Shown here: piece by piece, positions 1-64,000 of the stretch
How the letters are laid out: each line of letters opens with the position of its first letter
How positions within the stretch are numbered: the stretch's first letter is position 1
Source of the DNA: Spirochaetaceae bacterium
GTDB taxonomy: Bacteria; Spirochaetota; Spirochaetia; DSM-2461
NCBI GenBank assembly: GCA_051531975.1
Contig: JAOPTT010000016.1
Coordinates: forward strand, 1-64,000
Direction: 5' to 3'
DNA length: 64,000 nucleotides
Notes under the pieces: model-generated
The model's input: only the letters and a program-made list of their open reading frames with translations
The model's database searches: none
What the model was told of the DNA's origin: nothing
Made by a program: the position numbers and the translations under genes

Positions 1-524
1 TTATCTTCGAATATTTAAACTAAGCATTAAGATAGTCAAACATTTTCTAGTCGAGAAGTGGGCTAAACATTCTTTGATCAAGAAGTTTAGTGTTAGGGTT
101 ATTAAACTAGACTTTTTTATTTATAATGTCTTTCTAGAATCAATCAACATCATATTATTAATCCACTAACTCCGTACCATCGTTGCCATAGGTGTTATCT
201 TCGAATATTTAAACTAAACTTTAAGATAGTCAAACATTTTCAACAGAAAAGTTTGATGTTAGTGGGAGAGTAGGCCCAAGGCAAACAGCAATACGTATAT
301 AAGCCACCCTATAGGTTTGGTTTTTGTATTTATAAACTGAAGTTACCATATTAATACGTATCACATGATATAATTTATCTTATAATAATATACTTCTACT
401 AAAAATTGACTAAATAATATTAGATTAAGGGTCAGATAAACTATCTTTAATCAAAAAGTAGAGTTAACTTATATTTTTTTGGGTATATTAAAGGTATTTT
501 TTGTACTGCTTCTAGAATTAATCA
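1..524 (+). repeat. Degenerate ~190-bp-period non-coding repeat with conserved hairpins (truncated at left edge)
   Basis: 1-47 vs 195-241 are 45/47 identical. TTCTAGAAT(C/T)AATCA occurs at 132-146 and 510-524. A hairpin recurs at 63-90 and 230-256 with compensatory changes. No ORF >=60 aa. Confidence 0.75.
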
Positions 525-640
525 TGCAAAACTTCACAACAAACTAAATATCATTATCATCAGTAGTTTATATCAAGTATTTTTATATAAAAATATCACA
601 TAAATTAAATTCATAATGGTGTAATCAAGAAGCTATTTAT

Positions 641-841
641 TTAGTAATGTGGTGGAGGTGTATTATCTATTGGTTCTTTAATATTCTCTTCAAGTAGTGA
701 TATTTTCTCTTTAAATACACGATGAGACTCAATTAATTGTTCGATTTTTTTATCTTGTTTTATCACAATTGCATTTAATTGCCCAATATAATCTTCTAAG
801 TAGCTTATTTTAATCTCTAATTGTAAAAGTTCATCATTCAT
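641..841 (-). CDS. slyX: SlyX family protein
   Basis: 66 aa coiled coil (LEIKISYLED...QLN) ending in the SlyX signature PPPHY. Confidence 0.9.
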   Translation of the reverse strand: MNDELLQLEIKISYLEDYIGQLNAIVIKQDKKIEQLIESHRVFKEKISLLEENIKEPIDNTPPPHY

Positions 842-870
842 TCTTAGTTTATATCAGAAAATTGACTTTA

Positions 871-899
871 TTGACAGAACAAGCACAATTTTATATCTT
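871..899 (+). promoter_or_regulatory. Sigma70-type promoter, probably leaderless transcript of the TrpR-like gene
   Basis: TTGACA(871-876)-N17-TATCTT(894-899); ATG 6 nt downstream; no SD. Confidence 0.55.
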
Positions 900-905
900 T
901 AACAT

Positions 906-1202
906 ATGACAGATGAAATGAATCAAACAGCACTATTAGAATTATCAACTACTTTATCAAAAATAGACGATATTGAATTATTACAAGAATTCTTAAAATG
1001 TTTACTAACAGATAGTGAAATTAGTGAAGTTATGTCTAGATGGACACTAGTTAGAAGAATAAAAAATGGACAAACCCAGCGTAGTATAGCTGCAGAACTA
1101 GGATTGAGCCTATGTAAAATTACACGTGGTTCAAAAGAATTAAAAAAAGAAGATTCAGCTTTTAATAAAGTTATAGAAATCTTTGATGAGTCTGTTAATT
1201 AA
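906..1202 (+). CDS. TrpR/YerC-YecD family transcriptional regulator
   Basis: LLTDSEISEVMSRW...QRSIAAELGLSLCKITRGSKELK matches the Trp-repressor HTH pattern. Confidence 0.85.
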   Translation: MTDEMNQTALLELSTTLSKIDDIELLQEFLKCLLTDSEISEVMSRWTLVRRIKNGQTQRSIAAELGLSLCKITRGSKELKKEDSAFNKVIEIFDESVN

Positions 1203-2973
1203 AATATAACATACCACTATTTTGGGCAAATAATAAAAAATCATTATCAATACTATTATCAATTTGTGAACAATTTAGATTACCATCAATTTTATTTATG
1301 AAATTCATAATCTGTTTTGGATAACATTCAAAAATTACATCCCCACCATTATTAAACCAGGCAATAGCTTTAGATTTCTTTGGCTTAGATATTTTTTTTA
1401 TTGAAGATATTTCATAATAACCTTCATCAAATAGATCAAGAATAGGATAATTAAAATTTATATAACTTGCAGTGTTTGATAGTGTGGGGACTAAATTCTT
1501 CAAAGATAATTTTGCCTCTGTAGTTATATTTTTTTCTCCAAGTAGTGCTTTAGAATAAGAAGCGTGATAATTGATAATATCTTCAATCAAAGTTAAATTT
1601 TTTGGTTTATATTGAAACGATATAAACTTTTTAATTATTTCAACTTCATTTCCAACTTTTTTAGAACTATTATTATACCATTTTATAAACGTCTCAATAA
1701 AATCTATAGACGTAACATTTAATTCCTTAGTAACTTGCACAAACCATGCTGTACTTTTAGCTTTATTATAAATAAAATCGCATGCTTCTTTAAGATCATG
1801 AGATTTATTCATATCTTCTGCGGTATATGTATCTGATGTTAAAACAGTGTAAGGTGTAGAATCTAAATATTTAAGTTTCAATTTTTTAGCGTTATCCCAC
1901 AATGTTGTACCTGGAAGAACTGCTAAAGGGAATATATCTATATGGTTTGGTTGTAAAGATAATACATATTCCATACTATCTTTAAAACCTTTATAATTAT
2001 CACCTGGAAGTCCATAGATTAGGTCTAAGCCAAATATTGAACCACTATCATTTAGTAAACTAATTTTGTTAGTAAAAAGCTTCTTATTTAGTCTTCTATT
2101 AACTAGTTTTAGAATATCATCATGAGCACTTTGTATCCCAATTTGTAAAGATGCACCTATATCAGTAAACAATTGACAGATTTCATTGTCAAGAAATTCA
2201 GCACGTACTTCAAAATGAAAGTGGATATCAGTTTTTTTATCTTTAATAATTTTTAATATCTTTTTTGCCCTACTTAAATCTTTATTAAATGTAGGGTCTA
2301 GTACAAAAACTTGAGGAACTTTATTTTTAATTATAACATTTAATTCTTTTGAAATTCTTTCTAAAGAGTAATAACGAACACCTGCAAGTCCTCTGGATTC
2401 AAAACAAAAATCACAACTAAATGGACAGCCTCTTGATAATTCCCACAAATAACCATCATATTTAGTTAAGTCTAAATTTTTTGTTAAAATAGGCGAAGGT
2501 ATTATATTTAAATCTTTAATGTATCTAGTTTTATCATCATTAATGCCATCAATTTTAGTACAATCTGTCCCATCTAATAGAGATGAAATAAATTCTGAGA
2601 ATACTTCTTCACCTTCACCCTGAATAGTATAATCAATACCAAAATCAATTAAATTAGAGTAACTTGATCTAACTTCTGGACCACCTGCAACAATAATAAT
2701 ATTAGGATAAACTTTTTTTAACTCTTTACAAAGATTTATATAAAATTCTTTGTTCCATAAATAAATAGAAAACCCAATCAGATCGACTTTATACTTTGAA
2801 ATTGTATTTAAAACCTTATTTAATGTGTCATCAATAGTAAATTCTTCAATTGATATATTAAAATCGTCTAATTTGTTATTATATTTTTCAATATAAGATT
2901 TTAAAAGGGCAGGTGCCAGTGGTATAGCATCTGGAGTATTAGATATGTGTACGGATGTTAAAACAATATTCAA
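1195..2973 (-). CDS. B12-binding domain radical SAM protein
   Basis: N-terminal cobalamin-binding-like domain (GFSIYLWN, AGGPEV, GEGE); SRGCPFSCDFC CxxxCxxC motif; TTG start with AGGAG. Confidence 0.9.
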   Translation of the reverse strand: MNIVLTSVHISNTPDAIPLAPALLKSYIEKYNNKLDDFNISIEEFTIDDTLNKVLNTISKYKVDLIGFSIYLWNKEFYINLCKELKKVYPNIIIVAGGPEVRSSYSNLIDFGIDYTIQGEGEEVFSEFISSLLDGTDCTKIDGINDDKTRYIKDLNIIPSPILTKNLDLTKYDGYLWELSRGCPFSCDFCFESRGLAGVRYYSLERISKELNVIIKNKVPQVFVLDPTFNKDLSRAKKILKIIKDKKTDIHFHFEVRAEFLDNEICQLFTDIGASLQIGIQSAHDDILKLVNRRLNKKLFTNKISLLNDSGSIFGLDLIYGLPGDNYKGFKDSMEYVLSLQPNHIDIFPLAVLPGTTLWDNAKKLKLKYLDSTPYTVLTSDTYTAEDMNKSHDLKEACDFIYNKAKSTAWFVQVTKELNVTSIDFIETFIKWYNNSSKKVGNEVEIIKKFISFQYKPKNLTLIEDIINYHASYSKALLGEKNITTEAKLSLKNLVPTLSNTASYINFNYPILDLFDEGYYEISSIKKISKPKKSKAIAWFNNGGDVIFECYPKQIMNFINKIDGNLNCSQIDNSIDNDFLLFAQNSGMLYFN

Positions 2974-3047
2974 AGTTACTCCTATCGTTTGTTAACAAAA
3001 TAGTATAAGATAAATACATTTATTGCCAGTTAAATAGGGAGAATATA

Positions 3048-3980
3048 GTGCAAATACAGTGGTTTCCAGGTCATATGAATAAAACAATGCATATGATAAA
3101 GGATAACTTAGGGAAAGTAGATGTTATCATCGAGATATTAGATGCAAGGGTTCCCGTTTCTAGCAGTAATCCTATAATTACTGAACTAATTGGTGATAAA
3201 CCTAGATTAGTAGTTTTAAATAAAAGTGACCTTTCAGATCCAGAAGTTACAGATAGATGGATGGATTATTATAGAAAATTAGATCATACATTACCAGTAA
3301 AGGTTTCTAGTAAAACATTTGATAATTTAGACTCTATTTCAAAAGGATGTAAAGAGTTATGCATTGGAGCAAAATGGGCTGATAGACGTGAAGTAAGGGG
3401 TATGGTAGTAGGTATACCAAATGTTGGTAAATCTACAATTATTAATGCACTTTCTGGAAAAAAGAAAGTTGCCGTTGGTAATAAACCAGGATTAACCCGT
3501 GATTTACAAAGAATTAATATAACAAACTCATTTCAAATATATGATACTCCTGGTATATTATGGCCAAAATTTGAAGATAGAATTGTTGGGTATAATTTAG
3601 CAGCACTTGGCTCAATAAAGGATACAATTCTTGACCTTATCGCAATTTCAATTGCAGCCATTGAATATTTTATAAAACGCTATCCAGATAGATTAATTAA
3701 AAGATATAATTTAGATGAATTATCAGAAGATCCATATGAAGTTTTAAATATAATTGGTAAAAAAAGAGGTTGTCTGCAAACAGGTGGTATTATCGATCTT
3801 GATCGAGCCGTAGCTTTTTTCTTAAAAGATTTACGTGACGGTAAATTAGGTTTAATTTCACTAGAAGAACCTGAAGATATGGAAGAAAGAATTAAAATTG
3901 CATTAGAAGAGAAAATAATACGTGATGAAAAATTAAGATTACGTGAAGATAAAAAGAAGAATAAAAAAAGGAAAAGATAA
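3048..3980 (+). CDS. rbgA: Ribosome biogenesis GTPase RbgA/YlqF
   Basis: IQWFPGHM N-terminus; circularly permuted motifs NKSD, GIPNVGKS, DTPG. Confidence 0.95.
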   Translation: MQIQWFPGHMNKTMHMIKDNLGKVDVIIEILDARVPVSSSNPIITELIGDKPRLVVLNKSDLSDPEVTDRWMDYYRKLDHTLPVKVSSKTFDNLDSISKGCKELCIGAKWADRREVRGMVVGIPNVGKSTIINALSGKKKVAVGNKPGLTRDLQRINITNSFQIYDTPGILWPKFEDRIVGYNLAALGSIKDTILDLIAISIAAIEYFIKRYPDRLIKRYNLDELSEDPYEVLNIIGKKRGCLQTGGIIDLDRAVAFFLKDLRDGKLGLISLEEPEDMEERIKIALEEKIIRDEKLRLREDKKKNKKRKR

Positions 3981-4591
3981 TGAAAAAAGTAGCCTTTATT
4001 TTAATTTTATTTATACAATGTTTAAATATATTTCCTGATAATATTGTTAATATATGGGCTAATAATAATTCCCAATATATGGGTGTATCCCAAGAGAGAT
4101 TATGGTTGAAGTCATATTTCTTATCCAACTTTGAATACTATTCAACCCTAGATACTGAAACAAAAAATGGAGTATTAACTGCTATTACAGCATCAAGGGA
4201 TTTGTATTTTTTATTGGATGAATTATTAATGTTTGAAAAACAATTTGTTAAAGAAAGTATAACAATTACAAAAGAGGGTGGTATCTATCACTTTTTTGAT
4301 AATAAGATATTTTTAGAATTCTCTTTTAGTTTAGAAAAGCCTGGAGAAAAAATCTTTAACATTATTAATGAAGTTTACAAAGATAATGAAAAAACTAAAA
4401 CAATTGTTACAAATCATTACCTAGAGAGCTGGGTTATAAGAATATATTCTGCAGAAAATGTAATTTCTCCTGATATAAATACATTAGATTTCGACGATAT
4501 TATTATAACTGCAACATTGATTGGAGAATCATCTCAGTGGTTATGGGGCATTCACGATGGTGTAGATTTAATATATAAATCTCTAAAATAA
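3980..4591 (+). CDS. Hypothetical exported protein
   Basis: 203 aa with signal-peptide-like N-terminus; TAATG overlap with rbgA. Confidence 0.7.
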   Translation: MKKVAFILILFIQCLNIFPDNIVNIWANNNSQYMGVSQERLWLKSYFLSNFEYYSTLDTETKNGVLTAITASRDLYFLLDELLMFEKQFVKESITITKEGGIYHFFDNKIFLEFSFSLEKPGEKIFNIINEVYKDNEKTKTIVTNHYLESWVIRIYSAENVISPDINTLDFDDIIITATLIGESSQWLWGIHDGVDLIYKSLK

Positions 4592-4602
4592 CCCCATATA
4601 AT

Positions 4603-5619
4603 TTATTCAGGTATAGCTTTTATTTGCCATTTACCATTATCAAATCCTATCATAAAAACTGCCATTCTAGTTTTTAATAATTCTTTACCAGTTTTTTTCA
4701 TCATGTTACCTAAAAATAAGAAATCATTTTCACCTGGGATCCATTCTCTATTTTCTTCAATCCAATGGGGAAATAATTCAGAATATTCCTGGTAAGAAAT
4801 AAGTTGAGGTTTATAATTATCTTGGTAAGTAGCCAATGTAATATAAGTATCTTTTGTTATTTCTTTAAGGTTATCATATAATGGGAAGTTACTTTTATAA
4901 TATACTGTACCATTTTCTAATGAATAACATTTATCAGAAAGTAACTCTATAAACTCAGCACTGTCTTTGTTAAAAATTGTAGACATTACTTGATAAGCAA
5001 AATCAGTTGCTTGATCTTTTGTTTTTATCTTATTTTTTTTGGATAATTTAGAGAACAAATTTGTTCCTGGAAGAGTTCTTCCAGCAGCGGTTTTTGTCTT
5101 AGCGCTTTCAGACAATTTATCCCATGCCTGTAATTCTATAGCAAATATCTTTCCTGTATTCGCAGTAGTTGGTGGAGATATAATTCTAGCATATAAAGAT
5201 GCATCACCATTGTATATTCTGTCTTTACTACCATCTTCAAACTGGAACCAACCAGAAAATCCTTCTAACATTCCATTATATCCTAATGGTCTAGTAAAAT
5301 TAAAAAGTGGTTTTTTAAATGTTGATGTCATAAATTTAAACTGGAAACTAGTTTTTATTGATGGGTCAGAATCAGAGTAATTACTTCTAATTCTCCACTT
5401 TCTTATATAACCTGGAGCTGGTGGTGGGAAATCCTTAACAAATGGTTTTACAACATTATCAAGTTTTATCCATTTAGTGTTTGCTGTTAGATTAATATAT
5501 TCATTTCCATCACTATTATAAATAACTTTATTATCTACTAATCGCCAATCAGATGTATCGTCAGTATATGCTACGTTTAATAGTATACAAAAAAATATAC
5601 AAATACCTAATTTCTTCAT
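4603..5619 (-). CDS. Hypothetical exported protein
   Basis: 338 aa; signal peptide MKKLGICIFFCILLNVAYT; AGGAG SD. Confidence 0.75.
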   Translation of the reverse strand: MKKLGICIFFCILLNVAYTDDTSDWRLVDNKVIYNSDGNEYINLTANTKWIKLDNVVKPFVKDFPPPAPGYIRKWRIRSNYSDSDPSIKTSFQFKFMTSTFKKPLFNFTRPLGYNGMLEGFSGWFQFEDGSKDRIYNGDASLYARIISPPTTANTGKIFAIELQAWDKLSESAKTKTAAGRTLPGTNLFSKLSKKNKIKTKDQATDFAYQVMSTIFNKDSAEFIELLSDKCYSLENGTVYYKSNFPLYDNLKEITKDTYITLATYQDNYKPQLISYQEYSELFPHWIEENREWIPGENDFLFLGNMMKKTGKELLKTRMAVFMIGFDNGKWQIKAIPE

Positions 5620-5637
5620 TTAAAACTCCTAAAGTTA

Positions 5638-5664
5638 TTATCGGTCTGTAGATTCAAAAGTTAA
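5638..5664 (-). promoter_or_regulatory. Sigma28 (FliA)-like promoter
   Basis: Minus strand TTAA-N15-ACCGATAA, close to TAAA-N15-GCCGATAA. Confidence 0.5.
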
Positions 5665-5709
5665 TTTTTTTATCTTATTTATTGAGTAAAGTTGTGTTAA
5701 TATTATTAT

Positions 5710-6858
5710 ATGAAATATTATTTGATACTATCGTTTTTTTTTGCTTCAACAATTCTATATGGTCAATATTATACTTCTCAAGATTTTCTTTTAAAAGGTA
5801 ATGTAAATAGAGTTTCAGTTATCTGTTATGATATAGAACTTGAAGATGAACAGTTAATTGAAAGTTTTCCATATAGTACACAAAATAGATATAAAACAGA
5901 TTTAAACCTTCATTATTTAGAGTTTAATAAAAAGGGTGAATTAACTAGATCAAAATTATTCTATCCAAGAGATTTTTACGGACAATTTACATGGTTAAAA
6001 CCAGTTTTTAATCTAGAAAAATCTGACTTTGAGGGTAAAGTAAATTATTTAGCTCAAAAAAATAGGTATAATTACACCGATTTATTAGATGATAATAAAG
6101 GTATAAAAATAATTTCCGAAAATGGAACAGAGATCAATTTGATATTAGATAAAGATTATAATCTTATTGAGGATGAATATTATACATATTTAAAAACAGA
6201 TGATGAATCTAAAATTATATTAACAAAAACTCGAAAAAACTCAGCTTATGGATATAGAAGAGTTGAAAAGTTTAAAACTAATGATACTAATATTGAAGAG
6301 GAATATATCAATAATCGTTTTTTAGTATCAAAACAATCTATAATAAAAAATGCAGATTCAAATGAGAGCATATTTATATCTCAAAGTCGAATTGAATTAA
6401 AAAAAGAAGAGTTCATAAATAATAACATCGTAAATAAACTCTACGTTAACTTAACATGGAGAAACAAATTTTTAAAATGGCCTGATATTAATTTTGATAT
6501 TTCCCAGGGATATACAGAATTTCTTAAAAATTTAGAAAGGGAATCTGATCAGTATGCAGAAAAATTTGAATATGATAATAATGGTAACATTTCTATAAAA
6601 TATAATTTTAGATATAAGAATAATCAAAAAGTGTTAATTATGGTTACAGAATATTTATATAATAGTGAAGGTTTACTATTAGAGGTTATGTTAACTCCAA
6701 AATCTCAAGATGAAACAGATATATTATACAAAGAGTATAAATATGATTCTGCTGAGAACTGGATTACTAAAATAATTGGTAAAATTATAAATGTAAAAGG
6801 TGAAGTAGTTAAGATCCCTACAAAAAAATATGTAAAAACCTTAATATATTGGGACTAA
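5710..6858 (+). CDS. Hypothetical exported protein with YD-repeat-like segments
   Basis: Signal peptide; LKGNVNRV; repeated (F/Y)xYDxxGN-like motifs (FEYDNNGN, YLYNSEGLL, YKYDSAENW). Confidence 0.65.
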   Translation: MKYYLILSFFFASTILYGQYYTSQDFLLKGNVNRVSVICYDIELEDEQLIESFPYSTQNRYKTDLNLHYLEFNKKGELTRSKLFYPRDFYGQFTWLKPVFNLEKSDFEGKVNYLAQKNRYNYTDLLDDNKGIKIISENGTEINLILDKDYNLIEDEYYTYLKTDDESKIILTKTRKNSAYGYRRVEKFKTNDTNIEEEYINNRFLVSKQSIIKNADSNESIFISQSRIELKKEEFINNNIVNKLYVNLTWRNKFLKWPDINFDISQGYTEFLKNLERESDQYAEKFEYDNNGNISIKYNFRYKNNQKVLIMVTEYLYNSEGLLLEVMLTPKSQDETDILYKEYKYDSAENWITKIIGKIINVKGEVVKIPTKKYVKTLIYWD

Positions 6859-8135
6859 TCCCAGTATTTTGTCATTCTTTTGTGTAGTTGTTTTTTGTAT
6901 AAATCCCAATCTGTAATCGGGTATTTGGCAAGTCCCTCATAACAAGCTGCTTTTGCAACAGCAACACTTGCCCATTCTATAACCCGTGGATCAAATGGTT
7001 TTGGAACAATATAATTTTTACCAAAAGTAAAAGATTGACCATATGCATCAACTACTTCTTGTGGGACTTCCTCTTTTGCAAGTGCAGCTAATGCTTTTGC
7101 AGCAGCCATTTTCATACCTTCGGATATTTTAGTTGCTCTAACATCTAGGGCTCCTCTAAATATAAATGGAAAACCAAGAACATTATTTATTTGATTAGGA
7201 AAGTCACTTCTACCAGTAGCCATAATTACATCTGGTCTTGTTGAAACGGCTAGATTATAATCAATCTCTGGAGTTGGATTTGCCATAGCAAACACAATAG
7301 GGTTTTTAGCCATACCTTCTAAATATTGGGGCTTTAAAGCTCCTGCAGCACTTAAGCCAGCAAATACATCAGCATTTACTAATGCTTCTTCTAATGACCT
7401 TAGTTCAGTATCTCTTGCAAAAGGTTCTCTTTCTGGTGTTTGACTTTCTTTTGAACCTTTATATATAACTCCATTTATATCACATAAAATTAAGTTTGAT
7501 TTTTTTACACCAGCTTTAACAAACATTCTTGAAACAGAAATTCCTGCTGCACCTGCTCCATTTACAACAACTTTTAAGTTCTCAATTTTTTTTCCAGCAA
7601 CTTCTGATGCATTTATTAAGCCCGCTGTTGTAATTATTGCTGTACCGTGTTGATCATCATGAAAAACAGGAATATTACACTTTTCTATAAGCTCTTTTTC
7701 AATTCTAAAACATTCAGGGCTTTTTATATCCTCTAAATTAATACCACCAAAAGTTGGTTCCATCATCTTAACTGTTTCAATAATTTTATCAGGATCCATA
7801 GTATCTAATTCTATGTCAAAACAATCTATGTCAGCAAATCTTTTAAATAATACAGCTTTACCTTCCATAACTGGTTTACTTGCTAAAGCACCTCTATTAC
7901 CAAGCCCTAATATTGCAGTTCCATTTGTAATAACTCCAACAAGGTTTCCTTTTGCTGTATAGTCATAGGCAGCTTCTGGATCTTTATCAATCTCTAATAC
8001 AGGTTCTGCTACCCCTGGAGTATATGCAAGTGATAACTCTTCTGAACTACTGCAAGGTTTTGTCGGTACGACCTCTATTTTACCATGCATGCCTTCTTTA
8101 TGATAATTCAAAGCTCTCTCTTTCAGGTTTTTCAA
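6855..8135 (-). CDS. NAD(P)-dependent malic enzyme (MaeB-like, no PTA domain)
   Basis: LSLAYTPGVA, VMEGKAVLFK, GGINLEDI, FHDDQHGTA, ATGRSDFPNQINN. Confidence 0.95.
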   Translation of the reverse strand: MKNLKERALNYHKEGMHGKIEVVPTKPCSSSEELSLAYTPGVAEPVLEIDKDPEAAYDYTAKGNLVGVITNGTAILGLGNRGALASKPVMEGKAVLFKRFADIDCFDIELDTMDPDKIIETVKMMEPTFGGINLEDIKSPECFRIEKELIEKCNIPVFHDDQHGTAIITTAGLINASEVAGKKIENLKVVVNGAGAAGISVSRMFVKAGVKKSNLILCDINGVIYKGSKESQTPEREPFARDTELRSLEEALVNADVFAGLSAAGALKPQYLEGMAKNPIVFAMANPTPEIDYNLAVSTRPDVIMATGRSDFPNQINNVLGFPFIFRGALDVRATKISEGMKMAAAKALAALAKEEVPQEVVDAYGQSFTFGKNYIVPKPFDPRVIEWASVAVAKAACYEGLAKYPITDWDLYKKQLHKRMTKYWD

Positions 8136-8202
8136 ATTCTACTCCTACAAAAAATGTGATTCTATTATTACCTATATTTTACTTTTATTAAATAGAGATT
8201 CA

Positions 8203-8811
8203 CTATCTATAATTGTTAATTATATTTTCTCGATTTCCTTTTTCTAACATTATTAAAAGTTGTAATATCTCTGGGTGGTTGGCTATAGTTGGATCACTTT
8301 TTATAAAACTATATTCTGCTGGTGTATCTCTGTTTAAAAGTTTTAAAATCATGACCCTATTAACATGCCGGCCAAGAGTTCTTTTCTCGTTTTGACTGGT
8401 TTTGGGCATAGATTCTAATTTATTTTCTATGTTTATAAGTGCAATTTCTAGAACTTCTTTGCTTTTAGTATTATCACCTTTTATCTCAAATAAAATACCT
8501 TGAACTATTCTATTATCTATATCTTCTGGTGATAATGTTATAAGAGTGTCTATGGTAGCAATCGCATCATCATATCGCCTTAATCTTATTTCTAATGAAT
8601 ATTTTTTTTCTTTTAAAGATTGGTGTTCTGGATAAATCTCTTCCATTACCTCTATCTCTTTAATAACTCTATCAACAAGATCTGGATCATTAGTTTTTAA
8701 AGCTAGATCTATATTATCTTCTACATTAAACAGTGACCTAATATTCTTTTTTTTATCTCCACAAGAGAGTAGAGTCAGTAAAATAATTAAAATACTAAAT
8801 ATCTTTTTCAT
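8203..8811 (-). CDS. TPR-like lipoprotein
   Basis: Lipobox LLSC; helical TPR-like repeats. Confidence 0.65.
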   Translation of the reverse strand: MKKIFSILIILLTLLSCGDKKKNIRSLFNVEDNIDLALKTNDPDLVDRVIKEIEVMEEIYPEHQSLKEKKYSLEIRLRRYDDAIATIDTLITLSPEDIDNRIVQGILFEIKGDNTKSKEVLEIALINIENKLESMPKTSQNEKRTLGRHVNRVMILKLLNRDTPAEYSFIKSDPTIANHPEILQLLIMLEKGNRENIINNYR

Positions 8812-9932
8812 ATGCTTTCCTTTAATGGGTTTTGTATAGAGAATCTTTCAGATAACCCATAAATTATCTGCTCTAATGATTCAGGAATTGGACAACCTTT
8901 ATCTTTTCTAAGTTGCCATGCTAGCCATTCTTTTTCTCCAGCAGAATAAATTCTATCTTGACCAGGAGCTTTTTGACTAGCTCTTAAATTACGTACGATA
9001 GAACCTGAAATTGATTTAAATAGCTCTTTTCCCATAAAAAAGTCAGGATTAATAACTATAAAAAAATGACCTAGAGGGTAGGGTTTGGGATTACCATCTT
9101 CGTCTTTACCTGTTAAGTCTTTCATAAACTTCCCATCTTGTAATGCCGAGGACAAAATTTCAACAATGGTTGCATAACCAAATCCTTTATATCCTCCTCC
9201 ATCTTCACCCATACCACCTAATGGAGTTAGAGCAGCTTTTCCCTCAGTTAATTTAGTTAATACGTCCTGACTATCATTTAAAAAGTTGCCTTCTCTATCA
9301 ATTACCCAATTATCAGGAATATCATTTCCTTCTCTAGCATAAACTTCAATTTTACCTCTCTGACTTATACTTGTTGCACAATCTAATACAAATGGAAACT
9401 CTTCATCAGTTGGCACCCCAAATGTTAAAGGATTTGTACCTAGCATGTTTTCAACACCAAAAGTAGGTGCAATACTTGGTCTAGCATTAGTTCCTGTTAT
9501 CCCTATCATACCCTCCTTTATTGCCATTAAAGGGTAATAACCTGCAATTCCATAATGAGTTGAATTTCTAACTGTAACCATTGAAATCCCATATTCTTTA
9601 GCTTTTTTTATTGCTAATTCCATGGCTTTGTAAGAAACTACATGACCTAAACCGTTATTACCATCTAATATTGCAGTACCTTTATTATCTTTAATAATAT
9701 CTATTTGGGTTATAGGATTTAAAATACCTTGATCTATTCTATCGATATAAATTGGCTTTAATCTGCCAATTCCATGAGAATCTATACCGCGTTTGTCAGA
9801 TGTTATTAAAACATCAGTAACTATTTTAGCCTGTTCTACAGGAATACCCATTTTATTTAGACAAGTTGCCATAAAAGTTTCTAATTTATTAAATGATACC
9901 CATTTGCAATTTTTATATTTTTTTAAATCCAT
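8808..9932 (-). CDS. Ldh_2 family (type 2 malate/L-lactate dehydrogenase)
   Basis: DKRGIDSHG, NSTHYGIAG, LGTNPL, GGYKGFG motifs. Confidence 0.9.
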   Translation of the reverse strand: MDLKKYKNCKWVSFNKLETFMATCLNKMGIPVEQAKIVTDVLITSDKRGIDSHGIGRLKPIYIDRIDQGILNPITQIDIIKDNKGTAILDGNNGLGHVVSYKAMELAIKKAKEYGISMVTVRNSTHYGIAGYYPLMAIKEGMIGITGTNARPSIAPTFGVENMLGTNPLTFGVPTDEEFPFVLDCATSISQRGKIEVYAREGNDIPDNWVIDREGNFLNDSQDVLTKLTEGKAALTPLGGMGEDGGGYKGFGYATIVEILSSALQDGKFMKDLTGKDEDGNPKPYPLGHFFIVINPDFFMGKELFKSISGSIVRNLRASQKAPGQDRIYSAGEKEWLAWQLRKDKGCPIPESLEQIIYGLSERFSIQNPLKESI

Positions 9933-9942
9933 GTTAAATCCT

Positions 9943-11424
9943 CTACCCTATAGCTTTATTCATTGCACTTTTCCACTTTTTCATATTATTAGATCTATTA
10001 ACTTCGGACATATTTGGTTTGAATCTTCTATCAGTATGTTTTAATGTTTTTAATTCATCTATATCTTTCCAAAATCCAATATTTAAACCAGCCATATAAC
10101 CAGCCCCAAGAGCTGTAGATTCAGTATTCTGTGGTCTGATAATTTCAACACCTGATAACCCCGCTTGGAACTCCATAAGAAAGTTATTATTGCAAGCACC
10201 ACCATCTACTTTTATTTCATTAATATTTATACCAGAATCATTTTCCATAGTAGTTATTACTTCCATAGATCTAAAAGCAATAGATTCTAGAGCGGCACGA
10301 ACAATGTGAGCTTTTGTTGTTCCTCTAGAAATTCCTGTAATCTCAGCTTTGACTTCACTTTTCCAATAGGGAGTTCCAACGCCCTGAAAAGTTGAAACAA
10401 ACACTACACCATTACAATCTGATACTGAAAGTGCTAATTTTTCACTTTCAGAAGCCTCTTTTATTATACCTAGTTCATCTCGTAGCCATTGGATAACTGC
10501 TCCACCTACAAATACGCTACCTTCAACAGCATAATAGCAGCGACCCTTTATTTTCCAGGCTATAGTTGTAAGTAGTCCATTTTTACTAAAAATTGGTTTT
10601 TTACCTATGTTCATAAGAGTAAAACAACCTGTTCCATATGTATTTTTTATGTCCCCATTATTTGTGCATAGTTGGCCAAAAAGTGCAGATTGTTGGTCAC
10701 CAATTATACTATTTATCGGTATTTCAGCTCCCAATATATTTTTGGAGATATTACCAAAAAAACCACTAGTTTCCATAACTTTTGGTAGAATTGAAATCGG
10801 AATATTAAACAACGATAGTAGTTCTTCATCCCACTTTTGACTATTTATATTATATATCATTGTTCTAGAAGCATTTGAATAATCGGTATAATGACATTTT
10901 TTATCTGTTAGATTCCATAACAGCCAAGAATCAACAGTCCCAAATAATATTTTACCTTCCCTAGCTAGTTTATTTACTCCAGGAACATTATCAAGAATCC
11001 ATTTTATCTTTGTCCCAGAGAAATAAGGGTCTAATATTAATCCAGTTTTATTATGTATTTTATCCGACCAACCATCTATTTCTAAATTCTGGCACATTTC
11101 TTCTCCTCGTCTACATTGCCAAACTATAGCATTGTAAACAGGAACACCCGTTTCCTTATTCCATAGGATTGTGGTTTCTCTTTGGTTTGTTATACCAATT
11201 GATGCAATTTGTTCTGGTTTTAACCCATTACTTTTTATACACTCTTGCAACATTTTAACAATACTCGAATATATCTCTAAAGGGTCCTCTTCTACCCAAC
11301 TTTGCTGAGGATAAATTTGTTTTATTTCTTGCTGACAAATATCTATAATTACACCTTCTTGGTCAATTAAAACAGCTCTAGAGCTGGTTGTTCCCTGATC
11401 TAGGGATATAATATATTTTTCCAT
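9943..11424 (-). CDS. glpK: Glycerol kinase
   Basis: DQGTTSSR, GITNQRET, DPYFSGTK, GDQQSALFGQ, KNTYGTGCF. Confidence 0.95.
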   Translation of the reverse strand: MEKYIISLDQGTTSSRAVLIDQEGVIIDICQQEIKQIYPQQSWVEEDPLEIYSSIVKMLQECIKSNGLKPEQIASIGITNQRETTILWNKETGVPVYNAIVWQCRRGEEMCQNLEIDGWSDKIHNKTGLILDPYFSGTKIKWILDNVPGVNKLAREGKILFGTVDSWLLWNLTDKKCHYTDYSNASRTMIYNINSQKWDEELLSLFNIPISILPKVMETSGFFGNISKNILGAEIPINSIIGDQQSALFGQLCTNNGDIKNTYGTGCFTLMNIGKKPIFSKNGLLTTIAWKIKGRCYYAVEGSVFVGGAVIQWLRDELGIIKEASESEKLALSVSDCNGVVFVSTFQGVGTPYWKSEVKAEITGISRGTTKAHIVRAALESIAFRSMEVITTMENDSGININEIKVDGGACNNNFLMEFQAGLSGVEIIRPQNTESTALGAGYMAGLNIGFWKDIDELKTLKHTDRRFKPNMSEVNRSNNMKKWKSAMNKAIG

Positions 11425-11512
11425 ATTTTTTATTATACATTAAATATCCTTATAGTGAATTTAATTTTTTTCTTGTTGTAAAAATATTGGTTAATACTCT
11501 ATAATTAGTTCA

Positions 11513-13642
11513 ATGAAAAAAATTGAAATAACAAACGGCATTTACTATCTAGAGGTACCAGAAGTCGGACTTCGAATACTTTGTGGTTGCCCAGAAAATA
11601 GTATAAAGTTTATAATGCAAAAAAAATTGACACCATCAGTTAAAGTAAATGACTTTAACTTAGTTGGTGGTCCCAATGCCATTTTGCTTAATGATATTTC
11701 AATAATGAATTCACATTTTCTAAACTTTTCAGAATTCCCTGTACTACATCAACAATACTTCCAAGGTGCTGCCTTTAATGGTTCAAATGAAAAATTTATT
11801 CTCATTGGGAATAAAAATATTGTAAATAATCAGTATGCATATATTAGACGAGGTTTACATGGATTATTAACAAAAGAAGAAGTTGAAGATGTATTACCAT
11901 CGGAAGAAGAAGCAAATAGATTTATTGCTATAGCGAATTTCCATCGTGGAAAAGAAAAAAAATATGACATTATTAACAAAGTAAATATATTAGGTAAAAC
12001 TCATATAAAGGAAGACTTATATCTGGAGAGAAAAGGTTTAAATATTTTCGAATTTACTTATAAAGATGAAAGTATAATTATAGATATAAATCTAGATCCT
12101 ACAGCGAAAGGTGTTGGGCTACCATATAATTTAGATTATAAATTTGTTAAACATGAAGACTTTAGTATCACTACAATAGGTGATGGGAATGGTTGGAATT
12201 CAGAAGTTCCATGTATGGGATCTTTAATAAATGTGAGAGGAAAGAGATATCTAGTTGATTCTGGCCCCGGTTCTTTAGATTTAATTAATCATTTAGGTAT
12301 TGCTCCATCTGAAATCGAAGGTGTTTTTGTGACTCATTCACATGATGATCATTTTGCTGGAATCCTATCATTATTAAATGTTGAAAATAAAATTAAATTC
12401 TTTTCATCGGGTATTGTCATTGCATCTGTTCAGAAGAAATTTTTAGCTCTAATTGATATTGAATTAGATGAACTAAAAAAATATATTGATTTTATAGAAT
12501 TAAAAGAGAGTATATGGACAAATATTGGCGAAATGGAAGTAAAACCTAAATACTCTTTTCACACAATTGAGACCAATGTATTCTACTTTAGAACCAAAAA
12601 TACCGATGGTGAATGGAAGACATATGGTCATATTACAGATATTATTTCAAAAAATGATTTAGAATATATGCTTGATAATGATAAAAGTGGGATTATAACT
12701 AGAGATTGGGCTTATGATTGGTTTAATGGTTATTTGGAAAAATGTGATTTAAAAAGAATTGATGCTGGTGGTGGTGTCGTTCACGGGAATTCTAATGATT
12801 TTAAAGATGATTTATCCACAAAGATTATACTAAGCCACCTAAATCATGACATAGATACTAGTGTAAGTTCCAATTTTTATCCACCAACAGATTTTGGTCA
12901 TACTGAAGTCCTTATTTCATCAAGTAAAAATTATCCATTAATACATGCAGAGGAGATTTTAACAGATTTAGGATGTTTAAAGGCTAGAGAAGAATTTGCT
13001 TGCACTGAAATAGTTATTTATACGCCTGGAGATATCATATCTCATAAAGGTCAAAAAATAAGTGAAATTTTCCTTGTATTATCTGGGCTAGTTGAAGCTA
13101 CTAATTTAGATGGATATAAAAGAAAATATATTAAAGGTGATTTTTTATATACTTTCAATAATGAAAAAAAATCTAATGTAGATTTCATCGCGACCAATTA
13201 TTGTCAAATTATTAAAATTAAACCAAAAAGTTTTTACAATCATATAAAAGATATGAAACTTACAAAAGATTTTTTCTTTCTACGTAGCAGTAGATTTTTT
13301 AGTTATGGATTTTCATTTAAAAAGTTATTGGATTTTTCTAAAAAAATAAATAATGTAAAAGTTAAGAAGGGAGAAACAATCAATCTTGGTGAGTATGATT
13401 ATTACTTTATAGAAAATGGTTCTGTTGAAATATTAGAGAATGATAAACAGATCAGAATTCTAAAAAAGGATGAAATAAATGTTTATCATAAAACGAACCC
13501 TAAATCTACAACAATAGCTATTGATAATTGTGTAATTGGCCTTTTTAAACAGAAAGATGCATATAAATTTACGTCGCTATTATGGTCTGTTTTTGAAGAA
13601 ATGAAGAAGATAGATACTATTGTTGAAACAGGTATAATATAA
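11513..13642 (+). CDS. Metallo-beta-lactamase-fold protein with C-terminal cNMP-binding-like domains
   Basis: THSHDDH (HxHxDH); two C-terminal CRP-like beta-rolls (IFLVLSGLVE, YYFIENGSVEI). Confidence 0.75.
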   Translation: MKKIEITNGIYYLEVPEVGLRILCGCPENSIKFIMQKKLTPSVKVNDFNLVGGPNAILLNDISIMNSHFLNFSEFPVLHQQYFQGAAFNGSNEKFILIGNKNIVNNQYAYIRRGLHGLLTKEEVEDVLPSEEEANRFIAIANFHRGKEKKYDIINKVNILGKTHIKEDLYLERKGLNIFEFTYKDESIIIDINLDPTAKGVGLPYNLDYKFVKHEDFSITTIGDGNGWNSEVPCMGSLINVRGKRYLVDSGPGSLDLINHLGIAPSEIEGVFVTHSHDDHFAGILSLLNVENKIKFFSSGIVIASVQKKFLALIDIELDELKKYIDFIELKESIWTNIGEMEVKPKYSFHTIETNVFYFRTKNTDGEWKTYGHITDIISKNDLEYMLDNDKSGIITRDWAYDWFNGYLEKCDLKRIDAGGGVVHGNSNDFKDDLSTKIILSHLNHDIDTSVSSNFYPPTDFGHTEVLISSSKNYPLIHAEEILTDLGCLKAREEFACTEIVIYTPGDIISHKGQKISEIFLVLSGLVEATNLDGYKRKYIKGDFLYTFNNEKKSNVDFIATNYCQIIKIKPKSFYNHIKDMKLTKDFFFLRSSRFFSYGFSFKKLLDFSKKINNVKVKKGETINLGEYDYYFIENGSVEILENDKQIRILKKDEINVYHKTNPKSTTIAIDNCVIGLFKQKDAYKFTSLLWSVFEEMKKIDTIVETGII

Positions 13643-13654
13643 TATACTCCGACT

Positions 13655-15235
13655 ATGTCACAACTAGAAGATGAAATAAAAAAAAGACTAACATTTGCTA
13701 TTATTAGTCACCCGGATGCTGGTAAAACAACCATAACTGAAAAGTTATTACTTTTTGGTGGTGCTATTCACGCAGCAGGTGCAGTAAAGTCAAATAAAAA
13801 TAATAGAGGTACTGTTTCTGACTTCATGAAAATGGAGCAAGAGCGTGGAATATCTATATCTACCTCAGTAATGGGCTTCGATTATAGAGGCCGAAGAATT
13901 AACTTATTAGACACACCAGGTCATGCTGATTTCTCAGAAGATACTTATCGAACATTAACAGCTGTAGATAGTGCTTTAATGGTTATAGACTCCGTAAAAG
14001 GGGTGGAAGAGAGAACTAGAAAGCTCTGTGAAATTTGTGCAATGAGAGATACCCCAATTATCACATTTTTAAATAAGATGGATAGAGAAGGTAAGGAACC
14101 TATCGAGTTATTAGATGAGGTTGAGTCTGAGCTAAAGATAAATGTATGTCCAATGAGTTGGCCAGTTGGTCAAGGTCGTAATTTTAAAGGTGTTTATAGT
14201 CTATACGAAAATAAATTAGTACTATTTGATCCAAACGGTATTCAGGATTCAGAAAGTACTCAGTTTTCAGATATAAATGATCCGAAGTTAGATGATTTAG
14301 TTGGTTCATCTGCACTAAAATTACGAGAAGATGTTGAACTTATAAGCGAAATATATCCTAAGTTTGATATGGATTCTTACCTTGAAGGAAAAATAACACC
14401 TCTATTTTTTGGTAGTGCAATTAATAACTTTGGGGTTAGAGAATTATTAGATTGTTTTGTGGATATAGCCCCTTCTCCAACATTTCGAGAAACTGATTTA
14501 CGAATTGTAGAAGCTAATGAAAATAACTTTTCTGGTGTAATTTTTAAAATTCATGCAAACTTAGATCCTCGCCATAGAGATAGAATTGCATTCTTAAGGA
14601 TTTGTAGTGGAATTTTTGAAAAAAACAAACAGTATAGTTTGGTTAGAACAGGTAAAAACTATAAAAGTGCTAATCCAACAGCTTTTATGGCTCAAGATCG
14701 AAATATTATTGATAAAGCTTACCCAGGTGATATCATAGGTCTACATGATACAGGAACACTAAAAATAGGGGATACACTTACTACTGGTGAAAAATTTACT
14801 TTTATAGGAATTCCAAGTTTTGCTCCACAAATATTTAGAGCTGTAATTAATACAGACCCACTAAAAGACAAACAATTTAAGAAGGGTCTAAATCAACTAG
14901 GTGAGGAAGGTGTAGTTCAAACTTTTACTAAACTTTCAACAAAGCAAAAACTCGTTGGTGTTGTAGGAGCTCTACAATTAGAAGTTATTAAAGCAAGAAT
15001 GGAAGAAGAGTATAAAGCATCGTGTAAGTTTGAACCCGTTGATTTTACAACAGCATGCTGGATAGATAGTGAAAGTAAAGATGCATTAGATCATTTTATG
15101 TCATATTATGATAGTAAGATGGCTATTGATGTAAGAGGACAATATATATTTCTAGCTCAATCAAAATGGATGTTAGATCGTATTCTTGAAGAACATCCAA
15201 AGATTAAATTCTTTTTCACTTCAGACCTAAAGTAA
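13655..15235 (+). CDS. prfC: Peptide chain release factor 3
   Basis: TFAIISHPDAGKTT, DTPGHADFSEDTYRTL, HRDRIAFLR. Confidence 0.97.
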   Translation: MSQLEDEIKKRLTFAIISHPDAGKTTITEKLLLFGGAIHAAGAVKSNKNNRGTVSDFMKMEQERGISISTSVMGFDYRGRRINLLDTPGHADFSEDTYRTLTAVDSALMVIDSVKGVEERTRKLCEICAMRDTPIITFLNKMDREGKEPIELLDEVESELKINVCPMSWPVGQGRNFKGVYSLYENKLVLFDPNGIQDSESTQFSDINDPKLDDLVGSSALKLREDVELISEIYPKFDMDSYLEGKITPLFFGSAINNFGVRELLDCFVDIAPSPTFRETDLRIVEANENNFSGVIFKIHANLDPRHRDRIAFLRICSGIFEKNKQYSLVRTGKNYKSANPTAFMAQDRNIIDKAYPGDIIGLHDTGTLKIGDTLTTGEKFTFIGIPSFAPQIFRAVINTDPLKDKQFKKGLNQLGEEGVVQTFTKLSTKQKLVGVVGALQLEVIKARMEEEYKASCKFEPVDFTTACWIDSESKDALDHFMSYYDSKMAIDVRGQYIFLAQSKWMLDRILEEHPKIKFFFTSDLK

Positions 15236-15907
15236 AGAGTTTTTATTATTAAATAAGATTTCTGCATCACTTTTTCTTATATATGTAGGTCCTTGATCCT
15301 GTTCATCTGGGCCTACTGTATTAAACTTCTTATGACCTAGTTCTATTAGCGCTTTTCCATATTGTTCATCTGAATATCTTTTTAATATAAATCTTATATC
15401 ACCATTTAAATTATTATAGATTAGATCCGAATCTGGGCCGGTTAATATAATTTCTGTCTCATCTTTTATCAATTGAAGTAAATCAGCTAAATTTACATCT
15501 AAATCTCTAGTTAATTTATTACCTTTTTTATACAAGGACGTATAATAACATTTTTTTCTAGCATCTATAACTGGTAACACTATTGATGTCTCATCTAAAA
15601 ATATATACCCATAAGGGTCGAGAGTAGGTACAGAAACAAGAGGAATATTAAGACCAAGTGAGATTCCTTTTAAAGTTGACATTCCTATCCGAAGACCTGT
15701 AAATGAACCGGGCCCTTTAGTGCAAACCAATAAATCTATATCATCCATTTTAATTTTAGCTCTGTTTAGTAATGTATCAATAATTGGAATAAGTTTTTCA
15801 GAATGTGTAAAACCTTCATCAATAATACTATTAATTATCGAATTATTACATTTTAATGTAACAGAAAGAACTTTTGTAGATGTATCTACTGCTAATATAT
15901 TTTTCAT
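15227..15907 (-). CDS. tsaB: tRNA t6A biosynthesis protein TsaB
   Basis: ILAVDTS, HSEKL, GPGSFTGLRIG, IDARK. Confidence 0.95.
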   Translation of the reverse strand: MKNILAVDTSTKVLSVTLKCNNSIINSIIDEGFTHSEKLIPIIDTLLNRAKIKMDDIDLLVCTKGPGSFTGLRIGMSTLKGISLGLNIPLVSVPTLDPYGYIFLDETSIVLPVIDARKKCYYTSLYKKGNKLTRDLDVNLADLLQLIKDETEIILTGPDSDLIYNNLNGDIRFILKRYSDEQYGKALIELGHKKFNTVGPDEQDQGPTYIRKSDAEILFNNKNSLL

Positions 15908-15910
15908 ACG

Positions 15911-16324
15911 TTATATACCTCTAATTTGTATTTTTCTAGAATCATCAATACAGATCTCAATATCAATAGTTATAATATCTTGGGGAAGCTCTTCAATAAT
16001 ACGCTCACTCCATTCTATAAGTGTTATTCCATTTCCATAAACTAGATGATCAACACCAAGCATCTCAAATTCATCATAATCAGAGATACGATATAAGTCC
16101 ATGTGATATAAAGGAATGTTACCATTGTATTCGCATACAATATTATATGTAGGGCTAGTTACATCTTCAATGATGTCTAGAGCAAGAGCTATACCTTTAG
16201 CTAATACTGTCTTTCCAGAACCTAATTTACCGTTAAGAGCAACTATATTACCAGGTTTTAATAATAACCCAATTTCTTTTCCAAAATTGAGAGATTCATC
16301 AGGAGATTTTGAATATTTAATCAT
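15911..16324 (-). CDS. tsaE: tRNA t6A ATPase TsaE
   Basis: GKLGSGKT, VTSPTY, HMDLYR, IEW. Confidence 0.95.
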   Translation of the reverse strand: MIKYSKSPDESLNFGKEIGLLLKPGNIVALNGKLGSGKTVLAKGIALALDIIEDVTSPTYNIVCEYNGNIPLYHMDLYRISDYDEFEMLGVDHLVYGNGITLIEWSERIIEELPQDIITIDIEICIDDSRKIQIRGI

Positions 16325-16326
16325 CT

Positions 16327-16596
16327 TTAGGGTAGAAGTCCTTCTCTATCATAGTCTTTTATCATTTCTATAAGAACTTTTTTGATTGGAAGTGTAGGAT
16401 ATTCTATATTTTCAAACTCTTCTATACTATATTCTTTACCAGATATAGGAGTTACTTCAATTGCGAACTCTATTTTAATCTTATTAACACTGTTTTGCTG
16501 TAATTCTAATTCTGCAATTGCTGTATATTTATTTCTATAATAAAGAGGAACATCTTTTCTTACTATATCTATAATTTTAATGGCTTTCATTTCCAA
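16327..16596 (-). CDS. Conserved hypothetical protein (spirochaete tsaE-linked)
   Basis: 89 aa in the same strand run; AAGGA upstream. Confidence 0.65.
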   Translation of the reverse strand: MEMKAIKIIDIVRKDVPLYYRNKYTAIAELELQQNSVNKIKIEFAIEVTPISGKEYSIEEFENIEYPTLPIKKVLIEMIKDYDREGLLP

Positions 16597-16615
16597 TCCT
16601 TTAACTTATTATAAT

Positions 16616-17704
16616 TTATCCTAGAGAATAAATAAAGTTATTTATCATATTTAAGTTTTTAGCGCTGGCTCTTGTAAACTTTATATGGGTTATTTTTTTT
16701 CCTTTAGCTATTCGAACTTTAAGTATTTTACCTTGTAATTTTATACTACTACTTCCATCAAGGTCAAAGTCTAATTCAACAATACTATTCTCTAAAAAAG
16801 GTACCTTCATTGTTAATGCACAACCACCACTCGAAATATCTAAAACTTTACCAACTCGGCCACCATTTCTATTTGCTTTAAATAGATAACGTTTATTAGC
16901 TCTATCTATGATTTTTTCTACTGGATAGACATATGTCGATAATGATACATCTACTCTTTGTAATCCCCGAGCAACATTTTGAGTAGTTCTAATTGTATGT
17001 GCAATTATTAATGTATTATATCTACCAACATTTTTAATCCCTAAAGTTTTAGATACAAAATGGGACTCTTTATCATTTGCATCAAATGCAACAATTTTTA
17101 CCCCAGAGCCTTTTTTCCATTTTATCTGATTACCAATTGAATCTGTTGGAACTTTTATACAGAAAAAGTTTTCATAATTACCAAGTACAGAAGTTGTATA
17201 AGATTTTTTATCAGTTCTTTCAATGACAATTCTAGCATCTTGTTTTAATTCATGTGTGCTATGTACTTGTGAACTTTTATGATACTTATCTAAATGATGT
17301 TTAATTCTATACATAGCAATTATCTTACTTTGTTTTTGAATTGGTGAAATTGATTCTTTTTTTACATCTCTAATCGCTTTTCTAAGTAGAGTATTTAAAT
17401 TGGCAGGATGTGTTAATATCATTAAAGGTTTTCTTATATCTGAAACTTTTAAAAGAGTTACTAAAAGTTTTATCTGGTTTTTACTTAAGTTAAGTTCTTT
17501 AGCTTTTTTCTTAAATACCCGTTTATGTTGTTTTAAAGCACCGTTACTACCGGCAACCCTATTCATAATAATTAGTATAAGAAAAAATAAAATTACGCAT
17601 CCTAGTGTAATCAACATTACTTTCGGATCTGTTTTCTGTTTGCTACCTAGTAAGTTTCCAGAAAATCTTAATTTTGATTGTAATAATGGTATTAGATAAA
17701 TCAA
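16616..17704 (-). CDS. Membrane-anchored PilZ-domain protein (YcgR/flagellar-brake-like)
   Basis: N-terminal TM helix; RGLQR (RxxxR) and DISSGG (DxSxxG). Confidence 0.85.
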   Translation of the reverse strand: MIYLIPLLQSKLRFSGNLLGSKQKTDPKVMLITLGCVILFFLILIIMNRVAGSNGALKQHKRVFKKKAKELNLSKNQIKLLVTLLKVSDIRKPLMILTHPANLNTLLRKAIRDVKKESISPIQKQSKIIAMYRIKHHLDKYHKSSQVHSTHELKQDARIVIERTDKKSYTTSVLGNYENFFCIKVPTDSIGNQIKWKKGSGVKIVAFDANDKESHFVSKTLGIKNVGRYNTLIIAHTIRTTQNVARGLQRVDVSLSTYVYPVEKIIDRANKRYLFKANRNGGRVGKVLDISSGGCALTMKVPFLENSIVELDFDLDGSSSIKLQGKILKVRIAKGKKITHIKFTRASAKNLNMINNFIYSLG

Positions 17705-17713
17705 TGTTAACCC

Positions 17714-18580
17714 CTAGCTAAATATTTTTTTTAAAGTTTCAATTCTAGGTGATAACTCATACTCTAATATATCACCAATAAGTACAATATCTTGACTTTC
17801 GTAGCCTTCTAATAATTCAATTAATATCTCATCAAGTCCTTCTGTAAATTCATTTAAATTATTATCATTTACTATTTCATTATTTTTAAGATTAAAATTC
17901 AATAATCTTAGAATTTTATGAAATATATTTGTAAATTTAGTCATAATTATAGCAGCTTTATCCTCTTTACCGGATTGTAGATATGTAGCTACAGACTCTA
18001 ATTCTTCTTTAAATGAAACAAGAACATCAATACTTGTAATTAATTCTTCTTTAGCATTATTATACTCATTTAATCTTTCATTTAATAAAACTATTATATT
18101 CTTAAAATATTGTATCACATATTCTTTATCTACGATTTCTTCTTTACAATTAAAATAGTTATATTTTTCTAAGATCTCAGTTATATTTTTTGAATGAATA
18201 TTTTCTGGTTTTATATTATCTAATGATAATAGGGTAGGTATGTGAGTTATCATAAATGGTATTTCTGTTTTTACTTGTTTCAGTATTACAGAATCCCAGG
18301 TAGTTATTGCTTTGATTAAACGTTCAAAGAAGTATTTAACCCATGATATATTATGAATATTAAGATCTTTAAAACTTAACGTTTCTATATCGATAACATT
18401 TATATCGTCTAAGGATATCTCCAAGTCTTTTAATGAATAATCTTCATTGTTTATATACAGCTTTTCAATTATAAGCTGACTTTCACTTAGCCATGTATTT
18501 AAACTTTCAATAACTTCATTTAATTTTTTTTCATTATCAAGCGAAAAATCAATTCTCTTTTTGTCGATAGTTATAGTCAT
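17714..18580 (-). CDS. Hypothetical protein in the fliD run
   Basis: 288 aa helical ORF directly after fliD; C-terminal DIVLIGDILEYEL. Confidence 0.7.
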   Translation of the reverse strand: MTITIDKKRIDFSLDNEKKLNEVIESLNTWLSESQLIIEKLYINNEDYSLKDLEISLDDINVIDIETLSFKDLNIHNISWVKYFFERLIKAITTWDSVILKQVKTEIPFMITHIPTLLSLDNIKPENIHSKNITEILEKYNYFNCKEEIVDKEYVIQYFKNIIVLLNERLNEYNNAKEELITSIDVLVSFKEELESVATYLQSGKEDKAAIIMTKFTNIFHKILRLLNFNLKNNEIVNDNNLNEFTEGLDEILIELLEGYESQDIVLIGDILEYELSPRIETLKKIFS

Positions 18581-18581
18581 A

Positions 18582-20564
18582 TTAATTATCCCCAGTATTT
18601 GTTAAGTTTTCTATGGCTTGCATACTACTGTTTAAACTACTCATAGTTGCATCCATTTTTCCATATTTTTGTCGTATTGTCTGCTCATATGAAATTAAAT
18701 CATCTTTATAATCTGTAATGTTTTTTTCACTTCTTTTAATCTGTCCATCTATAGTTGTTATTCTTGAAGCAATTGTACCACCAGATCTAGTATATGGTTT
18801 AATTAGATCATCAACAACTTTAGCAACACCTGTATCTATTATAAAATCACTATTTGTATCGTTTCCAAATAGTTTTCTAACTGATTCAATATTATTATTA
18901 AGTGCTGCCTCTAATTCTTCAACATTTGCCTCAATATAGCCCCTAAGCTGGGAAGCACTAACACCTGATGTCCCTGAAGCATTTGTTGATATACCAATGG
19001 ACTTTAGGAGCTTATAGCCATTTTCAGTATCAGAAGGGTAGACGTTAGTTACACTTCGCAATAAATTTTGTTTTATACTATTTAATGTTCTATCACCTTT
19101 TAGCAACCCTTGAATCTCTTCGGCTTTTTCTTTGTCAGAATCGGTAGTGAATTCAATTTCAGATAATATAGCTTTATCATCGTTAGTTAATAATAGTATT
19201 TTTTGAATTGATTCATTATAATTATACATAAAATCTAAAATTTGATCTCTAGCAAGTTCAGTATTAAAATCTATTTTTAAATTAACTTCTTCATCTGGAT
19301 CAGAACTATGTAAGTATAATGTTGTTCCATCAATTAAATCATCAATGGTATTGCTTTCTCTCTCAATTTTCATTCCATTCATTGATATTGAAGCATTATT
19401 AGCAACTGTAATTGGTTTTACAGGAATATAATCACCATCTCCAGCACCTTTTTTTTGTAAAACTGAGTGTACTAGAAGAGTTTTTTCACTATTGTTATTT
19501 ACTATGTTTATACTTTTAAGATTTTTTATGTCACTACCTAAAAAAGATACTATCTGTTTTTTGTTATCAATATTTACAATTGCATCAAGATCAATAATAA
19601 AATCTTCATCTGTTATTGAAACAATGTTCATATCTAATACAGGGGGTAAGTTACTCTCTTCTGGTGTATTAAATCTTTCTAAACCACCACCAGCAGCTCC
19701 ATCTATTGTAATATTATCTAAGGATATACTTGCAACATTTATATCATCTATTAACTTGTTTTCATCCTCAACATTAGGTGTATATAAAAGTTCAACAGTA
19801 ATTTCTATTATATCACTATCATTTATTTCTGAGTTTACTCTAAAACTTGCTTTTGTAGCGGGAGGTAATTTAAGATCTAGTTCAGTTTTTTTTACAGCAC
19901 CTTTCGATGAAATAATGTCATCTACTTTTATCTGGTTATTTTCTATATTATTTTTTTTAATTATACCAAGATCAATTCCAAGTTTAATGGAATCTTCTTT
20001 AAATATTAAAGAGTTATCTTCACCTGTCACTAAACTTTCTATAAGTAAGACTTGAGTTTCTTTACTATTTTTTATTAATGAGGCTCGTATTTCATCTGGA
20101 TTTTTTTTATTTATTTTAGTGACAAAATCTTCGAGTTTACCACCTCTGTATTTAAAAACAGTATCATTGTCCCCAATTGAAAAAGTATAATTTCCTCTTG
20201 GTATAGAAGTATCATTATTGATTTGTTTTGATACAAATTTATCTGAAGTTGCAATTTTATCAACGATAAAACTCATGTTTTCATCGATTGCATTTCTTTC
20301 ACTTTCAGCTGTTAGAATTGTATCATTTGAACTATTAACAGTTTTTTCACTGAAAGGATTTTCAAAACCATACAACTTATTAGCTGAATCAGAAAGTTTT
20401 GAAAGAGTGACATTTAAATCCTGCCAAATACCTTTTAAATTAGTAAATTCCTCTTGTTTTATTTCCATTTTTTCAAGAGGAATACGTTTGGCCTTCATTA
20501 AGTTTTCGACTTGTTTCGCTGAATTACTATCGTTACTAAAACCAGGAATCGCAATATCAGACAA
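18582..20564 (-). CDS. fliD: Flagellar filament cap protein FliD
   Basis: MSDIAIPG N-terminus, SNTIDDLIDGTTLYL, C-terminal coiled coil; follows flaG. Confidence 0.92.
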   Translation of the reverse strand: MSDIAIPGFSNDSNSAKQVENLMKAKRIPLEKMEIKQEEFTNLKGIWQDLNVTLSKLSDSANKLYGFENPFSEKTVNSSNDTILTAESERNAIDENMSFIVDKIATSDKFVSKQINNDTSIPRGNYTFSIGDNDTVFKYRGGKLEDFVTKINKKNPDEIRASLIKNSKETQVLLIESLVTGEDNSLIFKEDSIKLGIDLGIIKKNNIENNQIKVDDIISSKGAVKKTELDLKLPPATKASFRVNSEINDSDIIEITVELLYTPNVEDENKLIDDINVASISLDNITIDGAAGGGLERFNTPEESNLPPVLDMNIVSITDEDFIIDLDAIVNIDNKKQIVSFLGSDIKNLKSINIVNNNSEKTLLVHSVLQKKGAGDGDYIPVKPITVANNASISMNGMKIERESNTIDDLIDGTTLYLHSSDPDEEVNLKIDFNTELARDQILDFMYNYNESIQKILLLTNDDKAILSEIEFTTDSDKEKAEEIQGLLKGDRTLNSIKQNLLRSVTNVYPSDTENGYKLLKSIGISTNASGTSGVSASQLRGYIEANVEELEAALNNNIESVRKLFGNDTNSDFIIDTGVAKVVDDLIKPYTRSGGTIASRITTIDGQIKRSEKNITDYKDDLISYEQTIRQKYGKMDATMSSLNSSMQAIENLTNTGDN

Positions 20565-20583
20565 TAAAAACCACCTTTAACCG

Positions 20584-20913
20584 TTATATCAGTTCATCAA
20601 AAAGAACTCCCATATGTGTTCTAAAATGTTCTCTTAAAACTTGTATTTCATGGGATGGAATCTCTTTAATGAGTTTATCGGTCTTTTTATCCATCACTTT
20701 AATGATAAAACCATTATCATTTTCATCAATAGTATATTTTATCTGTGTCTCTTTTAAAATATCGTTAAGATGAATTTTGATTTCAGGAAGTGTAAGTGTC
20801 TCTTCTCTTTTTACTTTTTCAGGTTGAACTTTTGCTGCATTTTGTTTTTGTTGTAGAGATACTCTACTCTCCCTAAGTTCTTGCCTTACAACACTTTCTG
20901 TAATAGTTGTCAT
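20584..20913 (-). CDS. flaG: Flagellar protein FlaG
   Basis: IIKVMDKKTDKLIKEIPS...GVLFDE; between flagellin and fliD. Confidence 0.88.
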   Translation of the reverse strand: MTTITESVVRQELRESRVSLQQKQNAAKVQPEKVKREETLTLPEIKIHLNDILKETQIKYTIDENDNGFIIKVMDKKTDKLIKEIPSHEIQVLREHFRTHMGVLFDELI

Positions 20914-20974
20914 AAGAACCTCCTTTTAGGATAGCGAATTAAGGGGAAGGACGCGTCTCCCCCTGAATCCTGAA

Positions 20975-20998
20975 ATAAAAGATAACGTCCGGTTATCT
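20975..20998 (-). terminator. Hairpin/terminator after second flagellin
   Basis: Minus strand AGATAAC-CGGAC-GTTATCT followed by TTTATTT. Confidence 0.5.
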
Positions 20999-21015
20999 CT
21001 TAAAATACGGAGTAT

Positions 21016-21864
21016 TTAGTTTAATAAAGAAAGTACTGATTGTGTTTGAACATTTGCCTGTCCAAGCATTGCAGTACTTGCTTGAGATAAAATCTTATCT
21101 CTTGTTAAGCTTACAACTTCTGTTGCCATGTCAGTATCTCTTATTCTAGATTCTGCTGCTTGCATATTTTCCGATGCAATTGCTATGCCTTTAGCTGCAG
21201 TTTCAAATCTGTTTTGATAAGCACCAAGATTTGCTCTTTGAGCATTCACTTGTTTCATAGCATCGTCTAAAATACCTATAGCTTTGTTTGCTTCATCAGT
21301 ACTAGCCAATGAAAGAGAACCGCCTGCTTCTTGCTCATTAGTTAATCCTAATGCACTAGCAGTCATGTTTCTTACTGCAATCGTTTCACTTTGGTCCATA
21401 TTGGCACCAACTTGAATAGAAAGAGCGTTTCCACCTTCTTCTGAAAATCTCCCAGTTAACATATTCATACCGTTAAATTGTGCATGGGAAGCAATTCTAT
21501 TCACTTCATCAACAAGTTGAGAAACCTCTACTTGAATCATAGCTCTATCTTCATCGCTATAGATTCCATTTGATGATTGAACAGAAAGCTCACGTACTCT
21601 TTGAAGTATGTCAGTTGTTTCGTTTAGGAATCCTTCTGTAGCCTGAATAAAGGAAACACCGTTTTGAATATTTCTTTCAGCTTGATTTAAACCTTTGATT
21701 TGGCTTCTCATTTTTTCAGAAACTGCTAAACCAGATGCGTCATCAGCTGCCTTATTTATTCTCATCCCAGAAGAAAGCTTTTCCATTGAATTGTTTGAAG
21801 CATTCTTAGCTAGTCCTAACTGTCTGTTTGAATTAACAGCAGCCATGTTGTGATTAATTATCAT
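21016..21864 (-). CDS. flaB: Periplasmic flagellin FlaB
   Basis: [45 protein letters not shown]. Confidence 0.97.
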
Positions 21865-22061
21865 TATTCCCCTCCATGATACTAATTAATAGGCATCCTT
21901 TGCCTACATCATTTAATCATAGTGCACAACAAGGAGGATTCAGAAAAAAAAAGCGTCTTTCTGCTCCGTGTAATCTCCTGTGTCACTAAGATCTTTACCA
22001 CATATGGTAAACATCCTAATGCTTGTTGTAATAAACGGGGTCGTATGTCAAAGATCAAATA

Positions 22062-22092
22062 ATGATACTAGTACTATTAATACTAGTATCAT
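22062..22092 (-). terminator. Perfect 12-bp inverted repeat after first flagellin (terminator or mRNA stability hairpin)
   Basis: ATGATACTAGTA-N7-TACTAGTATCAT; only a weak U tract. Confidence 0.55.
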
Positions 22093-22108
22093 CATAGAGT
22101 ATAATACG

Positions 22109-22969
22109 TTATTGAAGAAGCTGCAACACTTGTTGTGGTGCAGATTTAGCTTGTGCAAGCATAGCATTACTTGCCTGACTAAGAATCTGATCCTTAGTAA
22201 GCTCAACAACTTCTTTAGCCATGTCAACGTCTCTAATTCTAGACTCCGCTGCTTGTAAGTTTTCAGCACCAATATCAATACCTTTAACAGCTGTTTCTAG
22301 TCTGTTTTGGTATGCACCTAAGTCTGCTCTTTGTTTATTAACTTTCTTAAGAGCTTCGTCTAGTACACCGATATTTTTGTTGGCATCATCAGCAGTTTCA
22401 ATGCTCATGATATCATCAGTACCTAATTGTCTTACACCTAAAGATGCTGCAGTCATTGTTCCAATGTGCATTCTTTCTCTTTGATCCATGTTAGCTCCTA
22501 CGTGTATCCACATAGAACCTGTCACAGTATTTTCACCTGTTTCTTCTGCAAATCTACCTGTTAGCATATTCATACCATTAAATTGAGCTTGCGAAGCAAT
22601 TCTGTCAATTTCATCAACAAGTTGAGAAACCTCTACTTGAATTTGCATTCTATCTTCTGCAGTATAAATACCATTTGAAGATTGAACAGATAACTCTCTT
22701 AGTCTCTGTAAGATGTTAGTTGTAGACTCTAAGTGTCCTTCAGTTGCTTGAATAAAAGATATACCATCAGAAGCATTTCTAGATGCTTGATTTAAACCTC
22801 TTATCTGACTTCTCATCTTTTCTGAAACCGCTAAACCAGAAGCATCATCTGCTGCTTTGTTGATTCTTAGTCCAGAAGATAACTTAGCCATACTGTTCTG
22901 AATACCAGAAGTCTTTGTTCCACCAACTCTTAAAGAGTTCATTGCGCTCATATTGTGATTAATAACCAT
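22109..22969 (-). CDS. flaB: Periplasmic flagellin FlaB
   Basis: Start placed at MVINHNMSA (22969) behind GGAGG; conserved flagellin termini. Confidence 0.97.
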
Positions 22970-22973
22970 ACTA

Positions 22974-23022
22974 CATTCCTCCATGAATGATCGATAAATT
23001 TTTTATGGAACATCCTTGTTCC
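22974..23022 (-). promoter_or_regulatory. CsrA-type binding hairpins in flaB leader
   Basis: GGAACA-AGGA-TGTTCC hairpin and CATTC-ATGGAG-GAATG hairpin over the SD. Confidence 0.75.
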
Positions 23023-23051
23023 AAAATTGAGAAATACTTCTCATGTTAAAT

Positions 23052-23080
23052 ATATCGGAGTTGAGTAGGTATAAACTTTA
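23052..23080 (-). promoter_or_regulatory. Sigma28-like promoter of flaB
   Basis: Minus strand TAAAGTTT-N13-TCCGATAT. Confidence 0.65.
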
Positions 23081-23098
23081 AGGCTTTAGTAAAAAAAA

Positions 23099-24205
23099 TT
23101 AAATTAGTTTTTCTAAATAGAGTTTTGCAATAGAATCTTCTGGTTCAAAAAGTAAAACTGTTTCAAAATATTTAATAGCCATCTCATTATTACCCATTTT
23201 CATCTGAATAATACCAAGATTTGATATTATTTTTACATCTTCAGGTGCAATCATAAGTGCTTTTTCTAAAGACTTTTGACTTTTTTCGAAATTACCAACT
23301 TCCATATAACAGATAGCTAATTCATTTTGAATATCTAAATCTTTATTATTTAATTCTGAAGCTTTCTCAAGTGACGTAATGGCATCTTGAAACTTTGATA
23401 ATCTACGATATGCCCATCCTAATAGAAAAAGAGCATTCCAAATTGATTCATTTTGTTCTAGGTACTCATTCATTATTTCTATAGCTATATTTTCATTCTC
23501 ATCTAAAATAGCATTATAGGCTTTATTAAATATATCTTCATTACTTAAAATATTTGTATAGTTATTTAAAACTTCTTTTGCTTTATTAATTTTTTCATCA
23601 TCTTCACTATATTCTATAAAAGCATCAAAACAAGATTCTGCTTTATCAAAGTTTCTAATCTTGATAAAAAAATATCCCGCATTAAAATATGTATCTGTTA
23701 GTATAGAATCTTTGGATAGTAACTGTATGTATAATTGCTTTGCTTCTTCTAATGTCTCAGATTGTAATATCGCCTCACCATTGGATATGTGCCAATCAGA
23801 CTTTTCTTCATAAAATACAGCTAGATTTAACAAAACTCTATCATCACCAGGTTCTAAGCCCTTTAGTGCAAGAAAAATTTCTTCTGATAAGTTAAAGTCT
23901 TTATTTTGTGATTTAACAATAGCTGAATCTGTTAATTCTTGTATTATCCCAGGTCTAACAGCTTTGATAAACTCTCTATAATAATCATTATTACTGCTAT
24001 TGTCAGAACTGTAAGCTAAAAGTTTTAGCATAGCCGAAATAATTATTTCCCAGGTTAAAGTACTAGAATCCCAGGACTCAATTCCTTGGGTTTCAATTGG
24101 AAGTTTTATTTTCTTATCAAGTTTAAAAGATCCGATAGTATCTGCAAAATCTTCTGGTATATTAATATAATAGATATCTTTTAATGGATTATTGTTTGAG
24201 TTCAT
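23099..24205 (-). CDS. TPR repeat protein
   Basis: Multiple TPR motifs (WNALFLLGWAYRRL, NELAIC, IISNLG). Confidence 0.85.
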   Translation of the reverse strand: MNSNNNPLKDIYYINIPEDFADTIGSFKLDKKIKLPIETQGIESWDSSTLTWEIIISAMLKLLAYSSDNSSNNDYYREFIKAVRPGIIQELTDSAIVKSQNKDFNLSEEIFLALKGLEPGDDRVLLNLAVFYEEKSDWHISNGEAILQSETLEEAKQLYIQLLSKDSILTDTYFNAGYFFIKIRNFDKAESCFDAFIEYSEDDEKINKAKEVLNNYTNILSNEDIFNKAYNAILDENENIAIEIMNEYLEQNESIWNALFLLGWAYRRLSKFQDAITSLEKASELNNKDLDIQNELAICYMEVGNFEKSQKSLEKALMIAPEDVKIISNLGIIQMKMGNNEMAIKYFETVLLFEPEDSIAKLYLEKLI

Positions 24206-24228
24206 ATATATTCTCCTGTAAATATTTG

Positions 24229-25083
24229 TTAATTATTTGGTACTTGCTCTTGCTGATTTAACTTAATGTTACTTTTAATCTTATTAACCACTTTTTGGGA
24301 CTTAAGAAATTCATTTATCATTAAGTGATATTCTAATTGAATCTGGTTTATATCAAATTGAACTGCCATAGCTACAATATCTTTTCTATTTGCAAGTGCT
24401 TCTGATCTAATACTCTTTCCAAGTAATATTATTCTACCAAAATCTTTATGATGTAATTCAACTTTTATGGCCTTATTATTAAGAAATTTAGCATTTCCAG
24501 CTAGTAAGAATTTCATTCCATTAAAAGATAAATCCCTAATCATTCCTTGTCTCGGAATATTATCTATCATTATTTGAACAGCTGAAGTATTTAAACCAAG
24601 TTTTGAAATATTATTTTTATCGATAATAATTCTTTCATCAGCACGTTTTTTTGAGTTTCTTTTTGCTTCTAAAAGTCTTCCTAAAATTATGATTAAAGGC
24701 TCAGGAGGCTTTGATGTATACTTGAATTGTAAAATATAAAGATTTTGTTCTGGTTTATAGTCAGTTATCTCAGAAATTTTACATTTAATAAAGAAGAACA
24801 GTGAATCATTTTTTTTATCTTCATTATTTATTGCATATCTTAGATTTATAATGTTTTCATTTTTTACTTTCTGTAATATATCTTTTGGTAAATTAGCAAT
24901 TACCTTTGCTTGTGTCATTGAAGAAGAGTAAACGATACAAGGTCTCTGTATATCTTTAAATTTAAAATAAATATGTTTTGGTTGAAAGCCAAAAAGCTGA
25001 GATATTTTTTTTGTAATTATTACTTCGTCACTTCTATATTTATCATAAAAATCGTCAATGTCTTGCTTTGTCAAAAGACCCAT
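24229..25083 (-). CDS. PilZ-domain c-di-GMP receptor (PlzA-like)
   Basis: N-terminal PilZN-like domain, then RADER (RxxxR) and DLSFNG (DxSxxG). Confidence 0.85.
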   Translation of the reverse strand: MGLLTKQDIDDFYDKYRSDEVIITKKISQLFGFQPKHIYFKFKDIQRPCIVYSSSMTQAKVIANLPKDILQKVKNENIINLRYAINNEDKKNDSLFFFIKCKISEITDYKPEQNLYILQFKYTSKPPEPLIIILGRLLEAKRNSKKRADERIIIDKNNISKLGLNTSAVQIMIDNIPRQGMIRDLSFNGMKFLLAGNAKFLNNKAIKVELHHKDFGRIILLGKSIRSEALANRKDIVAMAVQFDINQIQLEYHLMINEFLKSQKVVNKIKSNIKLNQQEQVPNN

Positions 25084-25111
25084 ATTTTTCTATCTCTTTT
25101 AATATAATTTA

Positions 25112-25283
25112 CCCAAAATGCCGTCCAGCAATTTATTCTCTTGAACTCTTTTGTTCAAGTGGGCTTCCTATATACACATCCTGTTTCACTATAAATAGTT
25201 AACAATTCAGTAATAAAGAGTAGGAATCCCTTAGATTAGTTTTGTAGAAAGAGAATATTACTGTACAAACGAACATCCCAGGC
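25112..25283 (-). ncRNA. ssrS: 6S RNA
   Basis: Directly downstream of zapA. Ends pair (CCUGGGAUGUUCGU / ACGGCAUUUUGGG) and it has the CUUGAAC-AAAAGA-GUUCAAG central-bubble hairpin; ~170 nt. Confidence 0.85.
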
Positions 25284-25288
25284 AGTTA

Positions 25289-25564
25289 TTATTCTAATGC
25301 TTCATTTAGGTTTTGTACAAGTCTTTCGATGTGATTTTCTAATAAAATTGATGAACTATTTTTGGATTTCATTATATCATCTATTAAAAACAAAGATGTT
25401 AATAGAGAACATTTTATAGGATCTTTAATATTGAGTTTTTTTTTGGTGTCATTTGTTTTTTTTTCTAAAATTTCAATGATCTGTTCCATATATTCTCTAC
25501 TCTCTTTTGATTTAAAAGTTATTTGAGTATCTAATATATTTATTTGGAACAGATCATCATTCAT
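25289..25564 (-). CDS. zapA: Cell division protein ZapA
   Basis: 91 aa with ZapA-like pattern (INILDTQITFK...SLLTSLFLID); zapB-zapA-ssrS order. Confidence 0.75.
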   Translation of the reverse strand: MNDDLFQINILDTQITFKSKESREYMEQIIEILEKKTNDTKKKLNIKDPIKCSLLTSLFLIDDIMKSKNSSSILLENHIERLVQNLNEALE

Positions 25565-26493
25565 TAGAAGATTTCTAACATTGGAATAGTATAATTACTG
25601 TTTTTTTTCTTTGGTTTATCATCAGATTTTTTTGTTTCATCAATAGGTGCTGCATCAGAAGATGTCTCATCTGTTAATTCACTTTCAATAATATCCTCTG
25701 TTGTAGCTTGATTGTTTTCATCTATAGCTGTCTCAATTTCATCTACAATCTGTGTTTCAGTTTCTAATATATCGTCTTCGTTATTATCAACATCCTCAAC
25801 TACAATTGATTCTTCAATTGCAATCGATTCCTCAACTACAATTGATTCTTCAACTGCAATAGATTCTTCAACTGCAATAGATTCTTCAACTGCAATAGAT
25901 TCTTCAACTGCAATAGATTCTTCAACTGCAATAGATTCCTCAACTACAATAGATTCCTCAACTACAATAGATTCTTCAACTGCAATAGATTCTTCAACTG
26001 CAATAGATTCTTCAACTGCAATAGATTCTTCAACTGCAATAGATTCTTCAACTGCAAGAGTAACGGTATCATCTAATATAACATCGTCAGATTCAGTATT
26101 TACTTCGTCTGTTTCATCTTCTAACTCTAAAGTCAAAGAGTCTTCAGTACTGTTCTCAGCCTGCTCAGAATGATCGTCTTTTTGATTATTTTCTTCTACA
26201 ACGATTTCAGTTTCTTCGCTAGGGGAAAGCCTTACTGAAGTTTCCTCTTTTTCTTTATTTTGTTCCACAATATCAAGATCATCTAATTTAGAAATAGCGT
26301 CCATAAGACCTAATTCAATTTTAGTCTGTCCATCCTCTAAGGATAAAACAATACTTTCAAGATCAGTAATCTTGTTTTCATAATCAGAAAGAGTGGATCG
26401 CAATTGAGCGTTTTCCTCTCTTAAAGTACTAATTAAACTAACAGCTTGTTTAATCTTTGCATCAAGTTTTTGTACCTGTTCAAGAGTTATCAT
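25564..26493 (-). CDS. zapB: ZapB-like coiled-coil protein with long acidic repeat tail
   Basis: N-terminal coiled coil MITLEQVQKLDAKIKQAV; TAATG overlap with zapA. Confidence 0.7.
   Translation of the reverse strand: MITLEQVQKLDAKIKQAVSLISTLREENAQLRSTLSDYENKITDLESIVLSLEDGQTKIELGLMDAISKLDDLDIVEQNKEKEETSVRLSPSEETEIVVEENNQKDDHSEQAENSTEDSLTLELEDETDEVNTESDDVILDDTVTLAVEESIAVEESIAVEESIAVEESIAVEESIVVEESIVVEESIAVEESIAVEESIAVEESIAVEESIAVEESIVVEESIAIEESIVVEDVDNNEDDILETETQIVDEIETAIDENNQATTEDIIESELTDETSSDAAPIDETKKSDDKPKKKNSNYTIPMLEIF
25804..26055. repeat. 14 x 18-bp in-frame tandem repeat encoding (A/V)(V/I)EESI
   Basis: Unit TCTTCAACTGCAATAGAT with minor variants; partial 15th unit to 25792. Confidence 0.97.
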
Positions 26494-26496
26494 TTA

Positions 26497-26856
26497 TTAT
26501 GCTCCTATAGCTTTTTTAGATGCAACAACAATTGCACTAAATGCTTTTGGATCTTCAATTGCTAGGTTAGATAATACTTTTCGGTCTAAAGCAATTTCAG
26601 CTTTTTTTAGTCCGTTGATGAATCTGGAATAATTCATACCTTCAGCTCTAACTGCTGCAGAAATTCTAGTAATCCAAAGTCTTCTAAACTCTCTCTTTCT
26701 TACTTTTCGGTCTCTGTAGGCGTACTTTCCTGCTTTAGCAACAGCATCTTTAGCTGTTCTAACACAATTTTTTCTTCGTCCCCAGTAACCTTTTGCTAAC
26801 TTAAGAACTTTTTTTCTTCGATCTTTTCGTCTAGTTCCATCAACTGCTCTTGGCAT
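26497..26856 (-). CDS. rplT: 50S ribosomal protein L20
   Basis: [31 protein letters not shown]. Confidence 0.98.
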
Positions 26857-26871
26857 TCTTGTCTCCTAATT

Positions 26872-27069
26872 TTACCCGTAAGGTAAAAGTCTTTTAATTC
26901 TTGGTACTTCACAATCACTTACAACAACACAATGTCGAAGCTTTCTTTTTCTTTTCGCGGATTTTTTCGTTAGAATATGACGAGTTCCCTGAGATTTATA
27001 TTTTACTTTCCCAGTTCCTGTCATTTTGTATCTTTTCGCCGCGCTTTTTCTTGTTTTCATTTTAGGCAT
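26872..27069 (-). CDS. rpmI: 50S ribosomal protein L35
   Basis: [15 protein letters not shown]...HILTKKS. Confidence 0.98.
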
Positions 27070-27090
27070 TTTTGATACATCCTTTGTATT

Positions 27091-27609
27091 TTATTTTTTT
27101 ACTTTAGGACTTAATATCATTGACATAGTTCGGCCTTCCATCGCCGCTCTTTTATCTAAGATATAACACTCTTCAAGTAATACAAGTACTTTATCTAACA
27201 CAACTTTTCCAAGCTCTGTATGTGCTAGTTCTCTTCCCCTAAATCTAATAGTAACTTTTACTTTGTTACCTTCTTCTAGGAAAGTTCTTACATGTTTTGT
27301 TTTAAAATCTAAATCATGTTTTTCTATTTTTGGTTGCATTCTAACTTCTTTTAGCTTTACAACCTTCTGATTCTTTTTTGCTTCTCTTTTTCTTTTTTCT
27401 AAATCAAACTTATATTTACCATAATTTAAGATTTTACACGCAGGTGGATTTGCTTGTGGTGCAACCTCTACAAGGTCTAACCCATTTTCTTGTGCAATCG
27501 ATAGAGCTTCTGAAGTTAAAACTATACCACGTTGCTCTCCTTCATGATCAACTAAACGCACTTCCCGAACTCTTATGTTCTCATTGATTCTTAACTCTTT
27601 TTGTGCCAA
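27091..27609 (-). CDS. infC: Translation initiation factor IF-3
   Basis: [26 protein letters not shown]; start placed at TTG 27609, 5 nt after AAGGAG. Confidence 0.95.
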
Positions 27610-27775
27610 ATCATCTCCTTTGGTAATCAACTCAATTATTAGCTAAATGTAACTAATGTTTTAATTTAACCAGCAAAATATATCACTTCATTAAAATATA
27701 GTCAAACTAATGACTTTATTAAATGATAATTTATTAAAACTTGTATAAAAAATAATAAAATGCTATGTTTTTTTT

Positions 27776-28387
27776 ATGTTATTATTTTCTATTGTCAGTT
27801 TACCATGTTTATATCTGTTAATAACTAATAAAAATAGTTATAAGGAACTTGTTATCTTTTTTAATGGTTGTATTATATCATCAATTGTATCGATAATAAC
27901 ATGGGCTTTTAGTACATTCTTACTTTTTGACTCAGATTCTTTAATAAATATAACAATTAAATTTATATTTATAATAATCGTGCCATTGATTTTTCTGTTT
28001 GGGTTTTATACTTATGCACATTTAAGTAAAAGAATATTTAAGAATATTCCTAAATCTTTTGTCTGTGGTTTCTTGTATTGGAACTTATTGTTTTCATTGC
28101 TATTAGATATCAGAGTAACAAGCAGTTTCAATTTATTGATTATGCCATTATATTATATGTTGCTATTCTATGTATTTTCTAAATTGGATAATGTCGAATT
28201 TAAAAAAAATAATAAGATCTATAAGATAATTTATATTATTTTAATTCCATTCATTATATTGATAATAAACACATTAACACTTTTGTCTGTATTTATTTCA
28301 ATATTCGTTTTTATTATAATTTTAGTATTTATGTTAATGATTAAATTAAATATTTTGAATATAAAAAACAAGCTGTTCATAACATGA
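27776..28387 (+). CDS. Hypothetical integral membrane protein
   Basis: 203 aa with many hydrophobic helices; TTGTAT-N17-TATGTT just upstream. Confidence 0.65.
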   Translation: MLLFSIVSLPCLYLLITNKNSYKELVIFFNGCIISSIVSIITWAFSTFLLFDSDSLINITIKFIFIIIVPLIFLFGFYTYAHLSKRIFKNIPKSFVCGFLYWNLLFSLLLDIRVTSSFNLLIMPLYYMLLFYVFSKLDNVEFKKNNKIYKIIYIILIPFIILIINTLTLLSVFISIFVFIIILVFMLMIKLNILNIKNKLFIT

Positions 28388-29109
28388 AGTTTTTTTATCT
28401 AGTTTTTGTGTTTTTGCTCTTATCGTGTACCAATAGTGTTAATAAAGCGGTGATTTTTGATGAATACTATCATCTCAACTTAGAGATTGATATTGAAGAG
28501 GGTTGGCTCTTTAACAGAATAAAACTTACAGATGAAAATTTTGAAGTTCTTTTTAATTATGATGAAGTGATTGTGTCTCCTCTAATATATGCTTTCTATA
28601 AAAAAAAGTGGGAACAATTTAAAGGCATTGTTCATGTCCTTGAAGCTGATAAACAGAATATAGGAAAATCTCATATAAAAATATTTGTAAACAAAAATAG
28701 GTCTTATCAGGAACTCGTATCTCAAATAAATAATTATGACAGAATTTCTGTTATTATAGAAAACAGTTCAAAATACAGTAATAAAGATATCGATTATCTA
28801 AAAAAACAATTAATAGAAAAAAATCTAATTTTTTTAATAATTACTGAGCAGACTAATAAAAAAGTAATTGATAATTTTATTTCAAATAATTCAGAAACAG
28901 AATTATGGATAATAGATAGTTCGGAATTAGGGTTTTATACTTATGAGAAAATACAAGATGGTAAAATTGTTCTTGCTGACGCTGGGGATCTCTATCGAAT
29001 TAATTCTAATATAATATTTAGTTTTGAATTAGATGTCTCGAAAGAGATTTCTAAATATATAACAAGTCAAGTTGACTATGTCAGTTATAATTTAGAAGCT
29101 CATTTTTAA
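28384..29109 (+). CDS. Hypothetical lipoprotein
   Basis: Lipobox LLSC; ATGA overlap with upstream gene. Confidence 0.7.
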   Translation: MKFFYLVFVFLLLSCTNSVNKAVIFDEYYHLNLEIDIEEGWLFNRIKLTDENFEVLFNYDEVIVSPLIYAFYKKKWEQFKGIVHVLEADKQNIGKSHIKIFVNKNRSYQELVSQINNYDRISVIIENSSKYSNKDIDYLKKQLIEKNLIFLIITEQTNKKVIDNFISNNSETELWIIDSSELGFYTYEKIQDGKIVLADAGDLYRINSNIIFSFELDVSKEISKYITSQVDYVSYNLEAHF

Positions 29110-29289
29110 ATTAAACAATGTATAAAATATTTTTTGATACAATATAATAATTTATTTAAGCTCTAACATGTCATAGAAAATATTGAAATCTTAAAAAAAA
29201 TAATGCAAAATAATTGGAAATAATAGATTTTAATAAAAAAGTTATTTATTTTTAGCTCATATAAGACGATAAATAAAATGAGATTATGT

Positions 29290-29318
29290 TTGACAATAGA
29301 TTCCTAACGAAATATAAT
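29290..29318 (+). promoter_or_regulatory. Consensus sigma70 promoter of the flaA pair
   Basis: TTGACA-N17-TATAAT. Confidence 0.8.
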
Positions 29319-29359
29319 TTCAAGGAATAAACGTGTATTTACTAAGTAAGGAGTTCTAG

Positions 29360-30115
29360 ATGAGACAAAAAGGTCTGTGTTTATTGGTATTATTTATAAT
29401 TATGCCTATAACAGTCTTTGCTGATAGCTTAATAACTAAAGAAGCAATTGTAGTTGAAACATTCGATGGTGAAGGTTTAACTAATAATCAAGGTACAGGA
29501 AATCCAGTTATATGGAAAGTTAGAGGTAGCAAATTTTCAACAGAGGGATACCCTAAAAAAGCATTTGCTAATGCATTTCCTGAGGATCTGTTTGGTAAAA
29601 ACCCTGAGAATGCTGCAGATTTAAATAGTCTCGCTGTATTAGGAAGCTTTACAAGAAAAGGTTTTAATTATCTTGAAATGGTACCTGGAGAGGGTGAGGG
29701 TGAAGAGTGGAATGCTGAACCTTTAGTATTACCTGGAAAAATAGAGTATTTCGACTTATGGTTATGGGGATCTAATTATGATTATTCTCTTGAGTTGCAT
29801 ATAGTTGATTTCCAAGGAATAGTTCATGTTATTGAGATGGGTTCAATTAAACATATAGGCTGGAAACATATGTATGTTAAAATCCCTGCTCATATTAAGC
29901 AAACTAAACAATACTTACCTTTCTTTGAAGGTCTTAAGCTGACAAAGTTAGTTGTTAGAACTGATCCAAAGGAAAGAGTCGATCTTTTTTATCTTTATAT
30001 AGATCAATTAAAAGTATTAACAGATACTCATATATTTAATTTTGATGGTGAAGACTTAACTAATAAAGCTAAGATTGATGAAATATGGGGAGGATCTAGC
30101 GATGATCAAGAATAG
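29360..30115 (+). CDS. flaA: Flagellar filament sheath protein FlaA
   Basis: Signal peptide; GSKFSTEGYP, LWLWGSNYDY, GWK, YLYIDQLKVLTD. Confidence 0.9.
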   Translation: MRQKGLCLLVLFIIMPITVFADSLITKEAIVVETFDGEGLTNNQGTGNPVIWKVRGSKFSTEGYPKKAFANAFPEDLFGKNPENAADLNSLAVLGSFTRKGFNYLEMVPGEGEGEEWNAEPLVLPGKIEYFDLWLWGSNYDYSLELHIVDFQGIVHVIEMGSIKHIGWKHMYVKIPAHIKQTKQYLPFFEGLKLTKLVVRTDPKERVDLFYLYIDQLKVLTDTHIFNFDGEDLTNKAKIDEIWGGSSDDQE

Positions 30116-30821
30116 TAAAAAGATATTATTTATAGTAATTGCATTATTTATTTGCACATTGCATGGTTATACTGAAGAAGGAATTTCAGAACCAGATCCC
30201 GGTTTAATTGGAATCGAATCTGCCCAGCAGAGTCTAAGAGAAGTTTCCATCTCTAAATTTGAAGATGCAGCATTTTGGTATGCAAAAATAGGTGCTGATT
30301 CCGGTATTATTACTGTTAGAGATAAAAAAGGATCACCTACAGAAAAAGAAGCTATTGAAGGTGAAGAAGAAGCTGGAATTAGCGAAGACGATAATAACGT
30401 ACTAGGTGTCCGTGTTGACTTCTTTAAACGTGGTATGGTTGATTTTACTATTAATCCTATTAGACCATTACCAATAGAAGGTATTACTAAAACTGTATCT
30501 TTATGGGTTGTTGGTCGTAATACTAGACATACTTTAAAATTAATTATTAAAGATCATTTTGGAAATTATGCTGAATTAACTATGGGACAATTAAACTTTT
30601 CTGGTTGGAAGAAGATGGTAGTAGCTATCCCTACAAATATAGTTCAAAGAGATTACCACTATAATGATAAAATGGGAATTCAAATTATTGGGTTTAAAGT
30701 TGAGTGTGATTTAGAAGAAACTTATGGTCAATACTATCTATATTTTGATGATCTAAGAGCTGTAACAGATCTGTTTGCAGAACAAAATAGAGATGCAGAT
30801 GATGTCTCTGATGATTGGTAA
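30102..30821 (+). CDS. flaA: Flagellar filament sheath protein FlaA (second paralogue)
   Basis: Start at ATG 30102 after GGAGG; LWVVGRN, LNFSGWKK, YFDDLRAVTDLF. Confidence 0.9.
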   Translation: MIKNSKKILFIVIALFICTLHGYTEEGISEPDPGLIGIESAQQSLREVSISKFEDAAFWYAKIGADSGIITVRDKKGSPTEKEAIEGEEEAGISEDDNNVLGVRVDFFKRGMVDFTINPIRPLPIEGITKTVSLWVVGRNTRHTLKLIIKDHFGNYAELTMGQLNFSGWKKMVVAIPTNIVQRDYHYNDKMGIQIIGFKVECDLEETYGQYYLYFDDLRAVTDLFAEQNRDADDVSDDW

Positions 30822-30835
30822 ACATTCTATTTATT

Positions 30836-30874
30836 AAAAAAATTGGTCCTGATAATAATCAGGACTTTTTTTTT
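30836..30874. terminator. Bidirectional intrinsic terminator
   Basis: A-run, GTCCTGAT-AATA-ATCAGGAC, T9; between convergent genes. Confidence 0.85.
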
Positions 30875-31715
30875 ATTTAGATATTATCTCATTACAAAAT
30901 TTATAATAATGACTTTCTTTTGTTTTAGTTTCAAAGTTATGAATATATTCTTCGATTTGATAAGGTCTAATATTTGAACGTGATTGGTAAATTAAAAATA
31001 AGTTTTCTAAATCTTTATCATATTTTGAATCTGTTATTTTAATACTAATTAATTTAGACAAAGATACGATATCTAAAATATTTTGAAAAATCGAATGTGT
31101 ATTAGTATTCATATATTTTCCAACAACTTCAATATGAACTTTAGGAAAGTCCCAAGATTTTAATAAATCAGATGCTACCTCATGATTATCTAAACCAAAT
31201 TGGTCTACTTCTAATGCAGATAATTTACTTTTATATTGTTGATTAGTATATATAGAACTGTATTTATCATTTGAGAAATTATATAATAATGCTTGTCCTA
31301 TATTATGGAGTATTCCAGCTGTAAATAGATCATCAGCAATAACGGATTTCCCCATGTCATTCGCAATTGCTTGAGCTATAAAAGCTGTATTTAATGATTC
31401 TCTCCAATAATCACTATAAAATTGATCATTTTGATTATTTATAATTTCAGAATTTATAATTAATAAGCATATTGCTTTAAGCTTGTTAATTCCTAGTAAT
31501 GTAATACAATCCTTAATAGTTGTTATTTCATTTACTCTTGTATAATAAGAAGAGTTTGAAACCTTTAATAACCTAGTAGTTAAGCATGGATCAATTTTTA
31601 TTATATCTTCTAGTGTTTTGGATGATAAATTATTATTTTGCATTCCAAGTATTTGAGACACTACTGTCGGGTTAACTGGAAGATCAAATATATATTTATT
31701 ATATAGTCCTATCAT
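30873..31715 (-). CDS. HDOD domain protein
   Basis: LPVNP, DPCLTTRLLKVSNSSYY, FTAGILHNIG, WDFP. Confidence 0.88.
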   Translation of the reverse strand: MIGLYNKYIFDLPVNPTVVSQILGMQNNNLSSKTLEDIIKIDPCLTTRLLKVSNSSYYTRVNEITTIKDCITLLGINKLKAICLLIINSEIINNQNDQFYSDYWRESLNTAFIAQAIANDMGKSVIADDLFTAGILHNIGQALLYNFSNDKYSSIYTNQQYKSKLSALEVDQFGLDNHEVASDLLKSWDFPKVHIEVVGKYMNTNTHSIFQNILDIVSLSKLISIKITDSKYDKDLENLFLIYQSRSNIRPYQIEEYIHNFETKTKESHYYKFCNEIISK

Positions 31716-32524
31716 GTACTTTCCTTTATTTTAAAAACTTCTCTTATATTTATATCTAGCTGACTCTTTAACGTATCAATACTAATACCGATACTTTGAG
31801 CAATAAAATTATACGTATGCACTATATTACATTGTGTATTTAATTTACCTCTTAACGGTTGTGGTGATAAGTATGGTGAATCTGTTTCAATTAACAACTT
31901 GTTTAAAGGTATATTGTTTATGCATTCTAACAAATTTGAATTATTCTTATAAGTTATATTTCCAGCAAAAGAAATATAAAAACCTAATTTTAGAAATTCG
32001 TCCATAAACTCAATGGTGGAACTAAAACAATGAATTATACCCGAAAGTTTGCCTTTATATTGTTTTAGAATATTTAATAAGTCATCAGAAGAATCTCTGT
32101 TGTGGATAATTATTGGTTTTCCACATTTTATTGCTAATTCTATATGCTGAATGAAAAATTCTTTTTGAATTTCTTTTTTAGTGTGTTCCCGGTAATAGTC
32201 TAATCCTGTTTCTCCAATTGCTACAATTTTAGGATTATCTAATTGATCTTCAATTTTTTTCATTCTTAAAGCTGTATCTCCAACAGCATAATTGGGATGA
32301 ATTCCAACGGTATGCAAGATATAAGAGTTTTCTTTAGAATAGTTAAGTCTCTCATTTAGATGATTTTCATCAATTCCAACGTCAATTAAATATTTACCAC
32401 TTTTATCGTGCCAATTTTTTATAGTTTGTGATACATCTATGTTTTTTTTCTTCATTTCTAATATGTGAAAATGTGAATCACTTAATAGGTCAAAATCTTG
32501 ATTAATCATTCCTAATATAAACAT
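31712..32524 (-). CDS. tatD: TatD family nuclease
   Basis: DSHFH, GIHP, IGETGLDYY, IIHNR, IHCFS, ETDSPYL. Confidence 0.93.
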   Translation of the reverse strand: MFILGMINQDFDLLSDSHFHILEMKKKNIDVSQTIKNWHDKSGKYLIDVGIDENHLNERLNYSKENSYILHTVGIHPNYAVGDTALRMKKIEDQLDNPKIVAIGETGLDYYREHTKKEIQKEFFIQHIELAIKCGKPIIIHNRDSSDDLLNILKQYKGKLSGIIHCFSSTIEFMDEFLKLGFYISFAGNITYKNNSNLLECINNIPLNKLLIETDSPYLSPQPLRGKLNTQCNIVHTYNFIAQSIGISIDTLKSQLDINIREVFKIKEST

Positions 32525-32622
32525 ATTTTAATATAAAAAAAAAGTGGAGGTTATAAATATTTATTATTTCTATGAACACTATTGACCATATTCATCTGTT
32601 TATATAATATTGCAATTGTTCC

Positions 32623-32706
32623 GCCGAAGTGGTGAAATTGGTAGACACAAGGGATTTAAAATCCCTCGGGCCTCGGCCTGTACCGGTTCAAGTCCGGTCT
32701 TCGGTA
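32623..32706 (+). tRNA. tRNA-Leu(UAA)
   Basis: Acceptor GCCGAAG/CTTCGGT-A; anticodon arm AGGGA-TTTAAAA-TCCCT; long variable arm; GGTTCAAGTCC; CCA not encoded. Confidence 0.97.
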
Positions 32707-32707
32707 T

Positions 32708-32733
32708 AAGCAACTCAATTGAGTTGCTTTTTT
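32708..32733 (+). terminator. Intrinsic terminator after tRNA copy 1
   Basis: AAGCAACTC-AATT-GAGTTGCTT followed by T-run. Confidence 0.85.
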
Positions 32734-32782
32734 CTTGCCTATTGACCATTTTTAGGCATTTATGTAACATTTAAATAATTCT

Positions 32783-32866
32783 GCCGAAGTGGTGAAATTG
32801 GTAGACACAAGGGATTTAAAATCCCTCGGGCTTCGGCCTGTACCGGTTCAAGTCCGGTCTTCGGTA
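32783..32866 (+). tRNA. tRNA-Leu(UAA), second copy
   Basis: Identical to copy 1 except one C/T change in the variable arm. Confidence 0.97.
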
Positions 32867-32867
32867 T

Positions 32868-32894
32868 AAAGCAACTCTTTTGAGTTGCTTTTTT
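32868..32894 (+). terminator. Intrinsic terminator after tRNA copy 2
   Basis: AAAGCAACTC-TTTT-GAGTTGCTTT followed by T-run. Confidence 0.85.
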
Positions 32895-32978
32895 GTTTTA
32901 TAATTGATTTTCATTGCACAAGCTTTAGTTAATATATCAAAATACCGACATATAAACAAAAGGCTTAAAGGGTATTTT

Positions 32979-33740
32979 GTGAAACGTAATGTTTTTGTGT
33001 GTATATTTTTAATATTTATTTCCAATTATATATTCTCTGATATTGTTCATACATTAAAAGAGGGTGAAACTATATATGGTTTAAGTAAAAAATATGATAT
33101 TGCAGTAAAAGAGATAATTAAAAAAAATAATATTTATGATATCAATGCATTAATTGTTGGTACTGAATTATTTATTCCACAAATTGATCTCATAGATAAA
33201 TTTTATACTGTAAAGAAAGGTGATACTTTATACAGCATCTCTCAAAAAAATAATATTCCACTTTCAGTATTTATGGAGTATAATGGATTAATTAGGAATG
33301 ATTATATTTCTTTGGGGCAGATTTTAAAATTACCTAAAAAATATGGGACTAATAAAAAAGAGATAATAATTCCTAAAAGTCCTGAGATAACTGGTACTTC
33401 AATTCCTTATTGGCCATTAGAAGGTAATATCAGTAATTATTCAGGTAGAATACGTGGTGTACAAATTGATGGCAAATCGGGAGATTTTATTCAAGCTGTG
33501 TCATCTGGTAAAGTTATATGGTATGATTCATATAAAGGTATTGGGAAAGTTGTTTTGATTGAAGGTGAGAATGGTTATGATTACCTTTATGGGACGAAAG
33601 AAGATTTTAATGTTAGTATGGGAATCCAGGTACTTGCTGGTGAAAGGTTAGGGAGGTTAAAAGAAAGCAATACGAGTATTATTTTTTCAATTTTTAAAAA
33701 TGGGAAACCTTTGAATGATTTATCAAAGGCGCCAAGATAA
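32979..33740 (+). CDS. LysM x2 + degenerate M23 domain protein (NlpD-like)
   Basis: Signal peptide from GTG 32979; HTLKEGETIYGLSKKY and YTVKKGDTLYSIS LysM repeats; WPLEG...AVSSGKV M23 fold. Confidence 0.85.
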   Translation: MKRNVFVCIFLIFISNYIFSDIVHTLKEGETIYGLSKKYDIAVKEIIKKNNIYDINALIVGTELFIPQIDLIDKFYTVKKGDTLYSISQKNNIPLSVFMEYNGLIRNDYISLGQILKLPKKYGTNKKEIIIPKSPEITGTSIPYWPLEGNISNYSGRIRGVQIDGKSGDFIQAVSSGKVIWYDSYKGIGKVVLIEGENGYDYLYGTKEDFNVSMGIQVLAGERLGRLKESNTSIIFSIFKNGKPLNDLSKAPR

Positions 33741-33796
33741 TCAGTTAATACTGATAATATATTTATTATTAAATTTAAAAATAAAAAAGGGTTATT

Positions 33797-34756
33797 ATGA
33801 CAAAAAGAAAAACTATGAAGAGTGAAGTAGCACAAAATTTCGAGCCTGATTCTTTGGCAATATACTTAAAGAACGTATCTAAATACAAATTATTAAGTGT
33901 TGATGATGAGATAGAATTAAGTGAACGAATGGAATATATAAAGAAACAATTAAATCAGTTAGATGAGATGTTAGATAATGAAGAGCTCTCTTTCAAAGAT
34001 CATTATGATAGAAAGAAAATTTACGAACAAGAATTAGCTGCAATTAAAGAAAAAATGATACAAGCAAATTTAAGATTAGTAGTTTCTATTGCAAAAAAAT
34101 ATCAGCATAGAGGTCTTTCTCTGCTTGATTTAATAAATGAAGGAAATATTGGTCTGATTGAAGCCGTAGAGCGGTTTGATTATACAAAAGGGTGTAGATT
34201 CTCTACTTATGGTACTTGGTGGATCAGGCAAGCTGTTATCAAGTCTATAGCAGATAAAGGTCGAGTTATTCGAATCCCTATTCATATGTTAAATACTATA
34301 AAAAAATGTTATTTTGTTACAAAACATTTAACCCAAGAGTTTCAAAGAGATCCAACACCGGAAGAAATTAGTGATTATTTAAATATTTCACCTGAAAAAG
34401 TTAAGGAAATTTTAAGTTTATCTCAAGAAACTGCTTCTTTGGATTCTACAGTTGATGATGATAATGCAACAAAGTTGTCTGATCTTATTAGAGATACAAA
34501 TACTTCAGAACCATTTGAAGCTGTGTATAAAAGTACATTAAAAGAAAGAATTAATCAGGTATTAGATGAACTTTCTGATCGTGAGAAAAAAATTATTCAG
34601 CTTAGATTTGGTTTAAGCGGAGAAGAAGCTTTAACCCTTGAAGAGACTGGACATATTATGGGTATAACAAGAGAAAGAGTTAGACAAATACAAGAAAAAG
34701 CAAAAAGCAAATTACGACATTTGAAAGTTATTAAGGATTTTGAAGAGCTACGTTAG
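33797..34756 (+). CDS. Sigma70-family sigma factor lacking region 1.1 (RpoS/group-2-like)
   Basis: [41 protein letters not shown]; 319 aa. Confidence 0.9.
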
Positions 34757-34763
34757 GATTATT

Positions 34764-35591
34764 ATGAAATTTTTAGTATTATTATTTTTATTTGTTATTT
34801 CTCTATCTTGCCAGTCAAATCTAACATATTCTGGTACTACAGGTTCAAGATATGGAATAGATCCATTTCCAACGATGAAAGAGTGGGTTGAATATACAAA
34901 CAATGTCAACATTACTAATAAATCCAAAGATTCAATTCTTTGGATTGTTGGTTCTTATATCCCAGATGGTGTCAAAATGAGCTTTGAGGGTAAAGACTCC
35001 TCATCAAAAAATATCTATTTTAGTGAATTTGATTTTAACGAAAAATATCTTTCATATTTTGATGATTCTAAAATTGATGTTTTTTTGCTTTTAGAACCTG
35101 GTAAATCTTTAATTCCTTCGTCTATAAGCTATATATTAGAAAAATATAAGTCTCATAAATCAATTGTTGGTATTTGCATAGATCTAGAATGGTTAGATCC
35201 TAATAATGAATATATGATTACTAAGAGTAATATTGAAAAATGGATCGAAGTTATTAAAACCTTTGACCCCAAATATAAATTAATTCTTAAGCACTGGAAT
35301 ACAAATAATATCGAACACTATTTCAATGAAGATATTATATATGTTCAAAGTATGGAAGGAATTAACAATGAACAAGAATTAAGAAATAGACATGCTTTAT
35401 GGTCAAGAAAATTTTATCCATCGCCAATAGGATTTGAATTTGGGTTTATCGAAGACAAGGAATATTGGTCGAGATATGATAATCCTATTACAGATATATA
35501 TAACTTATTAATTGGAGAAAATACAACTGGTGAGTTTTCTTATTTTTGGAACGAATCTTCTCTATTAGATGTAACTACTGGTAATAATTAA
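34764..35591 (+). CDS. Hypothetical lipoprotein, possible TIM-barrel/glycoside-hydrolase-like fold
   Basis: Lipobox SLSC from ATG 34764; VFLLLEPG and GICIDLEW strand-acid motifs. Confidence 0.6.
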   Translation: MKFLVLLFLFVISLSCQSNLTYSGTTGSRYGIDPFPTMKEWVEYTNNVNITNKSKDSILWIVGSYIPDGVKMSFEGKDSSSKNIYFSEFDFNEKYLSYFDDSKIDVFLLLEPGKSLIPSSISYILEKYKSHKSIVGICIDLEWLDPNNEYMITKSNIEKWIEVIKTFDPKYKLILKHWNTNNIEHYFNEDIIYVQSMEGINNEQELRNRHALWSRKFYPSPIGFEFGFIEDKEYWSRYDNPITDIYNLLIGENTTGEFSYFWNESSLLDVTTGNN

Positions 35592-35965
35592 AGATATTTT
35601 AATAAAAGATTGTCAGAATCTGCGAATTGATCATTTAAACTTTTTATCTCATCTAATTTAAACCATCTGAATTCATCATGTTCGTTGTTATGTATATCAT
35701 CACTTAAAAGTTCAATATTATAGGCATAGAGTTGGAAGTTATGGTCAATTGATCTGAATTCTTGAGTAATTATTAATTCATTAACTTGTATTTCTACTCC
35801 TAATTCTTCGAGGAACTCTCTTTTTAGAGCATCCTCGAGGCTCTCATTGTTTTTTACTTTACCACCAGGGAATTCCCATTTTCCACCAATGGAACCACCC
35901 GGTTTTCTTTTACCTAGAAGGTATTGATTCTTTTTTTTAATTATACCCGCGACAGACTTATACAT
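35588..35965 (-). CDS. NUDIX hydrolase (MutT-like)
   Basis: WEFPGGKV...ALKREFLEELG Nudix box. Confidence 0.92.
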   Translation of the reverse strand: MYKSVAGIIKKKNQYLLGKRKPGGSIGGKWEFPGGKVKNNESLEDALKREFLEELGVEIQVNELIITQEFRSIDHNFQLYAYNIELLSDDIHNNEHDEFRWFKLDEIKSLNDQFADSDNLLLKYL

Positions 35966-36375
35966 TATAATAATTCAACTGAAGGTGCGATAAAATGCAC
36001 TAGTGCAATTGAAATAGAAATAAATCCTAGTAATACTCTATTTTTTAAGAATATGTTTTTTATGAATAAAATTATTACAGATTCATTATCTTCCTCTTGG
36101 GAAATGTATTCGATAAAAAGCGTTATTCCTGAAATAATTGCAATTATAGCCGGAATAAAGTCACCTAAAATTATCATATTTCCTTCGAATCTTAAAAATA
36201 AAGCCAATAAACCAACAATTGAACCAATACACCCAATAGTTACTTGTAGAAGTTCAGAAGAGAATAATTGTTCAATTCCAGAAAAACTTTCAAATTTTTC
36301 ACTTAAGAAATTTTTTGCTAAGATTATACCCATTATTAAATTGCATAATACCAATAGAAAATAGATTTGTACCAC
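35965..36375 (-). CDS. Hypothetical 4-TM membrane protein
   Basis: Four hydrophobic segments; ILGDFIPA; GTG start with AGGAG. Confidence 0.75.
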   Translation of the reverse strand: MVQIYFLLVLCNLIMGIILAKNFLSEKFESFSGIEQLFSSELLQVTIGCIGSIVGLLALFLRFEGNMIILGDFIPAIIAIISGITLFIEYISQEEDNESVIILFIKNIFLKNRVLLGFISISIALVHFIAPSVELL

Positions 36376-36390
36376 TTTTTTACTCCTGTA

Positions 36391-36894
36391 TCAGCGTTCT
36401 ACCAATACTTTATACTCTTTTATATATTTTCCAGAAGAAAGATTCAAATGTAAATACTTAATACTCTTATCTTCATCAAATTTAAATGTTATAAACTCAT
36501 CTTTACCTTTCTCCGAAGGCAAAAGATAATCAACTTCATCAATTTTAATATTTTCTTTAAGAATAACAACTTTAAGTGAATCTGTCGCTATTCTTTTATT
36601 AATCTTTTTAAATAGTTTGGTTATTTTTAAAGAAACTAGTATTTTATCTTCAAAAACAATGGCCTTACTCTCTACTTTGTAATCATCAAAACGTACATCT
36701 TTAGTTATTCTAACAAAAAAGGGAATTACTATTACTGCAAACAATAAAATAACAACTAAATCTATTAGTAAAATTCTAAGTTGTGGGTTTTTATTAAAAA
36801 ATCCAATTTTTTTTCTTTGCTCATAAGCAAGCTTTGTTCCAGCTGAAGCTGATTTTAAACGTTCTTCTCTACTTGAATAAAAATCAAATTCCAT
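36391..36894 (-). CDS. Hypothetical single-pass membrane protein
   Basis: FYSSREERL N-terminus, one TM helix; in operon run. Confidence 0.7.
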   Translation of the reverse strand: MEFDFYSSREERLKSASAGTKLAYEQRKKIGFFNKNPQLRILLIDLVVILLFAVIVIPFFVRITKDVRFDDYKVESKAIVFEDKILVSLKITKLFKKINKRIATDSLKVVILKENIKIDEVDYLLPSEKGKDEFITFKFDEDKSIKYLHLNLSSGKYIKEYKVLVER

Positions 36895-38127
36895 CTATTT
36901 TGAGTCCTCTAAAATAATTTTGTCAGTACGCCACATACTTACTCCTCCGGCATATTCAGTACATAATAGTCCTGTTAGTATACCATCTGGAAAAGTTGTA
37001 TAAAAACTACTAAAAATTATATTTGTATTATCAATTTGTAGATCATACTCTCCAATTATATACCCATTTTCATTTGTTATTGTTAAAAATTGTGATAATC
37101 CATCTAGGCTTTGAGATATAAAAAACAGGTATTTACCTTTTACGATATCTAATAATACATAATGTTTAGATGAAGATTCATTATCTTTTTTAGTATCAGG
37201 TATGTCCATCCAAGAGATGTAACTTTTAGTAAGTAGATCAAAATAAAAGACTCTAGACTTAATTGATTCCAGTGAAATTGTAGCCCCAGTTTTATCGTCA
37301 AATATTTTTCTATAGAATGTTAACTCTACTAATACCCTATCTTTTTCTCTATCGGGAATTATATTATTTATTTGAGTGATTATATCAGATTCATTTTCCA
37401 ATTTTGGTAAATAATCTAACTCTATTATATTTTTATCTATAATATCTCCATCTTCTGTAAATCTGTATATACTCCAAAAAAAAGTAGTTTGTGTTATCAC
37501 AATTAGCTCATTGTTTTTATTTGTATAAATATTATTGATAAAGGGAAATGGAGTACCATTTATACCATTTTGACCAATATAGCCAATATATTCTCCATCT
37601 AAATTGAAGTATGAGATTATTTTTTCATTTAAAATATGTTTTTCATCATCACTTTTATCTGAAGTTAAATCTCTAGTTTTATCTATATATTCTTCACTTT
37701 TATTTGAATCATAAGTTACTGTATCCTCAATGAATATGTGATTTTGTGTCGCAGCTATAACACCAGGTTTATTAAATTCCCAAGGTATACTATCTGTAAA
37801 TTGGGTTTCTGAATTATCTTCTGAGGATATTTTTTTTAATAGATCTCCATAGGAACTGAACTTCATAATTTTTTTGCCATTACCGTTAGAGATAAGAAAT
37901 ATTCCATTAGACATATATATATCACTTTCTAATGAAAATGAGATTCCTTCCCTAGAAAAAAAATCCAATTCATTATCCATATTACCTATTGGTAGAGTAA
38001 ATTTATCTTCTTTTTCTAATAAACTTGTATTCACTTCTTTATCACATGAGATAAAAGTTAAATTTATTAAAAAAATGACACAAAATCTTAATATAATTTT
38101 TTTTATATACATATTAAAAAGGTACAC
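36895..38127 (-). CDS. Spirochaete lipoprotein (LIC_12708-like, beta-propeller-like)
   Basis: Lipobox FISC; KIMKFSSYGDLL, YIGQNGINGTPFP; divergent from secA. Confidence 0.7.
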   Translation of the reverse strand: MYLFNMYIKKIILRFCVIFLINLTFISCDKEVNTSLLEKEDKFTLPIGNMDNELDFFSREGISFSLESDIYMSNGIFLISNGNGKKIMKFSSYGDLLKKISSEDNSETQFTDSIPWEFNKPGVIAATQNHIFIEDTVTYDSNKSEEYIDKTRDLTSDKSDDEKHILNEKIISYFNLDGEYIGYIGQNGINGTPFPFINNIYTNKNNELIVITQTTFFWSIYRFTEDGDIIDKNIIELDYLPKLENESDIITQINNIIPDREKDRVLVELTFYRKIFDDKTGATISLESIKSRVFYFDLLTKSYISWMDIPDTKKDNESSSKHYVLLDIVKGKYLFFISQSLDGLSQFLTITNENGYIIGEYDLQIDNTNIIFSSFYTTFPDGILTGLLCTEYAGGVSMWRTDKIILEDSK

Positions 38128-38185
38128 AACAGTTATCTATCGTGTCAACTTGACCACATAAAAAAAAGGAGGTACATTTTATTAT

Positions 38186-40912
38186 ATGATAGAAAAAGCT
38201 ATAAACCTAATATTTGGTTCTGACAAAGAGAGAAACTTAAAAGAATTATTACCAATTCTTAATAAAATAAATTCCTATGAAAATTGGGCTATGAGTTTAA
38301 AAGAAGATGATTTCCCCCAAAAAACGATTGATTTTAAAGAAAGACTTAAAAATGGTGAGACTTTAGATGATATTTTACCTGAAGCATTTGCTTTAGCAAG
38401 AGAAGCTGCTAGAAGAAAGCTAGGTGAACGTGCATATGATGTACAATTATTAGGAGGGATAGCCCTTCACATGGGTAGAATCATGGAAATGAAGACTGGA
38501 GAGGGTAAAACGTTGTCTTCTGTAGCACCATCTTATTTAAACTCATTAGAAGGTAATGGTGTTCATATGATTACTGTAAATGATTATCTTGCTGGACGTG
38601 ATGCAAAATGGATGACACCAGCCTTTGATTATCTTGGTTTAGAAGTAGGTTGTATTTTATCAAATATGGATCCTGAAACTCGTCAATTAGAATATGGAAA
38701 AGATATTACATATGGTACAAATAATGAGTTTGGTTTTGACTATTTAAGAGATAACATGAAATGGGACTCAGAAAAGAAAGCTCAAAAGAGTCATGTATAC
38801 TGTATAATTGATGAAATTGACTCGATTTTAATTGATGAAGCAAGGACTCCACTAATAATTTCTGGTGCAGTTGATGAAGATATATCAAAATTTGATACTG
38901 TAAATCAGTTAGTTCAGTTTTTAAAAGAAGTTGAACTTGATACTGAAACAGGAGAATATCCTAAAGAAGATATTTTTAATCCTGTTGAAATTATAGGTGA
39001 TTATAAGTTAGAAGAAAAAAATAAACGAGTTTCATTCACTAATGATGGTATGAATAAAATTGAAGAAGTATTAATAAAACGTGGTCTTATGGATGGATCA
39101 CTATTTGATGAAGATAACTTTGAATATATTCATTATTTTACACAAGCAATGAAGGCACATCATCTGTTCCATTTAGATGTAGATTATGTTATTCAAGATG
39201 GATTAGTACAAATTGTTGATGAGTTTACAGGACGTGTACTCCATGGTAGGCGTTATTCTGAAGGTCTACATCAAGCGATTGAGTCCAAAGAAGGTATTAA
39301 AGTTGCCAAAAAGAATAAAACTTTAGCAAGTATTACATTTCAGAACTATTTTAGAATGTATGATAAAATTTCAGGTATGACTGGAACCGCTGATACAGAA
39401 GCTAGAGAATTTTCAAAAATATATAACTTAGATGTTGTTGTTATCCCAACAAATAGACCTATAGCTAGATTAGACCAAGATGATGTTATATATCTAAATA
39501 AAGAATTTAAATTAAAAGCTATAGCTGCTGAAGTTAAAGAAGCTAACGATAAAGGTCAACCAATTCTTATTGGAACTGTTTCTGTTGAGAGCTCTGAAGA
39601 AATATCTACTTATTTCAGAAAAATTGGTATTAGACATGAAATCTTAAATGCAAAAAATCATGGTAGAGAAGCATCAATCATTGCTGAAGCTGGTGCAAAA
39701 GGGTCTATTACTATTGCTACAAACATGGCAGGTAGGGGTACTGATATTAAGTTAGGAGGTAATCCTGAGCTTAGAGCACGTAGAATGGTTGGTACAGAAG
39801 CTACTCCAGAAGAATATCTCGAAGCATTTGAAAATGAACTTGAAAAATGGAGAGATGGCTACGAAGAAGTAAAATCTCTTGGTGGTTTATTTGTTATAGG
39901 GTCTGAAAGACATGAATCACGAAGGATTGATAATCAGTTAAGAGGGCGATCAGGTAGACAGGGTGATCCTGGACGAAGTCAGTTCTTTGTATCCTTAGAT
40001 GATGACTTAATGAGACTTTTTGGTGGAGATAGATTTAAAAATACAATGTCTAAACTAGGAATGGAAGGTGGAGAACCTATTCAGCATAAACTAATAAGCA
40101 ATTCCTTAGAAAGAGCCCAAAAGAAAGTTGAAGAAAGAAATTATGAAATAAGAAAACATCTATTAGATTATGATGATGTATTAAATAAACAAAGAATTTT
40201 TATATACAACCAGAGAGATGAAGTTTTAGATCATGAAGATCTAAGTGCTTATGTCTTTGAAACTGTTAATGAAATTGTTGAAATACTTTTAGAGGATTAT
40301 ACATCAGAATCTAGAGGAAACAAGCCAGAAGCCTTTACTAGATTATGTTTAAGGTTAAAAGAAAACTTCTTTTATGAATTAGATCCTGAATTAGATTTAC
40401 CTAGGAAAGAATTGGAAGATAAAATTTTAGCTGATTTACTTGAGGATGTTAAAGAAAAAGCAGAAATTGCATCAAAAGAAGCTTTAAGTCAATTTTTGAA
40501 ATATGAATATTTAAAAGCCCTAGATAATAAATGGCAAGACCATTTAGAAAGGCTTGATGCTTTAAGAGAAGAGGTTAATTTAAGAACCTATGCTCAAAAG
40601 AACCCATTAGTTGAGTATAAAAATGAGGGTTTTGCTATTTTCGAATCATTAATTGATGATATTAAAGTTGATGTTGCAAGAAAATTAACAAAAATAAAGA
40701 TACATAAAGAACGTAGAACCCAAGGTATGCGTCAAGCTAAAAATGTTAATTCTAGTCATAGATCAATGGGGCAAATGGCTGCTGTAAATGGTCAACGAAG
40801 AGAAGCTTCTGGCCAAAATATCCAAGTTAAAAGAGTTGGCAAAAAAGTTGGAAGAAATGATGACTGTCCATGTGGTAGTGGCAAAAAATATAAAAAGTGT
40901 TGTGGTGAATAA
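38186..40912 (+). CDS. secA: Preprotein translocase ATPase SecA
   Basis: MKTGEGKT, DEIDSILIDEARTPLIISG, QLRGRSGRQGDPG; C-terminal CPCGSGKKYKKCC. Confidence 0.99.
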   Translation: MIEKAINLIFGSDKERNLKELLPILNKINSYENWAMSLKEDDFPQKTIDFKERLKNGETLDDILPEAFALAREAARRKLGERAYDVQLLGGIALHMGRIMEMKTGEGKTLSSVAPSYLNSLEGNGVHMITVNDYLAGRDAKWMTPAFDYLGLEVGCILSNMDPETRQLEYGKDITYGTNNEFGFDYLRDNMKWDSEKKAQKSHVYCIIDEIDSILIDEARTPLIISGAVDEDISKFDTVNQLVQFLKEVELDTETGEYPKEDIFNPVEIIGDYKLEEKNKRVSFTNDGMNKIEEVLIKRGLMDGSLFDEDNFEYIHYFTQAMKAHHLFHLDVDYVIQDGLVQIVDEFTGRVLHGRRYSEGLHQAIESKEGIKVAKKNKTLASITFQNYFRMYDKISGMTGTADTEAREFSKIYNLDVVVIPTNRPIARLDQDDVIYLNKEFKLKAIAAEVKEANDKGQPILIGTVSVESSEEISTYFRKIGIRHEILNAKNHGREASIIAEAGAKGSITIATNMAGRGTDIKLGGNPELRARRMVGTEATPEEYLEAFENELEKWRDGYEEVKSLGGLFVIGSERHESRRIDNQLRGRSGRQGDPGRSQFFVSLDDDLMRLFGGDRFKNTMSKLGMEGGEPIQHKLISNSLERAQKKVEERNYEIRKHLLDYDDVLNKQRIFIYNQRDEVLDHEDLSAYVFETVNEIVEILLEDYTSESRGNKPEAFTRLCLRLKENFFYELDPELDLPRKELEDKILADLLEDVKEKAEIASKEALSQFLKYEYLKALDNKWQDHLERLDALREEVNLRTYAQKNPLVEYKNEGFAIFESLIDDIKVDVARKLTKIKIHKERRTQGMRQAKNVNSSHRSMGQMAAVNGQRREASGQNIQVKRVGKKVGRNDDCPCGSGKKYKKCCGE

Positions 40913-40974
40913 ATAATGTGCTCTTTCTAAGTGAAGAGCTTTAGTTTATGGGGATTTTATTCGATTATGTTTAA

Positions 40975-41253
40975 ATGAATAAAGCTAAATCTTATAGAGT
41001 CCCCGATGTTATTGATAAAATATATAATGATATTGTTTATGGTCTCTTTACTCCATATGTTATGATCTCAAAAAAAAATAGAACCTCAATTATTAAGTGT
41101 AATTTAGCTTGTGAGATTTTATTAAATAGTAATAATACAGAGTTTAATATTGTAGAAAAGTTAGATTATCCATCTGTAGATGTTTTTAGAGATTCTTTTA
41201 AAGATTTTTTAGGTATACTACCCCTAGAGTTTAGGGATAGGTTTAGTGATTGA
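40975..41253 (+). CDS. Small protein with AraC-type second-HTH signature
   Basis: ACEILLNS...IVEKLDYPSVDVFRDSFKDFLGILPLEFR resembles the AraC C-terminal motif. Confidence 0.55.
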   Translation: MNKAKSYRVPDVIDKIYNDIVYGLFTPYVMISKKNRTSIIKCNLACEILLNSNNTEFNIVEKLDYPSVDVFRDSFKDFLGILPLEFRDRFSD

Positions 41254-41257
41254 TGAT

Positions 41258-41890
41258 CTATTTACAAACAGATAAGACTGCGTAACTTGATGATAAATCC
41301 TCTCTTAAAACTAGGACATTTTCTGGTACTTTTAGCTTTTCATTAGTAAAGTTCCAAATTGCAGTTATACCAGCATCAATTAATGTGTTTGTAATCTTTT
41401 GAGCAAATTCTGAAGGTACAGTTAAAATAGCAATATCAACTACATTTTCTTTAATTATTTCAGTTAATGTTGATATATCATGGATTTTAACATCAAGAAT
41501 TTTGCTCCCAACCTTATCAGAAGAAATATCAAAAGATGCTATTATATCCATACCACTTTGTCGGAAACCTGGATAACCAATTAAAGCTGCCCCTAAATTT
41601 CCTGTTCCTATTACAATTGCTTTATGTTTTTTATCCCAATTAAGAAACGATTCAATTGCAGTCTTTAACTCTTTTACATCGTATCCAACCCTAGGTTTTC
41701 CTACAATTCCTGTTACAGCAAGATCTTTTCGTACTTGTATTGGTTCTAACTCTAATTCTGAAGCAATTACTGTTCCAGATATTACTTTTAATCCCTGTTC
41801 TAAAGCCCTTCGAATAACATTTAAATATGATGGTAACCTTCTAATTGTGGGAACACTTGCATCAATTTGTGAAAATTTCTTATTTTTCAT
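41258..41890 (-). CDS. rex: Redox-sensing repressor Rex
   Basis: TIRRLPSY, QVRKDL, GKPRVGY, GTGNLG, AIWNFT; start placed at ATG 41890. Confidence 0.95.
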   Translation of the reverse strand: MKNKKFSQIDASVPTIRRLPSYLNVIRRALEQGLKVISGTVIASELELEPIQVRKDLAVTGIVGKPRVGYDVKELKTAIESFLNWDKKHKAIVIGTGNLGAALIGYPGFRQSGMDIIASFDISSDKVGSKILDVKIHDISTLTEIIKENVVDIAILTVPSEFAQKITNTLIDAGITAIWNFTNEKLKVPENVLVLREDLSSSYAVLSVCK

Positions 41891-42012
41891 AACAACCCTT
41901 AAAAATGTGATAAAAATAAAGATATAAATATATCTATATAAAATATAACACATTTATTACAATTATGAAAATTACTATTAATATATTTTTATATCTTTTG
42001 TAGTATATAACC

Positions 42013-43122
42013 GTGAAGAAAAAGTTAATAACAATAGAAAAAGTAATAGCAGGTGGAGATGGCCTAGGATTTATTGATGGTAAGGCACATTTTGTTACAG
42101 GTGCACTTCCTGGAGAAATACTAGAAATAAATATTATTACAGAAAAAAAAGGATTTAATAGGTGTTCTATCTTAAAAATTGTAAAAGCCTCAGAATTTAG
42201 AGTTTTGCCTTTTTGTGATTATTATAATAGTTGTGGTGGGTGTAATTTACAATTCACAAGCTATGATCATCAAATTTCATTAAAAACTAACATGGTTAAA
42301 GATATATTTCTAAGAAATGGAAAAATAGAACTAAATGATTTTAATTTCATTACAAGTAAAGATCTGGGTTATAGAAATAGGGTTCAATTCCATATTTCTA
42401 ATAATCGTAAGGGTTTCAAAAAAAGAAAAAGTAATGAAATTGTTAACATTGATTGCTGTCCGTTATTAGTTGATCCCTTAAATACATATATAAATGAACC
42501 TTTAAAGTCAGACGTTAATAAAATTAATGTTTTTGCTAATGATGAAAAATATTTTGTTGGAGGGCTGGATAAAGAAGCTTCAGTTTTAATTAACAATAAG
42601 GAAGTTTGTTTTAATCCCAATGGTTTCTTTCAGAGTAATTTATCAATACTTCCTAAATTAATTGAAACTGTTAATCAATTTATTTTAGGTTGCAATGTTA
42701 TGGATCTTTACTGTGGTGTTGGTTTATTTAGTACATTTCTTCCAGAAAGTGTAAATAAAATAATTGCAGTTGAAATTGATCAAAGAGTTAAGCCATTTTT
42801 AGATAAGAATTTAGGTTCAAAAAATTACCTGTTTTATCCTATGAGTATAGAAACATATATTAGTAAAGGGCATCACGAAGTTAATGAAATAGATACTATA
42901 ATTGTAGATCCACCTAGAGAAGGGCTTTCTAATATTGTAAGAAGCTTTTTAATTAATTCTAAGGTTAAAAGAATCATTTATATCTCTTGTGATCCTACAA
43001 CAATGGCTAGAGACATATCAGAAATTAAAAATAATGGATATTCTTTTAGTTCCTTTTCATGTTTTGATTTCTACCCTCATACAACTCATATTGAAGCGTT
43101 GGGAATACTAGATCTTGAATAA
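42013..43122 (+). CDS. RlmD/TrmA family RNA (uracil-5)-methyltransferase
   Basis: TRAM domain; CDYYNSCGGC Fe-S motif; FFQSN, DLYCGVG, DPPREG, YISC, DFYPHTTHIE. Confidence 0.92.
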   Translation: MKKKLITIEKVIAGGDGLGFIDGKAHFVTGALPGEILEINIITEKKGFNRCSILKIVKASEFRVLPFCDYYNSCGGCNLQFTSYDHQISLKTNMVKDIFLRNGKIELNDFNFITSKDLGYRNRVQFHISNNRKGFKKRKSNEIVNIDCCPLLVDPLNTYINEPLKSDVNKINVFANDEKYFVGGLDKEASVLINNKEVCFNPNGFFQSNLSILPKLIETVNQFILGCNVMDLYCGVGLFSTFLPESVNKIIAVEIDQRVKPFLDKNLGSKNYLFYPMSIETYISKGHHEVNEIDTIIVDPPREGLSNIVRSFLINSKVKRIIYISCDPTTMARDISEIKNNGYSFSSFSCFDFYPHTTHIEALGILDLE

Positions 43123-44593
43123 ATATATTTTAACATTTTTGATACTTAATATAGTATTTCCACTAATTTCAAACGAAACAATATTGTGGGAGTTAGCTCT
43201 ACCTGGGAATGTTATATCTAATCCTATAGAAAATAAAAGTGGTGAAGTTATCTTAATATGTGAAGATAGGCGTCTTTATTCTATTAATAATCGATCTGGG
43301 AAAATTAATTGGAAAATAAAACCTGGTGGTAGATTAGAAAATCTTTTTCTATCACCTGACGGGTCAATTATTTTGAATGATGAAAATAGATTATATTCGA
43401 TACATGCAAATGGAGAAGTTAGATGGTCAATTGATGTAGAACTAGGATTCCAAAGTAATATAGTTATTGGAGATAGGTCAGATATATTTTTTGTATCAAA
43501 TAACATTTTATACCTTGTTGATAGATTTGGTATTAAAAATATAATAATAAAAGATATCTATACCTCAAATATATCTGTATTAAATAATTCTCTTATAGCT
43601 TTTACAAATAAAAATAAGTTAACAACTATATCTTTTAGCGGTAAATTGGCATGGGAACATCAAGTTCATTTATCGAGTTCTATTTTACAAAGTTCAGAAA
43701 ATGGACTCTACTTGATTTATAATGATGGGACAGTGGATTCTTTTTCAAATAATGGTGATGTGATTAATTCCATAAATATTGATAATCGTGACTTTACTCA
43801 TACTTCGTTAAATTTATCAGGAGATCTTATTCTTTACGGTTTAAATGGGGTTTCATTACTTAATAATGAGAAAGTAATCACTAAGAATAAAGATTATGAC
43901 TTTGGTCTATATTACTCTGATGGTATACTTATAAAATCTTTTGATGACTGGACACTTAAAGGTATAGATAAGATCCAAGATAATAGTTTTTATCCATCGG
44001 GTTTGAAACAAAAAATTGGTAATACATTATCATTGTCAGGAAAGAGAGTATGGGGAGATGAAGTCAAGAGAGAATATTATATCAACTCTATATTAGGTGG
44101 TGATAGGGAACTTCAATATAGAACATTAAATTATATCGATGATCTTATTGGAACAAAGGACTTGTTAGATCAATTTCCTAACTTCTATGAAGTTTTATTA
44201 GTTGCTGGATCGACCCAAAATAAAAATCAAGATACTAGATCAGAAGCATATAGATTAATTGGTAAAAGTAAGGATATAAACTTTATACCATATTTATTTT
44301 CAGATTTAGAAGCAGAATCATCTTTTGAAATTATTTCATACATTTTTTATGCTATGGGTCAGATATCAGTTGATAGATCAGGTTATGTGTCTGAATTAAT
44401 AAATAAAAGAATAGATGATTATTACGATGAAAAAATGGTAATAAATGGTCTATATGCACTGTATTATATAAATATGTATACTAATGCAGAGTATTTAAAT
44501 AGTGTTTTTTTAGGAATAGAGAAAATTTTAAATGGTGGATACTCTAGGAATATAGAAAAACAATGTTATTATATATTAGAAAAATTAAAATAG
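43115..44593 (+). CDS. Exported PQQ-like beta-propeller + HEAT-like repeat protein
   Basis: Signal peptide; GKINWK, GEVRWS, GKLAWE repeats; helical C-terminal part. Confidence 0.7.
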   Translation: MNKYILTFLILNIVFPLISNETILWELALPGNVISNPIENKSGEVILICEDRRLYSINNRSGKINWKIKPGGRLENLFLSPDGSIILNDENRLYSIHANGEVRWSIDVELGFQSNIVIGDRSDIFFVSNNILYLVDRFGIKNIIIKDIYTSNISVLNNSLIAFTNKNKLTTISFSGKLAWEHQVHLSSSILQSSENGLYLIYNDGTVDSFSNNGDVINSINIDNRDFTHTSLNLSGDLILYGLNGVSLLNNEKVITKNKDYDFGLYYSDGILIKSFDDWTLKGIDKIQDNSFYPSGLKQKIGNTLSLSGKRVWGDEVKREYYINSILGGDRELQYRTLNYIDDLIGTKDLLDQFPNFYEVLLVAGSTQNKNQDTRSEAYRLIGKSKDINFIPYLFSDLEAESSFEIISYIFYAMGQISVDRSGYVSELINKRIDDYYDEKMVINGLYALYYINMYTNAEYLNSVFLGIEKILNGGYSRNIEKQCYYILEKLK

Positions 44594-44602
44594 GAGATTA
44601 TT

Positions 44603-46051
44603 TTGAAAAAAGTATTATCTATAATAATATTTTTGGCTGTAATAATACCAATCAATTCATTAATGGTAGATAAACAGGTCATAACTTTAGAACAAGAGAC
44701 TTCAGTTGAGTTTGAAAATTATGTTGGTCCTTATCTTTTTTATAACACTGTTGAAGAGATTCGTAATATAGGAGCTTATTTGGCTACTAAAATAACTACG
44801 GATTTAAAATCTGAAGGTAATTATTCAAATAAATATTTAATGTATCATAGACCTAAATTAGAATGGGAAAAGAATATAAATTCCTGTGATATTTTTGAAA
44901 TTACATCATTTGCATTAATAGATAATATTGAAAATATTAAATTAATTCTCTCACAATATCTAATAGATACTTATGGATATACATTAGAAGATTCAAATTT
45001 ACTAGCGGAATTACTTGTTATGTATAACGCTGTTTATAGAGGCGATACGGAGCATTTATCCCAAAAATATACATCCGAAGGTGCTATTGTCGATGATCCA
45101 AATAATATAGGGATTGATTTACATTATTATAATTGGCCAGGTAAAACTAATATGTATATTCCACTTTCAGATAACATATTAATTGGACAATTATCTAATA
45201 TTGATACAGATAAGATCTTAGATGACAATGTAATTGATTTAATAACAGTGGAATTAGTTGATCAGATAGAATTAAGAGAAGATATCGTTGACTTCAAAGA
45301 ACGTGAAGTTGATGAAGAAATAAAAAAAATTGAAGATACTAAAGAAAAGTTATTAGAAGAAAAAAGTGATATTATTGAGTTAATTAAAGATGATCCAGAA
45401 AATGAAGCATTAACTAATAAGCTAGAGGATACAAAAGAAAAAATAGACGATTTAAAAGTAATGGAAGAACTTATTGAAAATAAAGAAGATAAGATTTTAG
45501 AGCTGAGAGATGACTTAGCTGAGGATAAAAATGAACTAATAGTAAAAAAAGATGATGTCTCTACTTCTACTTCTGTATTCCCATATATCCTTAATAGAAC
45601 AGACGGTGATATTAATTTTGGTACATTACTAAACATAACAGCTGATGGTACTATTAAAACAAAAGGTTTTGTTAATAGTATTAGAAACAATTCTTATAAA
45701 AGTGAAGGTAGTTATTTATATATAATAGCTGGTGGTGATAGTGAAAACCAAATTGTTACACTAGGCAAACTTAAACAGAATGATTTAACTGTCGTTACTT
45801 GGGGAAATGTCGAATGTTATGATAAATCTCCAATAATATTTTTAGGTGAAAAAATATATAGTACTATTATTGTTGATGGTAAATATTATATAGGAGAATT
45901 TGATTCTGATTTAAAGTTAATTAGAAGAACTACGGATAATTTACTAAAAGATAGCTACATTGTTCTTAAGGATGAAGTCTTTTATATACAAGGGGAATAT
46001 AATAGTATAATATTGGTTAATTTGTCTGATTTTATTGAAATTACCGATTAA
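44603..46051 (+). CDS. P83/100 family protein
   Basis: VEFENYVGP, VMYNAVYRG, WPGKT...IPL, acidic coiled coil. Confidence 0.85.
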   Translation: MKKVLSIIIFLAVIIPINSLMVDKQVITLEQETSVEFENYVGPYLFYNTVEEIRNIGAYLATKITTDLKSEGNYSNKYLMYHRPKLEWEKNINSCDIFEITSFALIDNIENIKLILSQYLIDTYGYTLEDSNLLAELLVMYNAVYRGDTEHLSQKYTSEGAIVDDPNNIGIDLHYYNWPGKTNMYIPLSDNILIGQLSNIDTDKILDDNVIDLITVELVDQIELREDIVDFKEREVDEEIKKIEDTKEKLLEEKSDIIELIKDDPENEALTNKLEDTKEKIDDLKVMEELIENKEDKILELRDDLAEDKNELIVKKDDVSTSTSVFPYILNRTDGDINFGTLLNITADGTIKTKGFVNSIRNNSYKSEGSYLYIIAGGDSENQIVTLGKLKQNDLTVVTWGNVECYDKSPIIFLGEKIYSTIIVDGKYYIGEFDSDLKLIRRTTDNLLKDSYIVLKDEVFYIQGEYNSIILVNLSDFIEITD

Positions 46052-46063
46052 TAGGGAGTCTTT

Positions 46064-47647
46064 ATGGTTGATTTTACTAGTAGTTTTTACGGAAGAACTA
46101 TTTCTGTTGTTCAAGACCTTACAATTGAAGAGCAACTATATTTATATAATAAAACTAAAGAGCTTAAATATGCAATAATTAACAACTTAGATACAAACCA
46201 TTTTAAAATAAATGACACTGAGTTTGGTATATATCTTATGTTTTTTGAAAGCAGTACAAGAACTAAAGAATCTTTTAGAAACGCAGCAAAATTTCATAAT
46301 GTTAAACTTAATAACTTTGATGTAACCAGTTCTTCATTTAACAAAAGTGAAAGCATTTTAGACACTATAAAAATGTTGTATGGATATTCTGGTAAATCTA
46401 TGTTTATTATGCGAACTGCTCAAGAAGGTGTATGTACTTTTTTAGATGAAAAAATAAAAAACTATAGTAAGCTTACTGGTTTACCTAAAGCTGGTTTTAT
46501 AAATGCAGGTGATGGAAAACATGAACATCCAACCCAAGAATTTTTGGATGAGTTTTCTTTTTTAGAACATAAGGATTGGGATCGAGAAGAGATTCATCTC
46601 GCACTTGTGGGGGACCTTTTCCACGGTAGAACAGCACACTCTAAAGCTAATGGACTTAAAATATTTAAGAAAGTTAAAATAGATCTAATTGCGCCTAAAG
46701 AACTAGCAATGCCAGAAGAATATATTGAAACTATGGAGTTAAATGGTTTTGAAATTAGATTCTTTTCATCAATTGAAGAGTATCTTGATAATAGTAGTAT
46801 TTCAAACATTTGGTATTTCACTAGGCTTCAACTAGAGCGTATGGGAGATAAAGTTTTAGATAAAGCTAATGATTTAAGGGCCTCAGTGACCTTTAGAGAA
46901 GACTTTATAAGTTCACTACCTGAAGGTACAAAATTTTATCATCCATTGCCAAGACATAGTATCTATCCTGTAATTCCAAGTTTTTTAGATGAAACACCTC
47001 TAAACGGTTGGGATTTACAATCAATGAATGGTTATTATACTAGAATTATAGAAATTGCGTTATTAGGTGGAGCAATTGGAAATGATTTTAAACCCGACGT
47101 AGATCCTATTAAATTAAAACATGATAGTGATTTTATTCATGAGATTAAAATTAAAGGTAAATCCATGTTACATGATACATGGAAGGTTGGTATTAAGCCA
47201 GTAGATAATGGGTTAGTAATTGATCATATTGGCCGAGGTTTATCATTGGAAGAAATATGGGATCTCGTTGACCGAGTTCGAAGGGTTATGAAATTTAATT
47301 TAAGAAGTTCCCATGGTGTTTTTCATACTAAAGATACTTCAGTTTTTAAAGGGATAATTTCTATCCCTGGATTATTCGATTTAGATGAAAAACAAGTAAA
47401 GATGCTTTCGGCTATATCTCCAGGGTGTTCAGTTAATATTATTAAAGATTCATATGTTTTTAGAAAGTTTCGATTATCAATGCCACCTGCAATTTTTAAC
47501 TTTGAAGAGATCTCTTGTAAAAATATTAATTGTATATCTAACAAAGATAATCATGAAAATATAGTGACTTATTTTTCTAAATCAACAAAGAATAAATTTG
47601 TGTGTAAATATTGTAACAAGAGTTACAGCTATAATGAAATTTGGTAA
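46064..47647 (+). CDS. pyrBI: Fused aspartate carbamoyltransferase catalytic/regulatory subunit
   Basis: ESSTRTKESF, HEHPTQ, HPLP; then PyrI part GLVIDHI and CKNINC...CKYC. Confidence 0.93.
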   Translation: MVDFTSSFYGRTISVVQDLTIEEQLYLYNKTKELKYAIINNLDTNHFKINDTEFGIYLMFFESSTRTKESFRNAAKFHNVKLNNFDVTSSSFNKSESILDTIKMLYGYSGKSMFIMRTAQEGVCTFLDEKIKNYSKLTGLPKAGFINAGDGKHEHPTQEFLDEFSFLEHKDWDREEIHLALVGDLFHGRTAHSKANGLKIFKKVKIDLIAPKELAMPEEYIETMELNGFEIRFFSSIEEYLDNSSISNIWYFTRLQLERMGDKVLDKANDLRASVTFREDFISSLPEGTKFYHPLPRHSIYPVIPSFLDETPLNGWDLQSMNGYYTRIIEIALLGGAIGNDFKPDVDPIKLKHDSDFIHEIKIKGKSMLHDTWKVGIKPVDNGLVIDHIGRGLSLEEIWDLVDRVRRVMKFNLRSSHGVFHTKDTSVFKGIISIPGLFDLDEKQVKMLSAISPGCSVNIIKDSYVFRKFRLSMPPAIFNFEEISCKNINCISNKDNHENIVTYFSKSTKNKFVCKYCNKSYSYNEIW

Positions 47648-47653
47648 CTTTTT

Positions 47654-47938
47654 TTAATATGGCAACTTTATATAAGAAGTTGCCTTTAATAAGATACCTT
47701 GTTCAATATTAATTGATCCATATACTATTATTTTTGATCCAATTTTTAAATTTATTCCTTGGCTTGAAATGATTTTTACAGTTATTTCCCCATTTATATA
47801 AATCTTTTTATCTACTTGTATTTTAAATTTGAATATATAATTTCCAAAAACATCTATATAATAATATGGGATTGAGGATACGACACCAAATATGTTATTC
47901 ATAATAGCTTTATATAAAATTAGTTTCATGGTATTCAA
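47654..47938 (-). CDS. Small OB-fold-like hypothetical protein
   Basis: IFGVVSSIP...LKIGSKIIVYGSI beta-strand pattern similar to SSB/PriB OB folds. Confidence 0.45.
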   Translation of the reverse strand: MNTMKLILYKAIMNNIFGVVSSIPYYYIDVFGNYIFKFKIQVDKKIYINGEITVKIISSQGINLKIGSKIIVYGSINIEQGILLKATSYIKLPY

Positions 47939-47983
47939 TTTAGGTTGTTTTTATTTAAAAAAATAGTATAGTTAGGGGAGTTT

Positions 47984-48670
47984 ATGGCTATAAAAGAGAA
48001 TATCAATAAAATAAATATAGAAATCACTAATGCAGAATTAAGGTTTGATAGAAAACAAGGCATAGTTAAATTATTAGCAGTTTCTAAAACAAAACCGATT
48101 GAACTACTAAAAGAAGCATATGAATGTGGACAAAGAATATTTGGAGAAAATAAAGTTCAAGAAGCTGAATTAAAATTTCCACAAATGCCTTCAGATACCG
48201 AATTTCATATGATAGGCCATTTGCAGAGCAATAAAGTATCTAAAGCCTGTAAGGTTTTTACCTGTATACAGTCAGTAGATTCTCTAAAGATTGCAAAAAA
48301 AATTAATAACTGTTGTAAAGAACTTGGTAAAACAATGTTTATATACCTTGATATTAATATCTCTACGGATGAAAACAAAACAGGCTTTGAAAATAATAAT
48401 GACTTTTTAAATATATTTGAGGAGATTTTAAGTTTATCAAATATTGAGGTAAAAGGTTTAATGTGTATAGGTGCATATACTGATAATGTTGAGGTTATTA
48501 AAAAAAGTTTTACTGATCTTCGTGAGTTATTAGATCTTCTTCATTTAAAATTCCCATCATTTAAAGAAAAAGAGTTATCTATGGGCATGAGTAGTGATTA
48601 TATAGAAGCAATTGAGATGGGTTCTACAATGGTTAGAGTTGGTAGTTCTATATTTGGACACAGAAATTAA
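47984..48670 (+). CDS. yggS: PLP homeostasis protein YggS/PROSC
   Basis: LLAVSKTK, FGENKVQE, IGHLQSNK, LSMGMSSDY, VRVGSSIFG. Confidence 0.95.
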   Translation: MAIKENINKINIEITNAELRFDRKQGIVKLLAVSKTKPIELLKEAYECGQRIFGENKVQEAELKFPQMPSDTEFHMIGHLQSNKVSKACKVFTCIQSVDSLKIAKKINNCCKELGKTMFIYLDINISTDENKTGFENNNDFLNIFEEILSLSNIEVKGLMCIGAYTDNVEVIKKSFTDLRELLDLLHLKFPSFKEKELSMGMSSDYIEAIEMGSTMVRVGSSIFGHRN

Positions 48671-49014
48671 TGAGAAAAATTATTGCTATTTTATTGATAT
48701 GTTCTACATTTTACTCATTTAGTGAAACAGATATAGATATTGATACACCGGAACCATATGAATTAAATGAATTTCATCCTATATTACTTGATGTTAGGAG
48801 AGCTTCTATAATTTTTTGTGGTGCTTTCCCATTGGGATATATGTATTCATCTTTAATTATAGATCCGTTATTAGAAGACTCAACAATATATGATGATCTT
48901 GATACTGATGAAAAAAGTAATAAAGAAATAGAAACAAAACTAATAAGTAGTCTAATATTTGCAGGTATAATAATGATAATAGACTTGATAATTGAAAAAT
49001 TTTTTAGAAGGTAG
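48670..49014 (+). CDS. Hypothetical membrane protein
   Basis: Signal/TM segments; PEPYELNEF...RRASIIFCGAFP. Confidence 0.7.
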   Translation: MRKIIAILLICSTFYSFSETDIDIDTPEPYELNEFHPILLDVRRASIIFCGAFPLGYMYSSLIIDPLLEDSTIYDDLDTDEKSNKEIETKLISSLIFAGIIMIIDLIIEKFFRR

Positions 49015-49018
49015 CATT

Positions 49019-49975
49019 TTGGATAATTTAAGAGAATACATGGATTTAATAGTAGAATATGATGGTAAGATTCGTATCGACAGATATATATCAGAATCAG
49101 GAATACTTACTCGAAACCAATTAAAAGAGAGAGAGTTGGTAGTTGTTTATAAAGGCAAAGAGATCAAACACGCTAGCAAGGCCAAAAATGGTGAAACATA
49201 TAGTATCAGCTGGTTAAAAGAAGTTGAAATTGATATTCAAGCTGAAGAATTACCACTTGATATAATTTATGAAGATTCAAATACAGTAGTAATTAATAAG
49301 GAGCAAGGAGTCGTTGTTCATCCAGCGTTAGGGAACTATTCAGGTACCTTAGTACAGGGGTTAATGTTCTATATTAAGAACCTGTCAAATGAATTTGAAG
49401 GAGATACCCAAAGACCAGGTATTGTTCATAGATTGGATAAAGATACATCGGGGATTATTATAACAGCTAAAAATACAGACTCATTAAACTTTTTAGCTAC
49501 ACAATTTAGAGATAGAACCAATGTAAAAGAATATCTAGCCATTATTAAAGGTAATCCAATTAAGAAAAGAGATACAATTAAAAGTTATCTAAAAAGAGAC
49601 ACTAAGGATCGAAAAAAATTCATGTCTAGCGATGATGAAACTATAGGTAAGTATGCAGAAACTGATTATGTAGTACTTAGTTCTAACGATAAATATTCTC
49701 TTGTAAAGTTGATTCTTAAAACTGGAAGAACTCATCAGATAAGAGTACATATGAAGCATCTTGGGCATCCTATAGTTGGAGATCCTATTTACTCTAGAAC
49801 AGATAGTAACCATAGGGATGCAACACTAATGCTTCATTCATATCATTTAGGAATAAATCTATTTAATGAAGATTTTATGAGAGATTTTTATTGTCCCCTA
49901 CCTGAACGTATGATTAAATTTATGGAAGTAGAAGAAATCTCAATGCCGGCTATTTTAGAGGAGCATAAAGATTAA
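49019..49975 (+). CDS. RluA/RluD family pseudouridine synthase
   Basis: S4-like RIDRY; VHRLDKDTSG; TGRTHQIRVH; start uncertain (TTG 49019 chosen). Confidence 0.92.
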   Translation: MDNLREYMDLIVEYDGKIRIDRYISESGILTRNQLKERELVVVYKGKEIKHASKAKNGETYSISWLKEVEIDIQAEELPLDIIYEDSNTVVINKEQGVVVHPALGNYSGTLVQGLMFYIKNLSNEFEGDTQRPGIVHRLDKDTSGIIITAKNTDSLNFLATQFRDRTNVKEYLAIIKGNPIKKRDTIKSYLKRDTKDRKKFMSSDDETIGKYAETDYVVLSSNDKYSLVKLILKTGRTHQIRVHMKHLGHPIVGDPIYSRTDSNHRDATLMLHSYHLGINLFNEDFMRDFYCPLPERMIKFMEVEEISMPAILEEHKD

Positions 49976-50519
49976 ACATCTTCTTTTCAGTTTCTAATAT
50001 TGATGGAGGACCATGACCAGGAAACATTATGGCATGGTCTTCTAAGATTAATAACTTTTCTTCTATAGTATCTATTAACATTTCTTCTTGGTATTTACTA
50101 TCTGTGCGACCTAAAAGCCCAGCTGAAATTACATCTCCAACAAAAACCATATTACCAATTTTATATACAAGTGAATCTGAAGAGTGCCCAGGGATAAAAA
50201 TCGCTTCAACATTGTATCCAGATAACTTTAAAGTCTCACCATCAACAATACTATTAGAATCAAAATCACCAACATGGGAATAGAAAGAGTAGATTTGTGC
50301 ATCATATATTTTTTTTATTGTTCTTAATGCTTCATAATGATGAATATGAGTATGGGTTATTAAAATATGCTTTATATAAAAATTGTTTTTTTCAATAAGA
50401 TCTAACATATGAATATCCATAATTCCTGGATCGATTAAAATAGCATCTCCACCTGCATCAGGACCAACAATATAACTATTTGCTTTACCAAACATAGAAA
50501 AATGTTTAAGAATCTTCAT
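49950..50519 (-). CDS. MBL-fold hydrolase (glyoxalase II-like)
   Basis: LIDPG, THTHIHH, PGHSSD, FPGHG. Confidence 0.85.
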   Translation of the reverse strand: MKILKHFSMFGKANSYIVGPDAGGDAILIDPGIMDIHMLDLIEKNNFYIKHILITHTHIHHYEALRTIKKIYDAQIYSFYSHVGDFDSNSIVDGETLKLSGYNVEAIFIPGHSSDSLVYKIGNMVFVGDVISAGLLGRTDSKYQEEMLIDTIEEKLLILEDHAIMFPGHGPPSILETEKKMFNLYAPLK

Positions 50520-51048
50520 TAGTACTTCCTCTATTAAAAAATGCTTCTTCTATATTTGATAATTTAAAGGAAACTTTATTATTAATATAATCTGAAAAGT
50601 CTACTCGTTTCAAATTACAATCGATAAATTGACTTTGATCTATAAAACTTCCAATAAATCTAGAAAGATATAGATCCGAATTGTTAAATATACATTTAAA
50701 TATTGTGGAGATATTAAAATTATTATTTAGTATCTCACAATCAGAAAAATCTGTATTTTTTAATACAGAATCAGAAAATATAGAATCAACTATAATGCTT
50801 TTTCCAAGGTTACACTGGTTAAAACTAGATTTATTAAAAAAACACATATTAATTTTGCTGTTTCTCAAATAAGTTTGATTAAATGATGTATTGTTAAATT
50901 GGCAAAAGTGAAAACTCTTATTTGATAAATCTAGATTATCAAATGATAAACTAGAGAAATTATCCTTATAAAAAGACTGTTTAGAATTAATATAATCTAT
51001 GACTTTTTGCATATAACAAAGGTTAAGTTGAATATTAATAATTATCAA
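50506..51048 (-). CDS. Pentapeptide repeat protein
   Basis: Repeated F/L-x-x-x-x periodicity; true start probably ATG ~51012. Confidence 0.8.
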   Translation of the reverse strand: MIIINIQLNLCYMQKVIDYINSKQSFYKDNFSSLSFDNLDLSNKSFHFCQFNNTSFNQTYLRNSKINMCFFNKSSFNQCNLGKSIIVDSIFSDSVLKNTDFSDCEILNNNFNISTIFKCIFNNSDLYLSRFIGSFIDQSQFIDCNLKRVDFSDYINNKVSFKLSNIEEAFFNRGSTNEDS

Positions 51049-51148
51049 GCAATAAATTAAAATAGCTTTAGTATCATTTACTTAATAACAACACTGATTT
51101 ATACTAATTTCATGTTAAAGAAATATATAATAATGAAGGTTTCTTTTA

Positions 51149-51943
51149 ATGGATAAACCTATTGTTTTTTATGATTCCGGAATTGGAGGAATACCATATC
51201 TTACTTATCTTAGAGATCAGATTCCTTATGAAGATTTTATTTATGTAGCTGATAATAATAATTTCCCATATGGTGATAAACCGGAAGAAGTGATATTGGA
51301 AATAATAACAAATATAATAAAAAGAATAGTAAAGACATTTAGTCCTAAAGTTATTGTTATAGCTTGTAATACCGCTACAGTTACAGCATTAGATGTTTTA
51401 CGAACTATAATAGATATTCCACTTGTAGGTGTTGTTCCAGCAATAAAAACTGCCGCTTCAGTGACAAAAAACAATAAAATAGGAATTTTAGCTACAAATA
51501 GAACGGTTAATGGTTCTTATTTAAAACAATTGATAGATAATTTTTCATCAGATAAAGAAGTATTCTTAGTGGGCGCTTCTGAACTAGTTCAATTTGTTGA
51601 AGATAAATATTATAATTCTTCAACTAAAAATATAGATAGATTTATATCAAAATCAGTTTCAAAATTAAAAATATATGATGTTGATTCAGTTGTCTTGGGA
51701 TGTACACATTTTATACATGTTGCTATTGAAATTAATAAAGCATTAGGAAAAAATGTTAATATAATAGATTCTAGAGAAGGGGTCTCTAATCAAGTTCTCA
51801 GAGTTATTACATCTAAAAAAAATAAAAACAACAGTGGATCAAGTCACTTCTATCTAACGAAAGAGATAGATCTTTGTAAAAATTATAGAAGTTTGTGTAT
51901 GAAATCAAAGTTAAAATATATAGGAGAAATCAAAGTTTGTTAG
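51149..51943 (+). CDS. murI: Glutamate racemase
   Basis: DSGIGG, FPYG, IACNTA, VLGCTHF. Confidence 0.95.
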   Translation: MDKPIVFYDSGIGGIPYLTYLRDQIPYEDFIYVADNNNFPYGDKPEEVILEIITNIIKRIVKTFSPKVIVIACNTATVTALDVLRTIIDIPLVGVVPAIKTAASVTKNNKIGILATNRTVNGSYLKQLIDNFSSDKEVFLVGASELVQFVEDKYYNSSTKNIDRFISKSVSKLKIYDVDSVVLGCTHFIHVAIEINKALGKNVNIIDSREGVSNQVLRVITSKKNKNNSGSSHFYLTKEIDLCKNYRSLCMKSKLKYIGEIKVC

Positions 51944-52857
51944 AAGGTGTAGTTCTTTGGGGAATGAATAATATATTTACAGTATTAGTCAATGATAGAA
52001 AAATTGAATGCCGAATAAAAGGGAAAGTTTTAAAAGATAAAGTAAAAGCATATAATCCTTTAGCCAGTGGTGATAAAGTAATAATTGAGTTAGATCCTAT
52101 ATCAGAAAATCATGGAATGATTATTAGAAGGACTGACCGTTTAAATCATTTTTCTAGATGGAATAAAAAAAGAAATGCACCACAAATTATTGCGGCAAAC
52201 ATTGATATGGTTATATGTGTATGCTCTCCTGAATCACCACCATTTAGACCTAGGTTTATTGATAGAGCACTTATTTCAGCTGAAAATGGTGGAGTAACAC
52301 CAGTTGTTGTATTAAATAAAATTGATCAGGAAATATCTGAAGAAGTTGAACAACGATTAAAAGGATATACTGACCTTGGTTATAAAGTTCTTAGGGTCTC
52401 AGCCCAAACCGGAGAGAATATTGAAGAATTAAGAGATTATATAAAAGGTAAAAAAACTGCTTTTGTAGGTCAATCTGGTGTAGGGAAATCCACAATACTT
52501 AATGCTCTTAATCCAGAATTGATGTTGAGAGTTGGTGAGATAAGTGAAAAATTTAATAGAGGTAAACACACCACATGTTTTGCTGTGATGGTACCTCTTC
52601 CTGATTATACTATTATTGATACCCCAGGTATAAGGGAACTTAATATTTATGGTGTAGATCCTAGAGTTTTATCACATTTTTTCCCAGAATTTGATGAATA
52701 TTGGGGGGATTGTAAGTTTAAAGGTTGTACTCATACACATGAACCTGGTTGTGTCATAAAAGAAGCAATTATTAGAGGGGATATAGATGAGGATAGGTTT
52801 AAAGGGTATAATTCGATAATTCAAGAATTAGAAGATTCTTTGATAAAATTTTATTAA
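51937..52857 (+). CDS. rsgA: Ribosome small subunit GTPase RsgA
   Basis: NKID, GQSGVGKS, GKHTT, DTPG, CKFKGCTHTHEPGC; start placed at TTG after AGGAG. Confidence 0.95.
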   Translation: MLEGVVLWGMNNIFTVLVNDRKIECRIKGKVLKDKVKAYNPLASGDKVIIELDPISENHGMIIRRTDRLNHFSRWNKKRNAPQIIAANIDMVICVCSPESPPFRPRFIDRALISAENGGVTPVVVLNKIDQEISEEVEQRLKGYTDLGYKVLRVSAQTGENIEELRDYIKGKKTAFVGQSGVGKSTILNALNPELMLRVGEISEKFNRGKHTTCFAVMVPLPDYTIIDTPGIRELNIYGVDPRVLSHFFPEFDEYWGDCKFKGCTHTHEPGCVIKEAIIRGDIDEDRFKGYNSIIQELEDSLIKFY

Positions 52858-52897
52858 GCTCTATTGAAAGAGATTGCATGAGCGTATACAATGTGGC

Positions 52898-53533
52898 ATG
52901 TTAATTTCCTCAAGATTAAAGTTTAATCAGTTATTTATAAAGCTTTTATTTCCCATGATTTTGTTAATGTTTAACTCATGTCTTACAATTGAGTCTGATA
53001 TGAAATTAAATAGTAATGGAAGTGGAGAAATCGACATAAATTATATTTTAGACCAAGGATTAAAAGGTATCTCAAGCTTAGGATCGGATGATGACATTGT
53101 TCCTCTTAATCTTAGTGAGGATTATATACGTGAAATTTCGGCTAATAGAGATGATATTAGATATAAAAATTATGTAATAACTGAAGATGAATCATTTTAT
53201 AACGTAAGTGTTACATTTGAGTTTGATTCAATTGAAGCTTTAAATAGTGTACTTCCAAAAGAGAATGCTATAAGTATTAAAAAAGAGGGGAATGAAACAG
53301 TTTTGTTTCAGAATCTTATTTCAGACAGTTCGGAAGAGTTGAATTCTGAAACACTTGGAATTTTTAAAGATATTTTCGCGGATCACTCTGTAACCTTTAA
53401 AATTAAAACTCCAAGTGAGATTATTAAAGTTGAAAATGGATCTAAAATTGGTACTAATATTGCTATTTATCAGGAAAGCTTTATTGATGTAATTAGTACT
53501 ACAGAAAAAAAATCTTGGAGTATTAGATGGTGA
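52898..53533 (+). CDS. Hypothetical lipoprotein
   Basis: Lipobox FNSC followed by LNSNGSG; start placed at ATG 52898. Confidence 0.7.
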   Translation: MLISSRLKFNQLFIKLLFPMILLMFNSCLTIESDMKLNSNGSGEIDINYILDQGLKGISSLGSDDDIVPLNLSEDYIREISANRDDIRYKNYVITEDESFYNVSVTFEFDSIEALNSVLPKENAISIKKEGNETVLFQNLISDSSEELNSETLGIFKDIFADHSVTFKIKTPSEIIKVENGSKIGTNIAIYQESFIDVISTTEKKSWSIRW

Positions 53534-53534
53534 T

Positions 53535-53933
53535 ATGCAGAGTTCACAATCAATAGAATGGGATCGACAGTTAAAAAAACTTTTTGATGATGTTGATGAC
53601 TATTTAGAGGATAAATATGGAGACTTATATCCATTACATCCAAATAGAATGAAAAGAGGTTTGACATCTAATAAAGAAATGGATGGTCTTATCAATATAG
53701 GGGCATCTTTTTCTCCTGGATATGGTACCGAATTTGGAAGAGGCTACGTTATAGATTTACACTTATCAACATTAGTAGGTGTCGATTCTGAAACAAAGAA
53801 TCAAATTGAGATAAACGCTATAAAAATGGTTGGTAAACTTCTGGATAAATATTTTCCTGGTAGGGCACTAGATATAAAAAAAGATGGAGTCATCTACAAA
53901 ATTTGTGGTGATTTATCATTAGGTTCTTTATAG
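53535..53933 (+). CDS. Conserved hypothetical protein
   Basis: LEDKYGDLYPLHPNR...DGL..GASFSPGYGTEFGRGY; well-formed 132 aa ORF. Confidence 0.75.
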   Translation: MQSSQSIEWDRQLKKLFDDVDDYLEDKYGDLYPLHPNRMKRGLTSNKEMDGLINIGASFSPGYGTEFGRGYVIDLHLSTLVGVDSETKNQIEINAIKMVGKLLDKYFPGRALDIKKDGVIYKICGDLSLGSL

Positions 53934-53974
53934 AACATTAAATTAGAAATTTTAAGCTGTGGAGGCTTGTTCAT

Positions 53975-55384
53975 ATGAATAAAAGAAAACAAACGAAAAT
54001 TGTAGCAACAATTTCGGATTTAAATTGTAGTGTTGAATTTTTAACTACACTTTACAAAAATGGAATGAATGTTGTTAGGCTTAACACTGCTCATCAATCA
54101 CACGATGGATCATTATTAGTTATTGATAATGTTAGGAAAGTTGCAAACGATATCCCTCTGTTAATTGATACTAAGGGACCAGAAGTTAGAACTTTTAACA
54201 TTGGTAAAGAAGGTTTACCTGTAGAAGAAGGCGAGATTATAGCTATTGGAGCTGATCTTGGTGATGAGAAAGGATTCTTTACAAATTATGATGGATTTGT
54301 TGGTGACATTCCTGTTGGAGCTGATGTTCTAATTGACGATGGTGAAACAGCAATGGTTGTTGTTGAAAAAACTGATAAAAAACTTATGGTGAAGATTTTA
54401 AACAGTGGTGTTATTAAAAATAAGAAAAGTATTAACACACCTGGTGTTCATTTAGAGTTACCATCAATTTCTGAAAAAGATGCAGAATATATCAAGTTTG
54501 CTGCAGAGCATAATGTTGAATTTATTGCTCACTCTTTTGTTAGAAATGGTCAAGATGTTAAAGATGTTCAGGCACTTTTAGATGCTGCTGGTTCTGGTGC
54601 AAAAATCATTGCAAAAATTGAGAACCGTGAGGGTGTTGATAATTTAGAAGAAATTCTAGATGAGTGTTATGGAGTTATGATTGCAAGGGGTGACCTTGGA
54701 ATTGAGATCCCAGCTCAAGAAGTACCAGCTATTCAAAAAGAGATGATTAGAGCATGTATTAGAAGAGCTAAGCCAGTTATTACTGCTACTCAGATGTTAC
54801 ATACAATGATTGATAATCCAAGACCTACTAGAGCGGAAGTAAGTGATGTTGCTAATGCAGTTTTTGACGGAACTGATGCTTTAATGTTAAGTGGTGAGAC
54901 TGCATATGGTAAATATCCATTAGAATCAGTACAAACTATGAATAAAATTGCACTTGAAATTGAAGCACATACTCCAGATTTAAGTGATGCTCCAGTTATT
55001 AGTTCATTTAACCATGTGAGAAACTTCTTAGCTAAAAAAGCTGTAGAAGCTACTAGTGAGTTACCAATAAAGTCGACTATTGTTTGTGCAAAGACAGGTT
55101 CTTCTGCAAGAATAGTTGCGTCATATAGAGGTAAATTACCTACTTTTGTTAAATGTATGCACGAAGATGTAATGAAAACATTATCTCTTACATATGGTGT
55201 TTATGCATCAACAATTGAAGAGTGTGAACATAGAGATGAATTAGTTTCTAAAGCACTTCAATCTTTAATTGATTCAAAATCAATTGACCCAGAAGATGAA
55301 GTTGTTATTTTAGCTGGAACACCTGGAGATAATGACAAAGCACCTGAATTTATTCAGATTGCTATAGCAAAAGACTGTATTTAA
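53975..55384 (+). CDS. pyk: Pyruvate kinase
   Basis: TKIVATI, DTKGPEVR, IIAKIEN, ARGDLG, ATQML, MLSGETA. Confidence 0.97.
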   Translation: MNKRKQTKIVATISDLNCSVEFLTTLYKNGMNVVRLNTAHQSHDGSLLVIDNVRKVANDIPLLIDTKGPEVRTFNIGKEGLPVEEGEIIAIGADLGDEKGFFTNYDGFVGDIPVGADVLIDDGETAMVVVEKTDKKLMVKILNSGVIKNKKSINTPGVHLELPSISEKDAEYIKFAAEHNVEFIAHSFVRNGQDVKDVQALLDAAGSGAKIIAKIENREGVDNLEEILDECYGVMIARGDLGIEIPAQEVPAIQKEMIRACIRRAKPVITATQMLHTMIDNPRPTRAEVSDVANAVFDGTDALMLSGETAYGKYPLESVQTMNKIALEIEAHTPDLSDAPVISSFNHVRNFLAKKAVEATSELPIKSTIVCAKTGSSARIVASYRGKLPTFVKCMHEDVMKTLSLTYGVYASTIEECEHRDELVSKALQSLIDSKSIDPEDEVVILAGTPGDNDKAPEFIQIAIAKDCI

Positions 55385-55446
55385 TTTTAAAAAATAGTTG
55401 CATTAATATTTGCCTCTACTTATTATTATGAGTAGAGGTAATATTT

Positions 55447-55800
55447 ATGACTCAAGAGAAAGATAAATATTTAAAAATATTTAAAATAGAATTAACAAAT
55501 CTTATCGATGACGTTTCTGCGTTGATTAATTATGAAAAAGAATTACATGAATCAAGAGCTCACTCAAATTTTGTCTACTTAGAGAATCTAGTAGTACTTA
55601 AAGACGAAATAATGGGGATTAACGGTATTTTAGGGCATATTGATGATATGGCTAATGAACTTGATGATACTAATTATATAGATGATCTATTAGTATCAAT
55701 AGAGAGTTTTATACAAAAAAGGGGCTATCCTATGGCCGTCTTTGATCTAATTAAAGGGAAAGTAAAAAGAATAGAATCTATTAGAGATATTTATATCTAA
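55447..55800 (+). CDS. Hypothetical protein
   Basis: 117 aa helical ORF with AGAGG SD. Confidence 0.7.
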   Translation: MTQEKDKYLKIFKIELTNLIDDVSALINYEKELHESRAHSNFVYLENLVVLKDEIMGINGILGHIDDMANELDDTNYIDDLLVSIESFIQKRGYPMAVFDLIKGKVKRIESIRDIYI

Positions 55801-55910
55801 GAATATCACTTGATATTAAACTTTTCTGGTATTAAAATGTTAATAATTTTAATGTATATCATTATACAAATATATATTATTTGAACTTATAATAGAAATT
55901 GGAGGAATTC

Positions 55911-56522
55911 ATGGATGTTCAATTAAAAGAACTAATTGACAAAATAAAGATTGACGGTGTTAAAAGTGCCGAAGATAGTGCTAAAACTATAATTGCTGAA
56001 GCAGAAAAAAAAGCTGATCAAATTGTCAGTAATGCTGAAAAAAAAGCTAATGATGTTAAAGAAAGTGCTTTGGCAGAAGCTGAAGTTTCAAAGCAAGCTG
56101 GTATTAGTGCTGTTAAGCAATCTGCAAGAGATCTAGTTATTGATCTAAAGAAAGAAATTGAAGGTATTTTTGATAGTCTAATTAAGACTGAAACTACTGA
56201 ATCTTTAAAAGGTGATGAATTGGCTAATGCCATAGTTGCTGTTCTAGGAAATTGGAATAAAGATGACGTTTCTGACTTAAAAGTTTTACTTCCTAGTTCA
56301 GAAGAAGAGAATGTTAAAAAATCAATTATAAAGAAATTTTCTGATGCAGTTAAAGCTGGACTTGAAATTAAACCTCAAGAGGGTTTAGATGCTGGTTTTA
56401 AATTATCTGAAAAAGATGGAAATGTTTATTATGATTTCACTGCAGAGGGTGTTGGTCAGATGATGGCTGAATATTTAAGTCCTCAGTTAGCTGAAATTGT
56501 TAAGGACGTAAAGGAGAGTTAG
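55911..56522 (+). CDS. V-type ATP synthase subunit E
   Basis: MDVQLKELIDKIKIDGV; first gene of operon; GGAGG SD. Confidence 0.9.
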   Translation: MDVQLKELIDKIKIDGVKSAEDSAKTIIAEAEKKADQIVSNAEKKANDVKESALAEAEVSKQAGISAVKQSARDLVIDLKKEIEGIFDSLIKTETTESLKGDELANAIVAVLGNWNKDDVSDLKVLLPSSEEENVKKSIIKKFSDAVKAGLEIKPQEGLDAGFKLSEKDGNVYYDFTAEGVGQMMAEYLSPQLAEIVKDVKES

Positions 56523-56525
56523 GAT

Positions 56526-57083
56526 ATGAGTCAGTATTATTTTACTGCAGCGTCATTACCTCTTTTGTCTATTGATAGTAAACCTAGTATTACTGTAGAT
56601 TCATTTTTAAGTACTTGTGAATTACATCTTACTGATTCGGACTATAATATACTAAAAAATAGTAGTATTAGAGTTCCAGAAGATGAAGATGCACTTAGTG
56701 GTGTTTCAAAAGAATGTTGGGATTGGGAAAAATCTTTACGGAATGAGTTAGTAAAATTACGTGCCGGGAAAATGGAACTTTCTTCTGAAGCTTATTTAAG
56801 AGAAGGAGATCCAGCATTTGGTACAGGCAGAATTGCAGCTGAAGCTATAAAATGTGAATCGCCATTAGAAGCAGAAAATTTTTTAAATGCTTCAAGATTA
56901 GCTTTTTTAGATACACTTTCTGTTGGGCATTATTTTGATTTAACTTTCTTAGTAATTTACTATTTGAAACTTCAACTTTTTGATAGAGTTTCACTGTTTG
57001 ATAGTGAAAAAGGTTTTGAAAAATATCAAGAAATATATAAAAATATACTTACAGCTTACGAAGCTGGGGGAACGGGGATATAG
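56526..57083 (+). CDS. V-type ATPase subunit C-like (DUF2764)
   Basis: YYFTAASLP, WEKSLRNELVKLRA, YYLKLQL; operon position. Confidence 0.8.
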   Translation: MSQYYFTAASLPLLSIDSKPSITVDSFLSTCELHLTDSDYNILKNSSIRVPEDEDALSGVSKECWDWEKSLRNELVKLRAGKMELSSEAYLREGDPAFGTGRIAAEAIKCESPLEAENFLNASRLAFLDTLSVGHYFDLTFLVIYYLKLQLFDRVSLFDSEKGFEKYQEIYKNILTAYEAGGTGI

Positions 57084-58850
57084 ATGAAAAGTGCAGGAAA
57101 AGTCATTGGTGTTAATGGTAATATGGTTACAGTAGAAGTAACCGGAACTGTTTCCATGAATGAAGTAGGTTACATTCTTGTAGATGGAAAAAGACTAAAG
57201 TCTGAGGTTATTAGAATCTTGGGTAATAGTTGTCAAATGCAAGTTTTTGAGATGACAAAAGGAACTAGAATTGGTGATGAAGTAGAATTTTCAAACGAAC
57301 TTCTAGCTGTTGAGTTAGGTCCCGGTTTATTAAAGCAGGTATATGATGGTTTACAAAACCCTCTACCTGAATTAGCTGAAGCGGCTGGATTCTTTTTAGA
57401 AAGAGGGATCTATTTAAAAGCCTTAGATCGTAAAGTAGAGTGGGAATTTACACCTATTTCAAGTATTGGTGACATTGTTGAAAAAGCTGATACTTTAGGA
57501 ACTGTCCCTGAAGGACCATTTACACATCAAATAATGGTACCATTTAATTTATTAAAAAAATATAAAGTTAAAACAATTGTTTCTGCTGGTAAGTATAAAG
57601 TAGATGATGTTGTTGCAGAACTAGAAGATGATAAAGGTAATGTTATACCTGTAAAAATGTACTTCGAATGGCCTGTTAAAAGGGCTATTAAATGTTATGA
57701 AGAGCGACTAAAGCCTACTAAACCAATGATTACTAAAGTTCGACTTATTGATACTTTCTTACCTGTTGCTCTAGGTGGTACATATTGTATTCCTGGACCA
57801 TTTGGTGCTGGTAAAACTGTTTTACAACAGGTTACAAGTAAAAATGCAGAAGTTGATATTGTAATAGTTGCAGCATGTGGTGAGCGTGCAGGTGAGGTTG
57901 TTGAAACACTTAAGGAATTCCCTGAGTTAATTGACCCTAAAACTGGTAAGTCCTTAATGGAAAGAACAGTTATTATTTGTAATACTTCTTCAATGCCGGT
58001 AGCATCAAGAGAAGCATCTGTATATACAGCTGTTACAATTGGTGAATACTATCGTCAGATGGGATTAAACGTATTACTTTTAGCTGACTCAACATCAAGA
58101 TGGGCTCAAGCAATGAGAGAGATGTCTGGTCGTCTAGAAGAGATTCCTGGTGAAGAGGCATTCCCAGCATATTTAGAATCTGTTATTGCAGGTTTTTATG
58201 AAAGAGCTGGTATTGTTAGACTTAAAGGTGGAAAAGAAGGTTCTGTTACTATTGGTGGAACAGTATCTCCAGCTGGTGGTAACTTTGAGGAACCTGTAAC
58301 ACAAGCAACTTTAAAAGTTGTTGGTGCATTTCATGGTTTAAGCAGAGAGAGATCAGATGCTAGAAAGTATCCTGCAATTGACCCAATGGAATCTTGGAGT
58401 AAATATCCAAGTGTATTAAACGCTGCTGGTGTAGATTATGCTAGAAAGATTTTATTTAGAGGTGGCGAAATTGAATCAATGATGAAAGTTGTTGGTGAAG
58501 AGGGTACTGCTATAGATGATTATATTATCTATCTTAAATCTGACTTTTTAGATTCAGTTTATTTACAACAAAACTCATTTGATCCAATTGATGCTGCTGT
58601 AATAGTAGAAAGACAGAAACATATCTTTAAATATATATTAGAAATTATGGGCGCACAGTTCTCATTTGAGAGTAAGAACGAAGCAAGAACCTACTTTAAC
58701 GCACTTAGACAGGCATTTATTGATTATAATGGTGTTGAATGGGAAACTGATGAATTCTTCAAACGTGAGAAAACTATGTTAGCGACCTTAAATGAGAAAA
58801 AAGTAGGTTTAGATAGTATTGCTGCTGAACTTATTCAGGAAGAGGTGTAG
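57084..58850 (+). CDS. V-type ATP synthase subunit A
   Basis: [33 protein letters not shown]. Confidence 0.97.
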
Positions 58851-58855
58851 CTGAT

Positions 58856-60154
58856 ATGAGAAAAGTATATAGTAAAATAGAAACTATTGCCGGAAACGTT
58901 ATTTCAGTAAAAGCTGAAGGTGTTCAATACGGTGAGTTAGCAAATGTATCTACAGCTTATGGTGATACTCTTGCTGAAGTTATTAAGTTAGATGGAGATT
59001 TAGTTTCCATGCAAGTTTTTGCTGGTGGTAGAGGTATCTCTACTGGTGATGAAGTACGATTTTTAGGTGATCCTATGAGGGTTTCATTTTCAGATAATCT
59101 TCAAGGTCGGATTTTTGACGGATCAGGTAAACCAAGAGATAATGGTCCTGAGTTAACAGATAACCTTATAACAATTGGTGGACCTTCTGTTAATCCTGCA
59201 AAAAGAATTATACCTAGAAATATGATTAGAACTGGTATTCCTATGATTGACCTTTTTAATACTTTGGTTGAGTCACAGAAATTACCTATATTTTCAGTTT
59301 CTGGAGAGCCTTATAATCAGTTACTTTCAAGAATTGCTATGCAAGCTGAAGTAGATCTAATTATATTAGGTGGAATGGGACTTAAATACGATGATTACCT
59401 TTTCTTTAAAGAAGAGTTAGAAAACGGTGGTGCCATGAGTAGAACAATTATGTTTGTTCATACTGCATCTGATCCAGTTGTAGAGTCGTTAATGGTTCCA
59501 GATATTTCATTGGCTGTTGCTGAAAAATTTGCCTTACAAGGGAAGAAAGTATTAGTTCTTTTGACTGATATGACAAACTTTGCTGATGCAATGAAAGAAA
59601 TTGCTATTACTCAAGAGCAAGTTCCTTCAAACAGGGGTTATCCTGGAGATCTGTACTCTCAGTTAGCTTCAAGATATGAAAAAGCTGTAGACTTTGAAGG
59701 TGCAGGGTCAATAACCATATTAGGTGTTACTACAATGCCTGGTGATGATGTTACCCACCCAGTTCCAGATAATACAGGTTATATTACTGAGGGACAATAC
59801 TATTTAAAGAACGGAAGAATTGAGCCATTTGGTTCTCTTTCTAGACTTAAGCAACAGGTTAATGACAAAACTAGAGATGATCATAGAGCAATAATGGATG
59901 GTATGATTAAATTATACGCTGCTTATAAATCTTCTCTTGAAAAGAAATCTATGGGTTTCAATATGTCAGCTTGGGATGAAAAACTACTTAAATATGGAGA
60001 GCAATTTGAAAAGGGTATGATGGATTTATCTGTTAATATTCCTTTAGAAAAAGCTTTAGATTTAGGTTGGGAAATAATGTCTTCTTGTTTTGAAAAAGAA
60101 GAAACAGGTCTTAAAACTGACTTAATTAATCAGTATTGGCCAAAGGATAAGTAG
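58856..60154 (+). CDS. V-type ATP synthase subunit B
   Basis: [30 protein letters not shown]. Confidence 0.97.
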
Positions 60155-60157
60155 AGA

Positions 60158-60757
60158 ATGGCTAAGGTAAAGCTTACTAAAAATGAGCAAAAAAAACAAA
60201 AAGATGCTCTTAAAATGTATTCGCGATATCTACCAACTCTTATTCTTAAAAAGCAACAGCTTCAGATGGAAATTAGAACTGTGGAGCTGAAAGTTAAAGA
60301 TGTGGAGGAGAAAATCTCCGCAATTAACGAAGAGTTTAAAACATGGATAGGTGTTTTTGGTGAAGACGTTGGTCTTGACGGAGACCTTATTAGGGTTAAA
60401 CGAATTGTTACAGAGAATGGTAATATTGCCGGTGTTAATATCCCCATTTTTAAAGGTGCAGAATTTGAAGATATTTCATACGATCTGTTTTTGATGCCAC
60501 TTTGGGTAGATAAAGCGATTGAGAAATTGAAACAAGTTATGCTTTTAGATCTAGAGATTAAAGTTCTTAGAGAACAGGCTAAACTACTTGAGAAGGAACT
60601 TAGAATTACTACTCAGAGAGTTAACCTATTTGAGAAGGTAAAAATACCTGAAACTAAGAGTAATATTAAAAAAATTGCAGTATATCTTGGAGACCAACAG
60701 ACAGCTTCTGTTGTCCGAGGTAAAATTGCAAAGAAAAAATTGGTAAAGGTGTCTTAG
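60158..60757 (+). CDS. V-type ATP synthase subunit D
   Basis: YLPTLILKKQQL, TTQRVNLFEKVKIP. Confidence 0.95.
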   Translation: MAKVKLTKNEQKKQKDALKMYSRYLPTLILKKQQLQMEIRTVELKVKDVEEKISAINEEFKTWIGVFGEDVGLDGDLIRVKRIVTENGNIAGVNIPIFKGAEFEDISYDLFLMPLWVDKAIEKLKQVMLLDLEIKVLREQAKLLEKELRITTQRVNLFEKVKIPETKSNIKKIAVYLGDQQTASVVRGKIAKKKLVKVS

Positions 60758-60758
60758 T

Positions 60759-62546
60759 ATGATTGCTCCGATGAAGAAAGTGTCCATAGTATTATTGGAT
60801 AAAGAAAAACAAGATTCATTAAAGCGTCTAAAAAAACTAGGTCTTGTCCACCTTAGTGAAAATTTTGGCTCTAGTGATGATGTAAAAGCTTTAGAAGAAA
60901 AGATAAAGAATATCGAATCTGTTTTAAGGTTTACAGACGAATCATTAGCTGATGAAACATTAAGTTTTGATGTTAATGAAATAGAATCTGTAATTGATAA
61001 GATTAGTGAAATTGGTAAAGGGGTAGCTCAACTAGAAGAGAAAGAATCTAAGTTTAATAGAGATATTGAAGTTTTAGAACCTTGGGGAGAGTTTAATCCG
61101 TCAGATATAAAAGTATTAGAAGAGAAAGGTGTTAAAATAACACTTCTTGAATTGTCTAAAAAAGAATTTTCTTCAATACCATCTGATGTTAATGTCTTTA
61201 CTATAGATAAAAATAAAACCGCTACATTGGTAGCTGTTGTTGGTGATTGCCCTGACGGGTATACCGAATTTACTCTACCTGAACTTGGTTTGGAAGATAC
61301 AATAGGATCTTTAGAACTTATTTTAGATGAAGTTGATCAAAAGAATATTGTTTTAAAAGAGTTATCTGTCAATCATAATCTTCTTTTAACATTTAAAGAA
61401 TTAATTGAAGATCAGTTAGAGTTTGAGAAAGTTAAAGCTGGTATGGGTTATGATGATAAATTTTCAGTTTTAGATGGTTGGCTTCCAACTTCTAAAATTG
61501 ATAAGTTTAAAAAACTTGCAGCAGATTCTGGTTGGGGTATAGCAATATCTGATCCAGTTAGTGGAGATGATACACCAACTCTTTTAAAAGGGAATAAAAT
61601 TACATCAATGATTCACCCATTATTAGACTTTTTAGGAAATGTTCCAGGTTATTGGGAGAAGGATGTAAGTAGTTTTTTCCTTATATTTTTCACAATCTTC
61701 TTTGCCATGATTATTGGTGATGCAGGGTACGGAATTGTATTTATTGTTTTTACTTTCATTGCACAAATGAAAATGAAAAAAATAAACAATGCACTCCGAC
61801 TCTTTTATGTTATCTCTGGTGCCACAGTATTGTGGGGTGCCGTAACAGGTAACTGGTTTGGTTCTAATATGATTAAAGGTATACCATTTTTTAATGGTTT
61901 TATTTTAAGTCAGCTAGATTCAGATAGGGAGATAATGGAACTTTGTTTTCATATAGCTGTAGTTCATCTAGTATTAGCTAGGTTTATAGCTTTTGTAAAA
62001 GATATGAAAGATGGTAAATTAAGTGGAATTGCAAACCTTGGTTGGTTAGCGATGATATGTGGTTTACTATTTATAGTTAAAAATCTGGTTATTAGTCCAG
62101 TAGACTTTCCAATTCCAACTTTTGCATTAATTGCGATAGCTGTAGGTTTTGGTATGGTTGTAATATTTGGAAACCAAGAGAAGGGTAAAAACTTTGCAAA
62201 AGGGGTAGGTGTTAGTTTAGCATTTAGTCCATTAACAGCATTAGATACTGTTGGAGCATTTGGTGATATTATATCATATGTTAGATTGTATGCTGTTGGT
62301 TTAGCAGGTTTCGCTGTAGCTCAAAGTTTTAATGGTATGGCTGCTCCATTACTTGAAGGTGGTGGGTTTGGTTATGTCGGAGGTGCACTAATATTGTTAG
62401 GTGGTCATGCGTTTAATATTGCAATGGCAGCGTTATCTGTATTAGTCCACGGTGTTAGACTAAATGTTCTGGAGTTCTCATCTCATGCAGATGTTAACTG
62501 GACTGGAAAGAAATTTAGCCCTTTTAGGGAAAAAGAAATTATATAA
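60759..62546 (+). CDS. V-type ATP synthase subunit I
   Basis: MKKVS, FFAMIIGDAGYG, DIISYVRLYAVGLA, HGVRLNVLEF. Confidence 0.95.
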   Translation: MIAPMKKVSIVLLDKEKQDSLKRLKKLGLVHLSENFGSSDDVKALEEKIKNIESVLRFTDESLADETLSFDVNEIESVIDKISEIGKGVAQLEEKESKFNRDIEVLEPWGEFNPSDIKVLEEKGVKITLLELSKKEFSSIPSDVNVFTIDKNKTATLVAVVGDCPDGYTEFTLPELGLEDTIGSLELILDEVDQKNIVLKELSVNHNLLLTFKELIEDQLEFEKVKAGMGYDDKFSVLDGWLPTSKIDKFKKLAADSGWGIAISDPVSGDDTPTLLKGNKITSMIHPLLDFLGNVPGYWEKDVSSFFLIFFTIFFAMIIGDAGYGIVFIVFTFIAQMKMKKINNALRLFYVISGATVLWGAVTGNWFGSNMIKGIPFFNGFILSQLDSDREIMELCFHIAVVHLVLARFIAFVKDMKDGKLSGIANLGWLAMICGLLFIVKNLVISPVDFPIPTFALIAIAVGFGMVVIFGNQEKGKNFAKGVGVSLAFSPLTALDTVGAFGDIISYVRLYAVGLAGFAVAQSFNGMAAPLLEGGGFGYVGGALILLGGHAFNIAMAALSVLVHGVRLNVLEFSSHADVNWTGKKFSPFREKEII

Positions 62547-62568
62547 AGATAGGGTCAAGGAGAATAAA

Positions 62569-62997
62569 ATGGATTTAAATTACGGATTTTTAGGATTTGC
62601 AGCTGCATTAAGTTTAGCAGGTGTTGGTTCAGCTTTTGGAATGGGTTATGCAGGTCAAGCAGCAATTGGTGCATGGAAGAAGTGTTTTGCAACTGGTAAA
62701 CCTGCTCCATTTACACTAATTGTATTTGTTGGTGCGCCACTTACTCAGGTTTTCTACGGAATGATTCTTATGAATGCTATCTTAGCATCTAGTGTTGACC
62801 CTGCAAAAATGTTAGCAGCCGGTCTATTTGGTGGTTTAGCAATGGGTGCTTCAGCATTGATGCAAGGTAAAGCTGGAGCAAGTGCTGCAGATGCTTTAGC
62901 AGAGACTGGTAAAGGTTTTACTAACTATATCATGGTTGTTGGTCTTATTGAGACAGTTGCACTATTTGCAATGGTTTTCTTAATGGGTACAGTTTAA
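62569..62997 (+). CDS. V-type ATP synthase subunit K (double hairpin)
   Basis: Start at ATG 62569 after AAGGAG; four TM helices; GAPLTQVFYG, IETVALF. Confidence 0.93.
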   Translation: MDLNYGFLGFAAALSLAGVGSAFGMGYAGQAAIGAWKKCFATGKPAPFTLIVFVGAPLTQVFYGMILMNAILASSVDPAKMLAAGLFGGLAMGASALMQGKAGASAADALAETGKGFTNYIMVVGLIETVALFAMVFLMGTV

Positions 62998-63020
62998 TAT
63001 TAATATAATTTAGTTTTATT

Positions 63021-63052
63021 AAGGTACAGGTTTTAACCTGTACCTTTTTTTT
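63021..63052 (+). terminator. Intrinsic terminator of the V-ATPase operon
   Basis: AAGGTACAGG-TTTTAA-CCTGTACCTT followed by T-run. Confidence 0.9.
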
Positions 63053-63133
63053 ATTAATTTTTTATTAATTTGATTTATTTTGCAATATGACGGATAATAA
63101 ATTATTAAGATTTAAAAATAATTGGAGAATAAA

Positions 63134-63703
63134 ATGAAAGAGTTTAAAATTAATGTATTTATATCAGAGGGCTGTAGATTAACGCAGAGATCCTCAGAGA
63201 AATTAGTGACTAATGCCGAAGATATATTTATGAATAATGGTTTTAATGTATCATTCAAGATAGATAAAACAACTTATATAGAAAAGATTTTAGATAATGG
63301 TATTTCTATATTTGATTTTAATATGAATAAAGATTTAGATGATAATGATCTAGTTAGCGATGATCCTCATATTATATCAGTAGAAAAACATAAACAATTA
63401 AATCTATTTCCTCATAACGATACAATCAACTTAGTTTTAGTAAAAAGTTTACATGATTCAGGTATCGATTCATGGCCTCATACTGCTACTTTTAAAAATA
63501 CTAATACTATATTTGTTTCTGAAAGTTGTTATGAGTCATCTCTTGCACATAGTTTACTTAATCATTTTGGAGTAAATGATCAGTATCACGATCCCAATTG
63601 TCTATCGTATGGTAGTGATTGTCTAAGAAAAGATACTTTGATGAGTGAAGACGAAAAGTTGATTTTGAGTGAAGAATTGACTGAAAACTTAACAACAGTA
63701 TAA
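63134..63703 (+). CDS. Hypothetical protein with degenerate zincin-like motif
   Basis: GGAG SD before ATG 63134; SLAHSLLNHFGVND...DPNCLSY. Confidence 0.6.
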   Translation: MKEFKINVFISEGCRLTQRSSEKLVTNAEDIFMNNGFNVSFKIDKTTYIEKILDNGISIFDFNMNKDLDDNDLVSDDPHIISVEKHKQLNLFPHNDTINLVLVKSLHDSGIDSWPHTATFKNTNTIFVSESCYESSLAHSLLNHFGVNDQYHDPNCLSYGSDCLRKDTLMSEDEKLILSEELTENLTTV

Positions 63704-63733
63704 AAAAAAAGCTCCGTTAAGGAGCTTTTTTTT
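63702..63733. terminator. Bidirectional intrinsic terminator
   Basis: A9-GCTCC-GTTAA-GGAGC-T8 between convergent genes. Confidence 0.88.
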
Positions 63734-63742
63734 ATTTAAGTA

Positions 63743-63821
63743 AAACTTCAATTAAGAAGTTGTATATTTTTTTGAATAAACTTCAATTAAGAAGTCTTTT
63801 TATAAAGAATAAACATCAATT
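63743..63821. repeat. Short direct repeats at the greA 3' end
   Basis: AAACTTCAATTAAGAAGT at 63743-63760 and 63778-63795; partial copy at 63807-63821. Confidence 0.75.
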
Positions 63822-64000
63822 TTATCTATTTTGTAATTGAAGACTCTTTCATTTATTTCAAAACTTAACTCTTCAGTAACTTCATGACCAAGTAGCTCCG
63901 AACCTAATGGTGACATATAAGAAATGATACTATTTGCAGGATCAGATTCCCAAGTTCCAAGAATTATATAATCTTCTTTTTCATTGGTATCAATATTATT
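63800..64000 (-). CDS. greA: Transcription elongation factor GreA, C-terminal part (runs off window; absent from ORF track)
   Basis: Manual translation NNIDTNEKEDYIILGTWESDPANSIISYMSPLGSELLG...DVYSL*. Confidence 0.85.
   Translation of the reverse strand, partial: NNIDTNEKEDYIILGTWESDPANSIISYMSPLGSELLGHEVTEELSFEINERVFNYKIDKIDVYSL

Follow-up and report, generated by a model that had tools for sequence, protein, structure and literature searches.

Repeats at the start of a Spirochaetaceae contig are very probably tandem remnants of the 5S rRNA gene at the end of an unassembled rRNA operon

Tandem intrinsic terminators behind rRNA operons are a textbook system. Remnants of the 5S rRNA gene in the same position were described by Stepanov and Fox (RNA 2021, PMC7812874). 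The accessible portion of that paper reports 5S-like sequences in Peptococcaceae and Pseudoalteromonadaceae in which one or both terminal parts are missing and large insertions are present, and it places multi-copy 5S remnants of this kind at the distal ends of rrn operons in phyla other than the one considered here. Our literature search returned no report on such arrays beyond that paper and none for this kind of organism.

Here, we analyzed a window, by which we mean the whole stretch of 64,000 nucleotides studied (positions 1–64000 of contig C16, beginning at the contig start), from an assembly of 29 contigs (G000). The window opens with an array of repeats that fits the remnants in the accessible portion of PMC7812874 in position, copy number, missing termini, and insertions. 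As in those remnants, the arrays stand at the distal end of the operon, behind a normal 5S gene (seen directly in a near-complete relative of the same genus, G001, and inferred for the window), the units occur in multiple copies, perhaps associated with terminator-like elements, terminal parts of the 5S gene are missing, and the 5S-like core holds insertions. They differ from what that portion of the paper describes in their lineage and low G+C content (about 30–33%) and in being far more decayed, with only a 3' segment and an inverted copy clearly 5S. The inverted 5S fragment here makes a long-range stem, the family of the inserted hairpin is also found by tRNA genes and in the 16S-23S spacer, and no expanded functional 5S gene was seen here. 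The arrays share with tandem rrn terminators a run of hairpins with U-tracts after the last rRNA gene and a canonical terminator that closes the run; in contrast to those terminators, the hairpins are long, imperfect, and partly 5S-derived, they are absent in the short forms of the unit, and a terminating role for them is putative.

An earlier note, written from the sequence of the window alone, had described non-coding repeats recurring about every 190 nt, and this description is borne out. A direct repeat of 47 nt (1–47 and 195–241) shares 45 of 47 nt (96%) at a distance of 194 nt, and a second repeat of 22 nt (38–59 and 65–86) is 77% identical. The region 1–345 is A+T-rich and contains no convincing ORF. 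The parts of the array and the two genes that follow it are listed below, with the arms named as in the four-way junction discussed afterward.

1–126, plus strand: unit 1, its 5' end cut by the contig start; it contains arm b (1–35), a copy of arm c with the outer stem open (36–62), an intact arm c (63–90), and GTTAGGG (92–98), which marks the short form, in which the 5S 3' piece has been deleted, and it ends in CTAGAC (107–112, the operon-type 5S 3' end), a T-run (113–118), and the trailer ATTTATAA up to 126
127–161, plus strand: variable leader or spacer of unit 2, the least conserved part across 11 aligned units
163–182, plus strand: reverse-complement copy of the 5S segment CGATGGTACTGCGTTAGTGG, forming the 5' strand of the closing stem
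183–229, plus strand: arm a (weak) and arm b, which has a 21-nt loop; this stretch may represent the 5' and loop-C part of a 5S copy in decayed form, an assignment that is statistically unsupported
230–256, plus strand: arm c, a hairpin of 11 bp in which one A is bulged
258–274, plus strand: direct copy of the 5S 3' segment GTTAGTGGGAGAGTAGG, whose first 9 nt form the 3' strand of the closing stem
275–299, plus strand: truncated remnant of the long-form 3' hairpin (CCCAAGGCAAA...), which is followed in sister units by CTAGAC and the T-run
300–330, plus strand: array-closing intrinsic terminator in a weakened copy (hairpin about 303–320, T-run 321–325)
641–841, minus strand: 66-aa gene used as a synteny anchor, presumably SlyX-like
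906–1202, plus strand: 98-aa gene used as a synteny anchor, which we take to be TrpR-like

Farther along, the window carries a 6S RNA gene (25106–25287, minus strand, 54.1 bits) and two tRNA genes of equal score on the plus strand (32623–32706 and 32783–32866), 160 nt apart.

The four-way junction that the note had drawn for 162–266 is the minimum-energy structure of that segment, composed of a closing stem, the weak arm a, arm b, and arm c. On the plus strand it folds at -23.7 kcal/mol (z = -3.4), and none of 200 dinucleotide shuffles was equally stable. The minus strand folds comparably (-24.8 kcal/mol, z = -2.5), so the argument from G-U pairs for the plus strand is indecisive. Plus is likely the transcribed strand. 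The duplication of arm c in the first unit was also read correctly, with the outer stem open in the copy at 36–62 and the copy at 63–90 intact with swapped base pairs. Two further observations did not hold up. A third, decayed unit had been placed at 340–470; the best local alignment of 346–640 to a unit scores 26, a value that 86 of 500 shuffles and 23 of 500 random segments of the genome also attain. The recurrence of TTCTAGAATYAATCA is likewise not beyond chance.

Searches for known elements were negative over the regions scanned. The Rfam scan of 1–3000 gave nothing relevant, and ARAGORN reported neither tRNA nor tmRNA over the same positions. With the Rfam 15 covariance models, 1–345 gave only three chance-level snoRNA matches (E 6.9–9.8, 11–13 bits), and no match reached the gathering thresholds within 1–524. 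Tandem Repeats Finder did not report the array at the window start, as the contig encloses fewer than two copies of the unit. A small ORF running across the units was considered and rejected, as the open frame at 2–169 is not maintained among the unit variants.

The setting of the array was examined by a BLAST search of all contig ends of the assembly, which found it at 6 of 58: the left ends of C16, C22, and C27 and the right ends of C17, C21, and C1. All six arrays have one orientation, with the units outermost, then a conserved terminator, and then unique DNA. In the one DNA run that covers the window, the summed contig depth is 47–1453 over 1–300 compared with 33.3 over the unique part; such depth is no copy number, and the raised value is consistent with many copies. 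No RNA run matched positions 1–1300, and a small metatranscriptome from the same sample yielded no contigs, a result that is uninformative as to expression. Neither a 16S nor a 23S rRNA gene was found in the G000 assembly, and its sole 5S gene is an orphan (C22:5737–5845, 92.4 bits) that stands alone behind a protein gene. This orphan is preceded by a promoter-like TTGACT-17-TTTAAT, and its helix-I ends read GTCAG...CTGGCT compared with GTCTAG...CTAGAC in operon-type genes; an equivalent copy is present in each of G001 and G002.

The relative G001, assembled into two contigs, contains seven 16S, seven 23S, and eight 5S genes, that is, seven operons and an orphan 5S. Tandem units (one to four, about 190–215 nt each) directly follow the operon 5S gene in six of the seven operons, and the seventh lacks them. 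At the end of each unit stand the final 25–30 nt or so of a real 5S gene, in some cases interrupted by an inserted hairpin, and then the 5S trailer. The 13-mer GTGGGAGAGTAGG, present in the window at C16:262–274, occurs 21 times in G001, with 8 occurrences in true 5S genes and 13 in units, where the spacing is 187–260 nt. The operon at G001:C1:2984738–2990030 (L032) is followed by counterparts of the window genes at 641–841 and 906–1202: the 66-aa protein is identical at 38 of 67 positions there and at 42 of 64 in G003 (L035), and the 98-aa protein at 68 of 95 in G001 and 64 of 99 in G003, directly after the 5S gene and units. The same two neighbors stand on a G003 contig that begins inside a 5S gene. 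An rRNA operon upstream of the window, which is not in the assembly, is inferred from this synteny, the relative's operons, the location of the array where a contig begins, and the lack of rRNA genes noted above. Given the operon tails of G001 and the synteny, the array at the window start would be an rRNA operon tail that the assembler did not cross. The earlier note had expected further units and a partner gene to the left, an expectation that is probably right.

Beyond these two genomes, the array fades. G003 has short remnants after the 5S gene and G002 none, and other genera of the family have an ordinary terminator in that position. In a BLAST search of 41 genomes with the unit, matches were found in G000 and G001, and G038 matched over only 32 nt of the terminator region; in G001, the alignment to the 219-nt query covers only 56–60 nt. 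A pattern for the junction of arm c and 5S gave no match in the contigs of a wider set of genomes, from which records of this genome or near-identical ones were possibly left out. Two other arrangements after 5S genes were observed on the side, both in other genera of the family. In G010 (L044, C1:1–1500), a second copy of the 5S 3' end with its trailer lies about 220 nt downstream, and in G004 (L043, C1:1743400–1744800, reversed), seven tandem repeats of 50 nt follow the 5S terminator.

The units were compared with the genome's own 5S gene (C22:5737–5845). Positions 258–274 match it on the plus strand at 17 of 17 nt, and 163–182 match an adjacent, overlapping 5S segment on the minus strand at 18 of 20 nt (score 30). 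A sister unit matches at 16 of 17 nt on the plus strand (score 29) and 18 of 19 on the minus strand. The scores of these matches (29–34) compare with a mean of about 16.9, an sd of about 2.5, and maxima of 26–29 in 200 shuffles. For 163–182, the 200 shuffles had a mean of 16.8, an sd of 2.4, and a maximum of 29, so the observed score is only 1 above the highest; the plus-strand score of the sister unit also clears its highest shuffle narrowly (within 3). Since both strands match one 5S segment, the closing stem TCCACTAAC/GTTAGTGGG consists of the two arms of an inverted duplication of that segment. The 3' end of the unit reads CTAGAC, T6–8, and ATTTATAA; in G001 and G003, the operon-type 5S gene ends in CTAGAC, and the trailer TTTTTTATTTATAACGATTCCGAC... 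behind the orphan 5S continues exactly as the trailer behind the last unit of three arrays.

For the unit as a whole, a family 5S covariance model was built from 12 true 5S genes and run with filters off over 20.7 kb. All six G001 operon 5S genes in the searched loci were detected at 126 bits. Two identical G001 units of type B scored 13.1 bits (E about 0.09) in an end-to-end alignment, and the window unit (185–283) scored only 5.9 bits (E about 8.6). No unit was reported by the Rfam 5S model RF00001 (family threshold 38 bits) at E <= 10, its only match in G000 being the orphan gene. The two ends of the unit are thus firmly of 5S origin; for whole units such an origin is plausible in G001, and for arms a and b in the window it is unproven. 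The units have in common with the operon 5S genes of the genus GTTAGTGGGAGAGTAGG, the terminal CTAGAC, and the trailer; in contrast to 5S rRNA, they are no 5S rRNA genes, as the 5' helix-I strand and helices I–III in general are unrecognizable. Two insertions interrupt the 5S parts: arm c (27–29 nt) before GTTAGTGGG and a hairpin of 26–37 nt in place of the TGATCG part of the 5S 3' end.

Eleven complete or partial units at the six contig ends of G000 align well and fall into coexisting variants. Long-form units carry GTTAGTGGGA(G/T)AGTAGG and a hairpin (CCCAAGGCAAA/TTTGCGTTGGG) ahead of CTAGAC. Short-form units, five of the eleven with window unit 1 among them, have lost about 37 nt between GTTAG and GTTGG. 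Some units, again including unit 1 of the window, carry arm c twice with the outer stem of the first copy open, and the complete counterpart of this double-arm-c unit is at C22:108–301. The array of the window closes with unit 2, which breaks off after 274 and runs into the weakened array terminator; 258–300 shows no significant fold (z = 0.04). This terminator copy is 81–83% identical to the array ends on C17, C27, and C1 and folds at -7.4 kcal/mol (z = -1.4), compared with -13.4 kcal/mol (z = -3.8) for the copy on C22.

Seven complete G000 units allowed the four-way junction to be evaluated pair by pair. The proposed structure pairs in 91.9% of cells, almost all of which is invariance. Four of the six pairs in arm b never vary, departures in arm a only break pairs, and one pair of the closing stem is unpaired in 4 of 7 units because the short forms place A opposite G. 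Double changes are confined to arm c, save for one sequence at the outermost pair of the closing stem. In G001, arms a and b are not conserved, and the partner of GTTAG is absent from the type-B units. The note's proposal that the structure is under selection therefore stands for arm c and is unsupported for the whole junction, where no meaningful covariation was found in the closing stem or arms a and b. It had predicted an upstream CCCTAAC-like partner for GTTAGGG; the partner in sister copies reads CACTAAC and stands about 24–33 nt before the TTATCTT block.

The compensatory changes reported for arm c hold genome-wide. In 25 distinct copies from G000 and G001 (7 with the outer stem open), 7 of 11 pairs are double-changed, and 90.2% of cells pair. 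None of 500 shuffles matched the covariation score, the percentage paired, or the number of double-changed cells; the counts of covarying pairs and of pair types were reached by 4 and 21 of 500 shuffles, and slid controls were all far lower. These copies are paralogous, so they are not independent events. A strict pattern for the hairpin had 10 matches in G000, 8 in G001, and none in the other 36 of 38 family genomes, with no match for the reversed control. A looser pattern gave a high control count (35 against 19), so the strict pattern was relied on. Arm c is near-identical between the two species, whose neighboring proteins are about 57–72% identical.

Arm c is also tied to stable-RNA loci outside the operon tails. 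With another looser pattern, 21 matches were found in G001, all but two inside rRNA operons. The copies in the trailer units have the same orientation as in the window, those in the 16S-23S spacers of five operons are reversed and lie right after an apparent decayed tRNA, and one copy lies upstream of a 16S gene. In one such spacer (G001:C1:3366740–3366820, L019), an apparent decayed tRNA T-arm (GGTTCGATTCCAG) is directly followed by the reversed arm c. In G000, arm c directly follows tRNA genes at C13:114581–114606 (L050) and C25:14570–14591 (L051), and at C2:122085–122110 (L049), it lies about 100 nt past a tRNA-like match; at these loci it is reversed relative to the copies in the rRNA tails. 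The C13 copy sits within a tRNA-tRNA-[hairpin]-tRNA-SRP RNA cluster. Six tandem copies of 27 nt occur at C2:161947–162103 (L048). At this locus and at C16:88784–88948, past the 64 kb of the window, tandem copies of 26–27 nt comprise the 5' arm and inner stem (GGGACAAACATTTTC..GAAAAGT); the outer stem is closed in the last copy alone, and a canonical terminator comes next. The C16 tandem encloses a run of N.

Unit fragments with arm c once or twice and GTTAGGGATAGCA were also observed in intergenic DNA at C2:530124–530320 (L052), 487600–487782 (L046), and 482380–482532 (L047). Each of the three is followed by a common motif, TAGAGTATARCCC, and two of the regions are about 700 bp long and distant from any assembled rRNA gene; none of these loci had an Rfam match at E <= 0.01. 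Arm c resembles REP/BIME elements as a short imperfect palindrome that is dispersed, occurs in both orientations, and is sometimes tandem. It differs from them in having only about 10–25 copies, confined to stable-RNA loci, and no RAYT/Y1 transposase. Judged by its base changes, arm c is a separate small hairpin element that is genuinely constrained, and it is the sole part of the unit that shows evidence of selection for pairing; its role as a termination or processing signal is putative.

Taken together, these data indicate that positions 1 to about 330 of the window are very probably the distal tail of an rRNA operon in the form of a tandem array of 5S gene remnants, with the 16S, 23S, and 5S genes left of the contig start and unassembled. 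The repeats at the window start are probably not a new RNA gene family. Each unit (about 165–205 nt) would be a decayed and rearranged partial copy of the 5S gene with its T-rich trailer, in the order inverted 5S helix IV/V segment, variable middle, arm-c hairpin, direct GTTAGTGGGAGAGTAGG, CTAGAC, and the trailer T6–8 ATTTATAA; the short forms would have lost the direct 5S 3' segment by deletion. Units may multiply and shrink through unequal recombination or slippage between the repeated modules of 5S 3' end and trailer, and gene conversion may hold them alike among operons. They would be co-transcribed with the rRNA from the plus strand up to the terminator at about 303–325. The four-way junction would be largely a by-product, its closing stem representing the arms of the inverted 5S duplication. 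Most likely, no sequence-specific RNA function attaches to the array itself; should it have a role, the best candidate would be a run of weak, repeated terminator-like or processing structures behind the rRNA genes. Several observations count against this explanation of the array: the operon itself is absent from the assembly, the Rfam 5S model does not detect the units and the family model scores the window unit low, simple decay does not predict the covariation of arm c and its near-identity between two species, and the unit architecture is common to both species.

Of the alternatives, the one with the best, if limited, chance of being right is that the array is a functional fail-safe termination region, in which the hairpin and U-run of each unit stop part of the antitermination-modified RNA polymerase. 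GTTAGTG would pair either with the upstream CACTAAC, closing the junction, or with the downstream ...CTAGAC, forming a long hairpin 2–3 nt before the U-run. rRNA operons often end in more than one terminator, which agrees with this proposal. Every unit ends in T5–8, and in long-form 3' modules, GTTAGTGGGA.AGTAG pairs across the inserted hairpin with ...TTATTAAACTAGAC, so that the extended hairpin ends 2–3 nt before the T-run. Four such modules fold at -22.9, -22.9, -18.6, and -18.0 kcal/mol (z = -2.4, -3.3, -0.7, and -2.4 against mononucleotide shuffles), and one module, evaluated against dinucleotide shuffles, folds at -23.5 kcal/mol (z = -3.6). G001 units of type A form similar extended hairpins with an unrelated inner hairpin. 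The remnants in the accessible portion of PMC7812874 are also each preceded by a putative terminator. Against fail-safe termination, a terminator consensus scan found no site in window 1–1000 or in a G001 array, the five short-form units lack the 3' hairpin, the four of them with an assignable fold leaving 1–12 nt unpaired before the T-run, and the number of copies varies from 0 to 4 across the G001 operons.

A hairpin of another kind was observed behind arrays and the orphan 5S, where 2–4 repeats of CGATTCC-GACAAAAGGA-GGGATCG with GGA-containing loops lie on both sides of the terminator (right end of C17, 544–620 of the reversed end; C27:273–470; right end of C1; C22:5860–5890). It is absent from the window's own array. 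We take these loops to recall CsrA/RsmA-binding sRNAs.

A more specific proposal, which we consider speculative and rather unlikely, is that the units are not inert and that 5S parts and arm c form a lineage-specific cassette acting in cis on the rRNA transcript. GTTAGTG would switch between the upstream inverted 5S piece and the downstream CTAGAC, the latter giving a terminator-like hairpin before the U-run, and arm c would be a new recognition or processing signal of the stable-RNA operons of the genus.

More doubtful still is a reading of the units as genes for a new small RNA of 5S derivation, or for processed 3'-trailer RNAs, with a functional four-way junction, which corresponds to the tandem ncRNAs of the earlier note. 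The fold of 162–266 is significant, arm c covaries, and the order of modules is kept in two species despite an unalignable middle, all of which would agree with such genes. They are opposed by the lack of covariation outside arm c and the mismatched closing stem, by the loss of arms a and b and of the GTTAG partner in the relative, and by the presence of long, short, and double-arm-c variants side by side. Promoter-like sites in the units show no excess (12 compared with 8.0 ± 2.9 in shuffled sequences), and the array is confined to one genus in the 38 genomes scanned for the hairpin and the 41 searched by BLAST.

Recombination or mobile-element sites of the integron attC, REP/BIME, or IS200/IS605 type are very improbable: imperfect palindromes in a GTTAG.../...CTAAC frame, dispersed partial copies (C2:530124–191, 487707–782, and 482480–532), and the two orientations of arm c relative to transcription would suit them, but full units always lie in rRNA operon tails in a single orientation and are demonstrably 5S-derived, and Y1_Tnp (PF01797) had no match in G000 or the near-complete G001, with the control positive in 6 of 14 reference genomes. 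That result rules against REP/RAYT elements and IS200/IS605 ends and leaves the HUH transposase suggested by the note as a partner without a candidate in either genome. attC sites were rejected because there are no cassettes, no ORF lying between the units in the ORF list of the window, and because the GTTAG/CTAAC frame, which we take to fit the attC core-site pattern only partly, is explained by 5S homology.

The array is thus real and was correctly described by the earlier note, and it was wrongly classed as a novel ncRNA, riboswitch, or transposon-end array, as the units derive from the 5S gene and trailer at rRNA operon ends. No Rfam family matches it; nevertheless, the note's own proviso that the array might be real without being novel largely applies, through the phenomenon reported in the accessible portion of PMC7812874.

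Read as an operon tail of 5S remnants, the array explains assembly breaks at six places and places the missing rRNA operons. It also carries the caution that repeats at contig ends, even when they are structured and covary, can be debris of rRNA operons rather than new RNA genes. The published 5S remnants are extended to another lineage, with an inverted 5S fragment and an expansion into arrays. Arm c, tied as it is to rRNA and tRNA loci, offers a testable lead on how stable-RNA transcripts of this genus may be ended or processed.
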